This document shows positions 1 through 64,000 of a stretch of DNA of 64,000 bases, one piece after another. Numbering within the stretch: the stretch's first letter is position 1; the number at the start of each line of letters is the position of its first letter. The position numbers and the translations under genes were made by a program. Source of the stretch: Cenarchaeum sp. (GTDB lineage Archaea; Thermoproteota; Nitrososphaeria; Nitrososphaerales; Nitrosopumilaceae); assembly GCA_963693095.2 (NCBI GenBank), contig OY843768.1:672001-736000 (forward strand). Direction: 5' to 3'. The notes under the pieces are model-generated. The model saw only the letters and a program-made list of their open reading frames with translations, made no database searches and was not told the origin of the DNA.

Positions 1-993
1 TTTGATGCCTACATTGCATTATCTAATGTGAGAAAATGTTATGTTCGTGGGGGCATGTGTGTGCCTTTTTATGTTGATTCTAAACATCGCCGTCTCAGTA
101 AAGATCTAGATGTATATGTGACTTGTTCAGTTGACGAGATCACTGATAAAGTTTCTGCTGCATTGAAGGATGTGGGGTTTGTACATGCTAAACGCGATAA
201 ATCTCGCGGCAATCAGTCTCTGATTAATAACTGGGTTCGTTTTAAGGCTTTCTATGTTCCCGTGGGCTCTTCGGATCATCCATCAGCACCTAGTCAGTTA
301 GATTCAATATCTGTTGATATCACCTGTGGGATTGATGCTGCTCAGCTTGACACTACTCTCCTAGAACAGGAACAAAATTTATTTGACTTTCCAATACCGC
401 CTCCAATCCACACACTTTCTAGAGGAGCACTTATCGCAGACAAGATTCATTCACTGGGGTGTGGGTCTGTGGAATATCCTAAGCCTGTGGGACGTTCTAA
501 GCCTGTGGGATATTCTAATCTTGAGTCTACACCAAAGCAGATATACGATATTGGCATGCTGCTGCGAAAAACAACAACCGATGATCTTATTATTTTGATA
601 CAGATGTACAATTATTTAACAAATTTTAAATTAAAAAACGGAAATCGCGATTTTGGACCAGTGGGGGTAATTCAAAGCGTTAAATCATATATTTCTTCTA
701 TTTTAACAAATCACACCTTGCCTCGGCTGACTAGCGCACATAGCGATCATTTTTCCACTTTTTCTCAAAGTATGCTCTCAAAACCCTATATTAACGAAGT
801 CGAACATTCAAAAAATATCATGTTGACTTTTCTCTGTGCTGACTTTCTTGAGCGCTCTCTTGCTGCCCCTGACTCAAATGAACAATTGGCTGAACATATG
901 CAACATACACTCGATGCTGCATTCAAACTTGAAACACTTGAAGACCAGATATCATTTTTAAAGCGACATGTTGAAGATGTTGGCTCACCTTGA
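1..993 (+). CDS. AbiEii/AbiGii-family nucleotidyltransferase toxin (type IV TA / Abi-like), 5' end probably outside window
   Basis: Motifs VRGG...RRLSKDLDV, LIADKIHSL and KQIYDI fit the AbiEii NTase pattern. The frame is open from position 1. AT-rich relative to the core genes. Confidence 0.7.
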   Translation, partial: FDAYIALSNVRKCYVRGGMCVPFYVDSKHRRLSKDLDVYVTCSVDEITDKVSAALKDVGFVHAKRDKSRGNQSLINNWVRFKAFYVPVGSSDHPSAPSQLDSISVDITCGIDAAQLDTTLLEQEQNLFDFPIPPPIHTLSRGALIADKIHSLGCGSVEYPKPVGRSKPVGYSNLESTPKQIYDIGMLLRKTTTDDLIILIQMYNYLTNFKLKNGNRDFGPVGVIQSVKSYISSILTNHTLPRLTSAHSDHFSTFSQSMLSKPYINEVEHSKNIMLTFLCADFLERSLAAPDSNEQLAEHMQHTLDAAFKLETLEDQISFLKRHVEDVGSP

Positions 994-1216
994 CAATCTT
1001 GCCACGTCGGATATCTTGACCGCTGTGGTGGGTGTGTCCTACCTTGAACATTTTCCTGTATGCCGTTTCTTGCAAACGTGTGGAGTCGGGCGGTCATGTT
1101 TTCTGGATCCTGCTAGATTGACATGGTGTCCTGTCGCCTGCTGACTCCAATATTGACGCATGGTCATGGCGTATTCCATGAGTGCAGTTAAATCCGGCCA
1201 CGTGTGCATGCTGCGC

Positions 1217-2044
1217 ATGAGCCTCGTGGCCTCTGGCAAGGTAAAGGACGTCTACGACGCCGGTGATGGCCTCTTGCGATTTCACTTTAGCGACCGTGTC
1301 TCGGCATATGACGTAAAGTTTGCCGAGCCGATCCCAAAAAAGGGTGAAATCCTCTGCAAGTTTGCCGAGTTTTGGTTTGGCGAGCTTGGGATGCCTAGCC
1401 ACTTTGTTCGGCGGGTCTCGTACACTGACATGCTCGTCAGGCGAATGAAGATGCTGCCGATCGAGTGTGTCGCTCGGGGATACCTGTATGGCAGCCTCTA
1501 TGACCGCCATCTGCGTGGCGAGTCAGGCCTCCGGCTTGATGACGAACGCCACGCGGCCAGGCTGCCTGAGGCAATATTTGACCCAACCACAAAGGCCGAG
1601 CACGACGAGCCGGTGACGCGCGACTCGGCAATCCGCATGGGCCTTGTGAGCGCCGCTCAATATGACTCCCTAGAGTCAATGACGCTAAAGATATACGGCC
1701 AGATGGCATCAGTGGCAGAGCGCGCAGGATTTGTCATGGCTGACCTAAAGCTGGAGTTTGGCATGCTTGATGGCGAGATTGTCCTAGGTGACTCTATTGG
1801 CCCGGACGAGTTTCGGATGTGGCCATCAGAGACATACGAGCCTGGACGCGTGCAGGACGCATATGACAAGCAGATACTGCGCGACTGGCTAGCCGCCGCC
1901 GGCCACAAGGATCGATTTGAGCGCGAACGTGCCGCCGGAGAGGCGCCACGGCCGCCGATGATACCATCAGAGATTATCGTCACAATGACGGGGCGCTATG
2001 TTGACGCCTATGAGCGCATAACGGGCAGACCGCTAGACGCATAG
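1217..2044 (+). CDS. purC: Phosphoribosylaminoimidazole-succinocarboxamide (SAICAR) synthase
   Basis: [35 protein letters not shown] and YDKQILRDW motifs. Start taken at ATG 1217. Confidence 0.95.
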
Positions 2045-2299
2045 CCTGGCGCCATGTGCCATTGTTGGGTTCTCAGAATGCCCGTCTGCCGCGATGCTTC
2101 CATGCGGGGGCCTGATTGCGTGCCTTTCTTGCCTATGTTCACGCGTGCATGGGGAGATCCTGGCAGTTCGTGACCTCATATTGGCTGTGTGAGCAAGCCG
2201 ACTAGGCGTAAAGACTCTAATCGTATGCCTCGGCGCGTCGGCGCTGATGCCCATTGTGCCTCAACGTGCCGCCGAGGTGCCGCCACAGCGGCGATCCGG

Positions 2300-2510
2300 T
2301 AATTTCCAATACTTATTGTATCATTTCATAACAAATCATATTATTATGATATATATCATTAGTATTAATTCTAATGTTAGCATTACAAGATATTTCCTAT
2401 TACAACTATACATATCATATGATAGGGATATTATTCAGTTTCCTGTTATCAATATCATTCAAATGAATAATAGTGCTCTAATTCTAATAAGTGTAAACTA
2501 GAATCTATGC
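2300..2510. promoter_or_regulatory. Very AT-rich intergenic tract with ATCATA/TATGAT inverted repeats upstream of an ArsR regulator
   Basis: ATCATA-N4-TATGAT at 2335-2350 and palindrome TATCATATGATA at 2413-2424, embedded in GC-rich flanks. Confidence 0.45.
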
Positions 2511-2570
2511 GAGCGGTCAAAAAATGCTGATCTTTCCCACTTTTGGCCTGGTGGGGCGCACGGGAGGCCG

Positions 2571-3092
2571 ATGGAGACACTGGTAGACCGCCCTGTCAGC
2601 GTGACGAGGACTATAGCGTCGAGTCCTGACGAGGCAAGCGCGATAGCGGATCCCGTGAGGGCGGCCATACTCGCGCTCCTCTATCGCCGGACGCTGACGG
2701 CCGAGCAGATATTCGAGCGTCTAGGCAGGCGCGGCAAGAAAAAGGCGCTCACGACGGTGCGCCACCATATCGACGTCCTCCGCTCCGCTGGCCTAGTGGA
2801 CATTGTGAAGGTCGTAGAGTCCCGAGGGGGAGTGACAAAGCACTATGGGACGTCCACGAGGCTCCTCATGCAGAACCCCCAGGATGATTTTGACGAGCAG
2901 CACTCGGATGCCATTGCGGCTGCAGCCGTTGGCCTTGCGGCCATCATAGAGTCAGCAGGCGCAAAGATTGCGCCAAAGGATGGAAAAAAACGCGTTGATC
3001 CGGCGCACAGACACTATGTCGTCGCCGAGATACTAAACCGCGCAATGACTGCGGCCATGGAGCGTGGCTCGCGCGCACCGTCAGGGTCATAG
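2571..3092 (+). CDS. ArsR-family winged helix-turn-helix transcriptional regulator
   Basis: AIADPVRAAILALL...TTVRHHIDVLRSAGLV...GGVTKHY wHTH signature. Confidence 0.85.
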   Translation: METLVDRPVSVTRTIASSPDEASAIADPVRAAILALLYRRTLTAEQIFERLGRRGKKKALTTVRHHIDVLRSAGLVDIVKVVESRGGVTKHYGTSTRLLMQNPQDDFDEQHSDAIAAAAVGLAAIIESAGAKIAPKDGKKRVDPAHRHYVVAEILNRAMTAAMERGSRAPSGS

Positions 3093-3197
3093 CCTGCAGG
3101 CGTGTTCGTGGGCGTGCCCAGTCGGCGATTATGGGCACAAGACCCCCTCTTGCGCCTGTCTGGTGGGCGCATGTGCCGCATGGGGCGCATTTGGCAT

Positions 3198-3767
3198 ATT
3201 TCTAAACTCGAGTTTAGAAATGCGTAATTTGTGACCATGCGCGCCTCGCAGACTCGTGCATGTGCCCACTGTGCCAATGTTAGGCACAAGAGCTAAACCC
3301 CCCTGTGGGGGGAGCCTGTTCACGAGGGAGGCCCTTTTTCTGAAAATGGCCGATCTGGAGGGGGGTTGAACACCCACGCCTAGATTAGACCGGCAACGCC
3401 CCAACCATGGGGCTAGCTGGCCCGAGGGTGCCCCGACGCACAATGTCGTGCCTAGAAGCTAAACCCCATGATTTTCGCCGTTCAGGGCATGGCTTGGCCC
3501 ATGGATCCCCGTGCATGGCCTGCTGCGCGTGCGCCTGGCGCGTCATGGGAGGGGCACAAATTGTGCGCATTGGCCGGTGCGACGTGCCATGTGTGCTGCT
3601 GCGCGTGCGCCAGGCGCGTTCCGCGGAGGGGCACAAATTGTGCGCATGAGCCCGTACGGCACGCGATGCATGTCGCCGCACGCCACCGTGGAACATGTGG
3701 GCAGGTGCCATCCGGCGTTGGGCTGCCATGTGCGATATTGTGTATTTCTAAACTCGAGTTTTGAAAA
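3198..3767. repeat. Two copies of a 24-bp palindrome (3198-3221 perfect; 3744-3767 with two mismatches) flanking internal repeats
   Basis: ATTTCTAAACTCGAGTTTAGAAAT and ATTTCTAAACTCGAGTTTTGAAAA. Internal AGCTAAACCCC twice (3291, 3457) and GGAGGGGCACAAATTGTGCGCAT twice (3548, 3625). Confidence 0.85.
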
Positions 3768-3769
3768 CC

Positions 3770-4015
3770 CTATGTGGCCGCACTGCGAGCCCTCTCTTGC
3801 GTTATGGCAATCTCGACGGCCTCTAGCGGACTGGCCTCCTCGTTGCGTCGAATGGAGAACATCTTTGGCCGCTCAAAGTCGCGCGTGCAGTCGGGGCACG
3901 CGTAGACTAGGACGCGATGCTCGTTTGGCGCCTTTGGGTTTGAGAGGCGTGGATAGTACACGAGGCGCGCACCACAGTCCACACAGTACCTGTTAACCCT
4001 GCGCGTCCTGGCCAT
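3770..4015 (-). CDS. Small zinc-ribbon protein (CxxC...CxxC), 81 aa
   Basis: MARTRRVNRYCVDCG...YACPDCT. The longer ORF-track start overlaps the tRNA, so ATG 4015 was chosen. Confidence 0.65.
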   Translation of the reverse strand: MARTRRVNRYCVDCGARLVYYPRLSNPKAPNEHRVLVYACPDCTRDFERPKMFSIRRNEEASPLEAVEIAITQERARSAAT

Positions 4016-4131
4016 GCAAACCTCCTGCACGGGGTCTTGGCGGTGGAGCATATTAGATCGGCATGGTCTAACAGAGTCAACCAAATGGTTCCCTCCGGGG
4101 CATGCGGGAACGCGCACCGAACACTGTGTGG

Positions 4132-4208
4132 TGGCGCCGCCCGACAGACTTGAACTGTCGACCAACGGATTAACAGTCCGTTGCTCTACCACGCTGAGCT
4201 AGGGCGGC
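4132..4208 (-). tRNA. tRNA-Asn (GTT), CCA encoded
   Basis: Reverse complement folds as a cloverleaf: GCCGCCC acceptor stem, D arm TAGCTCAGCGTGGTAGAGC, anticodon arm ACGGA-CTGTTAA-TCCGT, T arm GACAG-TTCAAGT-CTGTC, 3' GCCA. Confidence 0.97.
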
Positions 4209-4400
4209 AGCGCGCCGCCTTTGGAATGTTGCGATTTAATCCTTGCGTGCCCCCGTGGGCGTGGGGCGCAGGCGCGCCTGCCCTGTGCCTCAGGGCCGCC
4301 ATGGCCATGGCAGCCGTGTCTGGTGCCTCTAGGTATGCGCTATGCAGGCCACCAGGGTCACCCCGTGCCCTTGCTGGCGGGGTGGGACATGGGCCTGCTG

Positions 4401-4955
4401 CTAGGACTCTATGCCGCGCTTTTTGTCGTACGTATAGATGCCGTCAAGAAAGACCCTGTGGTCCTTTTTCTTTATGCGGGTGTTTTGCTGTATGTTGGCC
4501 GCCGTCTGCGTCACGTCGGTGAGCACGGCGCCTGTGAGGATCACATCGTCATCCTTTACGGTGACCTTTGTGTCCCCGATGATGCGCGCGCGGCGCGGCG
4601 CGTGCTCGCCCTGAAAGTTCTCCACCAGGACCATTCCGGCGTCAACCTTTACGGAGACCGGAAAGTGCGCATAGACGACCTTCATCTTTAGGGTGTAGCC
4701 CTCCCTGATCCCATCAACGAGGTTTCGCACCAGGGAGCGTGACGTGTTTAGTATGGCATAGTCGCGCTTTTTGGAGTCGCGTGCGCTCAGGCTTATGGCT
4801 CCCTCGCCGATCTCAATGTCCACTGGTATCTTTCTAAAGTTCTTGAACGTGTGGCCAAGTGGTCCCTCGACACGCATGACGCCGCGCCTCATGCTGATCG
4901 TGACGCCCTCTGGCACGTCAACTGTTGTCTTTAGGCGGTCAGGACTAGTACGCAT
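4401..4955 (-). CDS. rpl6: 50S ribosomal protein uL6
   Basis: VVYAHFP, ENFQGE and KKKDHRVFLDGIY motifs; position in cluster. Confidence 0.96.
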   Translation of the reverse strand: MRTSPDRLKTTVDVPEGVTISMRRGVMRVEGPLGHTFKNFRKIPVDIEIGEGAISLSARDSKKRDYAILNTSRSLVRNLVDGIREGYTLKMKVVYAHFPVSVKVDAGMVLVENFQGEHAPRRARIIGDTKVTVKDDDVILTGAVLTDVTQTAANIQQNTRIKKKDHRVFLDGIYTYDKKRGIES

Positions 4956-5337
4956 AGCCTACCAAAAACCCCCCAATCCCCATCTTTGTCGCGTCATGGT
5001 GCGACATGACACCATGGTTTGTCGTCACGACTAGTATACCGCGGTCATATGAGGGCAGATAGCGCTGCTCCCAGAACGCATACTCGTCCTTTTTGACCTT
5101 AAAGCGCGGCGATATCGCGCCACACTTTGTTATCTTTGCGACAAGGCCAACGCGGAACTTGCCCCCGCGGCCGTCCTCGATCCTCTCATACTCGCCGATA
5201 TAGCCGTCCTTTTTGAGCGTCTTGAGAACCTCCGCACACAGGCCAGACGTGGGAAACACGGTGCACTCGGCCTTGCGCCTCGCCTCCGTGTTGTATAGTG
5301 TTACGAACATGTTTGCTAGTACGTTAGTGGCCGGCAT
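4945..5337 (-). CDS. rps8: 30S ribosomal protein uS8
   Basis: EDGRGGKFRV, KCGAISPRF and GVMSHHDA...GGFLVGYAY. Confidence 0.96.
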   Translation of the reverse strand: MPATNVLANMFVTLYNTEARRKAECTVFPTSGLCAEVLKTLKKDGYIGEYERIEDGRGGKFRVGLVAKITKCGAISPRFKVKKDEYAFWEQRYLPSYDRGILVVTTNHGVMSHHDATKMGIGGFLVGYAY

Positions 5338-5343
5338 CATCAA

Positions 5344-5520
5344 TCACATGTATTTCCTGAATCCCAGCGAACCGGCGACCTCCCTAAAGCACCTGCGGCA
5401 TATCATGAGATCGTACTTTTGAATGACTGCAGTATAGTCGCCGCACCTCTTGCACCAGCGCGAGCCACGCCCAAAAGAGTGCTCCTTGCGGCCGGTAAAC
5501 TCGTACGAGCGGTCCTTCAT
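5344..5520 (-). CDS. rps14: 30S ribosomal protein uS14 (zinc-binding), 58 aa, absent from the ORF track
   Basis: Hand translation MKDRSYEFTGRKEHSFGRGSRWCKRCGDYTAVIQKYDLMICRRCFREVAGSLGFRKYM; lies between uL5 and uS8. Confidence 0.96.
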   Translation of the reverse strand: MKDRSYEFTGRKEHSFGRGSRWCKRCGDYTAVIQKYDLMICRRCFREVAGSLGFRKYM

Positions 5521-6035
5521 GCGACAGCCACCCCAAACTTGCCAGTCACAAACGAGCGCGCCTCATCAGCCGTTATGATGTGCCCGCCCCCAACGCTGGC
5601 CTTGTGCTTGCTCCTGCGGCTGATCGAGTTGCCTGGACGCGCAAGCGAGACGCAGACGTCAAGGCCTAGTATGCCCACCTTTGGGTCATATTTCACGCCG
5701 GGCACGTCAATGTGCTCCTTTATGCCGAACGAAAAGTTGCCGTGGCCGTCAAATGCCCTGCTGCGCACGCTGTTGTCGCGCGCCTCAAGGAGGCGCTTTA
5801 GGAGGGTTGCGGCATCCTCGCCGCGCACGGTCACTGCCACCCCGATGGGCTCGCCCTTGCGCACACCAAAGTCACGGTATGTCTTTTTTGCGTCGCGCGC
5901 GCACGGCCTCTTGCCAGATATGTGCGCAAGGGCCGCCTTTGCGGCCTCGATTGCGTCGCCTGACTTGCCGATTCCCATGTTGAGGACGACCTTTTCGAGG
6001 TATATCACCTTCATTGGGTTGTCGACTTTGCTCAT
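5517..6035 (-). CDS. rpl5: 50S ribosomal protein uL5
   Basis: NPMKVIYLEKVVLNMGIG, FGVRKGEPIG and FDGHGNFSFGIKEHID. Confidence 0.96.
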   Translation of the reverse strand: MSKVDNPMKVIYLEKVVLNMGIGKSGDAIEAAKAALAHISGKRPCARDAKKTYRDFGVRKGEPIGVAVTVRGEDAATLLKRLLEARDNSVRSRAFDGHGNFSFGIKEHIDVPGVKYDPKVGILGLDVCVSLARPGNSISRRSKHKASVGGGHIITADEARSFVTGKFGVAVA

Positions 6036-6754
6036 TCCACCTTCACCGCCGGCTCGTTGCCCTGCCCTATGGCCATCACAATCTCTGCGGGCACGTCGAC
6101 CTTCCTGTCGCCTAGGGCCATAGTCGCCATGGCCGGAAGGACAAACGTCCCCTTTTTTATAGCATCGACGGTTCCCGTGCCTCCTGCGTTTGCCCCGCGC
6201 GTGACCATTGCGAGGCATCCGGCATCAAGGCGTATGACCTTTTCGATCTTTTGGTCCGGCACGCCTAGGACGCAAGAGTCGCCCACGCCCACGGCCTCGT
6301 CAGTTATGAGCGAGCGGCCGTCGTGGAAGCCCACCTGCGTCTTGCCTCCGCGGATCGTCACCTTTGATGTGACCTTGCATATCTTTTTGCCCATCTCGGT
6401 GGGGTCGTCGACCTTTATGGGGCGCAGTATCTGGCCGTCCCTTGGGATCATGCGATACATTGCGCCACTGCCTCCGAGCTCGACTGTGTCCATCAGGCCA
6501 ATTCCGTGATGGAGTGACTTGCGAACGACGCCGTCGACCTTTACCTTGCCGGCATATATTGCGGACTTTGCCTCGCGCAGCGTGCGAACCACGCCGAGGA
6601 TGTCCCTGAGCAGGACTGCAGTGGGCACTGACAGGCTACGCGCATGCTGGCCGGGCTTGACTGTCACGACAAAGCGCTTGTTCTTGCGCGATATTCCCCA
6701 AAAGCCCGGCGCCATCTGGCGCTTTAGCTTTTTGCTGCCAGCAATGCTGACCAT
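6032..6754 (-). CDS. rps4e: 30S ribosomal protein eS4
   Basis: KKLKRQMAPGFWGI, VKVDGVVRK and FHDGRSL motifs. Confidence 0.95.
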   Translation of the reverse strand: MVSIAGSKKLKRQMAPGFWGISRKNKRFVVTVKPGQHARSLSVPTAVLLRDILGVVRTLREAKSAIYAGKVKVDGVVRKSLHHGIGLMDTVELGGSGAMYRMIPRDGQILRPIKVDDPTEMGKKICKVTSKVTIRGGKTQVGFHDGRSLITDEAVGVGDSCVLGVPDQKIEKVIRLDAGCLAMVTRGANAGGTGTVDAIKKGTFVLPAMATMALGDRKVDVPAEIVMAIGQGNEPAVKVE

Positions 6755-7311
6755 TAGGCGCTCGCCTCCGTTGTGCGCTTGGCCGCCTTGTTAGCGCCGG
6801 CCTTTGCGGCATCGGCCTTCTTTGGTGCGGGCGCAACATCGCTTGCTGCTGCCTCGACCTTTTCGCCCTTGGCAGCAGAGTCCGCTGTGCCCTTGGCAGC
6901 AGAGTCCGCTGTGCCCTTGGCACTGTGCCCTGCCGCCTCGCTCGAACCGCTGTGCCCGCGCGTGGACTCGCCGCGTATGCGCTTCATTCTCCTAGAGTCA
7001 TCAGAGTTTAGCGTCGTGACGACGACATTTGAGGAGTGTATCTCGACGTCAAACTTTTCGCCCTTGCCCTTTTCCTTCTTTACGCCCTCGATTGCGATTC
7101 TGCCCCCGATCGCAAAGACCGAGGAGACCTTGCCCTCGACATCCTTGTACTCGCCGCGAACCACCTTTACCGTGTCGCCCATGACGACCCTTACGCTGCG
7201 CCGCGAGTGTTTTTGGCGCAGGTCTGATGAGAGCGCGGCTCCGAGTTGCCTCGAGCGCACATTGTGCGTTGCCTGCCATATCTGCTTGTTGCGCATCTTT
7301 GAGGGCTTCAT
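6754..7311 (-). CDS. rpl24: 50S ribosomal protein uL24 with Ala/Lys-rich C-terminal extension
   Basis: [15 protein letters not shown] motif and IHSSNVVVT, followed by a low-complexity tail. Confidence 0.93.
6865..6922. repeat. 24-bp tandem repeat (about 2.4 copies) in the uL24 tail encoding AKGTADSA
   Basis: GCCCTTGGCAGCAGAGTCCGCTGT twice plus a partial copy. Confidence 0.9.
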
Positions 7312-7312
7312 G

Positions 7313-7747
7313 TCATGCCACCATCGATGCCAGGTTTGCCAACCTTGGCCACTTTTCTGACGCCTCTGATGCTACCGGCCCCTTTATCTCGGTGCCCTTT
7401 ACCTCGCCCTCCTTTGTCGTGAGGACAGCCGCGTTGTCCTCAAAGGTCACGCGCACGCCATGGAGCCTGCGCACAGGGTACTTTTGCCTGATGATGACGG
7501 CCCCATAGACCTGCTTGCGGAGCTCGGCCGGGCCCTTTTTGACCACAACGTTGACAAAGTCGCCGACGGCCGCAGCCGGCAGCCTCGAGACGCGCGTCTT
7601 TGTCTTTTGGACCATGACTATCTCGAGTATCTTGGCGCCGGTATTGTCGGCACAGACGACCTGTGCGCCTATGGGCAGCGCCCTGGTGACATATGGCCTA
7701 AACTCCTCGACACCGCGCGTCTTGCCGCGGCTGCGACCCTGCGACAA
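7313..7747 (-). CDS. rpl14: 50S ribosomal protein uL14
   Basis: [16 protein letters not shown] and GTEIKGPVA. Confidence 0.97.
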
Positions 7748-8077
7748 CTAGGGTTTCGCCTCCACTACCACGAACGAGACGGACTTTGAGACCGGCCTGC
7801 ACTCGGCTGCCATGACCTTCATTCCCACGCTGACGTCAATGTTGGATGGCACGTGCGCGTGTATTCGGCTGCGGCTGCGCGCGTACCTCTTGAACTTTGA
7901 TATGTATGCAGGCGTGTCCTTTTCGACCACGACTGTGTTCTTTGCGCTAGATGACACCACAATTCCCTCAAAGAGCCTTCCGCGGATCGGCAGCGTGCCG
8001 TTGAACGGATTCTTCATGTCACCCTCAGTCGGCTCGCGTGGCGGCGCCGATATGTCGAGGCCAATATTGCGCGTCAT
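7748..8077 (-). CDS. rps17: 30S ribosomal protein uS17
   Basis: PFNGTLPIRGR, KFKRYARSRSRIHAH and ECRPVSKSVSFVV. Confidence 0.95.
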   Translation of the reverse strand: MTRNIGLDISAPPREPTEGDMKNPFNGTLPIRGRLFEGIVVSSSAKNTVVVEKDTPAYISKFKRYARSRSRIHAHVPSNIDVSVGMKVMAAECRPVSKSVSFVVVEAKP

Positions 8078-8337
8078 CTGCGCGCGCCCCTCCTGTCATG
8101 TGGCCTGCCGACGAGAAGTGCCCCGTCAACCTCGACGGCACCTGAGCCGCCCACGTCTATGCTGAGTGAGGATCCCGCCTTTGGAATCCAGCGCGTGCGG
8201 CCGCCGTCACGCAGCGCAATCATTGACATCGTCTCGTCCATTGCGGTTCCGGCAATGCCGACCAACTGCGCATTGGTCGAACGCATTACGCGCATGTTTG
8301 CCCCGATGAGCTCGCGTGCGGCAATGGCAGTAATCAT
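8074..8337 (-). CDS. rnp1: Ribonuclease P protein component Rpp29
   Basis: ELIG...STN..LVGIAG..MDET...IPK...DGALLVGRPHDR; canonical position between uL29 and uS17. Confidence 0.88.
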   Translation of the reverse strand: MITAIAARELIGANMRVMRSTNAQLVGIAGTAMDETMSMIALRDGGRTRWIPKAGSSLSIDVGGSGAVEVDGALLVGRPHDRRGARR

Positions 8338-8537
8338 TGCGATTCCTCCTCGCGGATGCGCGTGAGCATACGCGCTATTGCCCTCCTCATTGGGCGAATC
8401 TTGCCGCTGTCCTTGCGAAGCGTTCCCTTTGAGGAGTCCGTTCGCATCTTTGTCAGCTCGGAGCGCATCTCTAGTATCTTGTGGCGCATGTCCGCCGTGC
8501 TGAGCTTGCGAATCTCCCTCATCTTTGGGCTTCCCAT
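8334..8537 (-). CDS. rpl29: 50S ribosomal protein uL29
   Basis: EIRKLS...GKIRPMRRAIARMLT. Confidence 0.93.
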   Translation of the reverse strand: MGSPKMREIRKLSTADMRHKILEMRSELTKMRTDSSKGTLRKDSGKIRPMRRAIARMLTRIREEESQ

Positions 8538-9340
8538 CAGGACTCGGCCTCCTTGGCGCCATCCGCACTATGGCCGGAGCTCTTTGCCACCTTGGCATCA
8601 CCGGCGCTCTTTGCCGCCTTGCCGTCACCAGCACCCCTTGCCACCTTGGCATCGCCGGCACCCGAGCCGGCGCTCCTTGCCTCCTTGGGATCAACGCGCG
8701 CCTCCTCGGCCTTTTCGATGCGAATCTTTGGCCTCTTTGCCCCGGCGGACTTCATCTCAAAGCTCTCCCTTGCGCGGTACTCTTCCTCCTTTGCTATGCG
8801 GATGCGAATGCCGATGAGGCCCATGGGCGTCTCGACATGGACAATGTCCTCCTCCACGACGGCATCGGCAAAGGCGCCTGCCCTGGGCAGGACGCCTATT
8901 GTGCGCTTTTCAAAGGCTGACCTGTCCCCGCGAAGCTTGCCAGAGGCCGTTATCTGCACGCCCTTTGCCCCGCCGGCCATGACCTGGCGCATCGTCCACA
9001 TCACGGCCCTGCGAAATGCCGTGCCGCGCTTTATGTGCGAGGCCACCCTGTTGCACATGACTGTCGGCGAGAGCTCTGGCTTTGTGTTCTCCTTTACGGA
9101 GATGCGAGGATCCTTGTAACCAAAGCGCGTGGCAATGTTGTCGGTGAGCCTACGTATGCCCTCGCCCTTGCGGCCAATGACAAGTCCCGGCCTGGTCACG
9201 TGAACAGTTATCGTTGTGCCCGTTGGGCGCGCTTCCACGTCGGCGCCAGAAAATCCGGCATCGCCAATCTCCTCGCGCAAGTATGCCATAAGCTGCAGCG
9301 TGTTATAGTTGTCACGTATGGCGTTCTTTGTGGATGACAT
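8537..9340 (-). CDS. rps3: 30S ribosomal protein uS3 with low-complexity C-terminal tail
   Basis: KH motif [31 protein letters not shown]. Confidence 0.96.
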
Positions 9341-9342
9341 GA

Positions 9343-9798
9343 CTATATCTCCTGGGCCACCAGCTCGACATGCGTGAGCGTATTGTTCTTTGGCGATGCC
9401 CTTCCAAAAGCGCGTGGGGTAAAGCGCTCTATTACCATTCCCTTGTGGACAGTCGCGCCGACTATGCGGAGCCTGTCAAGGTCCATCCCCTTGTACTCGG
9501 CGTTTGCCTCGAGGTTGTCAAGGAGGCGGATAAACTCCGCTGCTGCCTTTACGGGATAGCGTCCGGCCATGACTCCGGGATCTGACTTGTGGCCCACCTG
9601 CCTCTTGTAGCGGCGCATCGGCACTGCACGCTCTAGCCTTGTGACTGCCTGCAGGTAGTCGCGCGCGGCCTCTAGTGTGAGCTTTTTGATGCTGACTGCT
9701 ATCTCGCGCGCATGCTTGTGCGATATCTGCCTCTCGCGCATTGCGGCGCGCACGTGGCGCGTCTCGTCATAGCCCTGGAATGAGTAACCGTACGCCAT
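9343..9798 (-). CDS. rpl22: 50S ribosomal protein uL22
   Basis: [18 protein letters not shown] and PRAFGRASP...THVELV. Confidence 0.96.
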
Positions 9799-9803
9799 GT
9801 CAA

Positions 9804-10199
9804 TCACTTTAGAGGCACATAGAGGCTTGACCTCGACGCCCCCACGCCCGGCGCTCCGTGGTTTACGCGCTTGTTTGTAACAACGAACTCGCCAAGATAG
9901 CGGCCTATCATCTCGGGCACAATGGTGACCTCGCGAAACTCCTTGCCAGAAAAGACGCTCACCTTTGCGCCGACCATGTATGGCAGGACGATGAGATCCC
10001 TGACATGGGTCCGGATCGAGCCACGCGCCTCCCCTGCGCGGGCGGCCTTTATCTCCTGGGTCAGCTTGCGCTTGCCGTCTGTGAGGCCCCGCGAGAGGGA
10101 TCTTCGCTGCCTAGCCGTAAACAGGCCAAACCAGCTCTCCGAGGGCATTGCCTCTAGCTCCTGCAGCGGAATTCCCCTATAGTCGAACTTTTTTACCAT
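9804..10199 (-). CDS. rps19: 30S ribosomal protein uS19
   Basis: IRTHVRDLIVLP, PEMIGRYLGEF and HGAPGVGASRSSLYVPLK. Confidence 0.97.
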   Translation of the reverse strand: MVKKFDYRGIPLQELEAMPSESWFGLFTARQRRSLSRGLTDGKRKLTQEIKAARAGEARGSIRTHVRDLIVLPYMVGAKVSVFSGKEFREVTIVPEMIGRYLGEFVVTNKRVNHGAPGVGASRSSLYVPLK

Positions 10200-10238
10200 T
10201 GCTGGCTGCCTCTGAGGGGGGTTTCACGCGTGGCCATA

Positions 10239-10505
10239 TTAGAGCATTCCTATTTTTGTGGCCAGATCGCGCGCTTTATCGGCCGTCTCGAACTTTACGA
10301 ACGCCTTTTTGCCGTATATCGTGCGAGTCGTGTTGACGCCCACGGCCTTTTGGCCATAGAGCTCGCCTATGGCCTCGACGACTTGCGCCTTGGTCGCGGA
10401 CCTCTCCACGATAAAGCAGACCTTTGCCTCCTTTTCGACCATCGCAAAGGTCTTCTCGGTGATGTACGGGCGAATGACCGTGGCTGCTGCCTCCTCGGCG
10501 TTCAA
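10239..10505 (-). CDS. rpl23: 50S ribosomal protein uL23
   Basis: IRPYITEKT...ATKAQV...VNT...GKKAFVKF. TTG start overlaps the uL4 stop. Confidence 0.92.
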   Translation of the reverse strand: MNAEEAAATVIRPYITEKTFAMVEKEAKVCFIVERSATKAQVVEAIGELYGQKAVGVNTTRTIYGKKAFVKFETADKARDLATKIGML

Positions 10506-11317
10506 CGCTGAACCTCCATGGCCTCTAGGTGCGGCGTGGCGATCTTTGATATCTCGCCTATCGCCGACTCGGTATAGACGGTGAGCCTTATCGGTGAGGC
10601 GCCTGGTGCGAGATCCAGCACGCTGAGGTCGCGTGCGCGGCAGACATCCACGCCCGGAACCGATCCGCATGCCCTGGAGAGCGCGTCGTCGTTTCCGGTC
10701 ACAAAGAGGACACTCTTGCCGACCTTTTTTGTTCGTCCGCGCAGGGCCGGCTTGCCGCTACGTCGTCCCCTTGCGAGGAGGCGCTCGACGTCCGGATAGA
10801 GGCCGAGTGCGCCAAGGAGCGCAGTGACGCCCTTTGCAGTCGACGTCTTTTCAACGTCGTCGCTGACAACAATTGGCAGGTTGGCCCCCTCTGGAACGCG
10901 GTGCCCGCGCGCCACGACTAGCGCCCTGTCCGCAGTTGCCGCAATCGCCGAGCATAGGGCGAGCCTGCGCTCCTTGCGGTTTATCCTCTTGTGTATGCGC
11001 CGCTCGGCCTTTGGCGGGTGTGCCTGCCTTCCGCCGCGAACCGACGCGACGCCGGCGGCCTCGCCCTGGCGCCTCCCGCCACTGGTGCGGATTCGCGCAA
11101 TCCTTGCCTGCCCGTGGCCAGTTGGCGGGTCAGCCGACCTTGCCACGACGTCCATGCCCGCAGTCGGGTGGGTCCCCTTTGGCTGAAAGTGGTGCGTGTT
11201 CATTATCGTGTATGCGCGCATTATGATGTCGTTGCGCACGGGCGTCTCAAAGACGCGCGGGAGCTCGACCTTTCCGCCGCCAGACCCGTCAGGCTTTACA
11301 ACTGCAACGCTTGTCAT
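10502..11317 (-). CDS. rpl4: 50S ribosomal protein uL4
   Basis: GHGQARIARI, GGRQAHPPK, INRKERRLA and DLAPGASPIRLTVYTE. Confidence 0.96.
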   Translation of the reverse strand: MTSVAVVKPDGSGGGKVELPRVFETPVRNDIIMRAYTIMNTHHFQPKGTHPTAGMDVVARSADPPTGHGQARIARIRTSGGRRQGEAAGVASVRGGRQAHPPKAERRIHKRINRKERRLALCSAIAATADRALVVARGHRVPEGANLPIVVSDDVEKTSTAKGVTALLGALGLYPDVERLLARGRRSGKPALRGRTKKVGKSVLFVTGNDDALSRACGSVPGVDVCRARDLSVLDLAPGASPIRLTVYTESAIGEISKIATPHLEAMEVQR

Positions 11318-12300
11318 GTGATTACCTCCAGGACGTTTGGCTTGGCGACCTTTGCTGCCGCGGCGCGCAACGGCGCCCTGAGCTTTATGAGCCTGCGCGG
11401 CGTTCCGGGAACAGAGCCCATCAGCACGACATAGTCTCCCTTTACGTTGCCGAAGCGAAGGTGGCCGCCTGCGGGGTTTATCGGATCATCGTCTCCTGCG
11501 CTGCCCATGATCATTATGCGCTTGTTGTACTCTACACGCTGGTGCGAGCCCATCTGGCCGGGGCGCGGGACGGTATACATGACATACTGGGGAGATATTG
11601 GCCCGAGCGAGCCGAGCTCCCTGACGCTCTTTCTTGACTTGTGCTGCTTTCGCTTTGCGCCGTATCGCTTTATGACGCTCTGCCATCCCTTGCCGCGCGT
11701 TATGGCCGCAACGTCGACGGTGGCACCGGTCTCAAAGACCCTGTCGACGCCGACCTCCTTGCCGAGGAGCCCGGAGACATACTCGAACTGTGCTGGCACG
11801 TCACCTCCGCCTATTGCGGCCTCAAAGATGTATGGCGTCTTTTGTCCGGTGCCCACGTCCTCCGGGGTCACTGCGAGTATCGCAAACATCTTGCTTATTT
11901 TGCCAAGCGACGACTTTGCCGCCTCTAGTGCGCCCTCGGCGCTCTTGAACGCAGCATGCTTGGAGATTTTTTTGGGAATGTCCTTTGCGTAAACGTCAAA
12001 CTCGGCATGATGGCCATCATGGTCCTGCGAGTAGCCCCTCACGCCAATGACTGTTGCCGGTGGCGTCACGATGACGGTTCCAACGCTGACTAGCTGCTTG
12101 CCGTGGTTTGGCGTGTGCTCGCGATCATCAATGCTGACGACTCGCACGCATCCGGCCTTGAATCCGGCATGGGCCAGCATGCGCGGCTCGCCGTTAACGG
12201 TGGGCCATGTGCGAATCCTGGCCTCCATAGTCCCGGCGCGCTTTCGCGGCAGGTATGCGAGGCTGCCCCTGCGCGGCTGACTGTGCTTTCTGTGGCCCAT
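11314..12300 (-). CDS. rpl3: 50S ribosomal protein uL3
   Basis: PRRGSLAYLPRKRA, GFKAG, TRGKGWQSVIKRYG and GSVPGTPRRLI. Confidence 0.97.
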   Translation of the reverse strand: MGHRKHSQPRRGSLAYLPRKRAGTMEARIRTWPTVNGEPRMLAHAGFKAGCVRVVSIDDREHTPNHGKQLVSVGTVIVTPPATVIGVRGYSQDHDGHHAEFDVYAKDIPKKISKHAAFKSAEGALEAAKSSLGKISKMFAILAVTPEDVGTGQKTPYIFEAAIGGGDVPAQFEYVSGLLGKEVGVDRVFETGATVDVAAITRGKGWQSVIKRYGAKRKQHKSRKSVRELGSLGPISPQYVMYTVPRPGQMGSHQRVEYNKRIMIMGSAGDDDPINPAGGHLRFGNVKGDYVVLMGSVPGTPRRLIKLRAPLRAAAAKVAKPNVLEVIT

Positions 12301-12603
12301 TTGGGCAGGACCCACATTCTGCCCCTTTTAACTATTATTGGCTAGCCGGTGTATGGGGCCAGCAGACGCCTGCCATTTTGGCCAAATGGGCGCGATCTTG
12401 CCAATCCGCTTGGCCGCAGGGGCGCCGCGCTGTGCGCACTGCCATGCGGCACATGTGCTGCCATTAACCTCGAGTCGCACGCACAATGGCCACAAAGCCC
12501 GGGTCATTCCACAAGTGCGGCGATGGCAATCCACAAAAATGCCCCGCCGGCGGCAATGCCCGCACCGCCTGCGGCCATGGCGAGCACGAGGCGCCTGCGT
12601 GCC

Positions 12604-13422
12604 CTATGCACTGTCACCACCGCCGGGTGCCGCATCAAGTATGGCCAGCGTGCCGAGGATCGCCTCCTCGAGCCTGACGGTGGCCGTGCGCTGGTTTGGA
12701 AAAAAGTTGACCATTTTCGCGTTTTGCACCCGTGCGGCCTGTGAGCCAAGAATCTGTGGAAGGCCCCTGTCAGCGGATCCAAAGACGACTAGCGTATTGC
12801 CGTTGCGTGCCCTGCGCGCCGCTCCCGCACCGCCGGGCTTGCCGCGCCGCGACGTGAGTATGACCGGACCGTTCCATGAGCGCAGCAGATCAATGAGGCT
12901 AGAGCGCGCAAGCACGCCATATCCCCAGTAGCCCGGCGCCTCTTCGGCGCTTACCTCCTTTGATGCGAGCTCGGGCGGGCCGGACTTTAGGCGAACCGTG
13001 ACGCGCGAGCCGGCGCGCTTGTCCCCGCGATACGCAAGGGACCGGCCGAGTCCAACGTCGACGACCTTTGATCCGCGCACGACGGCCACGACACCCTCGC
13101 GAACGTCACCTGCCCTGACGTCGCGCACATGGCGCGCGACTGTGTGGCTTGGAATCTGCAGTGGGTGCATGACGCCGACGTGGCGGAGTGCGTCGATCCT
13201 CGGATAGAGGACGCGGCGCAGGTACTGCGGGGTCTCGGCATAGCGCAACAGGCTCACAAGAAACGACGCGTCCTCGCGCGATGCGCGATCGCCATACACG
13301 TACACCTCCATGACCCCAAATATCGCGCACGCGCGGGCGATCGAGGATGCCTTTCTGGTCTTGGACTCGCGTGTCGGCTCATCGGATATGGCCGAGTCCG
13401 GTATGGCCACTGAAAGTGTCAT
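12604..13422 (-). CDS. SPOUT-family putative RNA methyltransferase (DUF171)
   Basis: SIARACAIFGV, YAETPQYLRR and NFFPNQRTATVRLEEAI; typical neighbour of rpl3 in archaea. Confidence 0.88.
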   Translation of the reverse strand: MTLSVAIPDSAISDEPTRESKTRKASSIARACAIFGVMEVYVYGDRASREDASFLVSLLRYAETPQYLRRVLYPRIDALRHVGVMHPLQIPSHTVARHVRDVRAGDVREGVVAVVRGSKVVDVGLGRSLAYRGDKRAGSRVTVRLKSGPPELASKEVSAEEAPGYWGYGVLARSSLIDLLRSWNGPVILTSRRGKPGGAGAARRARNGNTLVVFGSADRGLPQILGSQAARVQNAKMVNFFPNQRTATVRLEEAILGTLAILDAAPGGGDSA

Positions 13423-13464
13423 GTCGCACGTGCTCCACGCGCCGCAATAAAAGGAATGTGGGCA

Positions 13465-14208
13465 CTATGTGCCGGCACTGTCGACATATGCGGTCTTTGC
13501 CGCCTTTGTGATGGACTCCACGTCCGCATCCGAGACTATCTCAAAGGTGCGCGTGCTCGCAGACACGCGGGCCATCCTGATGCGGCTGCCCTTGTCGGCG
13601 TCGCTGCGCGACATCTGTATTGCCGCCGCTGCGAGCTTTGTGGCATCATCGAGCCCCATGTCAGCACTGTAGGCCTTTTCGAGGAATTTTGTGACGTCGT
13701 CAGTTCCTGCGCCGATGGCCACGGCGTCATACGATATGTACGTCCCGCTCGGGTCAGTCAGGAACAGCCTGCCTGCCCCGTCGCCGTCGACTCCGGCGAG
13801 TATGAGCGCGACTCCAAACGGCCTCACGCCGGCAAACTGCGTAAACTGCTGCGCCTGGTCGGCGATGTGCCTGGCGACTGTCTCGACGTCGACGTCCTCG
13901 TCGTATATGAGGCGGTTGCTCTGCGAAAAGAACCTTGCATTGTCAACCTGGCTCCTGGCGTCAGGAATGTATCCGGCTGCGGCAACGCCGATATGGCCGT
14001 CGACCTGGAATATCTTTTGGAGCCTGTCTGATATCTGGAGCTTGCGCGAGCTCTCCTCGACTCCGATCACGATTCCCTCACGCGACTTTACGCCCACTGC
14101 GATCGTGCCACGCCTGACTGTCTCGATGGCGTACTCGACCTGGTATAGGCGCCCGTCAGGCGAGAATACGGTTATGGCCCTGTCATAGCCCTGCTGCGCT
14201 GGAAGCAA
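13465..14208 (-). CDS. psmA: 20S proteasome alpha subunit
   Basis: GYDRAITVFSPDGRLYQVEYA and RPFGVALI. Confidence 0.97.
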   Translation of the reverse strand: MLPAQQGYDRAITVFSPDGRLYQVEYAIETVRRGTIAVGVKSREGIVIGVEESSRKLQISDRLQKIFQVDGHIGVAAAGYIPDARSQVDNARFFSQSNRLIYDEDVDVETVARHIADQAQQFTQFAGVRPFGVALILAGVDGDGAGRLFLTDPSGTYISYDAVAIGAGTDDVTKFLEKAYSADMGLDDATKLAAAAIQMSRSDADKGSRIRMARVSASTRTFEIVSDADVESITKAAKTAYVDSAGT

Positions 14209-14260
14209 TGCGGCACGCCCGATTAACGTTTAATTTAAGTCATGCCGCACTCGTGGGCCA

Positions 14261-14677
14261 TTGAGGTTTGAGATCGAGTTTTTTGGGCACGAGAACGTGC
14301 GTGCGCTGCATGAAAAGACCATAGAGGTCACGCGCGATGGAGCGCTCACGCCCGCGGGGGACTGCGTCGTCGGCGTGGGGGCATCGTGCGCGTGCTCTGG
14401 CCTGCCTGATGCGCTAAAGGCGCGCCTGCGCGACGCCTCAGCCGAGGTGAGAGTCGAGATCGCAGTGGACAGCATGGCCTTTGCCGTGCGGGGCAGGGGT
14501 GACCCCTCCCTGGCCCTGAGTGACACGCGCGACATTGTCGTGCGAAAGAGCTCGTACGCATGCCCGCGCACGCTTGCAGTCAGGTGCGATGCGGCCTCTG
14601 ACTCGATGCCCCGCGAGATGGTCCGCGCGCTGCGCGAGGCCGGCACGCGAGCGACGCTCTCAATCGAGGTTTGCTAG
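14261..14677 (+). CDS. DUF371 family protein
   Basis: GHENVRALHEKTIEVTRD..LTPAGDCVVGV and IVVRKSSY...RTLAV. Confidence 0.85.
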   Translation: MRFEIEFFGHENVRALHEKTIEVTRDGALTPAGDCVVGVGASCACSGLPDALKARLRDASAEVRVEIAVDSMAFAVRGRGDPSLALSDTRDIVVRKSSYACPRTLAVRCDAASDSMPREMVRALREAGTRATLSIEVC

Positions 14678-14715
14678 GTCAGACTTATAGCCCACATGGG
14701 CGCCTATGGGGCACG

Positions 14716-14838
14716 ATGAGCCCGTTTCTCTCAAAGGTTCTAGTCATAGTGCCCCTGGCAATAATGGCCGGCGTCATATTCGGGTTTGGCATATACAACA
14801 CGCTCTGCAAAAACTCCAACATCGAGCTGGGCTGCTAG
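14716..14838 (+). CDS. Putative 40-aa single-TM membrane peptide
   Basis: Hand translation MSPFLSKVLVIVPLAIMAGVIFGFGIYNTLCKNSNIELGC; TTATA at about 14685 upstream. Confidence 0.55.
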   Translation: MSPFLSKVLVIVPLAIMAGVIFGFGIYNTLCKNSNIELGC

Positions 14839-14862
14839 GGCGCCCTGTCCTGCTTTTGGGCC

Positions 14863-15240
14863 GTGGCGCACCGCGATCCTAATAAGCGCCGACGGCATGG
14901 CCGGGGCATGAGGCCGCGAATAGACGCCGAGCTTGGCGGGGAGGCGACTGACGAGCAGCTCGCCGAGATGCGCGAGTGTCTGCGCGAGATGCCAGTCTCT
15001 GAGGCCCTCGCGGGCCTGCGATTTGCCCGGCGTAGGTGGGAGTCAAAGGACTCGGGCACGCTTCGCGTGGGCCGCAAGAGCATCGTGCAAAGGGAAGTTC
15101 ACTCTGTCACCGCCGAGCAGGCAAGGTGGCGCCTGGACAACTGGAGGCTCATGGTGACCAACTATCGAAGGCGCGGATACAGCTATCCTACGATCAGCCG
15201 CATAAAAAAAGAGCTTGCGGTACGTGCCGACAAACCCTAG
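14863..15240 (+). CDS. Hypothetical basic protein
   Basis: 125-aa ORF with host-like codon usage; stop overlaps the convergent gene at CTAG. Confidence 0.65.
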   Translation: MAHRDPNKRRRHGRGMRPRIDAELGGEATDEQLAEMRECLREMPVSEALAGLRFARRRWESKDSGTLRVGRKSIVQREVHSVTAEQARWRLDNWRLMVTNYRRRGYSYPTISRIKKELAVRADKP

Positions 15241-15722
15241 GGCTTGCGGCCGCCGGTTATGCCCGATGCGTGATCCCACGTTGAATAGTATGTCGGCTCT
15301 ATCTCTATGAGCACGGACTGGCCGCCCTTTACGCCATCTAGCAGTGCGGCCGCAATGTCATTGTCAAGGCTTCCTGTGTACTTTAGCATGATTCTCTCGG
15401 CTATGGGCAGTGCCATGCCAATGTCCTCATGCAGCGTCGCGATGCCCTTGCCGCGAACTCCCCTGTACGGGACGCGCTCGTCATCGACGCAAAAGTACAC
15501 GCGTGGCCTCCTCCTGATGTTGGCCACCTTTTTGGACGCCCTTGCGGCATCGATGTAGAGCCTTTCGCGCTCATAGACATACCACACGGGATGGACGTTG
15601 GCATCACCGTCAGCATCAATGGTGCCAAGCTGCAAGTTTAGCTTGCTCTTTTCCAAAAATTCAATGGCCTGCCCCTCCTGGAGGGCATCGCCGAATCCGG
15701 GGCTTGCGTGATATATCCTCAA
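15237..15722 (-). CDS. Pyridoxamine 5'-phosphate oxidase-like (split-barrel, possibly F420-binding) protein
   Basis: LQLGTID..G.ANVHPVWY and SKKVANIRRRPRVYFCVD...YRGVRGKG. Start uncertain. Confidence 0.85.
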   Translation of the reverse strand: MRIYHASPGFGDALQEGQAIEFLEKSKLNLQLGTIDADGDANVHPVWYVYERERLYIDAARASKKVANIRRRPRVYFCVDDERVPYRGVRGKGIATLHEDIGMALPIAERIMLKYTGSLDNDIAAALLDGVKGGQSVLIEIEPTYYSTWDHASGITGGRKP

Positions 15723-15989
15723 GTCTGCGCGCGTTGCGCACAACGGGTTTTAAAACACTTTGTGGGCATGTCGGCCACCACGGATGCGCTATGGCGGGAT
15801 TGACCCCATGGGGTGCCTTGGCCACGGCAGGCTCCCGTGGGCCGGCAGTGTGGCCATGTTGGAAGGGGCAGCGCATTGCCCATGTGCTGGTCTTGTGCCG
15901 TGCAGGAGGTGGGGGTGAGCGCCTGTGCCCATGCGCGCAATGGATCGGCACATTGTTCAGAACCCGCACACGCACCGCACGGAAAGATC

Positions 15990-16676
15990 CTATGTGTAGA
16001 CCTGTTTGTCAGAGATTACGTCCTGCTTTAGGTCCACAGGAGGCGTCGGCAACCTCTCTGCCTGCGTGGGCACAATGTCTAGCCCCGGCGGCGTCGGCAG
16101 CCTTGCAACCGTGTCCCGCTCTAGTGCGGCGCGCGCCTCGTCAAGTATTGCGTTGGCCTCGGGGTTTGACTGCGCACTCTCCGGCACAAGGCCGGTTCCC
16201 ACAGAGGCACCCTCCAGTATGTCCCTCATGGACTGCTCAAAGTCGCCAAGTGACTCACTGACGTTTGGCATCATGCTCCCTATGCCCGGCGCGATATCCT
16301 TGATGAGTGCCATGCACGGGCTAAGCGTGACTACAATGTCGCCATACTCGGCCACCGTGCCCAGGCGCGTTCGCACGCCTTCGACTGCATTTTGCGCATT
16401 TCTTATCACATTGCGCATCCTCCTGATCTCGGCGAGCTCTTGCGCATATCCCCTGGCGTATCCGATGTTGCCGGCACGCTGCGCCTCGGCTATCTTTAGC
16501 AGCATGGCCGCATCCCTCTTTTTTAGCGTGTCCTGTATCCCGTCAAGGCGCGCTATCTGCGTCTCGAGCCTTTTTTGGGCAGTGTCGATCCGCGTCTTTA
16601 GCGGAACCTCTGGGCGAATGCCCCTGAGTATCCTTTGTGAGAGGTTTGCACCACCGTTTGACCAGCCCGGGATCAA
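15990..16676 (-). CDS. cdvB: ESCRT-III/Snf7-family cell division protein CdvB homolog
   Basis: Helical Snf7 core (PLKTRID.AQKRLE...ARGYAQELAEIRRM...RLGTVAEYGD), EANAILDEA and a Pro-rich tail. Confidence 0.85.
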   Translation of the reverse strand: MIPGWSNGGANLSQRILRGIRPEVPLKTRIDTAQKRLETQIARLDGIQDTLKKRDAAMLLKIAEAQRAGNIGYARGYAQELAEIRRMRNVIRNAQNAVEGVRTRLGTVAEYGDIVVTLSPCMALIKDIAPGIGSMMPNVSESLGDFEQSMRDILEGASVGTGLVPESAQSNPEANAILDEARAALERDTVARLPTPPGLDIVPTQAERLPTPPVDLKQDVISDKQVYT

Positions 16677-16757
16677 TATACATGAATGCGCAAAACCCGC
16701 CTTTAAAGAGCCATGTCACCGCGCATCGCGTCACCGTGGTGACATGGGCGGCGGATA

Positions 16758-17861
16758 CTAGCCAAAGGTGAACGTGTATATCGCAAATCCGGGCTCGCTC
16801 GTGCGCAGCTCGAGGAGGCGCGGCGAGGAGGACTCGCTATTGACAATGTTGTACAGGCCATGCCCTGATATGGCCGCAACGCCGTCACTGACTGCCGAGC
16901 CGGCGTCGCCTGCGCCTATGGGCTCGCCGTCAAGGAGGACTTCGAGGGACGCCATGCCCTCACTGCCGGCCACGATATTGACCTCCTTTGCATAGTATGG
17001 GAGGTGCACCCTGCCGGACTCGGAGACGAGGATCATGCCGTCAGGCGTGTTTGTCCACGTGCCCTCGGGGTAAAAGTGGTTTGCCTCCAGCTCTGCAGGA
17101 ACCGTGTACGTCACGTCCTGCATGGGTTCAAAGCCCTCGGGGCTGCCGAGCTGGTTTCGCCCGTACGCAAACGCATACCCAAAGTAGAGCTCGCGCGTGC
17201 GACCCTCGTTCTCGTACTCGGCAATGTCCACGGTGCCCATGTCGGCCATGGGGGACATGCCGCGCGCCTCGGCACGCTCGGCGAGGAGTGCCTGGATCAC
17301 GCGCTCGGTGTTCTCATAGTCGCCCTCGCCGATGTGGTCATACCTGATATTGCCCTCATGGTCTGCGATGTACTTGCGTGGCCAGTACCTGTTCTCAAAG
17401 GCCTTCCATGTCTCCATGTCGTTGTCCATTACCACGGGGTATGCGATCTCGTGCTTTTGCACGGCGCGCTCGACATTTGCGATCTCTTTTTCAAACTCAA
17501 ACTCTGGTGAGTGGACGCCGATGATGAGGAGGCCGTCATCGGCATACCTCTCGTCCCATGACGTGATGTACGGGAGCGTGCGTATGCAGTTTATGCAAGA
17601 GTATGTCCAGATGTCATAAAGGACGACGCTGTCCTCAATCTCCTCGGCGAGGGCCTCAGGTGTCGTGTTTATATAGTGCGCAATGCCGACTAGGTCTGGT
17701 GCGGGGTTGTCCGGCCTTGCCGGAACCGATGCGGGCGCCTCGCCGTCGAGTTGCTGAGGTACAACGGCCTCATCTAGCGTCGAGAGCGCAATGCCGAGAA
17801 CCGCGACGCCAACGACAATTATGGCGCCATATACTATTGCGGTCTTTATGTTTGCATCCAT
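16758..17861 (-). CDS. Membrane-anchored redoxin (DipZ-like thioredoxin plus C-terminal domain)
   Basis: N-terminal TM, DIWTYSCINCIRT, GVHSPEFEFEK, NRYWP and YTFTFG end. Confidence 0.9.
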   Translation of the reverse strand: MDANIKTAIVYGAIIVVGVAVLGIALSTLDEAVVPQQLDGEAPASVPARPDNPAPDLVGIAHYINTTPEALAEEIEDSVVLYDIWTYSCINCIRTLPYITSWDERYADDGLLIIGVHSPEFEFEKEIANVERAVQKHEIAYPVVMDNDMETWKAFENRYWPRKYIADHEGNIRYDHIGEGDYENTERVIQALLAERAEARGMSPMADMGTVDIAEYENEGRTRELYFGYAFAYGRNQLGSPEGFEPMQDVTYTVPAELEANHFYPEGTWTNTPDGMILVSESGRVHLPYYAKEVNIVAGSEGMASLEVLLDGEPIGAGDAGSAVSDGVAAISGHGLYNIVNSESSSPRLLELRTSEPGFAIYTFTFG

Positions 17862-17868
17862 CCTTCAT

Positions 17869-18600
17869 TCACCCGAGTAGCACCAGCTCGTTTAGGAGCG
17901 GAAAGTTTGCAATGTATGCGAGCTGGCCGGTCAGGACAAGGACGCCGAGCGCAATGATCATGACGCCGAGGGCAACTGAATAGTAGCGCAGGTGGCGGCT
18001 CATTGCGCGCACTAGTGGCGTCGCGCGCGAAAAGAACGCACCCATTAGGAGAAACGGTATGCCCAGGCCCAGCGAGTACGCCAAGAGCAGGCTAAATGAC
18101 GCAGACGGCGTCGTTGCCGCAAGTGTCAGGATCGTTCCCAGAACGGGGCCAACGCACGGCGTCCAGCCGGCGGCAAACGCGAGGCCAAAGACAAACGACA
18201 TTGGAAGGCTTGCGCGACCCCCCTTTGGCAGGAACTTTTTCTCGAGGTTTAGCGATGCGCACTTTGTCGAGATGAGCATGAATGCGCCAAAGCCGATTAT
18301 GATGATTCCGCCGACATAGTTTAGCGTGCCGGCGAGCTCGGCGGCCGACTCGGAGAGGACGCTGTTTATGAGGACGCCGAGTGACGAGAAGACGACTGAA
18401 AAGCCGAGCACAAAGAAGACCGTGTTGAGCATGACGCCTGTCCTGTTTATGGTCTGCGTGGACGATCCCCTCTGCGCGAGCTCCGTTACTGTCGTGCCCG
18501 ATATGTATGCCAGGAATGCCGGTATCATGGGCAGTATGCACGGGGCGACAAAGGAGCCCACGCCGGCGAGGGCCGCTATGGCGATGCTAATCTCGGCCAA
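17869..18600 (-). CDS. ccdA: CcdA/DsbD transmembrane disulfide reductase
   Basis: SFVAPCILPMIPAFL and AAGWTPCVGPVLG. Confidence 0.92.
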   Translation of the reverse strand: MAEISIAIAALAGVGSFVAPCILPMIPAFLAYISGTTVTELAQRGSSTQTINRTGVMLNTVFFVLGFSVVFSSLGVLINSVLSESAAELAGTLNYVGGIIIIGFGAFMLISTKCASLNLEKKFLPKGGRASLPMSFVFGLAFAAGWTPCVGPVLGTILTLAATTPSASFSLLLAYSLGLGIPFLLMGAFFSRATPLVRAMSRHLRYYSVALGVMIIALGVLVLTGQLAYIANFPLLNELVLLG

Positions 18601-18698
18601 TGCCCATGCGTGGACGCCCGGCGCTTTAAAGCGTTATTCCAGATTTGTTCCACCTCTGCGCGCTTGACTTTTAAGCGCACGCGTGACGCGCCCGGACC

Positions 18699-18806
18699 AT
18701 GAACGTGCGCTTTGCCATAGTCGCCGCCGTGCTCGGCACTGCGATCATGGCGGCATTTCTCATGGGCTCGCCGATGTTTGGCGGCTATGACATGGCGGCC
18801 CGCTAG
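18699..18806 (+). CDS. Putative 35-aa hydrophobic peptide
   Basis: MNVRFAIVAAVLGTAIMAAFLMGSPMFGGYDMAAR; TTTTAA about 25 nt upstream; stop shares CTAG with bioF. Confidence 0.5.
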   Translation: MNVRFAIVAAVLGTAIMAAFLMGSPMFGGYDMAAR

Positions 18807-19939
18807 GAGACTCTCATCGCGTGGCATGCCCTGCGGACCTCGTCGAGGGCATCGCCGAGCTCGTCCGCATCAGGCCATGCCGTCACGGAGAGGCGGATTC
18901 TAGCCGAGCCTAGGGCAACGGTGGGATGGCGAACCGCGTGCGCAAAGATGCCGCGCTCATCAAGCCGTTCCCCGAGGCGAACCGCCTTGCGCTCATCGCC
19001 AACTATGATAGGCGCAATGTGCGTGCGTACGCCTTCCCTGCCGAGTCCCATCGAGTCAATGCACGAGTGCAGGAGGCGCGTGTTGCGCGCTAGCCTCTGG
19101 CGCCTTGCGGCCTTTGGCTCGGCGACCCTGGCACGGGCGTGCGCGATGACCTGCGGCGGGAGCGCTGATGTGTAGATAAGCGGCCTTGCGCGGTTTGCGC
19201 ACAGCTCCACCGTGCGAGGACCGGCAGCGACATATCCGCCAAGTGAGCCGATGGCCTTGCTGAGGCTGCCCGTGTGCACGTCGATGCGGCCCTGAACCCC
19301 TAGCATGCTTGCCGTCCCGCCACCGCGACTGCCCAGGACAAAGTCGCCATGCGCGTCATCTAGGACGCTTATTGCGCCGTGCTGTGCCGCAACTTTTGCA
19401 ATGCCCCGAATGTCAGCAACGTCGCCGTCCATGCTAAAGACGCCTTCAGTCACGATGATCCTTGCCCCTGCGGGCCGCCGAAGCTCCCTCTCCAGGGCGC
19501 CGACGTCATTGTGCGTATAGACTGCCGTGCGCGCACCGGAGAGCCTGCACGCGTCTATGACGCTTGCGTGGTTTAGCTCGTCAGAGACTACGACATCGCC
19601 CTTTTTTGCAAGCGCGCACACGGCGCCAATGTTGGCCATGTATCCTGTCGGAAAGACGAGCGAGGCGGCCTGCGAGCGGTGCGAGGCCAGCGACCTCTCC
19701 AGTGGCGCGTATCCGGCGGCGTTTCCGGAGAGGAGCCTTGATGAGGATGCGGCCTGCTCCCAGCGCGCCGCGCCGCCAGACGAGAGGCCCAGATAGTCAT
19801 TGGAGGAGAGGTTTAGGAGGCGCCTTTTGCCGATGAGCACGTGCGACCCGTCGGCCCTTGCCGTGCGAAGCCTGCGCAGCAGGCCCTGGGAGCGAATGCG
19901 GGACAGCTCGCCGGAGGCGAGGGACTCACTTGGCCTCAA
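18803..19939 (-). CDS. bioF: 8-amino-7-oxononanoate synthase
   Basis: SSNDYLGL, GYMAN, DELNHASVID, VFSMDGD, DDAHG and GSLSKAIG. Confidence 0.92.
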   Translation of the reverse strand: MRPSESLASGELSRIRSQGLLRRLRTARADGSHVLIGKRRLLNLSSNDYLGLSSGGAARWEQAASSSRLLSGNAAGYAPLERSLASHRSQAASLVFPTGYMANIGAVCALAKKGDVVVSDELNHASVIDACRLSGARTAVYTHNDVGALERELRRPAGARIIVTEGVFSMDGDVADIRGIAKVAAQHGAISVLDDAHGDFVLGSRGGGTASMLGVQGRIDVHTGSLSKAIGSLGGYVAAGPRTVELCANRARPLIYTSALPPQVIAHARARVAEPKAARRQRLARNTRLLHSCIDSMGLGREGVRTHIAPIIVGDERKAVRLGERLDERGIFAHAVRHPTVALGSARIRLSVTAWPDADELGDALDEVRRACHAMRVS

Positions 19940-20897
19940 GGCCGATGCGCCTGATCATCGCTGCGTCCTCCTCGGCACGCCGTCCGCCAGTGGTCAGGTA
20001 TCCGGCAGTTATTATCGCGTTGGCGCCCCCGCGCAATATGGACTCACCGGCGTCATCCAGCGCCTTTTCGCGTCCGCCTGAAACCCTCACTGTCGCGTGG
20101 GGGACGAGAAAGCGCATTAGCGCAAAGGTGCGCTCGGCCTCGCCGTCCGGAAGCGGCTCCTGGAGCTCAAGCGGGGTGCCGGGCATGGGCGTGAGGATGT
20201 TTATCGTGACCTCCTCGGGTGCCACTGATGCGATATCCAGGGCGAGCTCTAGCCTCTGGGCGCGCGTCTCGCCCATTCCTATTATCCCGCCCGTGCACAC
20301 GCCGAGGCCTGCCTCGCGCGCGACGTGCAGCGTGTCCATGCGGTCATCATACGTGTGCGTGGTGCATATCTCGGGAAACTTTGAGCGCGCCGTCTCGAGG
20401 TTGTGGTTGTACTTTGCGACGCCAAGTGACTTTAGGCGGCGTGCCCTGGCCGGAGTCAGGAACCCCAGGCTGCAGTCGACGTCGATTCCGACGGTTTGGT
20501 TGATCTCCTCGATGATCCTGCAGACGCGTTCAAAGTCACCAGGCGGCGGCTCGCGCCAGGCCGCAACAAGGCAGTACGATGACGCCCCGTCATCGCGTGC
20601 GCGACGCGCCTGTGCGACAATCTCCTCGCTAGGCGCCAGCGTGTGCGTGCCAATTCCCGTGTCGTACAATGCCGACTGGGCGCAGAACGTGCAGTCCTCC
20701 GAGCACGCGTTTTTCTTGATGTTGGCAAGCTCTTCGACCTCGACTTGGGGGCCGTGGAGTTCACGCGTTATCCGATCGGCCTCGCGCATGAGGCCTGCAA
20801 TGTCGCCATAGGCTGCCAGCATGCCCGCCTCGTCAGCCGTGATCGGATCGCCGCACACGACCCTGGTGGCCATCGCGCGCAGCCAGTTGCCGTCCAT
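19926..20897 (-). CDS. bioB: Biotin synthase (radical SAM)
   Basis: CSEDCTFCAQS, YNHNLETA, CTGGIIGMGET and GYLTTGG. Start chosen from a TATA-like box at about 20920. Confidence 0.95.
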   Translation of the reverse strand: MDGNWLRAMATRVVCGDPITADEAGMLAAYGDIAGLMREADRITRELHGPQVEVEELANIKKNACSEDCTFCAQSALYDTGIGTHTLAPSEEIVAQARRARDDGASSYCLVAAWREPPPGDFERVCRIIEEINQTVGIDVDCSLGFLTPARARRLKSLGVAKYNHNLETARSKFPEICTTHTYDDRMDTLHVAREAGLGVCTGGIIGMGETRAQRLELALDIASVAPEEVTINILTPMPGTPLELQEPLPDGEAERTFALMRFLVPHATVRVSGGREKALDDAGESILRGGANAIITAGYLTTGGRRAEEDAAMIRRIGLEAK

Positions 20898-21059
20898 CAC
20901 CGGCCACTCCACATGGCGCATTAATAAAACTGGCGAGGCGTGCTGCCGACATGGCGTTTGTGGACACCTTGGCAGCTTGCTGGCTGGGGACATGTTGGCA
21001 GCAGACGGGGTCACATTGTGCCTTCATGTGGCTCAACCGCACATGTTCTAGGGATGGTG

Positions 21060-21518
21060 TTATGTGAACGACAAAATGCCCGCATTCGGGAGTTCCATAA
21101 ACTTGACCACTGCCGTCATGGTCATTATGTAGCCGAACAGCAGCATTGATGTGATGATGAGGTTTTTGTTCTCCCGGTGTTTTTTCTTTAGCACTATGGT
21201 GTTGTGGCGTATTGCTCCTTTGTATGCTTGTTCGCGATAACTATGTACGTGATATTCCGCGTCTGATTTCATACTGCCAATATCATGAACCGTGAGATCT
21301 GCACCTCCGAGCTTTACAGGCTTGTCTGCTAGCATTTTTACGCCTATTCTCATTGGGTATGCAACAGCAAACGCCAATGCCAAAACAAAGATGTATGGGC
21401 TGCCTATGTTGTTAAACGCATAGGCAAACAGCATCACTGCCACAAACGAGAGGAATATTGACGCCTTTATGTCTAAATGCTGGCACAGAATTGCCAAAAG
21501 CACGTTGTGCTGTTGCAT
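21060..21518 (-). CDS. Hypothetical membrane protein (about 3 TM), AT-rich accessory gene
   Basis: Hydrophobic segments at both ends; composition differs from the flanking bio genes. Confidence 0.6.
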   Translation of the reverse strand: MQQHNVLLAILCQHLDIKASIFLSFVAVMLFAYAFNNIGSPYIFVLALAFAVAYPMRIGVKMLADKPVKLGGADLTVHDIGSMKSDAEYHVHSYREQAYKGAIRHNTIVLKKKHRENKNLIITSMLLFGYIMTMTAVVKFMELPNAGILSFT

Positions 21519-21540
21519 GATCGATATGCGGCCAATCCTG

Positions 21541-21789
21541 TCACTCGTCATCCTTGTCCACGTCCTTCTTATGGCAGTCGCACCCTTCAAACTTACACCG
21601 CTCGGGCTCAATATTGTCAAAGTCCACCCGGCCGCCAAACTCCATGACGCCATGAACTATGCCGACGCGGCCTCCGAGTATCCACTGGGTGTTCGCCTCC
21701 CTGTCCTCCCTGTTTATCCTGTCCGCCTCCTCTTCGGTCGGGCCTAGCAAGGCAATCTTCCTGAACAGGCGGTATAGCCGATCGCGCAT
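21541..21789 (-). CDS. 82-aa hypothetical protein, copy 1 (constant N-terminus, variable Cys-containing C-terminus)
   Basis: MRDRLYRLF...VME-FGGRVDFDNIEPERCKFEGCDCHKKDVDKDDE; TATA-like box about 25 nt upstream. Confidence 0.75.
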   Translation of the reverse strand: MRDRLYRLFRKIALLGPTEEEADRINREDREANTQWILGGRVGIVHGVMEFGGRVDFDNIEPERCKFEGCDCHKKDVDKDDE

Positions 21790-21906
21790 GGGGCAGGCCG
21801 GACGCGTCGCCCTATATATTAAAATCGTCGATATGGCGCACTTTTTGCGCATGGCGCAGCGTCACGCGCGCCGTGCTGCTGCATGACAGGCACGTGGCCA
21901 ATCCTG

Positions 21907-22155
21907 TCACTCGTCAACCTCTTTCACGTCCATTTTCCGGCAGCCGCACCCCTCAAAAGTACACACAAAGGGCTTCACCCTGCTAAAGTCCACCCGGTAG
22001 CCATACTCCATGACGCCATGAACTATACCGACGCGGCCTCCGAGTATCCACTGGGTGTTGGCCTCCCTGTCCTCCCTGTTTATCCTGTCCGCCTCCTCCT
22101 CGGTCGGGCCCAACAGGGCAATCTTCCTGAACAGGCGGTATAGCCGATCGCGCAT
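21907..22155 (-). CDS. 82-aa hypothetical protein, copy 2
   Basis: Same 50-aa N-terminus, then YGYRVDFSRVKPFVCTFEGCGCRKMDVKEVDE; only synonymous changes in the N-terminal part. Confidence 0.75.
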   Translation of the reverse strand: MRDRLYRLFRKIALLGPTEEEADRINREDREANTQWILGGRVGIVHGVMEYGYRVDFSRVKPFVCTFEGCGCRKMDVKEVDE

Positions 22156-22203
22156 GGGGCAGGCCGGACGTGTTGCCCCATATATGCAAATCGCCGTTCT
22201 GAT

Positions 22204-23613
22204 CTATTTCTTGCGCACGGTGTGCCCTTGTGGGCGTCGGCGCGCGCCATGGTCCGGCGATGCCGAAGAGCCGGCCATCCTGCGTGCGGCGGCGACTATG
22301 GTCTCGGCGGCGGCCTCGCAGAGAGTGTCGAGCTGTGCGGCCGGCATTGCCAGTGGCGGGACGATCATGACAATGTTGCCAAGCGTGCGCAGGTATATGC
22401 CGCGCCTCCTTCCCTCCTCGTAGACGATGCGGTTTATCGAGCGGTTTGGCGTGGGCGCCCTTTTCGTGCGCTCGTCCCGGACCAGCTCGACTCCCATTAC
22501 CATGCCGCGATGCCTGACGTCACCGACCATTGGCAGCGTGGCCATCCTGTCGGCAAACGAGCCCAGTACGCGTGATGTCTTGCGTATGCGATCAAGCAGG
22601 CGGTGCCGCCTGTACAGGCGAATGTTTTCGAGCGCAACGGCGGCGGCAATGGGGTTTCCGGTGTACGTGTGGCCATGAAACAGGTGGCGTCCCTCGGCAT
22701 ACTCGCCGAGAAACGAGTCGTGGACCCTGCGTGTCGCAAGCGTTGCGCCAAGCGTCACATATCCGCCGGTGAGCATCTTGCCAAATGACACAATGTCAGG
22801 CCTAGAGCCCTGCGCGGTGTACTCGGCCATCGATCCAAGGCGGCCAAACCCCGTGGCAACCTCGTCGAGCACTAGGAGCGCGCCATGCCTGCGGCATGCC
22901 CTTGCGATCCCGCGCTGGTATCCGCGCGGGTATATGCGCACGCCTCCGGCCATCTGCGCGCCGCTCTCCATGACTAGCGCGGCGACATCCCCGCGCGCGA
23001 GCCGGCGCTCGGCGGCCTCGACGCACTGTGATGCGTCATCGTCCGGATCGCATGAGCGGTGGTACGCGTCAGGTGCCGCAACGCGCGAGACGCCAAAGAG
23101 GTGTCCCTTGAAGCGTGAAAAGAACTGTGCCGAGTACCCGATCGACATTGCGCCAAACGTGTCCCCGTGGTATCCGCCCTCGAGTGCCACGATCGCCGAC
23201 CTGGCGCGCTCGCCGGCGTTCTGCCAGTGCTGAAGGGCAATCTTTGTGGCGACCTCCATCGCCGTCGAGCCATTGTCCGAATAGAACACGTGGGACATTC
23301 CTGGCGCGATGCTGACAAGCTCCTCGGCGAGTCGTTCGGCCGGCCCGTGCGTCAGGTTGAAGAGCGGCGAGTGGGCAAGCGTGGCGGCCTGGCGCGACAT
23401 TGCGCGCACTAGCTCGCGGCGCGAGTGGCCCCACACATTGCACCACATTGACGCTACCCCGTCAAGCAGGCGCGTCCCGTCAGCGCAGACGAGGCTCATC
23501 CCGTCCCCGCGGACTATCTCATCAAAGGCGGCCCACTCGCGCATCTGCGTGTTTGGGTGCCACACGCGGCTGCGCGCCGCTCTTCCCTGGGCAGGCCTGC
23601 CGGTGTTCGCCAC
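22204..23613 (-). CDS. bioA: Adenosylmethionine-8-amino-7-oxononanoate aminotransferase
   Basis: VWHPNTQM, YSDNGSTAMEVA, GYHGDT, DEVATGFGRLG, GKMLTGG and HGHTYTGNP. Confidence 0.95.
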   Translation of the reverse strand: MANTGRPAQGRAARSRVWHPNTQMREWAAFDEIVRGDGMSLVCADGTRLLDGVASMWCNVWGHSRRELVRAMSRQAATLAHSPLFNLTHGPAERLAEELVSIAPGMSHVFYSDNGSTAMEVATKIALQHWQNAGERARSAIVALEGGYHGDTFGAMSIGYSAQFFSRFKGHLFGVSRVAAPDAYHRSCDPDDDASQCVEAAERRLARGDVAALVMESGAQMAGGVRIYPRGYQRGIARACRRHGALLVLDEVATGFGRLGSMAEYTAQGSRPDIVSFGKMLTGGYVTLGATLATRRVHDSFLGEYAEGRHLFHGHTYTGNPIAAAVALENIRLYRRHRLLDRIRKTSRVLGSFADRMATLPMVGDVRHRGMVMGVELVRDERTKRAPTPNRSINRIVYEEGRRRGIYLRTLGNIVMIVPPLAMPAAQLDTLCEAAAETIVAAARRMAGSSASPDHGARRRPQGHTVRKK

Positions 23614-23736
23614 GGCAGTGCGCGCCCGCACATAGGACGTATAAAGCAATGGTGAGCATGTGAATTTTCGGTGCACATTTGGTCAGCACTGTGCGCATTG
23701 CTACCTCTATATGGCGAGCGCGCCTGCGCTTCGGGC

Positions 23737-24306
23737 ATGCCGACCAGGACAGTCGATGGCGCCGTGCGCCCGAGGCGCGCATCCCCTGGGCAGGTTCACG
23801 CGGCATCGAGGGCGCGCCGGCAGCGCGGCTATAGCTGGGAGGGCACGATATCGCGCCGCTTTAATGCGCTAGAGGACTGGAGCGCATACCGCCTCGGCTC
23901 GCCTAGCACGTCGCTGCCTGACGTTCTGGCCCTAAACCCGTCTGAGAGCTCGGCATATATCATGGAGGCAAAGTCCGGCACGACCAACCGCCTGGTCGTG
24001 CCTGTCGACCAGGTCGAGCGCTGCGTCGATTGGGCACACGTTCTCGGACCATACCAGAAGCGGAGGGTGGTCCTGGCATTCAAGTTCCTCTCAAAGAAGC
24101 GCATTGCGCGCGGCGAGTACGGCGGAAGGGAGCTGCGCGAGTACTATAAGGAGTGGGATTCTGCTGCCAGGCCAGTCGAGTGCGTGTGCCATTATGACGG
24201 CTCGACGTACGGCCGCGATGGCGGCGTGCGCGTGGATCTTGACCTGCCTGACTGTGACGTGCCCATAGCGCGCAAGAGGCGCAGGCGTGCCCCACAAGGT
24301 ATTTAG
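23737..24306 (+). CDS. Hjc-like PD-(D/E)XK nuclease / resolvase
   Basis: RGYSWE...RLGSP..SLPDVLA...IMEAKS motif. Start uncertain. Confidence 0.75.
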   Translation: MPTRTVDGAVRPRRASPGQVHAASRARRQRGYSWEGTISRRFNALEDWSAYRLGSPSTSLPDVLALNPSESSAYIMEAKSGTTNRLVVPVDQVERCVDWAHVLGPYQKRRVVLAFKFLSKKRIARGEYGGRELREYYKEWDSAARPVECVCHYDGSTYGRDGGVRVDLDLPDCDVPIARKRRRRAPQGI

Positions 24307-24315
24307 CAAACGCGC

Positions 24316-24894
24316 ATGAGCGCGCGAACCATGGGAGACGGGAAGAGCACTGGAAGCCTGGGCAGGCTGCGCTCAATTCTGGGTCGCAGTAACGCAAAGT
24401 CACCGCCTGCCGAGGAGACCCTGCAGGCCAGCGAGCCGGCCGCACCGCATGATGATGAGAGTGCTGCCGAGCCTGCCGTCGACAGCGCGGTCCGGTCCAT
24501 CCTTGATGATGGCACGTCGCACGCCGAGCGCAATGCCGAGTTTGAGGAGTTTCTTGACGAGCGTGTGCTAGTTAGCCGCGATGCGCTAGGAAAAAAGGAG
24601 ATGAAGGTAAAGGTCATCGAGGTGACTGACGAGCACCCGCCCTCAAAGTGGAAGCTCGGCGATCGCGTAAAGGCCCGCCGCATACTAGTCACAATAAAGC
24701 ACCTAGAGTCCATGAAGGTCGAGGAGGCAGAGTTTGACATCGAGGCCATCGAGGCCGAGCTTGCCGAAAAGCGCCACTATACGTCATCGAACCGCTGGAT
24801 ACCGACATCTGACATCAAGAACGGCTATGTCCTAAAGACAAGGCACATGGCCCTGATCAGTGACGCCCTGGCCCTAGACTATATCGCCTTCTAG
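24316..24894 (+). CDS. Hypothetical protein
   Basis: 192-aa ORF, host-like codon usage, directly downstream of the resolvase gene. Confidence 0.75.
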   Translation: MSARTMGDGKSTGSLGRLRSILGRSNAKSPPAEETLQASEPAAPHDDESAAEPAVDSAVRSILDDGTSHAERNAEFEEFLDERVLVSRDALGKKEMKVKVIEVTDEHPPSKWKLGDRVKARRILVTIKHLESMKVEEAEFDIEAIEAELAEKRHYTSSNRWIPTSDIKNGYVLKTRHMALISDALALDYIAF

Positions 24895-24997
24895 GGGAGA
24901 CGCCGATCCTGCGATCACCGGCGCAACGCGGCACGTCAGGCACACGCCGGGCCACGCATGAAAAGGGTTTTAAGGCAAGATTTTTGCGCGTGGGCCG

Positions 24998-25297
24998 TTG
25001 ATCACAAAGCAGATCATAGTCAATGGAAACACCTACAAGGTCATCCTGACTGACCAGGTCATAAGCTATGTCAACTCGCTCAAAAAGCTCTACGAGAACA
25101 CCGTGTACGAGGATCCCGAGACGTTTGAGCAGATGAGCTCCGAGATCTCGGCGACGGTCGGCGAGATAGCCACGGCGATCGACCCGCCGGCCGACGAGGG
25201 CGACCTCGACGGAATAATCCAGGAGATAATCAGGTCAGTTGACAGCAGGGCCGCCGAGATGGAGCAGCAGCTCTCAAAGAGCAAGTCCTCGCGCTAG
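24998..25297 (+). CDS. Hypothetical acidic protein
   Basis: 99-aa ORF; TTTTAA box about 25 nt upstream. Confidence 0.75.
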   Translation: MITKQIIVNGNTYKVILTDQVISYVNSLKKLYENTVYEDPETFEQMSSEISATVGEIATAIDPPADEGDLDGIIQEIIRSVDSRAAEMEQQLSKSKSSR

Positions 25298-25352
25298 GAC
25301 ACGCGTGCGCCGCGGCAACAAGTTATAACCCTCTGCGACTGCCATTCGCACG

Positions 25353-25481
25353 ATGAGCAGGGGATGTGAGTGCGGGATATGCGGGCACTTTTCAGAGGAC
25401 GAGTGCCTCGAAAAGGAGTGCAAGTGCTGCTCCAACTTTCACGTGAGGTCAGGACCGCGCCAGGTTGCGCCACCGGCCTAG
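25353..25481 (+). CDS. 42-aa Cys-rich metal-binding (metallothionein-like) peptide
   Basis: MSRGCECGICGHFSEDECLEKECKCCSNFHVRSGPRQVAPPA; TTATAA at 25323-25328. Confidence 0.65.
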   Translation: MSRGCECGICGHFSEDECLEKECKCCSNFHVRSGPRQVAPPA

Positions 25482-25568
25482 TCCCTGTGGGCACAGCCGC
25501 ACCGCCTTGCCGCATGGCGATGGCACCCAATGATCCAGTGATCGGCGCATCCGCACAGGATGCATCTT

Positions 25569-25940
25569 TTAGCCATCGGCAACATCCCTCAGCATCTCCA
25601 TAAATCCCTTGTCCTCAAGTGACTCGGCAATCTTTAGCGCAATGGCGCGCGTGCGCGCAGGATCGCCGGCATACGTCTCGGCGATGAGGCCCAGCTCCCT
25701 AGAGAACGAGTATCCCGAGGTGTACCTGCCCGCGTGCGCACGAAGCGAGCTCGCCGTGTCCCCAGTGCTCTTGTCTGCTGCAAGCGTGTCGAGCAATGCG
25801 GCCATTGCCGCACAGATGCGATCCCACTCTGCGGCCACGCCGCGCACGCCTGCCTTTGCATAGTTCATGCCAAGGAGCGCGTCGTGCGCCCGCACGGCGT
25901 CGGCGGCTGCGGCAACTGTGCCCTCGCCAATGACAGACAT
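25569..25940 (-). CDS. Hypothetical protein
   Basis: ORF starting MSVIGEG with host-like codon usage and a TTTATA-like box upstream. Confidence 0.65.
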   Translation of the reverse strand: MSVIGEGTVAAAADAVRAHDALLGMNYAKAGVRGVAAEWDRICAAMAALLDTLAADKSTGDTASSLRAHAGRYTSGYSFSRELGLIAETYAGDPARTRAIALKIAESLEDKGFMEMLRDVADG

Positions 25941-26021
25941 CGCCGCAACGTCATCCTGATGCCCTATAAAGTCTGGTGCCCACGAACTCTTTAAATTGTC
26001 GTCCCTGGAGCGTGCGCCTCG

Positions 26022-27359
26022 ATGTCGCAAGGCGCACGGTTAAGGTGCATTGACGGCGCCTGTGCGCTCGAGTATCCGATCAACACAGTGGGCGTGAGCT
26101 GCGAGAACGGTCACCTCCTTGATGTCGTGTATGACAGCACGCCCCCAAAGTCCCTAAAGGAGTCGTTTCTGCACCGGCGCGATCATGGGGGGAGCATATT
26201 CAACGAGAGCGGCGTGTGGAGGTTTCGCGAGCTGATCAACTTTTGCCAGATAGACACCGAGGACGATGCGGCGTGCGCGCACGCGCTCGTCTCCCTTGAC
26301 GGGGCCGAGGGCAGGCAGTCGCGCCCGTACCGCATGTCCAGGGCAGCCGAGTTTGCGCGCATGGATTCTGAACGCCTACTCCTGCAGCCAGAGGGGTACA
26401 ACCCGAGCGGCTCATTCAAGGACAACGGCATGGCCACGGCCGTCACGCACGCAAGGATGGTCGGCGCATCAAAGATCGTCTGCGCGTCGACTGGAAACAC
26501 GTCTGCATCGGCAGGCATGTTTGCGGCCAATGAGGGGATGGAGTGTGACGTGTACATACCCCGCGGCAAGATCGCGCCGGGCAAGCTCGGGCAGGCATAC
26601 CAGTTTGGCGCGCAGATTGTTGAGGTCGACGGCAACTTTGATGATGCGCTGCGCGGCTCACTAGAGGCTGTGAGTGACGGCAGTGGATACACCGTAAACT
26701 CGATCAACCCGTTTCGCATAGAGGGCCAAAAGACAATACCGTACAGGGTACTTGAGCATCTGGGGTGGGAGGCACCCGACTGGATCGTCTATCCCGGAGG
26801 CGCACTTGGCAACACGTCAAGCTGCGGCAAGGCGCTCCATGAGCTTCGCTCGTGGGGATGGATAAAAAAGATGCCGCGAATTGCCGTGATCAACGCAGAG
26901 GGCGCTAGCACGCTGTCTGACATGTATAACGGGGCAAACGGCGAGGAGGAGCTACGATGGAACTCTGGCAGGCCAAACATGGGAATCATAGAGCGGCACT
27001 ATGCCGCACTCGACGCGTCCGGCAGTGTGCCGAAAACCCGCGCCACTGCAATACAGATAGGGCGTCCGGCAAACCTGCTAAAGGCCCTGAGGGCACTTGA
27101 GCTTAGCGACGGGCACGTCACCACGGTCAGCGACGCCGAGATGCTCGATGGCATGTCAGTAGTCGGCCTTAACGGGTTTGACTGTGAGATGGCATCTGGC
27201 GCGTCGATCGCCGGAATTCGCAAGCTTGTCAACGAGGGCATAATGCGCCGCGATGACACCGTCATAGGCATACTCACCGGAAGGCAAAAGGATCCAACCA
27301 TGCCAGTAGAGTACCACGCAGACCCCGCAAACCGGTTTGCGCGGCCACCGCGCGCATGA
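26022..27359 (+). CDS. thrC: Threonine synthase
   Basis: NPSGSFKDNG PLP lysine, CASTGNTSAS, NSINPFRIEGQKT and ATAIQIGRP. Confidence 0.93.
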   Translation: MSQGARLRCIDGACALEYPINTVGVSCENGHLLDVVYDSTPPKSLKESFLHRRDHGGSIFNESGVWRFRELINFCQIDTEDDAACAHALVSLDGAEGRQSRPYRMSRAAEFARMDSERLLLQPEGYNPSGSFKDNGMATAVTHARMVGASKIVCASTGNTSASAGMFAANEGMECDVYIPRGKIAPGKLGQAYQFGAQIVEVDGNFDDALRGSLEAVSDGSGYTVNSINPFRIEGQKTIPYRVLEHLGWEAPDWIVYPGGALGNTSSCGKALHELRSWGWIKKMPRIAVINAEGASTLSDMYNGANGEEELRWNSGRPNMGIIERHYAALDASGSVPKTRATAIQIGRPANLLKALRALELSDGHVTTVSDAEMLDGMSVVGLNGFDCEMASGASIAGIRKLVNEGIMRRDDTVIGILTGRQKDPTMPVEYHADPANRFARPPRA

Positions 27360-27415
27360 TGCCGCAGACGGGCCGCTCGCCAACGCTAAATAGCGGCAAT
27401 ATGCGCAAATCTCGC

Positions 27416-28384
27416 ATGGCCAAGCCCACCGTAGTCGAGCTCTTTGCCGGCGCAGGCGGCATGGCCCTGGGCCTCCACAGGGCCGGCTTTGAGACCGTCT
27501 CGCTAGTCGAGAACGACAAGGACTGCGTGGCGACGCTAAGGATGAACCGCCCACGCTGGAACGTCATCGGAGACGACATTGCAGATGTGAAGTTTAGGGG
27601 GGTGCGCGCTGACGTCGTGACAGGCGGGTTTCCGTGCCAGCCGTTCAGCCATGCGGGAAACAAGCTCGGGTTTGGGGACGTTCGCGGGACGCTGTTCTAC
27701 GAGTTTGCCAGGGCAGTAAAGCAGATCAGGCCGCGCGCATTTCTTGCCGAGAACGTCGAGGCGATCACGCGCAATGACGGCGGCAGGACGCTTGAGACCA
27801 TACTGCGCATCCTAGACTCCCTCGGGTATGACGTCAGGTACCAGACGCTCAACGCGCTGGACTATCGCGTGCCGCAAAAGCGCAAGAGGGTCATATTTGT
27901 CGGCGTGCGGCGCGGGATGGCCTTTGAGTTCCCGCGTCCGCATGGCGGGGTAATCACGCTTCGCGAGGCGCTTCGCAAAACCCCGCGATCGGCGGGAACG
28001 ACCTACTCGGAGAGGCGCAAAAAGATACTCGACAGGGTTCCGCCCGGCGGCTCATGGGTTAACCTGCCCAAAAGGCTCCAAAGGGTGTACCTTGGCAAGA
28101 GCATAAACTCCGAGGGCGGAAAGCGCGGGATGGCCAGGCGCCTGTCCTGGGACGAGCCGTGCCTGACACTCACGTGCTCGCCGTGCCAAAAGATGACGGA
28201 CAGGATTCATCCTGATGAGACGCGCCCGTTCACCATCAGGGAGTATGCGCGCATCCAGACATTTCCGGACACATGGAAGTTTGAGGGCAGCGTGTCATCA
28301 CAGTACCGGCAGATAGGCAACGCGGTTCCGGTAAAGCTCGCCGTTGCGCTTGGCCGCTCCATGCGCAAGGCACTTGAGCTGTAG
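27416..28384 (+). CDS. C5-cytosine DNA methyltransferase (M.Eco47II/Sau96I-like)
   Basis: ELFAGAGG, GGFPCQPFS, ENV, QKRKRV, ARIQTFPD and QIGNAVP motifs. Confidence 0.95.
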   Translation: MAKPTVVELFAGAGGMALGLHRAGFETVSLVENDKDCVATLRMNRPRWNVIGDDIADVKFRGVRADVVTGGFPCQPFSHAGNKLGFGDVRGTLFYEFARAVKQIRPRAFLAENVEAITRNDGGRTLETILRILDSLGYDVRYQTLNALDYRVPQKRKRVIFVGVRRGMAFEFPRPHGGVITLREALRKTPRSAGTTYSERRKKILDRVPPGGSWVNLPKRLQRVYLGKSINSEGGKRGMARRLSWDEPCLTLTCSPCQKMTDRIHPDETRPFTIREYARIQTFPDTWKFEGSVSSQYRQIGNAVPVKLAVALGRSMRKALEL

Positions 28385-28399
28385 GGCAGGAACACAACA

Positions 28400-29095
28400 C
28401 TAGTGCCCAAATGCCCTCTTGAACCATTCATAAACGCGAGTATATTCCGTCTCATCAAACGTCCTGGATTTTCCAACACAATTCGCAATTGCCTTTGGGA
28501 CCGCTCTCCACGTCTCTTCAAGGGCATTATCATCTCCGGTCACAAGGCCATAGACTTTTTTGCCCCAAACTTTTCTGATGTTTGGGTTTGAGTTACTGTT
28601 GTAAACCCACATCACATCTCCGGAGGTTCCATCGTTTGGAATTATGTATGCCCAATAGCATTTGGCGGATTTGTGCTGTTTTGATATGTTGCAAAGCCTG
28701 TCGTGCAGCTTTTCTTCGCTGTCAGAATTAAGCGTATTGTGCTTGTTCTTTAGCTCGACGAACACGCTATTGTCATTTTTTGCCAGGTCAATCTTGACAT
28801 GTGTGTCAGAGACGGCCTGATGCCACCCTTCCACCCCGCCGAGCAACTCTTGGTGAAAAAGGCCCACTGCGTTGTTTATTGCCTTGTCCTTGATTCGCAT
28901 AATGTCATTTCTCTCCCACGTGTCTAGTGCCATGCCGGCGTTTAGCGTGTCAAACACCAGCTTGAACGGGTCAACGACATTTTTGCGCTGTGTGGTAATT
29001 CTCGTCTTTACCGGGTTCGCGTATTTGTCACATAGCTTTTCGACGCACTCTCTGAAATGCCGGTCACTGACAAACCCCACATACTCGTTTTCCAA
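28400..29095 (-). CDS. Eco47II-family type II restriction endonuclease
   Basis: NVVDPFKLVFD, KAINNAVGLFHQELLG and IDL...FVELKNKHNTLNS; convergent with the C5 MTase; AT-rich. Confidence 0.85.
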   Translation of the reverse strand: MENEYVGFVSDRHFRECVEKLCDKYANPVKTRITTQRKNVVDPFKLVFDTLNAGMALDTWERNDIMRIKDKAINNAVGLFHQELLGGVEGWHQAVSDTHVKIDLAKNDNSVFVELKNKHNTLNSDSEEKLHDRLCNISKQHKSAKCYWAYIIPNDGTSGDVMWVYNSNSNPNIRKVWGKKVYGLVTGDDNALEETWRAVPKAIANCVGKSRTFDETEYTRVYEWFKRAFGH

Positions 29096-29374
29096 CGCTA
29101 GCGATGGGGCAAGTCACGTATTAAAATCTTGTTTTGGCGCACAGCATTGGCGCAACGTGTGATCCTGAACCTGCAATGCATGGCCCTCCCGCAAGATGGC
29201 CGTCAGGTTGCGCGGGCCGATTCCGGGGTTTTTGGACTGTCCGCTGATACGCACGCGTGCGCCAACCTGAAGCCTTAAAGCCGGGACCGGCATTGCCTCT
29301 GCCATCAAGATATGCACGGTGACTTGTCACAGGCATGAGTGCGGCATTGCGCCGAGAGGCAGCGTGAGGGACAC

Positions 29375-30628
29375 ATGGTAAACCTCTGGTTGGACATACC
29401 ACTGCTCGCCACGCTCATTGCCCTATCGGGGTTTTTCAGCGGCCTCGAAGTTGCCCTTGTGGGCACGCGACACTCCAAGACGCTCCAGTTTGTCAAGGAG
29501 GCCCGAAAGGGCTCCAGGGCGCTCCACAAGCTAAAGTCAAACCCCGGCTGGATGATGGCCAGCGTAAACCTCGGCAACAATGTCGTCAATGTTGGCGCGT
29601 CAGCCCTGGCCACAAGCGTTGCCATAGAGATGTTTGGCGACAGCGGCCTCGGGATAGCCATTGGCATGATGACGTTTCTCATACTGGTGTTCGGCGAGAT
29701 CACCCCAAAGACGTACTGTAACGCAAACGCAGACAAGATTGCGCTCCGCTTTGCCCCGATACTCCTTGCGTTCAGCTATGCGACATGGCCGATTGTCAAG
29801 ATATTCGAGGTGATCACGCGCAGCGTCGTAAAGTTGACCGGAAGCAGCTATCTTCCGCCGCCGATAACCGAAAAGGAGATAGAGCATGTCATAGACCAGG
29901 GCATGGCAGAAAAGGCCCTCGAGCGCGAGGAGCACGCGCTGGTTCGCGGTGCGCTGAGCTTTGATGACATTGACGTCCATAGCGTCATGACTCCGCGCAC
30001 AAAGATGTTTGCGCTGCCCGGCCGCATGTTGCTCTTTGATGCGCTTCCGCGCATAAACGAGTCCGGGCACTCGCGCATACCCATATACGGCAAGGACATT
30101 GACGACATTACGGGCTTTGTCCACGTAAAGGACATCCTGCGCGAGCTAGAGCACGACAGGCGCGAGAGCAGCCTTGAGATGATCGCCAGAAATCCCGTCT
30201 TTGCGTCGCGCGAAAAGACCGTGAGGTCCCTGCTTGACGAGATGAAGGGCCGCAAGGTCCACCTCTCGATGGTCATAGACGAGCATGGCGGCGTTGAGGG
30301 CCTAGTCACGTTCGAGGACCTCATAGAGGAGATAGTCGGCGAGGTCGAGGACGAGGGCGACAGGGGAGAGCAGCCACGCTACACGTCCGTTGATCGCGAC
30401 ACGATAATTGTCGACGGCGACATCGAGATGGGCCGCGTCTGCAAGATACTCAGGGTCAGCATGGCCGGCATCGACACGCACTCCACTCTCAACGGCCTTT
30501 TACACGAGCGCCTAAAGGACATACCGCGCGAGGGCGACAAGGTCGAGCTCGACGGCGTGCGCATCGTCGTCGAAAAGGTCACAAGCAACCGCTCGGAGCG
30601 CGTCAGGATCGAGAGGCTTCGCGGCTAA
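29375..30628 (+). CDS. CNNM/CorB-CorC (hemolysin-family) transporter with CBS and CorC domains
   Basis: LSGFFSGLEVAL, FGEITPKT, VMTPR, HSRIPIY and DEHGGVEGLVTFEDLIEEIVGE. Confidence 0.92.
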   Translation: MVNLWLDIPLLATLIALSGFFSGLEVALVGTRHSKTLQFVKEARKGSRALHKLKSNPGWMMASVNLGNNVVNVGASALATSVAIEMFGDSGLGIAIGMMTFLILVFGEITPKTYCNANADKIALRFAPILLAFSYATWPIVKIFEVITRSVVKLTGSSYLPPPITEKEIEHVIDQGMAEKALEREEHALVRGALSFDDIDVHSVMTPRTKMFALPGRMLLFDALPRINESGHSRIPIYGKDIDDITGFVHVKDILRELEHDRRESSLEMIARNPVFASREKTVRSLLDEMKGRKVHLSMVIDEHGGVEGLVTFEDLIEEIVGEVEDEGDRGEQPRYTSVDRDTIIVDGDIEMGRVCKILRVSMAGIDTHSTLNGLLHERLKDIPREGDKVELDGVRIVVEKVTSNRSERVRIERLRG

Positions 30629-31655
30629 AGTGCGCCTCGAGTGCGGCCTTTTTTTGCGCTAGGCCAAAGAGCGACTCTGTGCGGGCCTGCGCCTCGGCAT
30701 ATGGCCTGGCAAAGAGCATCGCCTGCATGAGCATGTGGTTCTCTGGTATGACAATGCCGGTCTGGTCATCCGAGTAGACGAGCTGCACGGTGTCGCCGCG
30801 GCTGGCCGTCATCTCGGCGTGCACGTGAACCATGTTTGTGTCAGCTAGCGCGTCTGAAGAGCCGGCAAACTCGCGAATCTCGCGCGTGCCACGCGCGCCC
30901 CAGAGCGTGGCCACTGCGGCCTCGTCGGCTAGCGCGGCGTGGACCTCCTCGACTGTCGGGGCGTCCCCGGAGAATCGCGCATCAAGTATGTGAACGTGCA
31001 TCTGGCGCGTCGGAACCTTGATGGCCCTGACGTGTATTGGAATGGCATCGCCCATGTGCGCCCTGACGTCCTCGCCGTGGTGCGGCGAGGATGTCATCTC
31101 TATCGTGTCCGGAATGTCAGCATGCTGCTCCATGTCCGCCCAGCGCCGGATAAGCGCAATGTCGACGCGCACGAGCCTGTCCCCAAACGCCTCGCCTAGC
31201 GGCCGCGTTATCTTGCCGATGCCCGTGACGTTGCAGCTACCCTGCATCACGTGCTTCTTTCCAATGGCGGCCGCATAGTTTGTGCGCGAGCTAAACAGCG
31301 TGTCTGACACTGCATCCTTGCCGTATATCGTCTCGCCCCCCTGGTATATCGCCATTATGCCGCGCGGCCCATACAGCGCCATCTTGTTCGTGTGCCCCAC
31401 TCCCCCCGGCGTGCAGTCAATGACAAGGTCGCACGAGTCCAGGGCCGACTCTATGCTTCCGCCTATTGCGGCCTCGCCAAACTCGCCCATCCTTGCCTCG
31501 GGGACATGCACTGTGTGGCCGTCGGCGATGGCCGCCTCGATGCCTCGCGGCGTCGCCTTGCCGACCCCGACAAGCTCTATCTCGTCATCACGGGCCACAA
31601 AGGCCGCAATCCTGCGCCCGATTGAGCCATACCCGTTGACAAAGACGCGCTTCAT
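30603..31655 (-). CDS. gap: Type II (archaeal) glyceraldehyde-3-phosphate dehydrogenase
   Basis: VNGYGSIGRR, DCTPGG, IYQGGE, SCNVTG, IRRWAD, HHGEDV and VIPEN. Confidence 0.92.
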   Translation of the reverse strand: MKRVFVNGYGSIGRRIAAFVARDDEIELVGVGKATPRGIEAAIADGHTVHVPEARMGEFGEAAIGGSIESALDSCDLVIDCTPGGVGHTNKMALYGPRGIMAIYQGGETIYGKDAVSDTLFSSRTNYAAAIGKKHVMQGSCNVTGIGKITRPLGEAFGDRLVRVDIALIRRWADMEQHADIPDTIEMTSSPHHGEDVRAHMGDAIPIHVRAIKVPTRQMHVHILDARFSGDAPTVEEVHAALADEAAVATLWGARGTREIREFAGSSDALADTNMVHVHAEMTASRGDTVQLVYSDDQTGIVIPENHMLMQAMLFARPYAEAQARTESLFGLAQKKAALEAHFSREASRS

Positions 31656-31728
31656 CGGCGCATGGCCCGCATCACGCACAATATTAGTGGTGCAGGTTAA
31701 AATAGCGCCGCCGTGGGCCTTTCGCGCG

Positions 31729-32454
31729 TTGAAAGTCGAGATCAGCCTGCCGTCGATGGGAATCGGCGCCGCAATCGCCATTGCCGCCGTCCTCGCGCCG
31801 CTCTATGCGCTAGAGGTCATGACGCCCGAGCCGGCCGTTCAGGCGCCCCTTGGCATACCCACGACCAATGTCCTCGAGCCCCCACCGGCCGAGCCGACGC
31901 CAGAGCTCCTCCTCGCAAACGCATCACCATTTCTTGGCGACGAGGGCGCCCCCGTCACGCTAATCGAGTTTGGCGACTATCAGTGCGCGTTCTGCCACAG
32001 GCACTTTGAGCGCACAGAGCCGACGATCGTCTCAAAGTATGTCGAGACTGGCAAGGTTCGCATGCTCTTCAAGGACTTTGTCGTTATAGGGCCGGACTCT
32101 GTCACGGCTGCGCGCGCGGCCCACTGCGGCGGGGACCAGGGCCTCTTTTGGGAGTTCCATGACGCGATATACCATGCGTACAGCGGCGAGCGGACCGGCT
32201 GGGCGTCCCTTGAGGGCATGCGCACAATTGCCGCCGGCGTCGATGGCCTCGACGAGTCGGCATGGGGAGCATGCATGGCAGCCGGCACGCACACTGACGT
32301 GATAAACGCGAGCAGGGCCGACGCGCAGGCCCTCGGGCTCAACGGCACGCCGGCGTTCTATGTCATCGGCGCTGACGGCGATGTCTACCTCATGCGCGGC
32401 GCCAAGGCCCTCTCGGAGTTTGAGGGCGTCCTAGATCGGGCCATTGCGGGCTAG
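31729..32454 (+). CDS. DsbA-family thioredoxin-fold protein, membrane anchored
   Basis: LGDEGAPVTLIEFGDYQCAFC and GLNGTPAFYV. Confidence 0.9.
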   Translation: MKVEISLPSMGIGAAIAIAAVLAPLYALEVMTPEPAVQAPLGIPTTNVLEPPPAEPTPELLLANASPFLGDEGAPVTLIEFGDYQCAFCHRHFERTEPTIVSKYVETGKVRMLFKDFVVIGPDSVTAARAAHCGGDQGLFWEFHDAIYHAYSGERTGWASLEGMRTIAAGVDGLDESAWGACMAAGTHTDVINASRADAQALGLNGTPAFYVIGADGDVYLMRGAKALSEFEGVLDRAIAG

Positions 32455-32501
32455 GCGTGCGCAGGATATAAAGGCGTGACATATCCTTATAAGCAATCGG
32501 C

Positions 32502-33879
32502 ATGGCGCTCCTTGCCATGCCAGCAGGCATTGACGACATTGCCGTGTACGTCCCAAGGCTGTATGTTGACGCCGAGGACTTTGCCGAGCACAGGGGGATT
32601 AGCGCATCAAAGCTGCGCCAGGGACTCGGCGTGTCGCAGATGGCCATGGTTGACGCAAACCAGGATCCCGCGTGCCTTGCGGCCAACGCGTGCCTAAAGA
32701 TAATGCAAAAGAACCGCCTAAAGCCCTCTGACATTGGCCGCCTCTATGCGTCAACAGAGTCCTCGATGGACGAGTCCAAGGCGATGAACACGTACGTCAT
32801 TGGCATGCTCGAGCAGGTCTATGGCAGGGGCACGTTTGAGCACTGCGGCGGCATCGAGACAAAGTTTGCGTGCGTGTCGGGATCCTACTCGCTCTATGAC
32901 AATGCCAACTGGATACGTGCCGGCGAGGCCGGAGACAAAAAGGCCATAGTCGTAGTCTCTGATATCGCAAAGTATGACATGGGATCATCAGGCGAGCTCA
33001 CGCAGGGCGCAGGCGCCGTGGCGATGCTCCTCAGCGACAACCCGCGCCTCCTCGAGTTTGACGCGCGCGTGACGTCGACTTCGATACGCGACGAATATGA
33101 CTTTTACCGCCCAACTGGCAAGCCGACGCCCGTTGTCCACGGCCAGTACTCCAACCTCCTCTACCTCATACAGGTCCGCAACACGCTAGAGGCGTACAAG
33201 AAAAAGGCCTTTGAGACCGGCCTCATAAAGCTGGCAGAGGGCGAGACTATACTGGACCACATTGACTATCTGTGCGTCCACCTGCCGTATGCAAACATGG
33301 GCAAGAAGGCCCTTGCGTACCTGCTGCGCCACGAGTGGCGCAGCCTCCCGCGCTGGGAGAAGATCATAGATTCAGTCGGAATGCAAGAGCCGTCCCCGCA
33401 GTCTGGCGGCACGATAGAGGCCATACTAGATGACAGCAAGTTCATGGAGCAGGATCACCAGTTCAACAGAATGTTTGTAAAGACTGACGAGTACAAGGAG
33501 GCATATGAGTCAAAGCTCGCAAGCTCGCTGCGTGCGGCCACGATGGTAGGCAACATCTACACGGCGTCGCTATACCTCAGCTTTAGGAGCGCGCTAGAGT
33601 TTGAGCACAACCGTGGCGCAGACCTAGATGGCAAGAGGTTTGGCTTTGGCTCATACGGCTCTGGCAGCTCGGCGATGGTCTTCTCTGGCGTCATATGCCC
33701 CGGCTATCGCGAGGTAGTCGAGCCCATGAACATCGCAGCCGAGATGGGGGAGCGAAGGCGCCTGACGTTTGAGGAGTATGAGCAGATACACGAGAACATG
33801 ATACGCCCACGCGACTCGATACTCGATGCGAGCAGGGAGTTTGTCCTGACAGACGTGATGACTGCGCCAGAGTCACAGG

Positions 33880-33908
<29 letters not shown>
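32502..33908 (+). CDS. Hydroxymethylglutaryl-CoA synthase
   Basis: STESSMDESKA, KFACVSG, ELTQGAGAVAML, YDFYRP, HLPY, VGNIYTAS and SYGSGS. Confidence 0.93.
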
Positions 33909-35169
<1,261 letters not shown>

Positions 35170-35257
35170 TTAGCAAATCGATAGATAAAATAATCGCTGG
35201 CGTCATTTGCGTGAAATGCACCCCCATGTCGAGAATTTGGCGTGCGGGCAGGATGCG

Positions 35258-38200
35258 TCATGCGGGCAGGTGCGCGTCCAGTCCGGCCCTTTTAGGCGTC
35301 CAGTTCTTTGGCTCAAACTCGTCTGGAAGCGTGGCGATTATGCGGTCAGACTCTGCGCCGACGTGCACGGCGCGCTCGATGACTGCTATAATGTCGCCCT
35401 CGCCCATGCCCTCTAGCGGATTGTTGACTATCTGGCTGTCCCTGTCGACTGTGCGGTTGTAGCGGTCAACGACCCACTCTAGGGGCGTGCGGCCGTTCAC
35501 CGTGTACCTTGGCTGCGGAATGCCCTCAAAGACTATGACGTTGTTTATCTTGATCTTTGTCTTGTCGGCCTTCATGCCGATGCGGCCAAATGCCACCTTG
35601 GCTGGCTTGCCAAACTTTTCCTTTGGCCTTCCGAGGTTGAACCTCTCGCACGTGTCAAAGTTTAGGTGCAGGTCTGCGAGCTTTTTGCCTGCCTGGCTGA
35701 ATTTCTTAAAGTCAGGAGCCATCGGGATGTTTGGTAGGTCTTTGGAGAGATTGTTGGCGAATTTGCTGCGATATCCGTAATGGTGGAGAAGGCCGTATAC
35801 ATAGTAAAATATGTCTTTTTTGAAAATTTGTTTATTTTGGTAATGTTGTCGGTATTCGTACAACGCGTGATCTGTAATATTGTCATTTCTGGAATTGGTG
35901 TTATCGTACACATACAACGAAAAATATTGACCATTTTTGACAATTTGTAGATCGGGAACAATGTTTGTTATAAACGTTGAAAAATTTCCTGTAAATTTGT
36001 AAGGTGTGCAGATTACCATGTTTTTTGAGTCTCCGTGAGGAAACATGTGTGGAATTTTGTAGACTGCCCCGTTGTACGTTCTGTCAAAATACAGGTGCTG
36101 CTTGAAAAATGGCCTATACAAGGCAGGCCTGATGCTCTTGGGGAAAAACCCGGGTCTTGATTTTTTGAGCTTTGTTTTTAGATCTGCCGACCACTGTGCC
36201 ATCTTGGTGTCTATTTTTGGACTGGACAAGCTCTGTGTATTACAATACTCTATGTGCCTGCGCATGTTCTTTTTGAGCTCTCTTTCTGACGAGTTGTACG
36301 CCCACATATCACGATGTGTTTTTACGCCCGACGAATACAGTCGAAATATGGCGTTGCTTCTCCCCGCCTTGGCGGCTTTGCTCCCCATGGGCGAGTAGTC
36401 GGAAAACCGGTCGTCACGCTGGCCGATCCAGTCGTCGTGGCGATCCGGCCGTATGGTTTCCCAGTCCTCGATGCCACGTATTGACCCGAACCCCTTGACG
36501 GCCTCGAGCTTTTCCTCCCTTGTCAGGTAGTCGCCTATGTCCCTGTAGTATATCCTGGCCGCACCACGTTTGTCGGCGCTGTAACGTGGACTCCTAACCA
36601 GAATGGTGACTGCCACCGGCGCCCTGGAGCCCATTCCGAATATGTTGCCGCCCTCGCGGCGGCGCGTCTCGCCCTGCGTCCGCTGGTTTGCGCGCAGGTC
36701 GAGGCACCACACCTCATCAAACTCTCTTGCGATCGAGGCGCGTATGCCTGCCGCCGCGTCAGAGCGCACAAAGCTCGCGTTGGTAACGAACGCCACAATG
36801 CCTGTCTCGCCTATGCGGTCGCTCGCCCAGCGCAGGGAGCGAATGTACGAGTCGTAGAGCGAGTTCTTGTTGTGCGCCCGCGAGTGCCTGACGTACGTGT
36901 CGCCTATGCGCCTGTCGATCTCGGGGTACCTCATGTTGGGGTTCTCGTCGTTGTAGTTGCTCTGACCAGACGAGTACGGCGGGTTCCCCATGATCACGTC
37001 CACGCTAGTAGCCCTCTGGCGCCTGACGCGCTCGTGCGCCACCCTGAACATCCCGCCAATAGTGGCCTGCTCACCCCTGTGCTCCTTGCCGCTGAGGTAG
37101 CGCGGGTTCTGACGGAGCGTGTCGGTGTAGCTGATCCCCTCAAACGGAACATATCTACCGCCGTTCCCGCTAGAGTATGTCGTCTCTATGTTCACCGTGG
37201 CGATATAGTAGGCCAGCAGTATCATCTCGTTTGCGAGCAGGTCGTTCCGGTACTTTTGGTACGCGTTGTCGCCTAGCAGCCCTGAGTCAAGCAGGCGTGT
37301 GATGAACGTCCCCGTTCCTGCGAACGGCTCGAGGACCTTCACGCGCCGGTCGTCAAACCCCATGCCAAAGCGCGTTTTGAGCACGTGCTGCACGCTGTGT
37401 ATGACAAAGTCGACCACCTCGATCGGGGTGAAGACAACGCCGTGCTTTTCCGTCGCCTTTTTGGCCGTGCTCTTGAAAAAGTTCTCGTACAGCGTCTTGA
37501 TAAAGTTCTGGCGTGCCTCAGACTTTGTTATGGTTTTAACTTCTTCTTTTACGCTGACATAAAATCTTTCTAGCTCTTCAAGCTCAGAGTCCAGTCCAAA
37601 GCTTGCTGCCATCCCTGATATGACCTGCGATATGGGATTGTGCGACGTGAACTCTCCACTGAACAGCTCATCAAAGACACGCGCGAGCACGACGTGCTGC
37701 GCGATCACCCTTATGGCGTCATCGCGCGTGACCGAGTCGTTGATGACTGACTGTAGGCTTGTGTGAAACTCGTCCAGATCCTGGCTCCTTGACTGTGACG
37801 ACTTTAAGATGGTCCGTATGCGCATCTCTACGGTGGCCGCCGCTTCTCCGATCTGACGACCATACGCGTTATAGTAGTCAATGTCACCAACCTTGCGTAT
37901 GAGTGTGGACTTTATCTTGTCAAATAACTCCGGCATGGTGATGCTGTCCGGTTCTTTTACGTCTAGTATTGAGACGCTGATTCTGGGCGTTATCTCGCCT
38001 TTTTCACCAGGTGTCCTGTCCAAAATGAGTGAGTTAATCTCGCGAGCCAACGACTCGTCATGCGAGCGTAGCGCATTGAGAACCTGCCAGACGGTTCGGT
38101 ATGACGGGTGTTTGTCAAGTGCCTTGGATCTGTCGACACCTGCAGGTATGGCAACAGGCAGCACGACATATCCTGTATCCTTGCCGGGCGCCCGCCTCAT

Positions 38201-39940
38201 GACTCTGCCTACTGACTGGACAATGTCCACAATGGACTCTCGTGGGTTTAGAAACACGACACCATCCAGTGCAGGAACATCAACACCTTCAGAGAGACAT
38301 CTGGCATTAGAGAGTATGCGGCATGTATTGGGCTTGCTGTCGCTCTCAGACAGCCATCGCATCTCCTCACGTCGGCGCAATGCATTCTTTTTGCCATCAA
38401 TGTGCCTAACATCAACATCATTTGTTGCTGAGGTTACTGTCCCAATGTCGTTAACTACGCCCGCAAAACTTAGGTCATTGCCATTCTTGTCTGGAGCAGT
38501 GCCTGCAAACATCTCTGAACGGTCTATTCGATTTGTGAACGCAATGACTTTTTGCAAGAGTTTTGGCTTGCTCTCACCTTCTGGATGCTGCAGTCCATGC
38601 CATACGGCAGCCAAAAGGGTTCTTTCACCGAGGGGCATAGCCCCCTCCTTGGAAATTGACTGTTGAAACTTCATGTTCACATACTTTGTGCTCACCATGG
38701 GTATGATGACCTTAAAGTCGGCAAGCGCACGATGCTTGTGAACAGCATCAACAAAACCCAGATTATGGAATTCAGGCCCATAGGTCTTTTTGTCATCCAT
38801 CGAGTATATTGCTGGAGACCCCCCATCTTCGTTCAGCTTGTGTTTGCGTGCTTGTGAGACTCTACCACGTGCTGCCCTCTTGACTGCCTCGCCGTATATC
38901 TTTGGCGTCGCAGTCATGTAGAGGCGCTTTTTTGATGGCACGTTTCGATCGCTATGAACATATGTATAGTGTGAGTCGTTCTCGGCGCCGGTGGTTCGGT
39001 GTGCCTCATCGCACAGAACCAGATCAAACTTGCTGCCAAATGCCCCCGAGGCAACCCTTATGGAATGATATGTGGAAAATATCACCGTCATCGCATCCTT
39101 TGCCAGCTTGCCGTTGACGTGCTCTCTCAAGTCAGCCTCTTTGGTTGATGCGGGGCACTCTAGCTCGGTGATCGACCCCTCCTCACCACCTGCGCTCCTG
39201 TCCGAGCAAACGGCTAGGTAACGGTGTTTTATGTCTGCATTGTCAGCCCATTCCCTCATACTCTGCAATATTAGCGAGATTGACGGAACAAGGTACAGGA
39301 CAGTTCCGCCCTTGCCCACAATCTTCTCTGCAATTCGAAGTGCCACGAGCGTCTTGCCAGTGCCACATGCCATGATTAGTTTACCTCGATCGTCATCATC
39401 AAAGCCTGCAATAACGTCATCAAATGCGCTTTTTTGATAGTCGCGCAATTTTTTTGGGTATTTGGGAACTAGTTTTGGAAATGTCCTCCAGTCAACACTT
39501 CCGGCACGCAAGTGTGCCGATGTCATTATGTGGCATTTGGTTTTTGTAAGTACGTTCATGGCATTACGACTGATATATTCGCCGGTGTAGACCAAGATCA
39601 AATTTTCAATCTCGTACGCCTTAGCAGTAGTAATGAATTGTGAGACTTTTTTCATGTCAAGGTTGCTCTCTTTGTCATAACATTTGCATTGGATAGCACA
39701 CTTTGTTCCATCGGCTTCCTCGGCCACAAGATCGACTCCAGTGTCTGGCTTGCCATCATTATCCGGCCACGAACCCCACTTGTATATTTTGACAAATCGG
39801 TTACGATAATGCCTATCTGTCTTGAAAAAATCTACCATAATGTTTTCAAACATGGTTCCAAGATTGTGTGTGCCTTTAGACTCACGACGGATGTCTTTTA
39901 ACACGTCGTCGAACGTGCGTGGAGCCGTCTTGCGGCTCAA
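35258..39940 (-). CDS. Type ISP restriction-modification enzyme (Mrr-like nuclease, SF2 helicase, N6-adenine MTase, TRD; LlaGI/LlaBIII-like)
   Basis: DTGVDLVA...AIQCKCY nuclease; MACGTGKT, DEAHRT, LSEGVDVP and QSVGRVMR helicase; EPFAGTGTF and GNPPYS MTase; RPFFKQ and VNGRTPLEW C-terminal motifs. Confidence 0.92.
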   Translation of the reverse strand: MSRKTAPRTFDDVLKDIRRESKGTHNLGTMFENIMVDFFKTDRHYRNRFVKIYKWGSWPDNDGKPDTGVDLVAEEADGTKCAIQCKCYDKESNLDMKKVSQFITTAKAYEIENLILVYTGEYISRNAMNVLTKTKCHIMTSAHLRAGSVDWRTFPKLVPKYPKKLRDYQKSAFDDVIAGFDDDDRGKLIMACGTGKTLVALRIAEKIVGKGGTVLYLVPSISLILQSMREWADNADIKHRYLAVCSDRSAGGEEGSITELECPASTKEADLREHVNGKLAKDAMTVIFSTYHSIRVASGAFGSKFDLVLCDEAHRTTGAENDSHYTYVHSDRNVPSKKRLYMTATPKIYGEAVKRAARGRVSQARKHKLNEDGGSPAIYSMDDKKTYGPEFHNLGFVDAVHKHRALADFKVIIPMVSTKYVNMKFQQSISKEGAMPLGERTLLAAVWHGLQHPEGESKPKLLQKVIAFTNRIDRSEMFAGTAPDKNGNDLSFAGVVNDIGTVTSATNDVDVRHIDGKKNALRRREEMRWLSESDSKPNTCRILSNARCLSEGVDVPALDGVVFLNPRESIVDIVQSVGRVMRRAPGKDTGYVVLPVAIPAGVDRSKALDKHPSYRTVWQVLNALRSHDESLAREINSLILDRTPGEKGEITPRISVSILDVKEPDSITMPELFDKIKSTLIRKVGDIDYYNAYGRQIGEAAATVEMRIRTILKSSQSRSQDLDEFHTSLQSVINDSVTRDDAIRVIAQHVVLARVFDELFSGEFTSHNPISQVISGMAASFGLDSELEELERFYVSVKEEVKTITKSEARQNFIKTLYENFFKSTAKKATEKHGVVFTPIEVVDFVIHSVQHVLKTRFGMGFDDRRVKVLEPFAGTGTFITRLLDSGLLGDNAYQKYRNDLLANEMILLAYYIATVNIETTYSSGNGGRYVPFEGISYTDTLRQNPRYLSGKEHRGEQATIGGMFRVAHERVRRQRATSVDVIMGNPPYSSGQSNYNDENPNMRYPEIDRRIGDTYVRHSRAHNKNSLYDSYIRSLRWASDRIGETGIVAFVTNASFVRSDAAAGIRASIAREFDEVWCLDLRANQRTQGETRRREGGNIFGMGSRAPVAVTILVRSPRYSADKRGAARIYYRDIGDYLTREEKLEAVKGFGSIRGIEDWETIRPDRHDDWIGQRDDRFSDYSPMGSKAAKAGRSNAIFRLYSSGVKTHRDMWAYNSSERELKKNMRRHIEYCNTQSLSSPKIDTKMAQWSADLKTKLKKSRPGFFPKSIRPALYRPFFKQHLYFDRTYNGAVYKIPHMFPHGDSKNMVICTPYKFTGNFSTFITNIVPDLQIVKNGQYFSLYVYDNTNSRNDNITDHALYEYRQHYQNKQIFKKDIFYYVYGLLHHYGYRSKFANNLSKDLPNIPMAPDFKKFSQAGKKLADLHLNFDTCERFNLGRPKEKFGKPAKVAFGRIGMKADKTKIKINNVIVFEGIPQPRYTVNGRTPLEWVVDRYNRTVDRDSQIVNNPLEGMGEGDIIAVIERAVHVGAESDRIIATLPDEFEPKNWTPKRAGLDAHLPA

Positions 39941-40049
39941 TCATGCACCCACTCCGTTGTTTTTGTGTGTACATTGCAGAAATTTTGTTAATTTTAAGAA
40001 TTGGCCTTTGGTATAGGCCTCATTTTTTACATATTTTTGGTGTAGTCTA

Positions 40050-40112
40050 CCAGAGCGCCAGAGCGCCAGAGCGCCAGAGCGCCAGAGCGCCAGAGCGCCA
40101 GAGCGCCAGAGC
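40050..40112. repeat. Octamer simple-sequence repeat (CCAGAGCG), 7 full copies plus 7 nt
   Basis: Perfect tandem array 110-170 bp upstream of the type ISP gene. Confidence 0.95.
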
Positions 40113-40412
40113 AGGATCCGGATCGGAGTTAGCGCGGGTCTATGCGCAATATATGTGTATGATAATTTGGTGGTGAGCATCAAAATGATTCCCCCGCTCT
40201 GCCTGTGCCGGCCTCATCTCTCTCATCAGATGCCACATCGGCAAAATTGGCCAAGAGTGCACCACGCAGCGTCGCTACATGACATCGGTCATACGTCACA
40301 TTCGTCACACAACCCATCCTTGATGTCATCCCCCAGCCCCCCAAGTGATTTTAAGTCTTGTGAGATATGGCTGCAGTGTGGCACGTGTGGGCACCGTGAG
40401 ACACGGCCAACC

Positions 40413-41525
40413 CTAGGAGCGCATGACTAGCACGGTGGATGATGTGGCCGCCGCTGCCATGTTGTGGACCAGGCCAGTTCGGGCAGACTCGACCTGTCGC
40501 CTGTCAGCCCGTCCTCCAAGCTGCCTCGATATCTCGACGGCCTGTGCGATGCCTGTTGCCCCTAGCGCGTGGCCTGCGCCCAGTATTCCGCCACGCGGGT
40601 TTAGCGCCCTGCTGCCCGTTGAGTGCATGTCGCAGATTGCCGCAGCGCCACGGCCCTGTGGCGCCATGCCGACGGCCTCGGCTGCCATCGCCTCGCACAC
40701 GGCAAACGCGTCATGGACCTCGGCTACGTCAATGCCCGCAGCGTCCGTGCGCGCCATGCGAAGCGCGTCAGCTGACGCCTTTGCGGCAGACTCGAGGCGT
40801 GACATTGAAGGGTTGGACAGCAGGCCGGCCCCAAGCGTGCTCTGGCCGACACCGCATATCCACGCAGGCGTCTCACAGGCCCTGCGCGCCACGCCTTCAG
40901 AGGCCACAATCACGGCCGCAGCGCCCGTGCACGCCCTCGAGCACTCTAGGAGGCGCAGGCCCGGCGCGACGGGGCGCGAGGCCATGACATCATCGACCGT
41001 CCAGGCGTCGTGCGCATAGGCATCAGGGTTTGCCTGCGCGTTCTGGTGCGCGCGTGCGGCGACTGTCGCAATCTCTTCGGCGTTTACGCCATGCTCGTCC
41101 ATGTATGCGCGCGCAAAGCGTGACGCCCATGCCACCGGACGGCGGTCATCCCCGCGCGACTCGTCCCACTCAAACACGCGACCCGGCCCGTCATGCGCGT
41201 CGGCTCCGGCAACGAGAATCATGTCGGCAAGTCCTGCTTTGACGTGCGCGTATGCCGAGACTATTGCGTTTGTCCCCGAGCTGCAAAGGCTCTCAACGGT
41301 CTGCGCGGTTCCGGCCTGCGCGCCGAGTGCCTCGGCGAGGATTGGGCCAAGATATCCCGCATTGTCGTTAGTCGAGACGATGACGCCCCCAATGTCAGCA
41401 CCCTCGATGCCATTCGTGGATCCCAGCGCGCCTTGCGAGGCTTCGCGCAGCAAGCCCTCGATCGAGGCGGTGCCATGTGCCTCAAAGCGCACAGTTGCGG
41501 CGCCCACTATGGCCACACGGTCCAC
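40413..41525 (-). CDS. Thiolase-family protein (SCP-x-like acetyl-CoA acetyltransferase)
   Basis: VESLCSSG, AEVHDAF, NPRGG...GHALGATG and GLVHNMA. Confidence 0.9.
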   Translation of the reverse strand: MDRVAIVGAATVRFEAHGTASIEGLLREASQGALGSTNGIEGADIGGVIVSTNDNAGYLGPILAEALGAQAGTAQTVESLCSSGTNAIVSAYAHVKAGLADMILVAGADAHDGPGRVFEWDESRGDDRRPVAWASRFARAYMDEHGVNAEEIATVAARAHQNAQANPDAYAHDAWTVDDVMASRPVAPGLRLLECSRACTGAAAVIVASEGVARRACETPAWICGVGQSTLGAGLLSNPSMSRLESAAKASADALRMARTDAAGIDVAEVHDAFAVCEAMAAEAVGMAPQGRGAAAICDMHSTGSRALNPRGGILGAGHALGATGIAQAVEISRQLGGRADRRQVESARTGLVHNMAAAATSSTVLVMRS

Positions 41526-42494
41526 TCACTCACCCCCAAAGGCCGACACTAGCAGGCCAAATGACTCGGCGACATCACCGACAGGGTTGAACTGGAGTAT
41601 CGGGTGCGTCACGCCGGCATCGGCAAACCTTTTGAGCTGCTGCCTGCATGACTCGGGTGCCCCAAACACGGCGAGCTCGCGCGCCATCGAGTCAGGCACC
41701 AGGTCCGCACAGCGCGGCACGCCTGTCCTCGCGTACTCTTCATGGATCGCCGCAGTCTCTGAGGCGTACCCGTTGCGCGCGAGAAACTCCCTGTATGCCC
41801 TGCCGACTGCGACATAGAAGGATATCGTCGACTTTGCCCTCCTGATGGCCGCCTCCTCGTCATGCGAGACTGCCGTTATTATCTGGAGCGCGACGTCAAG
41901 GCCGGGGTTTGAGCTCCGCAGGCGCGCAGCGGCCGCAGGGATCTCGCGGATCGGCCGCAGGTAGAGTATCGCGCCGTCGGCGACCTCGGCGGCAAGCGAG
42001 ACCATTGCAGGGCCGACGGCTGCAAGGTATATCGGAATCCGCTTGCGAACCGGCCGTATGAGCAGGCCAAAGCCCGAGAGGCTAAACAGGCGCCCGTCAT
42101 GCTCTATCTTTTCTCCCGAGCACGCAAGGCGCACAATCTCGACATACTCGCGCACGCGCGCAAGCGGCGAGTCCTGGCTCATGCCATGCAGGCCGCCGAC
42201 GATCGGCGCGCTGCTGGCCCCGAGCCCGAGTATCGCCCTCCCGCCGCCAAGCGTGTCAGCAGTTAGTGCGCCCATGGCGACTAGGGCCGGCGAGCGCGAA
42301 TAGACGTTGATGATCGACGAGCCAATCCTGGGCAGGCGGGCCACCTGTGACACGGCGCCCATCATCGCAAAGCACTCCATGCCCCACGTCTCGGGTATCC
42401 AGATGGTGTCAGTCTCGGCCCTGTCAGCAACCCTTGCGCAGGAGACGACCTCGTCGACTGTGAGGAGGGAGCCTAGGCTGTACGACACGCGCAT
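41526..42494 (-). CDS. LLM-class flavin/F420-dependent oxidoreductase
   Basis: WIPETWG, INVYSRSPAL, GGRAILGLG and IPIYLAAVGP. Confidence 0.9.
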   Translation of the reverse strand: MRVSYSLGSLLTVDEVVSCARVADRAETDTIWIPETWGMECFAMMGAVSQVARLPRIGSSIINVYSRSPALVAMGALTADTLGGGRAILGLGASSAPIVGGLHGMSQDSPLARVREYVEIVRLACSGEKIEHDGRLFSLSGFGLLIRPVRKRIPIYLAAVGPAMVSLAAEVADGAILYLRPIREIPAAAARLRSSNPGLDVALQIITAVSHDEEAAIRRAKSTISFYVAVGRAYREFLARNGYASETAAIHEEYARTGVPRCADLVPDSMARELAVFGAPESCRQQLKRFADAGVTHPILQFNPVGDVAESFGLLVSAFGGE

Positions 42495-42524
42495 CTTGCG
42501 TGCGCGGCCGCACGCGCGTATATT

Positions 42525-43220
42525 CTAGTGTTTCACCGCCCTTTTGCCATATGGCGGCATTATCGAGCGCACGCGCACGGCACACTCGGCGAGGTCACGG
42601 TGCGAGTCTATCGAGTGCCACTGCGCGCCGGCAAACCTCTCCATGCCGAGTTTTCCACGCGCGGCCATCCTCGCAAAGAGCGTCCTCTCGGCGTCGCCCT
42701 TGCGCGGCATCGCGCGCAGTGTCTGGCGCGACAGGTGGTACACGCCTGCGTTCATCCACATGTCGCCGACCTCGCCCTTTTCGCGAAATGCCGTGAGCGC
42801 ATCGCCCCTTGACTCTAGCACGCCATACTGCGTGCGCAGGCGCACGGCCGCTATCGCGTCTGCCCTGCGCGCAAGCCCCTTGATGTCGATATCGGTGATC
42901 ACGTCACCGTTGATCACAATGGCCGACTTGCCCCTGACTAGCGGCTCGGCCCTCCTCATGGCCCCACCCGTCCCAAGCGGCGAGGCCTCTGCCGAGACGA
43001 TGACTGACCTGCCCATGCCGCGCGCCTCGACATAGTTCTCTATCTGCCCTGCCCTGTATCCCGTGCACACGACAATCCTGCGCACGCCGTGGTGGCGCAG
43101 GTATCCCACCTGCCACTCGAGTATTGGAATGTTGTCAAGCGGAACTAGCGGCTTTGGCAGATAGTCCGTTATCGGCCTGAGCCTCTCGCCCCTGCCCCCG
43201 GCAAGTATCATCGCGTCCAT
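42525..43220 (-). CDS. Sugar-phosphate nucleotidyltransferase
   Basis: ILAGGRGERLRPIT...PKPL, PLGTGGA and VINGDV. Confidence 0.92.
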   Translation of the reverse strand: MDAMILAGGRGERLRPITDYLPKPLVPLDNIPILEWQVGYLRHHGVRRIVVCTGYRAGQIENYVEARGMGRSVIVSAEASPLGTGGAMRRAEPLVRGKSAIVINGDVITDIDIKGLARRADAIAAVRLRTQYGVLESRGDALTAFREKGEVGDMWMNAGVYHLSRQTLRAMPRKGDAERTLFARMAARGKLGMERFAGAQWHSIDSHRDLAECAVRVRSIMPPYGKRAVKH

Positions 43221-43304
43221 GCGTGCGCTCGCCCGCATGCGTCCATAATTCAAGTGTAGCGCATCGCCCGTGCGCACAGGCGCCGCATGGCGCGCCTTGA
43301 TGGC

Positions 43305-43838
43305 CTATGCGCTGCCCGTTTCGAGTATGGCGGTCCCCAGATAGTATCCGGCCATGATGAGCGCGGTGCACCAGACCACCGAGCCGGCAAGCGTGTATAG
43401 CACAAAGACGCCGACTCGCATGCCAAGGAGGCCTGCGGGTATCGAGACTAGCTCGCGAAAGACAGGCACCATCCTGCCCAGGAGGACCGCCTTGTGGCCG
43501 TGCCGGCCAAACCACGCCTCGGCGCGCTCGACGCGCGCGGCGCCCACTCTGGCGCGGCGCAGGTGGCGCAGCACTGCGGCCCTGCCGAGGCGGCGCGAGG
43601 CGACATAGAGGACGAGTGCGCTCACCGTCGCGCCGGCGCCACCGGGCACCCCAAGGAGTGCGGCCTGGACTGGGCCGACTCCGGCCTGTGCTGCGACATA
43701 TCCGGCCGTGGGCAGGACGAGCAGGGTGGGCACTGGCGGCACGATCGTCTCGACTAGCGAGGCCAAAAAGACGCCGATGACGAGGTTTTCAGATATCAGG
43801 TTCACTAGCCACTCGGCGATCGTCGCCAGCGCGTCCAT
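43305..43838 (-). CDS. DedA-family membrane protein
   Basis: ETIVPPVP, WFGRHG...GRMVPVFRELVSIPAG. Confidence 0.9.
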   Translation of the reverse strand: MDALATIAEWLVNLISENLVIGVFLASLVETIVPPVPTLLVLPTAGYVAAQAGVGPVQAALLGVPGGAGATVSALVLYVASRRLGRAAVLRHLRRARVGAARVERAEAWFGRHGHKAVLLGRMVPVFRELVSIPAGLLGMRVGVFVLYTLAGSVVWCTALIMAGYYLGTAILETGSA

Positions 43839-43848
43839 CTGTGCCGAA

Positions 43849-44241
43849 TCACCGGCGTGGGCGCATCATTCGGTGCGCGCCTAGCGCGGCGACTAGAACG
43901 CCGATTCCGACTAGCGGTCCGGCCTCCATTGCGGCATTGCGGCCCTCCTCCATGGCCATCGAGGGGTCAGCCAGGGCAAGAACCGCTGCGCCACCAACTG
44001 CGACAAGCGCACCGGACACGATGATCATTGCGCCAAGGCCCACAGACGCCTCGCGCCGCGAGATGACATATGCTATGAATGGCAGGACGATCGACGGGCC
44101 GCCAATGCCAATGCCTCGCGTCTTGCCGTCAAGTGGCAAAAACCCCGACTCTGCGCCCTGGGAGACTGCAACGTCGGCCCCATATATCGAGAGCAGTGCG
44201 ATCGAGATGCCAACTAGGACATATGCTATAGCCGAGGCCAT
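43849..44241 (-). CDS. Hypothetical four-TM membrane protein
   Basis: Four hydrophobic segments; TTTATAA upstream on the minus strand. Confidence 0.7.
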   Translation of the reverse strand: MASAIAYVLVGISIALLSIYGADVAVSQGAESGFLPLDGKTRGIGIGGPSIVLPFIAYVISRREASVGLGAMIIVSGALVAVGGAAVLALADPSMAMEEGRNAAMEAGPLVGIGVLVAALGAHRMMRPRR

Positions 44242-44536
44242 CGTTGGCGCATGGCCCTGAGCGTGGTTATAAACCTAAACGCGTGCAGGCGCCGCTTGAT
44301 AACCGGTGATCGCGCGATCCAAACCTGTGCGCACCGGCGCCGCGCGCAGGCCCGTCACCCCGGGGAGCCCAGGCGCCGACCTCGTGCGCCGGGCTCTGTG
44401 CCATGCGGAAGGGGGCGCTGTCCATTCGAGTCCTCTGACCACCCGTGGTTCCATGTTTTGGCATTTGCGACCGTGCGCGCAGACCATGGCCAACAAGATG
44501 TTGGCCACCGAATCGTCGCATGCCGGCCCTTTTCGA

Positions 44537-45784
44537 CTAGGTGACCCCGCTGGCCCCTGGAGGTTTGCTGCCTGAACCGTCTCCGGCGCCGATCTTGCCC
44601 TGGGAAGGCGCATCCGGAATGGCAGGCGCGTGAACTTCGAGCGCGCCGCGTGCTGAGTCGAGCGAATCGAGGAGTTCATTGACGTCCTGGCCGTGTTCGC
44701 CGACAATGTTGGCATGGCCAAGCTTGCGACGCGGCCTTGTGGTGGCCTTGTGGTACATCTTTACATGCACACGCGCATCATCTGACTTTGGCTCGGCGTA
44801 TTCGCCCTCTAGGCCGTCAGGCCCGAGGATGTTGTGCATTATTGTGGGCCTCAGTATCTCCACCGGACCAGGATCCATTCCAAGGATCGCCCTCAGGTGC
44901 TGCTCAAACTGTGACACCCTGCATGAGTGGAGCGTGTGGTGGCCAGAGTTGTGCACCCGTGGAGCTATCTCGTTGACGAGTATCTCGCCCCTGCGCGTCA
45001 CAAACATCTCTATTCCAAACACGCCTGCCCCCTCTAGCGCATCAAGTGTCATGCGTGCCACCTCGGCGGCGCGCATCATGACATTGCGGCTTGCGCGCGC
45101 AGGCGCTATTGTCGTGCGCAGTATTCCCCGATCATGAATGTTCTCAACTGGCGGATATGCGGCGACATCACCGCTCGTGTTGCGCGCAATGATCACAGAG
45201 ACCTCCATCTCAAAGTCCACCCTCCTCTCCAGCATCGTTGGCAGTCCGCCAAAGTGCTCTAGTGCTGACGCATAGTTCTTTACGCCGCGCATGTCAAGGT
45301 TTCCCTTGCCGTCATACCCGCCGCGCCTGGCCTTGAGAACCACCCTCCTGCCAAACTTTGCCGTGACGCGCTCGAGGTCATCTAGCCCGTCGACTCGCGC
45401 AAAGTCTGGAACAGGTATGCCGCGCGAGGAGAGGAACTCTTTTTGCGCGAGCTTGTCGTTGATCGTGCGAAGCGTCGCAGGCGAGGGCTCCACGCGCGCA
45501 GTTCCAGAGGCCGCAGCGCGCTCTAGCGCATCGGCGTTGCCGCCCTCAAACTCGTACGTGATCACGTCGCACTTTTCTGCCAGCCTCGCAGTCGCGTCGG
45601 CATCGTCATACGGCGCGACGATCTGCTCGGCTCCGGCAAGCGTTGCAGGGCACCCCGGCGTCGGATCCAGGACGGTGATGCCGGATATGTCGTCCTTCAT
45701 GGACGCGGCGGCCTCGGCGAGCATCATGCCGAGCTGGCCGCCGCCGATGATTCCGACTGACCTCATGCGCTCCCCGTGCGCCAT
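44537..45784 (-). CDS. purK: N5-carboxyaminoimidazole ribonucleotide synthase
   Basis: GIIGGGQLGMML, GGYDGKG, NEIAPRVHNSGH, SQFEQHLRA and RKLGH. Confidence 0.95.
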   Translation of the reverse strand: MAHGERMRSVGIIGGGQLGMMLAEAAASMKDDISGITVLDPTPGCPATLAGAEQIVAPYDDADATARLAEKCDVITYEFEGGNADALERAAASGTARVEPSPATLRTINDKLAQKEFLSSRGIPVPDFARVDGLDDLERVTAKFGRRVVLKARRGGYDGKGNLDMRGVKNYASALEHFGGLPTMLERRVDFEMEVSVIIARNTSGDVAAYPPVENIHDRGILRTTIAPARASRNVMMRAAEVARMTLDALEGAGVFGIEMFVTRRGEILVNEIAPRVHNSGHHTLHSCRVSQFEQHLRAILGMDPGPVEILRPTIMHNILGPDGLEGEYAEPKSDDARVHVKMYHKATTRPRRKLGHANIVGEHGQDVNELLDSLDSARGALEVHAPAIPDAPSQGKIGAGDGSGSKPPGASGVT

Positions 45785-45848
45785 CGAGGGATTAAAAACC
45801 ATGAGCGCGCATAGGGTAATTAACCCCCACAGGCCGTGCCACGCGCGC

Positions 45849-46427
45849 TTGGCGCGCCCCGCAAGGCCCCTTGTGGGCATAATCATGGGTTCATCATCGG
45901 ACAGCGAGACGATGAGTGCGGCAGGTGAGGTTCTTGACAGGTTTGGCGTCGCGCACGAGGACCAGATAGTCTCGGCGCACAGGACACCGGCACGCCTCGC
46001 CGAGTATGCGGACCATGCCGAGGAGATCGGCCTCGGCGCAATCATAGCCGGCGCAGGGGGCGCCGCTCACCTCCCCGGCATGATCGCATCAAACACGCTC
46101 ATTCCGGTCATCGGCGTGCCAATAGCGGCCGGCGCGACGCGCCACGTGCGCGCAGGGACATCGCGCCTCGCGGCCCTGGGCGGCCTTGATGCGCTCCTCT
46201 CGATCTCCGAGATGCCCACCGGCTCGCCTGTTGCGTGCGTTGGCATAAACAAGGCCGCCAACGCCGGCCTTTATGCGCTAAAGATACTCGCCGTCGAGTC
46301 GCCTGCGCTGCGCAAGAGGCTAGCGTCGCACAGGCTAGAGCAGCACAAGTCCGTCGTTAAAGAGTCAGAGAGGATGCGCAAGTCCGGCATTCGCGCGTTC
46401 TCGGCGCGCCTCAAGAAAGCACGCTAA
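45849..46427 (+). CDS. purE: N5-CAIR mutase
   Basis: IIMGSSSD, VSAHRTP, AGAGGAAHLPGM and GLDALLSI.EMP.G.PVA. Confidence 0.96.
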   Translation: MARPARPLVGIIMGSSSDSETMSAAGEVLDRFGVAHEDQIVSAHRTPARLAEYADHAEEIGLGAIIAGAGGAAHLPGMIASNTLIPVIGVPIAAGATRHVRAGTSRLAALGGLDALLSISEMPTGSPVACVGINKAANAGLYALKILAVESPALRKRLASHRLEQHKSVVKESERMRKSGIRAFSARLKKAR

Positions 46428-47619
46428 ACTGCAGGTCAAGGGCGCGCAGGCTAGCGAGGAGCTCCTCGGTGTTCTGCGGTCCCTGCGTCTCCAGGCTCAT
46501 CGTGACGCCGGCCGAACCGGCGTTTATGCTCGAGCTCAGCCTGTCGTGGACAACCTCGACAATGTTGACGTTTGCGCTAGTTATCGCATTGACCATGTCC
46601 CTGAACATGCCGGGCCGGTCATGGAGTATGACCGATATCTTTAGGAGCCTTCCCGTTGCGGCAAGGCCCTTGTCGACGATCTGGCCGAGGAGATACATGT
46701 CAATGTTGCCGCCAGCAAGGATTGCGACTGTCTTTTTTCCCGGCGAGGGCTTTTTTGCTAGGATGTGCGCAAGGCCTGCGACGCCGGCCGGCTCGACGAC
46801 AGTCTTTGCGCGCTCCATCAGGTAGAACATTGCGCGAATAAGCGCAGTGTCATCGACGGTGACGACGTCATCGGCAAGGCGCTTTATGATCTCAAGGGTC
46901 ATGGCCCCCGGCCTCCTCACCGATATGCCGTCAGCTATTGTCCTGCCGCCCTCGACTGTGGCCTGCGTGCCCTGCCTCACTGACTCTATCATTGACGGAA
47001 ACGCCGATGACTGGACGCCGATTACGCGAACCGACGGGTGCGTCTCCTTTACGGCGATGAGGACGCCGGCTGCGAGGCCCCCGCCGCCGACTGGCAGGTA
47101 TATCTCATCGACGTCAGGCAGGTCCTCGAGTATCTCTAGGCCAATGACGCCCTGCGCGGCGATCACCTTTTCGTCATCAAAGGCGTGGATGATCGTCGCC
47201 CCGCTGGAGGAGGCCAGCGTGCGCGCGTGCTCCCAGGCCTCGTCATAGCTTGCGCCATGCAGTATGACATCGGCGCCGTATCCGGAAGTTGCCGCAACCT
47301 TTGCCGGCGATGCCGACGTGGGCATGACGATCGTGCACCGTATGCCTTCTGAGCTTGCCGCGTACGCCACGCCCTGCGCGTGGTTTCCGGCCGAGGCGGC
47401 AACCACGCCGGCGCGCCTCTCGTCCTCGCCCATGGACATTATGCGGTGCGACGCCCCGCGTATCTTGAAGGAGCCGGTCTTTTGCCGATACTCCTCCTTT
47501 AGGTAGACGTCTGAGCCCGTCTCCTGGCTAAAGAACGGCGAGCGCGTAAGCGGAGTGTGGCGTATGTCCCGTCCCCGCTCCCTGTTGGCCTCTAGCACGT
47601 CCGCATATGCGACTCCCAT
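46411..47619 (-). CDS. ilvA: Threonine ammonia-lyase with C-terminal ACT domain
   Basis: QKTGSFKIRGA, ASAGNHAQG, PVGGGGL, TIADGI and DRPG ACT domain. Confidence 0.93.
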   Translation of the reverse strand: MGVAYADVLEANRERGRDIRHTPLTRSPFFSQETGSDVYLKEEYRQKTGSFKIRGASHRIMSMGEDERRAGVVAASAGNHAQGVAYAASSEGIRCTIVMPTSASPAKVAATSGYGADVILHGASYDEAWEHARTLASSSGATIIHAFDDEKVIAAQGVIGLEILEDLPDVDEIYLPVGGGGLAAGVLIAVKETHPSVRVIGVQSSAFPSMIESVRQGTQATVEGGRTIADGISVRRPGAMTLEIIKRLADDVVTVDDTALIRAMFYLMERAKTVVEPAGVAGLAHILAKKPSPGKKTVAILAGGNIDMYLLGQIVDKGLAATGRLLKISVILHDRPGMFRDMVNAITSANVNIVEVVHDRLSSSINAGSAGVTMSLETQGPQNTEELLASLRALDLQFSVLS

Positions 47620-47742
47620 GATGGCCGCATGGCGCAGGGTAGCGTATATTTGAATTTCCATACTTGCCTACCCATGTCAGGCACGCGCGGGGCAGAAATG
47701 TCCACGGTGATGCGGCATTGCGTGCGCCGCCAGGCCCGCACG

Positions 47743-48570
47743 TCAGTGCGCCGCATCGAGTGCGCCACGCAGTTGCCGCACCCTGCGCACGAGTGCCTTG
47801 CGTTCTGCGTCAGGAACGCTTTCGGGGTCCAGCCCGCCGCCGGTGCGCTCCAGGTCCAGCGAAAAGACATATCCCTCCTCCCCGCCTACAAGGCGCGCCT
47901 CGTCAATGAGGACCTGTGATGTGCTATACGCCTCAAGAAGGTAAGAGTCGAGCTCGGCAAAGAGCTCGGCCTTTGTCTCCTCGAGTGACTTTGCTGCAGG
48001 TCCGGCACTCGAGTCGATCTCTCCGGCAATGCTCTCGCGGAGCGCTTCATCATTATAGAGCGCCTCAAAGATTTCTTGCTCGCTCTTTGGCGCCGCACCG
48101 TCATGCTCTAGCCGCCGGCGGACTATGGTGTCAGCCGCACTTGCGCGATCCTCGCCGGCGCCGGCCCGCTCGATGGCCTCACTCAGCCTCTTTTGGCAGT
48201 CCATGACGCGCTGGTCAGGGACATAGTAGAGGAGAACGTGGTACTGGAGCGAGAGGTGGCCCGAGAGCACATAGTCGCCCTCGCTGACCGTAAACTTGGT
48301 GAACAGCCGCCTCTTGTCGTCGTTGCTCGTCGTGCTCACGTCGCGCGAGTCCCAGCCCTCAAGTGCCACGACTGTGCGCTCGAGTGCCGTCTGCGCGCGC
48401 TGTGGGTCAAAGGTCTCCTCGTCGCGCACCGTGCCGTCCCCGAGCATGACGTGCGCGCTCGTAGTCTCGGTGCACGCGCCCATCAGGCGCCCGTACGCGT
48501 CACGTGCGGCGCCGGCCTCGGCGGCAAGCTCGGCCATGAACGCATCCTCGGTGCCGGTTCCAAGCCTCAT
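47743..48570 (-). CDS. Hypothetical protein
   Basis: About 275-aa ORF with host-like codon usage. Confidence 0.7.
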   Translation of the reverse strand: MRLGTGTEDAFMAELAAEAGAARDAYGRLMGACTETTSAHVMLGDGTVRDEETFDPQRAQTALERTVVALEGWDSRDVSTTSNDDKRRLFTKFTVSEGDYVLSGHLSLQYHVLLYYVPDQRVMDCQKRLSEAIERAGAGEDRASAADTIVRRRLEHDGAAPKSEQEIFEALYNDEALRESIAGEIDSSAGPAAKSLEETKAELFAELDSYLLEAYSTSQVLIDEARLVGGEEGYVFSLDLERTGGGLDPESVPDAERKALVRRVRQLRGALDAAH

Positions 48571-48665
48571 GCCCCAACGGCCTCGCACGCCTTGCCATAA
48601 AGCCTTGCGCGCCATGCCGCAACGGCCCCAATCCACATAAAAGCAAGACCCGTTCTAGCCCTGAC

Positions 48666-49454
48666 GTGTCAGGCGCAAGAGACCCGGATCGCAGCATGGA
48701 CGACGAGAGCGTCCTGCGCAGGATGCTCGGGCGCGGCGAGGCCAAGACAGTCGATGCCGAGACGCTCATCTTGGAGGTCCAAAAGCACGTCGCCGGGGCC
48801 CTAGAGAGCGGGTACGAGTACAACACGACGCTCGAAAAGTCAGACGCCTTTTTGCGCGGGAGGGTCCTCTCGAGAATGGACATTGTGGTGATGTACGTCG
48901 ACCTTGTGGGCTCGACAGAGATCGCCCTCAGGCTTCCAGTTGACAGGGTTGCCACGATAATCAGCGCATTTGCGCAAGAGATGGCCCGTGTCGTCACGAG
49001 GCACGGGGGCCTGGTCCTAAAGTTCGTCGGCGATGCGGTCCTCGCGTACTTTGTGGCCGACGAGAACTCCCTCCAGGCCGCCGACAGCGCCGTGCGGTGC
49101 GCAATGTCCATGATCGACGTCATAGACAGGGGAATAAACCCGATACTCGGAAAGGCCGGCCATCCCGAGCTAAAGATAAAGATTGGGCTGGACTTTGGCA
49201 CCGGCATAATCGTCAGGTATGGCGCAGACGAGCAAAAGTCATACGTGGACATTCTCGGGCCGCCGATGAACATTGCCGCAAAGATTCAGTCGCACGCAAG
49301 GCCAAACCAGATACTCATTGGCCATGACGTGTACTCGCGCCTGCATCCCACGGCACAAGAGGAGTTTGCCGAGGTCGTGTGGACAAGGGGAGAGTGGAAG
49401 TACAAGTCACGCGACACTGGCGAGCTCTACAGGGTGTTCGAGCACAAAGCCTAG
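48666..49454 (+). CDS. Class III adenylate/guanylate cyclase domain protein
   Basis: MYVDLVGST, LKFVGDAV, KIGLDFG and DILGPPMNIAAKIQ. Confidence 0.9.
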   Translation: MSGARDPDRSMDDESVLRRMLGRGEAKTVDAETLILEVQKHVAGALESGYEYNTTLEKSDAFLRGRVLSRMDIVVMYVDLVGSTEIALRLPVDRVATIISAFAQEMARVVTRHGGLVLKFVGDAVLAYFVADENSLQAADSAVRCAMSMIDVIDRGINPILGKAGHPELKIKIGLDFGTGIIVRYGADEQKSYVDILGPPMNIAAKIQSHARPNQILIGHDVYSRLHPTAQEEFAEVVWTRGEWKYKSRDTGELYRVFEHKA

Positions 49455-49600
49455 GCGGTCCATCGCCCAGGGCACTCCACATGCTCATAGTGGTGCTCGG
49501 TGAGGCGCTCGTTGATGACATACATGACGATCTTGTGGAGGTCAGTCTCCCCAATCTCGCCGCTGCACCTGTCGCACCTCTTTGCGCCGTGTCCTGTCAT
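49451..49600 (-). CDS. 49-aa putative zinc-binding peptide
   Basis: MTGHGAKRCDRCSGEIGETDLHKIVMYVINERLTEHHYEHVECPGRWTA; TTATA box upstream; stop shares CTAG with the cyclase gene. Confidence 0.6.
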   Translation of the reverse strand: MTGHGAKRCDRCSGEIGETDLHKIVMYVINERLTEHHYEHVECPGRWTA

Positions 49601-50082
49601 CGTGGAGCACGCCATGCAGGCCCCTTTTGTATAAGGATCGGAGATTAGCAGATGTTGAGCAACGGTGACCCGGCGTCAATTTTACGCACAAATCCGTGTC
49701 ACCGCAGGCCCGTGCGCGGCGGTTACACATTGGACGTGAGTCGCCCCACCCAGAGCTGCCCCCTGAGCAGTGGCTGACACGTTGCGGCTCCACGGCAGAC
49801 ATGGCCTGCCAGGGGCCATGTGCAGGGCATTGCGCGATACGCGCAGCCGCGTGCGCTCCCCGGATAACAGCACCATGGGCATCAGAGCATTGCGTCCGTG
49901 ATCTCGCACAGTGGAGGCGAGCATGGCGCATCGCTCCCTGATGCGCACATGCCGGCGAGCTTGCGATCTTGTCGCGCCCAGTCAGCTTTTCTTTGAAACA
50001 GGCGAGCCGCACGTGACTGGCACGGGCGCATGGCCGACTAGCGACAAGACAGTAATATACAGGCATCCTGGCGTGTCCTGCC

Positions 50083-50457
50083 ATGGACACGGCAACTCCA
50101 CCGTTCACGCGAGGCCCACAGGGAGCCCCGTCATGGGATCCCGAACGCTTCTCAAGGCTGCCTCCCGGAGTGTCACTTCCGTCCATACGGCCGGCCAACA
50201 TGGCAGCCGGCACGCCGACTAGCCGCATCGGGGCAACAATTGGCGACTATCGCGATGCGCACAGAATGTACACGATGGGCCTGCTCTCAATGCCCGCAGC
50301 GCCCCCCGTGCCGCCCGGTCATCCGCTCTATGCGCAGAATGCAACACTCGGCGTGCTTCGTGACGAGAACGAGCGCCTAAAGGCCGAGAACTCCAAGCTT
50401 CGCGGCGAGCTAGAGCACAATGCGCGCGAGTCAGGCGGCCAGCCTAGGCCGGCGTGA
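50083..50457 (+). CDS. Hypothetical Pro-rich/coiled-coil protein
   Basis: TAATATA about 25 nt upstream; C-terminal heptad LRDENERLKAENSKLRGEL. Confidence 0.55.
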   Translation: MDTATPPFTRGPQGAPSWDPERFSRLPPGVSLPSIRPANMAAGTPTSRIGATIGDYRDAHRMYTMGLLSMPAAPPVPPGHPLYAQNATLGVLRDENERLKAENSKLRGELEHNARESGGQPRPA

Positions 50458-50860
50458 ATCCCTGATATCCGCCGCCGCTCTGCTGTGTAGAGTCCTTGAA
50501 TGACGGCTCAAAGAGCGAGATCATATAGCTGTCGGGATCCAGTATTATCGCGTTCTTGCCGGCCTCGTGCTCTACTATGTCACGATAGACCTTGACGCCC
50601 TTGGGCGCAAGCTCCTCTAGTGCCGACTTTACGTCACCGACGACAAACCCAATGATGATTCCGTTCTCTATGGAGCTGCCCATGTGCTCGGCAGTCAGCG
50701 ATGCGGGGTGTATGCTAAGGAGCGCGCCCGTGGTGCCAAGGTCCACCCATGTCCTCCTCTGGCTCTTTATCGGCAAGCCGATGACATTGTGGTAAAACTC
50801 GACTGAGCGGTCAAGGTCCTTGACGGCGAGTATGACGTTGCCGAGCCTCTTGACGTTCAC
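50444..50860 (-). CDS. VOC/glyoxalase-family protein
   Basis: VILAVKDLDRSVEFY...GL and IILDPDSYMISL. Confidence 0.9.
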   Translation of the reverse strand: MNVKRLGNVILAVKDLDRSVEFYHNVIGLPIKSQRRTWVDLGTTGALLSIHPASLTAEHMGSSIENGIIIGFVVGDVKSALEELAPKGVKVYRDIVEHEAGKNAIILDPDSYMISLFEPSFKDSTQQSGGGYQGFTPA

Positions 50861-50896
50861 GATCCGCGCACCATGCCTCCCTTGTTAAAACCCTTG

Positions 50897-51109
50897 CTAT
50901 TGGACCTCCATCATGGTCTCGGTCCGCTCCACTCCGCTTATCCTTTGAACCCTGTCCACGACATCCTTGACCTCGGACATGTCGGCCACCTCGACTGTGA
51001 GAACCGCATCAAACTGGCCGCTCACCGGAAACGAGTCAAAGCTGATCTTTCGCAGCTTTGCGGCGATGAGCTTTTTTGGCGACTTTACCAGAATTACGGC
51101 CTTTACCAA
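50897..51109 (-). CDS. Stand-alone Lrp/AsnC ligand-binding (RAM) domain protein
   Basis: VKAVILVK...VSGQFDAVL.VE...ISGVERTET. Confidence 0.8.
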   Translation of the reverse strand: MVKAVILVKSPKKLIAAKLRKISFDSFPVSGQFDAVLTVEVADMSEVKDVVDRVQRISGVERTETMMEVQ

Positions 51110-51342
51110 CCGAGGTTCACCTCCACCTCGATCATCGTCTCTGTCGAGACGATATCCTTGAGACGCTTGAACTCGATCACCGCAGAGTTGATCTCGTCGA
51201 TATTTCCCTGGAGGAACACGCACAGGTCTGCGCGCCCCGTCACGGGTATGATCTCCTTTGTGGCCTTGCGCCGCGCGCGCAGCCTCTTTGCAAGCGACTC
51301 TGTAGTGCCGGGCCTTGTCGTGATGAGACAGAGTGCCCTCAA
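51103..51342 (-). CDS. Stand-alone Lrp/AsnC ligand-binding (RAM) domain protein
   Basis: RALCLI...PG...VTGRADL...LKDIVSTETMI. Confidence 0.8.
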   Translation of the reverse strand: MRALCLITTRPGTTESLAKRLRARRKATKEIIPVTGRADLCVFLQGNIDEINSAVIEFKRLKDIVSTETMIEVEVNLGW

Positions 51343-51354
51343 GGCACAGACCCC

Positions 51355-51717
51355 CTAATCTGTGACATCCTGCGAACGTGCCTCCTCTAGGTATGCGCGC
51401 CTCTCGGCATCCTCCTTTTGCGGATCAAAGCGCAAGTTGTCATCCACAATCACAAAGTCAGAGCGCGGCTGCGCCTTTGGCTTGCGCACAACGCGCCTCT
51501 TTGGCGCGGCCCTCTTTTTGGTTGACGGCGCGCGCGTCCTCTTGGCCGGTGCCCTTGCCCTGGCCTTTGGCGCAGCGGGCGTCTTTTTGGCTGCGCCCTT
51601 TGGCGCTGGCGCCTTGCGCCGCGCCGGTGCCTTTGCCGGAGCTGCATCTCCACGAACCATCTTTCTGGCCGGCGGCTTTGATCGCCTTGGCCTCACACTT
51701 GCCCCCAACTGTGTCAT
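51355..51717 (-). CDS. Lys/Arg/Ala/Pro-rich basic protein with acidic C-terminal motif
   Basis: PAKAPARRKAPAPK-type repeats followed by IVDDNL...ERRAYLEEARSQD. Start could be 51660. Confidence 0.65.
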   Translation of the reverse strand: MTQLGASVRPRRSKPPARKMVRGDAAPAKAPARRKAPAPKGAAKKTPAAPKARARAPAKRTRAPSTKKRAAPKRRVVRKPKAQPRSDFVIVDDNLRFDPQKEDAERRAYLEEARSQDVTD

Positions 51718-51835
51718 TTGGCCGTCGGGTACAAAGTTTTAAGGATTTTGTCGTATGTGGCCTCTGTGAACTCCATCATATTTAAACTGGGCGCAACATT
51801 GGGTTTTATACAAGTGCGCCAAACGAGCCCGCAGA

Positions 51836-52318
51836 ATGGCAGATCGCCAGAGATACTGGAAGCTCGAGGCCTCCGAGGTCGAGGCGTTCACGTACAACGA
51901 GTCAAAGGTCCTCAACTGGGACATAAAGTGCATCATCGGCGACGAGGCCGAGGCCTCCCTCGTCGGGGTCTTTGCGTACCGGCACGGCACGCCCCTCGGG
52001 TATGACAAGATTCAGGGAGTCGCATACTATCACAACCACGCCGACGAAAAGACGCGCAAGTCCGTGACTGAGATGCTAAAGTCCATGTTTGGCGGGAGTC
52101 CCGAGGAGCACTCTGACCGCGTGCTCTTGCGCGATTCAGACGTGCCATACTCTGGGGCCGCCATTGGCGCGCTGGCGCGCGAGCTCGCAGCGTCACTTGA
52201 TGCGGCCGTCACGGTGACACTCGAGTTCGAGGGGCTCACGCAGGAGGAGCAGGATGCGGCAGGACTGCCACCCACAAAGCTCCTCCCCATTGTAAAGACC
52301 ACGTCTAGCGGTGCGTAG
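51836..52318 (+). CDS. Hypothetical protein
   Basis: 160-aa ORF directly upstream of tatC; TTTTATA upstream. Confidence 0.75.
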   Translation: MADRQRYWKLEASEVEAFTYNESKVLNWDIKCIIGDEAEASLVGVFAYRHGTPLGYDKIQGVAYYHNHADEKTRKSVTEMLKSMFGGSPEEHSDRVLLRDSDVPYSGAAIGALARELAASLDAAVTVTLEFEGLTQEEQDAAGLPPTKLLPIVKTTSSGA

Positions 52319-52323
52319 CGCAA

Positions 52324-53115
52324 ATGTCTGGCTCGGCGCAGATCAGGGCACACCTTGACGAGCTGCGCTCGCGCGTTCTGCGCATTGCCATAATAGTCGG
52401 CGCGATCACAATGTTTGTCATGGCGTTTCATGCCGAGCCTGCCGAACTCTGGGGACTGACCGTGTACTATCCGCTCCCTGATCCGCTTGACAACATTGCG
52501 GCCCAGATCACGGCGCATATGCGCCAGGATCTCGTGCCAGAGGACGTGCAGCTGATCCAGACGTCACCTGGCCAGGCATTCTTTGCGCAGGTGTATGTTG
52601 CCGCACTCGCCGCGCTCATAGTCGCAATGCCGGCTGTCGCGCGCGAATGTGTCGCGTTCTTGCGCCCCGCCCTCAGGGATCGCGAGATTCGCGTGGGCCG
52701 AACCATACTCTTTCCGGCCATTGCGCTCTTTGCCAGCGGGTGCGCAATGTCATATGTGCTTGTCATACCGTACATACTCGAATTCCTGTATCGTTATGGC
52801 GAGTCTGCCGGGCTAGTCACGTTCCTCAACGTGATCGACTTTGTGGTGTTTGTTCTCCAGTTCCTTCTTGCGTTTGGGTTTTCATTCCAGCTCCCGCTTG
52901 TCATGTATGCGATCAGCGCGTCTGGCGCCGTTAACTCGGGCTATTGGCTGCGCAACGCCCGATACGCCATAATCGCCATAGTCATATTTGGCGCGGCGAT
53001 AACTCCAGACGGCAGTGGCGTGACGATGTGGTTTATCGCAGCGCCCATGACCGCGCTCTACTTTGCCGGCGTTTGGGCGATCAGGCGCTCAGAGTCTCGC
53101 GCGAGGCGGGCCTAG
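52324..53115 (+). CDS. tatC: Twin-arginine translocase subunit TatC
   Basis: HLDELRSR, FLRPAL, FGFSFQLP and AAITPDGS. Confidence 0.93.
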   Translation: MSGSAQIRAHLDELRSRVLRIAIIVGAITMFVMAFHAEPAELWGLTVYYPLPDPLDNIAAQITAHMRQDLVPEDVQLIQTSPGQAFFAQVYVAALAALIVAMPAVARECVAFLRPALRDREIRVGRTILFPAIALFASGCAMSYVLVIPYILEFLYRYGESAGLVTFLNVIDFVVFVLQFLLAFGFSFQLPLVMYAISASGAVNSGYWLRNARYAIIAIVIFGAAITPDGSGVTMWFIAAPMTALYFAGVWAIRRSESRARRA

Positions 53116-54617
53116 GCGGGCCTGTGGCCGCCTACCGTGCGGCGCGCCACGGCCATTACCCCCTCAAAGTCGTCCTCGCCGGGGCTGTGGCGCGCAAACG
53201 AGACCAGGCCCGTGAGGCCGAGGCACTCGGCTATGCCAGGAACCTCATCGCCGCGCTCGCGAAGGTGCCGCAGTATCTCGGTGTTGGAGGCCTCCCTGTC
53301 AAGTCCGGTCGTGTGCGCGAGGCTCAGGCGAAGCGCCTGGCCGACCATGCCGTATGCGAGCTTGCGCCTGCCATCTGCATGTGCGCGCACGGCCTCCTCC
53401 AGCAGGCGTTCTGCCTCGAGGGCATAGTCCCTCCTCGCCGGCGGGCTCTGTTCGGGGGGTTCGGGCACGATGGCCCGCCGGCGGAGCAGGCGATATGCGG
53501 CGTATGCGGCAACGGCTGCTGCCGCTGACACGGCTGCCAGGAGCGCCCATGGCGTCTCCTCAGACGCCGACTCTCTCTCGAGGCGCACGTCACTCACCGT
53601 CGAGTTTGTGACCAGCGCGGTGATGCGCGCCTCGGGGGCCGTAGAGTTGGATGGTGGGGCAAATGTGACGCTTGCCTCCATGGCGCCCTCCTCCGTGCGC
53701 GTCACGTCTGCGGCATATTCTTCATAGCCCTCGCCTTCGAGCTGCGCGGCGAGCTCCTGGAACCCCGCGTCAGCACGGAGCGCCTCGAGTGCCTCGTCGA
53801 GCTCGGCCTGTGTGCGCGCCTCGATCTGCGTGACCTCGCCGTCCTCGAGCTCGCCATCAATGCTTGCCCACTCCCCCTCGGCGTTCTCGTACATGAACTC
53901 AAATGATCCCGACGACTCGCCAGACGCGCTGGCTGACTGTGATGACATGCTGTACCCCTGTGACGCGAGCTCCTCGTGGAGCTCGGCGAACTCTTCGCTC
54001 TCTAGCGCATCGCGCAGGAGGCCCTCCTGCTCGGCGGCATCCTGGCGTATCTGCTCGCGTATCTCCTCGCGCAGTGCGCTGCTGTCCTGGGCGAGCTGGC
54101 TGTTTTGGAGGCGCTGCTGGGCGTTCTGGCTCTGCGGTGACTGTTGCTGCTGCGGCTGCGTGTCCTGGGCCTCCTGTGATGTCGCGCTAGTCGGGTTTGG
54201 CACGTTCTGCTCCTCGGCATTCTCGGCCACAACGTGGACCGTGAGCGGATCAAGGTCGACGATCTTTGCGCCATCCTCAATATAGCTGAGCAAGAGGTCC
54301 ACGCTCATTGTGGCCGGTGCGGCATGCGCTCCCAGGTCAATGTCAATTGATGACTCGCCGGGCGCTATGCTCACGTTGTTGGAGTTTGATGATGAGAGCT
54401 GCACTCCCCCGCTGTTGCGCTCAAGGACAGACACGATCGTTCCCTGCACGTTGACTGCGTGCGTGTTGTTGACCATGACCTGGAGGCGAACCGGCTCGTT
54501 GACCAAAAAGTAGTACTCGCTCTGCTCGGCAGACAGCGTGATCTCTTGCGCGATGGCCGGCGCGAGTGGCACGGCTGCCAGCATGGCAAGCGCTGAGGCA
54601 ACGGCCACGCGCATCAC
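53112..54617 (-). CDS. Secreted/membrane-anchored hypothetical protein in the MoxR operon
   Basis: Signal peptide, Gln-rich linker, C-terminal TM and helical tail. Confidence 0.75.
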   Translation of the reverse strand: MMRVAVASALAMLAAVPLAPAIAQEITLSAEQSEYYFLVNEPVRLQVMVNNTHAVNVQGTIVSVLERNSGGVQLSSSNSNNVSIAPGESSIDIDLGAHAAPATMSVDLLLSYIEDGAKIVDLDPLTVHVVAENAEEQNVPNPTSATSQEAQDTQPQQQQSPQSQNAQQRLQNSQLAQDSSALREEIREQIRQDAAEQEGLLRDALESEEFAELHEELASQGYSMSSQSASASGESSGSFEFMYENAEGEWASIDGELEDGEVTQIEARTQAELDEALEALRADAGFQELAAQLEGEGYEEYAADVTRTEEGAMEASVTFAPPSNSTAPEARITALVTNSTVSDVRLERESASEETPWALLAAVSAAAAVAAYAAYRLLRRRAIVPEPPEQSPPARRDYALEAERLLEEAVRAHADGRRKLAYGMVGQALRLSLAHTTGLDREASNTEILRHLRERGDEVPGIAECLGLTGLVSFARHSPGEDDFEGVMAVARRTVGGHRPA

Positions 54618-55561
54618 TGTATTATCCGCCCCCTACCATACCTCATGTACAGCTGTGCCGCAAAGGCGGCAAGTGCGGCCGCAAAGAACCATTCACGTAT
54701 GTCCGTCTCCTGCTCCTCGCGCTCGATAACGTCGCCTATTCCGCGGTAAATGTCATCTAGCGTCTCGGCATTGACGGACTTGAAGTATTCGCCGCCCGTC
54801 TGCGTCGCTATTGCGCGAAGCGTCGCCTCGTCGAGCTCGGCATACTGGGGGCGCCCAAAGGCGTCATACCCGAGCACAACGCGGCTCTCTGAGCCCATGC
54901 CGACCGTGTGGACCTGTATGCCGCTAGATGACGCAAACGCGATGGCCTCAGCCGGCGTGATGACACCCGAGTTGCTCACGCCGTCACTTAGGAGTATGAC
55001 GACCTTTTTCTTGTTGGGGACCGATGTCGCCATGTCGATTCCAAGGCTCAGCCCGTCACCTATGGCGGTCCGGCCCTCCGAGACGCGTATGGCCCCAAGC
55101 TTTGTCGAGACGCGATCCTTGTAGGGGCTCAAATATGCCGCAGTCGTGGCACCGCTCTCAAATGTCACAATCCCGACATTGTCGTTCTCCTCAAGGGACT
55201 CGACTAGCGTGCTGGCTGCGCGCTTGGCGGCCTCTAGGCGGTTGGGCGGATAGTCAGTGGCCGCCATGCTGCCCGATATGTCGATGACGAGGACCACGTT
55301 GACGCCCTCCTCGGCCTGCTCGAGCGGTATGTGCGGGCCGGCAAACCCAACTATCATCAGCGCGATGGCCGCCGTCGAGACGTAAAACAGTGCGGCATCG
55401 CGAGTGCGCCTGCCCGTCTTTATGGCGGACTTTAGGTATGATATCCTGCTAAACTGGATTGCGGCGCGCCGGCGGCGCGAGAGGACCATGCTATACATTG
55501 CATAGAGGGCCGGCACGCACGCCAGGAACAGGAGAATGTACGGGCTGTCAAATCCGGCCAT
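54614..55561 (-). CDS. VWA domain protein (BatA-like)
   Basis: N-terminal TMs, MIDAS DISGSM, PNRLEAAK, TAIGDGL and LLSDG. Confidence 0.9.
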   Translation of the reverse strand: MAGFDSPYILLFLACVPALYAMYSMVLSRRRRAAIQFSRISYLKSAIKTGRRTRDAALFYVSTAAIALMIVGFAGPHIPLEQAEEGVNVVLVIDISGSMAATDYPPNRLEAAKRAASTLVESLEENDNVGIVTFESGATTAAYLSPYKDRVSTKLGAIRVSEGRTAIGDGLSLGIDMATSVPNKKKVVILLSDGVSNSGVITPAEAIAFASSSGIQVHTVGMGSESRVVLGYDAFGRPQYAELDEATLRAIATQTGGEYFKSVNAETLDDIYRGIGDVIEREEQETDIREWFFAAALAAFAAQLYMRYGRGRIIQ

Positions 55562-55563
55562 CG

Positions 55564-56445
55564 CTAGTGCCTCCGCCTCCGTCTCGTCTGAAAAAAGCGC
55601 AAGAGGCGCGCGGCATACTCGCCGTCGGTGCCAATGTCGATGCGATCCACGCGGCACCGTGCCATCGTCGCCGCAAGTGCCGCATCCCCGCGCTCCACGA
55701 GTCTTGCATACTCGGCGCGAAACTCCTCATCAGACGTGTTGACGAGGACCTGCTCGCCAGTCTCGCTGTCCTCGAGCTCTATGAGGCCAACGTCAGGCAT
55801 GTTGCGCTCGCGCTCGTCTGTCACGCGGACAACTGCAATGTCATGCCTTCGCGCAAGGTGCCGCAGCGGCTTTGCATAGTCGCCGTCATCCATCATGTCA
55901 GATACGACAATGATGACGCTGCGCCTCTTTACTATTCCAGCCATGGACTCGATGCACGCGCGCAGGTCAGTCGCGCGCGAGGCGGCCTCGTGCGAGACCA
56001 TCTTTAGGAGGGCCTGCATGACGTGGCGCCTCCCGCGCCTTGCGGGCACAAACATCTCGATATGGTCGCTCACGAGAAACATCCCCGCCCTGTCATTGGA
56101 CTGCTGTGCGGCAAACATTAGCGCGGCGGCCACCTCTACTGCCCTGTCACGCTTGGCGAGACTGCCCCCAAACGAGCCAGATGCTGACACGTCGACTACG
56201 ACATAGACCTGCAGGTCACGCTCCTCAATGTACTCTTTTACGTACGGCCTGTTAAAGCGCGCAGTGACATTCCAGTCTATCGTCCGCACGTCATCGCCAT
56301 GGCGATACTCGCGTATCTCGCTAAACGCGATGCCGCGCCCGCGAAAGACCGAGTCATGCCCCCCTGACACAAGGCCCTCGACGAGCTGCCTCGTCGTTAT
56401 CTCAAGGCCCCTAACGCGCCTCAGGGCGGTGACTGTCTGTGGCAT
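55564..56445 (-). CDS. DUF58 domain protein
   Basis: FSEIREYRHGDDVRTIDWNVTAR and VKEYIEER...DVSAS. Confidence 0.92.
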   Translation of the reverse strand: MPQTVTALRRVRGLEITTRQLVEGLVSGGHDSVFRGRGIAFSEIREYRHGDDVRTIDWNVTARFNRPYVKEYIEERDLQVYVVVDVSASGSFGGSLAKRDRAVEVAAALMFAAQQSNDRAGMFLVSDHIEMFVPARRGRRHVMQALLKMVSHEAASRATDLRACIESMAGIVKRRSVIIVVSDMMDDGDYAKPLRHLARRHDIAVVRVTDERERNMPDVGLIELEDSETGEQVLVNTSDEEFRAEYARLVERGDAALAATMARCRVDRIDIGTDGEYAARLLRFFQTRRRRRH

Positions 56446-56477
56446 CTTTGCATCACCGCGGCGATGTCCGGCCCATC

Positions 56478-57479
56478 CTAGGGCACCCTTACGCCGTCAA
56501 GTATGTTTGTTATCACGCCATCATTCGTGTCGCCGTCGGCCTCGGCCTCGTAAGTCAAGAGTATCCTGTGGCGCAGGACGTCAGGCGCTATGCGGCGCAC
56601 GTCCTCGGGCATGACATAGCCGCGCGAGTCCATCATCGCCACGGCCTTGGCACCGAGCATGAGCCAGATCGACGCGCGCGGCGAGGCGCCATACTCGGTG
56701 CGCACCGACGCAGGATCCAGCCCGTGCGCCACGGGGTTTCGCGTGGCATCGACAATGTCGGCGACATACCCGCGCACGGACTCATCAGCATACACGCCAG
56801 GGACGAACTCTTGCATGCGAACCATCGAGTCCGTGTCGATGACGCCAGATGCCACGCGCGGCTCGCCCTCTGTAAACCTGCGGATGATCTCGGATTCCTC
56901 ATTGCGCGAGGGATACGTCATCACGAGCTTTACCATAAACCTGTCGACCTGGGCCTCTGGCAGGCGGTACGTTCCCTCGGACTCGATGGGGTTCTGCGTG
57001 GCCATGACAAAGAACGGCTTTTTGAGCTCATGCGTCTCGCCCTGGATGCTGACCTGGCCCTCCTGCATGGCCTCAAGAAGCGCGGACTGGACCTTTGGCG
57101 GGGCGCGGTTTATCTCGTCGGCGAGCACAAAGTTTGAAAAGACCGGCCCCTTTACGGTCTTGAACTCGGATGTTGCGTGCTCGTATATCTTTGTGCCAGT
57201 AATGTCAGCCGGCAGGAGATCCGGCGTGAACTGGATCCTCACAAAGTCTGACTGGACACAGTCTGCCATTGTCTTTACGAGAAGCGTCTTTGCGAGTCCG
57301 GGCATGCCCTCAAGGAGCGCATGGCCGCGCGCGATTGCGGCGATTACGAGCTTGTCAATAATGTCGTCCTGCCCGACGATGACTGTGCGTATCTCCTTTC
57401 GCAGTGTGTCGGCAGTCTCGGCGAGGCCTGCTGCCTGCTCTGTCAGTGCCGCAACCCTCTCGTCCACCGCACTCATCAC
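56478..57479 (-). CDS. moxR: MoxR-family AAA+ ATPase
   Basis: GMPGLAKT, RIQFTPDLLPADI, DEINRAPPKVQSALLEAM and GASPRA. Confidence 0.95.
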   Translation of the reverse strand: MMSAVDERVAALTEQAAGLAETADTLRKEIRTVIVGQDDIIDKLVIAAIARGHALLEGMPGLAKTLLVKTMADCVQSDFVRIQFTPDLLPADITGTKIYEHATSEFKTVKGPVFSNFVLADEINRAPPKVQSALLEAMQEGQVSIQGETHELKKPFFVMATQNPIESEGTYRLPEAQVDRFMVKLVMTYPSRNEESEIIRRFTEGEPRVASGVIDTDSMVRMQEFVPGVYADESVRGYVADIVDATRNPVAHGLDPASVRTEYGASPRASIWLMLGAKAVAMMDSRGYVMPEDVRRIAPDVLRHRILLTYEAEADGDTNDGVITNILDGVRVP

Positions 57480-57991
57480 CCCGAGACAGGGGGCGCGCCC
57501 CTTGAGTCCTGCGCGTGCTCCCTAAAGCACTCCATGGCAGCGTCTGCGTCGATCGAGCCCAGGCCATTGAGGCCCGAGACGCCATCAAGGCAAGCCCTTA
57601 GCTCCAGGTCAGCCGATGCCAGGTCCCAGCCGAGATCGCTCCCGAGCGGCACGAGCGCAGACAGCGTGACTATTGCCAGTATGACAGACTTGATTACGGT
57701 GAGCATGATTCCGATATACAGGCAGTCCCTGGCCATTCGTGGCGAGTCAAGGCGCAGCGCATAGTAGGCTAGCGCGCCGCCGATGATGTCAAAAAAGACG
57801 GGGAGCGCAAACCAGACCCACGAGCGGCGCCGTGGCTCCGTGGCCGCAAGCCCAAACCTGCGCGCAAACGGGGGGATGACCGGATTCTGCGGCGGCACCG
57901 TGTCGCCCCCTGTGGGCGGTGCTTCGCCGTCGATGCCCGAGGCCCAGTCCGAGCCATGCTGGTCTTTGGTGGCCATGCGCAAATCTGCCAC
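57476..57991 (-). CDS. Membrane protein with WW/LP-GG-AY motif (paralog of the two 64-aa genes)
   Basis: SWVWFALPVFFDIIGGALAYYALRLDSPRMARDCLYIGI. Confidence 0.65.
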   Translation of the reverse strand: MADLRMATKDQHGSDWASGIDGEAPPTGGDTVPPQNPVIPPFARRFGLAATEPRRRSWVWFALPVFFDIIGGALAYYALRLDSPRMARDCLYIGIMLTVIKSVILAIVTLSALVPLGSDLGWDLASADLELRACLDGVSGLNGLGSIDADAAMECFREHAQDSRGAPPVSG

Positions 57992-58051
57992 CGGCGTTCC
58001 TAATATACCTATTTTCGGCCGTGCGGACGGGCAACAGATGCGGCAGAGCCG

Positions 58052-58246
58052 TCACGGGAGGGTTGCCAATGGCCAGATCACCCACATCACAACGGTGAGC
58101 ACCAGTCCCAGGACTATCGAGTTTTTCGCCTTTGGCGGATCGTCGCGCCACAGGGAAAAGTAGGCGATCACGCCACCGAACACCCCGAGCAGGACTGGGA
58201 GGAAGTACCACCACACAGAACAATGTGTGGAAAGGCCGCGGCTCAT
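58052..58246 (-). CDS. 64-aa two-TM membrane protein, copy A
   Basis: SVWWYFLPVLLGVFGGVIAYFSLWRDDPPKAKNSIVLG; homologous to 62697-62891. Confidence 0.7.
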   Translation of the reverse strand: MSRGLSTHCSVWWYFLPVLLGVFGGVIAYFSLWRDDPPKAKNSIVLGLVLTVVMWVIWPLATLP

Positions 58247-58443
58247 GCCAAAGCATCTTGACGCATGAGTGCCACAGTTGTTAATGTGCCTGACGGGGCG
58301 GCCGGCTAGGTGGAGGCTGAGGATTCTGCCGTTCTGCTTGCCCCGGTGCCGCCTGCCTGAGCATGAGCGAGCAGGGACGCTGGTCTCACACAGCCAGTGG
58401 CCACGACACATTTTAAAAGAGCACCCATCTTGCGTGGCGCATC

Positions 58444-59001
58444 ATGCAAAAGCCCAAAGTGTTGACAGATGACAGTCAGATTCCAGCTGATGCCATGGGC
58501 GTTGTGGGCTATGGCTTGCCAAGCAGGGAGGCAAGACGCGAGAGGCGCATTATCATGCTTGACCAGTTTATTGCATTCCTGGACGACAACTCCCTCCTGC
58601 ACAAGTCAGAGATTGGCCTTGATGCCACAGGGTTTGAAACGCGTGATCGTCTCCAGCACCTGGCCTTTCTGGCCCAAAATATCTTTGGACTAGAGTTTGG
58701 GTATGGTTTTCCCCAATACATGCATGGCCCATACGACGTCCACCTTGCTATGGACTATTTCCACTTGGCCACCAACAAGAACGACAAAACGAATGATGGA
58801 CTGAGGTTTAGCCGTAAAGACGAATTTTTAAATTTAGTTCAAAACAGAGACATGTCATGGCTTCGACTCGCCGTCTCTATGATTCGCATATACCCTACAG
58901 GTCCCCAACCCCTAATAGACGTGACTGAGGCTGTCACTGAATTCCCGCGTGATAAGATTGAGAGTGTATACGGAGACATCCGTAATTATCTGGAGCCATA
59001 G
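58444..59001 (+). CDS. YwgA/DUF4065 (Panacea/SocA)-like protein
   Basis: RDRLQHLAFLAQ..FG.EFGYGF..YMHGPY resembles the LQK..YL...GPY signature. AT-rich. Confidence 0.55.
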   Translation: MQKPKVLTDDSQIPADAMGVVGYGLPSREARRERRIIMLDQFIAFLDDNSLLHKSEIGLDATGFETRDRLQHLAFLAQNIFGLEFGYGFPQYMHGPYDVHLAMDYFHLATNKNDKTNDGLRFSRKDEFLNLVQNRDMSWLRLAVSMIRIYPTGPQPLIDVTEAVTEFPRDKIESVYGDIRNYLEP

Positions 59002-59046
59002 TGGGGGACTTGATCGGCAATGTCTCCGCAAACCCTGCTTAACCTA

Positions 59047-60151
59047 TACTCACGAGCTAAAGTTCGTATAGATGATCAAGTTTCCCCGACCCCGCAGCTA
59101 TATTGATCGCCCCCTCCCGCGCCAGGGCATGGACGACCGGAAGCGGGAGGAGCTGAGGGACGCGCACCACAGCGAGAAGAGCGGGCACGTGAGGGACAGG
59201 ATGCTCGCCGTGCACTGCGTGGTCAACATGGGCATGACGCACGAGGACACGGCGGACACGCTGATGCGGTGCCCGGGGTGGGTCGGCAAGTGGGTTGCGC
59301 GGTACCGGGAGGGCGGGCTTCCCGCCCTCCGCGACCTCCCGCGCTCCGGGAGGCCGCTGGCCGTGCCGCGAACGGCGCTCGACGGGATCCTCGCCGACGC
59401 GTCGGGATCCCCCACGACCCCGGCCGCGGTTCGCGACAGGATCGCCGGGGCGGCGGGGACACTGTTCCACATAGCCAGCGTGAGGAGGCTCATGCGCGAG
59501 TTCGGCCTCTCGCGCAAGAGGCCGCGAAAGGCCCACGTCAACAGGGCGAGCGCGTCCGCCGTCCGCAGCTGGCAGCGGCGCCTTGCGGGGGCGGCGCCAC
59601 GCCTGGCGCGCGCGGGATACACGATGCTGGTGCAGGACGAGTCGATCATCGTGAACGACGCCGGGGGCATGGCGACGCACTGGACGCCGCGCACGGTGCC
59701 CGTCTACGAGCCGTACACCGGGAGCCACGAGCGGATCGTCGTGTACGGGGCGATCGCCGAGGACGGGCGGCAGGCGTTCCGGACGCGCGACAAGTTCAAC
59801 GCGGACACGTTCGCGCAGTACCTTGCGGAGCTGCACGGGAAGTTCGGCAAGATCGCCGTCATCGTCGACAGGGCTCCCCAGCACCGCGCGGGGGCGGTCA
59901 AGGACCTGCTGCGCGCCAACGGCGAGATCAAGCTCATCGAGCTGCCGGTGGGATCCCCGCAGCTAAGCGCCATCGAGGGGACGTGGCGCATACTCAAGAG
60001 GGACGTCAGGGTCCCGGGGCAACCACGAACCCTGGACGAGCTGAGGATCGCGGTCGGCGAGTACCTCAGGACCAAGCGGTTCAACCTGAACATCTACGCA
60101 TACCTGAACAGGAAGGTCGTGGAAGGTCACACGAACTTTAGCTCGTGAGTA
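59047..60151 (+). mobile_element. IS630-family insertion sequence, intact
   Basis: Perfect 21-bp TIRs TACTCACGAGCTAAAGTTCGT (59047-59067 and 60131-60151) flanked by TA at 59045-59046 and 60152-60153. Very GC-rich interior. Confidence 0.95.
59072..60148 (+). CDS. IS630 DDE transposase (single ORF)
   Basis: HTH WVARYREGG..AL.D.PRSGRP; catalytic QDES, VDRAPQH and PQLSAIEGTW. Confidence 0.93.
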   Translation: MIKFPRPRSYIDRPLPRQGMDDRKREELRDAHHSEKSGHVRDRMLAVHCVVNMGMTHEDTADTLMRCPGWVGKWVARYREGGLPALRDLPRSGRPLAVPRTALDGILADASGSPTTPAAVRDRIAGAAGTLFHIASVRRLMREFGLSRKRPRKAHVNRASASAVRSWQRRLAGAAPRLARAGYTMLVQDESIIVNDAGGMATHWTPRTVPVYEPYTGSHERIVVYGAIAEDGRQAFRTRDKFNADTFAQYLAELHGKFGKIAVIVDRAPQHRAGAVKDLLRANGEIKLIELPVGSPQLSAIEGTWRILKRDVRVPGQPRTLDELRIAVGEYLRTKRFNLNIYAYLNRKVVEGHTNFSS

Positions 60152-60183
60152 TATCTTTTTGGATCGTGCCAGGCTCGTTCACC

Positions 60184-60714
60184 ATGATAGACTGGGTAAC
60201 CATTTTCTCACTAGTAGTTGGGGTTGGGGTGATGCTCATTGGGATCATGATTGGGCATGACAGAGCCATGTCTCACAAAGAGTCCAAGAAACACATGGTC
60301 AATGCATTGGCAAAACTCCTGAACATGGTGCAAAAGATGGACATGGTGAAGCCGGAGCATTTTATAAAACACTGTGATCTCTGCGCCAAGTCACTTCGTG
60401 ACACACGATACACTTTTGCGTCCTATCTTCATGTGTACAATAATGACATGCACAACATACAATACCTAATAGACTACCAAAACATCCGTGAAGACGATGA
60501 TTCTGATCTCATGACATCACCTGAAATTACGAGATTTGTCCGCATAGTCTATGCTGAACTGAAACATGTGACTGAACGGCTACAAGATGATGCTAACCGA
60601 CCGGCAGACAAGGTTGATAAAATGTGCATGGCTTTGTCCAGTTTTAGACTGTGTGTGTCCAGCGCACTTGTCCGACTAGGAGTTCGTGCGCTCATGTTCG
60701 TGCGCAGGCGATAG
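60184..60714 (+). CDS. Hypothetical protein with N-terminal TM helix
   Basis: MIDWVTIFSLVVGVGVMLIGIMIG; AT-rich. Confidence 0.6.
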   Translation: MIDWVTIFSLVVGVGVMLIGIMIGHDRAMSHKESKKHMVNALAKLLNMVQKMDMVKPEHFIKHCDLCAKSLRDTRYTFASYLHVYNNDMHNIQYLIDYQNIREDDDSDLMTSPEITRFVRIVYAELKHVTERLQDDANRPADKVDKMCMALSSFRLCVSSALVRLGVRALMFVRRR

Positions 60715-60913
60715 CGCACTGCATTGACCATCATTTCTTTGCGAGCCGTGTTCTGCGAATCGGTGCACGTCGACACGCGCACACGTGTTAGAGTACGCAG
60801 TGCATTTACATGCTTTGAATTCTTTTGTTGTCACATGATTGCGTGCTGCTTGACATGGCGTTCTACTATGGGTGATTTTGGTGCGGCGTTTTGTCCTAGA
60901 CTGTTACTCTGGG

Positions 60914-62449
60914 CTATGTTGCTGTATCATGTGCTGATGTTTTTATCTTTGCGTCTGCAAATGCCTTTTCTGCCTCGTCATTTTTACCCAGCTTCTTCAA
61001 CGCGTGTCCTCTGCCAATATACGCATCGGCGTTATTATGATCTAGCGTAATGGCTTGATTAAATTCCTCGAGTGCCCTTGCGTGTTCGTTGAGGTTGTAG
61101 AGCGTATAGCCTAGCGCAAAATGGGCATTTGTGTCCTCTGGTTCAATCTTGGCGGCGCGCTCAAAGGCCTCGAGCGCCTCGGCGTGCCTCCCAAGCTCGT
61201 TCAATACGGCGCCAATATTGTTGTGCGTGGCGACATCATCAGAATCAATCTTGGCGGCGCGCTCAAAGGCCTCGAGCGCCTCGGCGTGCTTCTTTAGACC
61301 AAAAAGCGCAACTCCGATGTTCTTGATCGATCCTGCTTCATTGGGGTCTAGCGCTGCTGCACGCTCGGATGACTCTAACGCCTCGGCATGCCTGTTGAGC
61401 CCTAGCATGGCAACCCCCATGCTCTTGTGCGCGGTAGACTCGTTTGGATCCAGCATGATTGCGTGCTTTAGCTCCTCGATGGCCTCGGCATTCCGGCCAC
61501 AGTGGATCAACGATGTCCCCCTGCCAACCCTGGACATCACGGAATTTGGCCTAATCTCTATGGCTCGATCAAAGGCCGCAATGGCCTCTTTGTGCTTGCC
61601 CAGTATCCGCAATGCATGTCCCTTGTTGTTGTGTGCGGCAAAATCTCCGGGATCGGCCTCTATGACCCGATCAAAGTCCTCGACTGCCTCTTTGTGTTGC
61701 TGCATCTGGAGCAGGGCAAAGCCTCTGCCAAAGTACGCGTACCGGCTCGGGGAGATTGCTATGACCCGCTCATAGGCGCTCAACGATTCCTTGTGGCGCC
61801 CTAGCTCGCGAAATATCAGCCCTCTGTGCAGGTGCATTACCGCGTTTTCTGGTTCTAGGCTGACGGCATGGTCACACGCGTCAAGTGCATCTATGCGATT
61901 TCCCAGATTGTACAAAAGGTGTGCCATGTCCTGATATGGCAGTGCACTGTTGGGATCAAGCGCGATTGTACGCTTAAACTCCTCCAGAGCATCTCTGTAT
62001 CTTCCAAGTCCACGAAATGCCCTTCCGATGTTGAGATGAATCTGGGGATCATTGAGTGCTAGCATGTCTGCACGTTTTAATGCCACTAGCGCCTCGTCGT
62101 ACCTGCCAAGCCTCACTAGCGTCATGCCATTGTAGCTGTGCGCCATGACGTCCTTTGGATCGTGTGCAATTGCCTGCCTGACCGCCGCTAGAGCCTCCAT
62201 ATGACGTCCAAGGGCATACAGTATCATGCCCTTTTGTGTGTAAATTCCGGGACACAGGAGATCCATGCGACGTGCTTGCTCTATGAAATCGAGAGCCTCG
62301 ACATGGCGTCCCTGCTTTGCTAGCGCGATGGCCTTGCCCATGTGCTTTTCGGCGTTATCAGGCTGTCTATCGACTGCGTCCTTATACTCTATTATGCTCA
62401 TCTCTGGCTCCGCCGTGCCACTCATGGCATGTGCCTGCTCCTGCGCCAT
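60914..62449 (-). CDS. Tetratricopeptide repeat protein (about 14 TPRs)
   Basis: Continuous 34-aa periodicity (G..L..LGRH.EAL..F.RA....P); identical 45-bp blocks 102 bp apart at 61143 and 61245. Confidence 0.93.
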   Translation of the reverse strand: MAQEQAHAMSGTAEPEMSIIEYKDAVDRQPDNAEKHMGKAIALAKQGRHVEALDFIEQARRMDLLCPGIYTQKGMILYALGRHMEALAAVRQAIAHDPKDVMAHSYNGMTLVRLGRYDEALVALKRADMLALNDPQIHLNIGRAFRGLGRYRDALEEFKRTIALDPNSALPYQDMAHLLYNLGNRIDALDACDHAVSLEPENAVMHLHRGLIFRELGRHKESLSAYERVIAISPSRYAYFGRGFALLQMQQHKEAVEDFDRVIEADPGDFAAHNNKGHALRILGKHKEAIAAFDRAIEIRPNSVMSRVGRGTSLIHCGRNAEAIEELKHAIMLDPNESTAHKSMGVAMLGLNRHAEALESSERAAALDPNEAGSIKNIGVALFGLKKHAEALEAFERAAKIDSDDVATHNNIGAVLNELGRHAEALEAFERAAKIEPEDTNAHFALGYTLYNLNEHARALEEFNQAITLDHNNADAYIGRGHALKKLGKNDEAEKAFADAKIKTSAHDTAT

Positions 62450-62696
62450 GACTCACGTGCGCCACGGTACCATATAACAGTTATTCGCCATGTGCAGCAG
62501 TTGCTCACGTGCCTGACAGAACGGCTAGCCAGCGGAATGACCATCAGGATCGCGCACACTAGTCGTTCAGCGCCATTCTGACCGTGAGCGCCACCGGAGT
62601 CTGCCTGCTTTTCATTGGCCTGTTTGCGCTTCAGACGACGCTGAACAGATGGCCAACTGCCAAACCATGCGAACTGGCCACAGAGACGGCCGGCAG

Positions 62697-62891
62697 TCAC
62701 CAGAGCAGAAGCACAAACTGCCCGATCATCCACACAGCAGTCAGCACCGATCCCAGTATAATCGAGTTTTTCGCCTTTGTCGGATCGTCTCGCCGCAGGG
62801 CAAAGTACGCGATCACGCCGCCAATTATCATGAACAGAATGGGGAGGAGGTACCACCATGCGGAACGGCGGTTCGGGGGCGCGTTGCTCAT
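62697..62891 (-). CDS. 64-aa two-TM membrane protein, copy B
   Basis: RSAWWYLLPILFMIIGGVIAYFALRRDDPTKAKNSIILG. Confidence 0.75.
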   Translation of the reverse strand: MSNAPPNRRSAWWYLLPILFMIIGGVIAYFALRRDDPTKAKNSIILGSVLTAVWMIGQFVLLLW

Positions 62892-63007
62892 GCCGGAACG
62901 GCCGGCTTGACGCTACATATACCCATACGTTTGCCGTGTGTGGATGCCAGCCAACACTTAAATCATAAAAGTCGCGCCTCGCACGCATGCTCAGCGGGGG
63001 CATTCAG

Positions 63008-63268
63008 ATGTTCATCCAGGGTCAGGAGTGGATAATCATAGTCATTATCGCGGCAATTCTCATATTCGGCGCCAAAAAGATTCCAGAGCTTGCAAAGACG
63101 CTTGGCCGCTCGCGTGGCGAGTTTGAAAAGGGCAAGATGGAAGGCGAGCGCGAGCTCGCCGAGTTCAAGGACGGCAAGCCCACAGGTGGGGATGCCGGTG
63201 ATGCGCCAAGTGCCGGAAATGACAAGCCAAAGGCAGACACCGCAGACGATCCGGTCGCAAAGCCCTAG
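63008..63268 (+). CDS. tatA: Twin-arginine translocase TatA/E subunit
   Basis: EWIII...LIFGAKKIPELAKTLGRSRGEFEKG. Confidence 0.93.
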   Translation: MFIQGQEWIIIVIIAAILIFGAKKIPELAKTLGRSRGEFEKGKMEGERELAEFKDGKPTGGDAGDAPSAGNDKPKADTADDPVAKP

Positions 63269-63693
63269 GACTCTGCCGCGCGCGCAATTTCTGCAGCAAG
63301 GCCGGCAACCCACGCATTGGCCGCACCGCCTTTGACCATTCGCGGTATGCCAAGCGGCCAGGAGCGCCTAATGTCTGCCCTGATCGTCAGCATCGTCGAC
63401 TCGCCGTCCTCCTCGTACGTCTCGACGATGGTGGTCCCGCGCCCGTCACCGCCAATTATGGCGATCTCGTGGCGCCGTGGGGCGTCTTCTGTGTGTCGCG
63501 CCATGACGCTCCACTCCGAGCCCGCAACTGACATGCGCGCCTGGACCACGGCGACGTTGCCTCTGCGCGAACGCGTGCGCGACATGGAATAGTGGCCAGG
63601 CAGCGTCTCGTGCAGCGAGTCATATGCTGTCGCGACGCCAAACGTGCGCGCAGCGCTCGCATGCACGCCAACTGATGCGGAGCATTCCGTCAA
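63265..63693 (-). CDS. SRPBCC/polyketide cyclase-like protein
   Basis: Size and pattern (ATAYDSL...PGHY...RH......HE..I.GGD..G..I.E.Y) fit the START/SRPBCC fold. Confidence 0.6.
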   Translation of the reverse strand: MTECSASVGVHASAARTFGVATAYDSLHETLPGHYSMSRTRSRRGNVAVVQARMSVAGSEWSVMARHTEDAPRRHEIAIIGGDGRGTTIVETYEEDGESTMLTIRADIRRSWPLGIPRMVKGGAANAWVAGLAAEIARAAES

Positions 63694-64000
63694 TCCTCGC
63701 CCCAGCGCCTGTACAGCCCATGGTCGAGTGAAAACTGGTCAAGGCACTTGCCCACGCCATGGTCGATGATATCCTCGACTGTCCTAGGCGCCGTGTAGAA
63801 CTCGGTCACGGGCGGAAGTATGACCACGCCGATTCGCGCCAGCCTGAGCATGTTCTCCAGGTGTATCGCCGAGAGCGGCGTCTCTCGCGCAAGAAGGACA
63901 AGCCTGCGCGACTCTTTTATCGTGACTCCGGCCGCGCGCGCCACGAGCGTCTCGTCATACCCGTGCGAGATCGCCGCAAGCGTCTTCATGCTGCACGGCG
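63690..64000 (-). CDS. ubiX: Flavin prenyltransferase UbiX, 3' part only
   Basis: PCSMKTLAAISHG, RAAGVTIKE.RRLVL..RETPL..IHLENM and PP...FY..P. Confidence 0.93.
   Translation of the reverse strand, partial: PCSMKTLAAISHGYDETLVARAAGVTIKESRRLVLLARETPLSAIHLENMLRLARIGVVILPPVTEFYTAPRTVEDIIDHGVGKCLDQFSLDHGLYRRWGED

Follow-up and report, generated by a model that had tools for sequence, protein, structure and literature searches.

The genome under study comprises 2,003,945 bases in two contigs with 60% G+C, and the window, meaning the whole 64,000-nucleotide stretch of DNA analyzed here, corresponds to C1:672001-736000. The window contains a type ISP restriction-modification (RM) gene on the minus strand, ISP1, whose closest named relatives are records from Nitrosopumilus, Cenarchaeum, and Nitrosopumilaceae; the host is accordingly treated as an ammonia-oxidizing member of the Nitrosopumilaceae. 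Pfam models assign to its product Mrr_cat_2 (residues 40–154, 88 bits), ResIII (163–347, 85 bits), Helicase_C (505–583, 33 bits), ISP_coupler (689–808, 86 bits), N6_Mtase (815–1001, 27 bits against a cut-off of 20.4), and Type_ISP_C (1197–1508, 277 bits). The predicted enzyme thus has the full type ISP architecture in one polypeptide, with nuclease, ATPase, coupler, N6-adenine methyltransferase, and C-terminal target recognition. Because the TTG at 39940 aligns with the ATG codons of two homologues that are 74–76% identical, is preceded by an in-frame stop, and has no usable in-frame alternative further upstream, sequence comparison identifies it as the true start of the gene. The upstream neighbor, a thiolase-like gene, ends at 40413, leaving a 472-nt intergenic space before ISP1 that contains the entire layout described below (Table 1). 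The G+C content of the gene region is 0.48–0.56, below the genome value of ~0.60.

Table 1. Features of the ISP1 gene and its leader (positions in the window)
Feature	Position	Strand	Description
Type ISP restriction-modification gene (ISP1)	35258..39940	-	1560 aa, TTG start at 39940; assigned by Pfam
Predicted hairpin GAGCCG-CAAGA-CGGCTC	39922..39938	-	Begins at the G of TTG; in the minimum free energy (MFE) structure
TGA stop of upstream ORF 2	39941..39943	-	Distance 0 to TTG 39940, same frame
Shine-Dalgarno-like GGAGTGGGTG	39946..39955	-	6–15 nt before TTG, within the 3' end of upstream ORF 2
TTAAAA box, candidate internal promoter	39992..39997	-	Between repeat and ISP1; not conserved in the ISP2 and G004 leaders
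Perfect octamer repeat	40050..40112		(CCAGAGCG)x7.9 on the plus strand; coding-strand units CTCTGGCG
TATA-like ACATATATT	40148..40156	-	Aligns with ATTATAATATA of the ISP2 and G004 leaders
Upstream ORF 2	39941..40183	-	79 aa from ATG 40180, 80 codons from TTG 40183; contains the repeat; in frame with ISP1
Upstream ORF 1	40180..40329	-	49 aa from ATG; 54 aa from TTG 40344; second in-frame ATG at 40317
Distal TATA-like box CTTAAAAT	40349..40356	-	Kept in all three leaders of the genus (ISP1, ISP2, G004)

A first-pass annotation, made from the sequence alone, had proposed that an octamer array in an upstream ORF forms a phase variation switch for the type ISP gene, and its description of the leader agrees with the present analysis. 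Tandem Repeats Finder reports the array as a perfect repeat of period 8 (100% matches, score 126). The TTAAAA box described near 40350 is present at 40354-40349 of the minus strand; it is followed by the 49-aa ORF, whose TGA overlaps the ATG of the second ORF by one nucleotide as TGATG, and the second ORF crosses the repeat and ends at a TGA that abuts the in-frame TTG of the 1560-aa gene. The three reading frames out of the repeat have different fates, and the two alternative frames do end within 30 nt as had been stated. Frame 0 remains open to the abutting TGA, 109 nt further; frame -1 meets a TAG immediately and frame -2 a TAA after 20 nt, at points 109 and 89 nt, respectively, ahead of the TTG. 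With shuffling applied to this locus alone (5000 shuffles), frame 0 remains free of stops across the 106 nt (34% GC) past the repeat with a probability of 0.069. The same annotation had named occurrence of the octamer array at many unrelated loci as evidence against a switch. A three-unit pattern matches solely inside the array at 40050-40112 across the whole genome, and a reversed control has no matches; a dispersed element is therefore rejected as the origin of the octamer, which has no copy elsewhere in the genome. A search of 39850-40450 against Rfam (E up to 1) likewise returns no matches. The anatomy of ISP1, a perfect non-triplet repeat in an ORF with three frame-dependent fates, fits a repeat-mediated phase-variable locus, and the contact between stop and start (distance 0) lies within the spacing of termination-reinitiation.

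The leader contains several TATA-like boxes. From the end of the distal box CTTAAAAT it is 18 nt to ATG 40329 and 30 nt to the second in-frame ATG of upstream ORF 1. In the ISP2 and G004 leaders, introduced below, a GTG lies 25 nt after ATTATAATATA, while ISP1 has no canonical start between the aligned ACATATATT and the repeat. ATG 40180 of upstream ORF 2 has no TATA-like box 23–30 nt upstream, and the proximal box lies downstream of this codon. Since ATG 40180 and TTG 40183 are the only starts that open the repeat frame and both are upstream of the proximal box, translation of the ISP1 repeat would need transcription from the distal box, with a relay through the TGATG overlap. This promoter and relay arrangement is less clean than that of the relatives and is the weakest link for a phase-variable reading at ISP1 itself. 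The repeat is separated from the gene by the candidate TTAAAA promoter and the Shine-Dalgarno-like motif, which could also allow repeat-independent expression of ISP1. The Shine-Dalgarno-like GGAGTGGGTG is paired in the predicted structure, and related leaders carry GGAG, GAGG, or GGTG at the same place.

Comparison with two relatives of the same genus reveals a common arrangement. ISP2, a paralogue on contig C2, is 74% identical to ISP1, and a homologue in another genome of the genus (G004) is 76% identical. Their leaders contain (CTCCGAG)x8.9 and (CTCCGAG)x17.9, respectively, both perfect and ending 116 nt before an ATG; in both, frame 0 meets no stop after the repeat until a TAG that abuts the ATG. 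Outside the repeat these two leaders are ~90% alike, and the repeat number is doubled. Conserved islands in all three leaders are the distal CTTAAAAT and proximal TATA-like boxes, the bases immediately preceding the repeat, a TAGAC immediately following it, and a GGAG before the start. A role for the leader ORFs in encoding conserved peptides is rejected: the ISP1 and ISP2 peptides are unrelated, 8 of 38 post-repeat residues are not shared between C2 and G004, and the region preceding the repeat contains indels. Contig C2 was also considered as a replicon with an independent copy, and this too is rejected; it is a 95–97% identical variant of C1:1076604-1108349 that carries ISP2 and an insertion-sequence-like element.

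Two further observations place the ISP1 repeat in its genomic setting. First, classic in-ORF repeats are present at two C5 DNA methylase genes of the same genome, and four of its five perfect non-triplet repeats with at least 7.9 copies are at DNA-modification genes. Second, no second copy of the ISP1 leader is present in the genomes searched, and a 42-nt flank joined to the first repeat unit has no exact match in metagenome contigs. Nine public sequencing runs share part of the window, and four of them, all from one study, contain at least 0.82 of its words; no RNA run is listed as containing it. The k=31 contigs of those four runs end inside the repeat at 40079 and 40083 and leave a 37-nt loop contig, from which no unit number is readable. 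Ratios of loop to flank depth are 2.9 (X2), 3.9 (X3), and 4.1 (X4) against ~4.1 expected for 63 nt; they are treated as uninterpretable and not as evidence of variation.

To survey leaders across the family, the first 400 residues of ISP1 were compared with 401 family genomes (48 places) and then with three genera (11 more places). This gives 59 type ISP N-terminal places in Nitrosopumilaceae, to which three metagenome relatives are added; L026, L028, and L043 duplicate G408, G019a, and G376b, and each is counted once. A perfect repeat of at least 2.9 copies lies within ~120 nt of the start at 20 of the 59 places. Besides the ISP1 8-mer, the units are a 4-mer (G019c, 13.5 copies), 7-mers (ISP2 and G004; G392a, G392b, and G392c with 10.4, 17.4, and 22.4 copies), 10-mers (G086a and G086b; G408, G393, G326, and G473), an 11-mer (G019a), a 13-mer (G376a with 11.0 copies and G376b with 8.1), 16-mers (G392d, G475b), and 19-mers (G168a, G148). 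G396d, with a 10-mer 271 nt away, falls outside the 20 places. None of the 72 bacterial ISP homologues has a perfect upstream repeat of at least three copies. The 15 unit families have periods of 4, 7, 8, 10, 11, 13, 16, or 19, none divisible by 3; chance would give this with a probability of (2/3)^14, ~0.003, for 14 independent families, a figure that relatedness makes optimistic. Copy number varies among near-identical leaders, between ISP2 and G004 (8.9 versus 17.9), among three paralogues of one genome (10.4, 17.4, and 22.4), and between the two 13-mer leaders (11.0 versus 8.1).

The organization around these repeats is also recurrent. At 15 of the 20 places, one of the frames leaving the repeat continues to a stop in contact with the start codon. 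In 13 of them the stop abuts the start, with TGA-TTG, TAG-ATG, TGA-ATG, TAA-TTG, and TGA-GTG junctions, and in the other two (G393 and G473) the through-frame TGA overlaps a TTG start as TTGA. Because stop and start codons differ among loci and the leaders are unalignable, it is the arrangement itself that is kept. Typical relatives have a TATA-like box (ATTAAAAT, TTAAAAT, TATAAAT, or ATTATAATATA), then 23–30 nt, a leader ATG or GTG, 4–12 nt, and the repeat. The spacing between box and start suggests a leaderless leader ORF, a reading that leans on general knowledge of archaeal promoters; a literature search found no transcription-start map for Nitrosopumilaceae. At seven places (G392a-c, G376a/b, G326, and G019a) the gap from repeat to start is only 17–32 nt. 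Shuffling gives probabilities of 0.069 for ISP1 and 0.084 for ISP2 that the frame from repeat to stop is open by chance, and a product of 7e-5 over nine families that share this layout. Because related loci lack independence, the survey statistics overstate the case. Six repeat-bearing places depart from the layout. No canonical start was found at G408 and G019c, G168a and G148 have stop-containing 19-mers and a TGA-N-GTG junction, frame 0 is closed at G475b, and the G396d repeat is too distant to belong. Conversely, an abutting stop occurs without a repeat at G011, G107a, and G078b.

These data bear on the possibility that repeat length alone tunes expression, through promoter spacing or the length or stability of the 5'-UTR, with the reading frames irrelevant. 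Parallels exist in the 7-bp repeats upstream of Haemophilus hmw1A and hmw2A and in the AGAT repeats of the Moraxella uspA2 leader. The intergenic position of the tract, the A/T-rich TATA-like boxes on both sides of it, and the lack of conservation of the leader peptides are in keeping with such a mechanism, but it predicts neither the non-triplet periods of 15 of 15 unit families, nor the abutting stop, nor the open frame 0 past the repeat, and it is considered unlikely. The first-pass annotation had left two routes open by which repeat number might tune RM expression. Translational coupling is favored by the non-triplet periods, the abutting stops, the predicted hairpins at the starts, and the differences in copy number. 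The interpretation in that annotation thereby gains partial support, and the comparison with relatives makes it considerably stronger. Promoter spacing is disfavored, because all unit families are non-triplet and because the seven places with short gaps leave no space in which a promoter could follow the repeat.

Abutting stops are more frequent among the archaeal genes than among the bacterial ones. They are present at 16 of the 48 and 1 of the 11 family places and at none of the three metagenome relatives, or 17 of 62, versus 2 of 72 bacterial ISP homologues in the same search. The metagenome protein search yielded five relatives, three of which, at 55–58% identity, have neither a repeat nor an abutting stop. 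The stop could in principle interrupt an N-terminal extension or mark a pseudogene. This interpretation is rejected, as the stop recurs at that place with differing stop and start codons, and bacterial homologues start at the aligned position.

The start codons at these junctions are predicted to be structured. Start regions normally avoid structure, and the controls conform: median MFE is -9.7 (z +0.57) at 29 non-abutting family places and -9.4 (z +0.41) at 72 bacterial places, with z < -2 in 2 of 29 and 2 of 72, respectively. At the 16 abutting places the median is -18.1 kcal/mol (z -1.49), and z < -2 in 6 of 16, or 4 of 12 when collapsed by family. The ISP1 start (-20 to +32) has an MFE of -19.8 and a z of -2.36 relative to dinucleotide shuffles, and G004 has a hairpin, GAGCAG/CTGCTC, at the place of the ISP1 hairpin with both sides of one pair changed. 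Two configurations are predicted elsewhere. In the hairpins of G392, G086a/b, G019a, and G078b the stop and start lie in the loop and the Shine-Dalgarno-like arm is paired to codons 2–4, and in those of G376, G326, G392d, and G107a the start codon lies in the stem. Start-region z values near zero are found at ISP2 (0.19) and G086b (0.21).

A further alternative is that the repeat is a neutral, slippage-prone passenger of a horizontally acquired cassette, with ISP1 expressed constitutively from TTAAAA 39992-39997 and its own Shine-Dalgarno-like motif, and with the open frame and abutting stop having no function. The internal box and the motif are both present, the reduced G+C of the gene region suggests acquisition, and the open-frame probability for the single locus is just 0.069. 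Against this, the layout recurs in leaders that cannot be aligned, abutting stops are frequent in the archaeal set and rare in the bacterial one, the starts are structured, and the long perfect non-triplet repeats of the genome are concentrated at DNA-modification genes. A neutral repeat is thus judged unlikely.

The favored interpretation, and a probable one, is that a phase-variable leader ORF switches the type ISP enzyme by termination-reinitiation, aided by melting of the hairpin at the start codon. The octamer tract would serve as a hypermutable frame selector in the ISP1 leader ORF. Gain or loss of one unit (8 nt, or 2 modulo 3) would shift ribosomes crossing the tract among the three frames. 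In the frame present in the assembly, the leader ORF would continue for a further 109 nt and end at the TGA that abuts the TTG; a ribosome stopping there would already have unfolded the structure around the Shine-Dalgarno-like motif and the start, so that it could reinitiate and turn the enzyme ON. In the other two frames ribosomes would terminate 109 or 89 nt short of the start, a distance that does not permit reinitiation; with the start still folded, expression would be OFF or low. The strong distance dependence of reinitiation is the reason why these short-frame states at ISP1 would be OFF. At G376 and G326 the alternative frames run across the start codon and end inside the gene. As nuclease and methyltransferase are parts of one polypeptide, they would switch together, and a clonal population would become a mixture of restriction and methylation states. 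We infer that the tract slips in this host, that its leader is both transcribed and translated, and that the frame of the leader sets expression.

The frame of the leader ORF could instead act on transcription, as in the pil1 locus of Streptococcus gallolyticus, with ribosomes in the long frame preventing premature termination and an early stop exposing ~100 nt of naked RNA to attenuation or polarity. There is a precedent, in that GCAGA repeats are described as altering the length of a leader peptide and destabilizing a terminator (PMC3894217), and the ISP1, ISP2, and G004 gaps are long (109–116 nt), with T4-T5 runs in those of ISP2 and G004. However, T runs in the ISP1 gap do not exceed 3 nt, and the predicted hairpins contain the start codon, with none placed before it. 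Moreover, the gaps of 17–32 nt at seven places are too short for a terminator decision, yet the stop still abuts the start, and exact abutment or overlap is a requirement of reinitiation and not of attenuation. Control by attenuation is accordingly rather unlikely.

The loci are in mixed phases. The frame that reaches the start, counted from the nearest start before the repeat, is the one present at 5 of 14 assignable places (ISP1, ISP2, G004, G392b, and G393), and random phase predicts one in three. The other nine (G392a, G392c, G376a, G376b, G086a, G086b, G326, G392d, and G473) are out of phase; G019a is not assignable. All nine out-of-phase genes have intact frames of 1376–1592 aa, which would be expected of genes that are occasionally switched on. 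The in-phase G392b has an open frame of only 961 aa, which counts against the reading.

The ISP1 system combines elements that are known separately. LlaGI and LlaBIII, plasmid-borne lactococcal Type ISP enzymes, share the ISP1 domain order of Mrr-like nuclease, SF2 ATPase, coupler, N6-adenine methyltransferase, and C-terminal specificity region, with membership of ISP1 established via Pfam models; to our knowledge, no repeat-based control of either has been described. The repeat tract of Campylobacter jejuni cj0031c is said to lie inside the coding sequence, whereas that of ISP1 lies in a separate upstream ORF, so that the ISP1 enzyme itself is never frameshifted. As at ISP1, cj0031c is described as a single-polypeptide enzyme with a repeat tract, a phase-variable Type IIG RM enzyme in which restriction and methylation vary together (PMC4889913). 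In phasevarions, which involve Type III mod or Type I genes, DNA methyltransferases are switched by repeat slippage, with possible reprogramming of methylation genome-wide; unlike ISP1, all surveyed cases are bacterial, with repeats inside the mod or hsd genes (PMC5909438, PMC7383803).

Termination-reinitiation has been demonstrated in Haloferax volcanii, where by these accounts it requires that stop and start overlap or lie very close together, and a gap of ~20 nt nearly abolishes it (PMC10666635, PMC6728339). The coupled pairs described for H. volcanii and Escherichia coli resemble ISP1 in the contact between stop and start and in the Shine-Dalgarno-like motif within the 3' end of the upstream ORF (PMC6728339, PMC10666635). 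They differ in being ordinary genes, often encoding subunits of a complex, with constitutive coupling, in contrast to the non-conserved ISP1 leader whose frame is set by a mutable repeat. The closest published parallel is S. gallolyticus pil1, for which leader-peptide repeat phase variation by attenuation has been reported (Danne et al. 2014, PMC3894217) and which is the sole case found in print of a repeat inside a leader ORF. According to that account, pil1 shares with ISP1 a non-triplet repeat in a short leader ORF whose unit number sets ribosome travel and hence downstream expression. It belongs to a bacterium, controls pilus genes, and has a destabilized transcription terminator as its output, whereas ISP1 is an archaeal RM gene. 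Because the ISP1 leader stop abuts a hairpin-held start codon, it points to termination-reinitiation, unlike pil1.

Repeat-driven switching and leader-ORF control are thus known already, and the new elements are the archaeal host, the family-wide conserved junction of a stop on a hairpin-held start, and the target class. Literature searches agree with the earlier remark that such a mechanism is undescribed for this archaeal group. No case of repeat-driven phase variation in archaea was found in the literature searched, and a search for phase variation combined with translational coupling as a mechanism found no paper in the portions of the literature that it covered. Passages of a 2026 review of prokaryotic methyltransferases name no archaeal phase-variable methyltransferase. 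The distribution of phase variation across archaea is described as still to be explored in the part of a 2025 review that treats it (PMC11868660), and sponge-associated Thaumarchaeota are reported to be enriched in RM systems (PMC7848895).

A broader possibility, which appears evenly balanced, is that the ammonia-oxidizing Nitrosopumilaceae carry true contingency loci in the form of a multi-gene RM set (type ISP and C5 methylases) in which a hypermutable non-triplet repeat gates every member, with the ISP gate probably a leaderless mini-ORF that hands ribosomes to the start codon in one of three frames. Phase variation by slippage is regarded as bacterial bet-hedging, mostly in host-adapted pathogens. 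If the switch proposed here is real, it would be the first repeat-driven phase variation in Archaea, and repeat-gated termination-reinitiation would be a switch design that no publication has yet described in any organism. As an ON/OFF module it would be compact and portable, and its repeat would never harm the frame of the enzyme; the proposal would also predict spectra of unit number, partial methylation of one motif, and modulo-3 behavior of reporters. A family-wide repeat-gated leader would extend phase variation to a third domain and to abundant nitrifiers. Such a switch would bear on virus-host dynamics in Nitrosopumilaceae, as it would generate mixed defense and methylation states within clonal, possibly host-associated, archaeal populations.

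The source genome, G000, carries two C5 cytosine DNA methylase genes with repeats at their 5' ends, both outside the window (see table). At L155, the tract lies directly ahead of motif I of the methylase (PF00145, 309 bits in Pfam); the sole start ahead of it is a TTG, whose frame differs from that of the enzyme at the present unit number and terminates immediately past the (GGCA) units. Judged by its reading frames, this is the classic in-ORF phase-variable layout, in a predicted OFF state. At L154, an ATG is followed by 9 nt and then by the start of the repeat, and the gene concerned encodes a second C5 DNA methylase (PF00145, 271 bits in Pfam). The frame that matches this methylase stays open out of the repeat and across a 48-residue Lys/Arg/Ser-rich linker, and the ATG frame ends shortly past the repeat, likewise a predicted OFF state. 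The next ORFs after the methylases, of 208 aa at L155 and 268 aa at L154, have no Pfam matches.

Coordinates of repeats and associated features in the window, in the source genome (G000) and in another Nitrosopumilaceae genome (G392)
Feature	Locus	Coordinates	Repeat
C5 DNA methylase	L155	G000:C1:1746314-1747420	perfect (GGCA)x34.8
Second C5 DNA methylase	L154	G000:C1:33817-34976	perfect (GGCGTCTC)x12.8
Repeat beside transposase copy	L156	G000:C1:1790912-1791047	perfect (CGCCGCAA)x17
IS630-like element		window ~59040-60154	
Chromosomal counterpart of contig C2		G000:C1:1076604-1108349	
9-nt repeat in ORF		G000:C1:1095535-1095635	perfect, x11.2
G run		G000:C1:493170-493190	21 G
Long-unit repeat		window 21530-22217	366-nt unit, 1.9 copies, 85% identity
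Second variant of thiolase gene 3' end		window 40401-40700	
Type ISP paralogues	L109, L136, L137	G392:C1:723283, G392:C1:244032, G392:C5:239379	TATCCAT, 10.4, 17.4 and 22.4 copies

The repeat at L156, also outside the window, is flanked by an HSP20 gene on one side and a copy of an IS630-like transposase on the other. Neither neighbour is an RM gene, and the gene formerly served by the repeat may have been lost through the insertion. The IS630-like element of the window (1.11 kb) encodes a 358-aa DDE_3/HTH transposase; because its eight copies in the genome are >99.5% identical, recent transposition is suggested.

Contig C2 (27.7 kb) is a 95–97% identical variant of a chromosomal region on C1. 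Relative to that region, it contains an extra 6.8-kb insertion with a 1.1-kb multi-copy element and ISP2, a paralogue of the window's type ISP RM gene, together with its repeat leader; ~10.8 kb of the C1 region is absent from C2. Two origins are considered for this contig: the sample may contain a second strain, or a variable island may have been duplicated. A 9-nt repeat within a 1003-aa ORF sits in the variable island, partly missing from C2; as it is in frame, changes in its copy number would make the protein longer or shorter and would not turn the gene on or off. Elsewhere on C1, an intergenic G run immediately 5' of a possible ATG is a candidate further slippage tract. The window itself also holds a long-unit repeat.

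All four public sequencing runs analysed (X1–X4) carry a second variant of the 3' end of the thiolase gene, with 10 differences in 117–136 nt from the window's own variant and ~1.5 to 2.7 times its depth. One contig from the runs connects to other sequence at 40401. These runs appear to contain a close relative as well, in greater abundance.

Three paralogous type ISP genes in G392 have identical leaders with different TATCCAT copy numbers, and a fourth type ISP gene in this genome has a 16-mer repeat. Should the specificity domains of these genes prove to be different, combinatorial states would arise from switching each gene independently.
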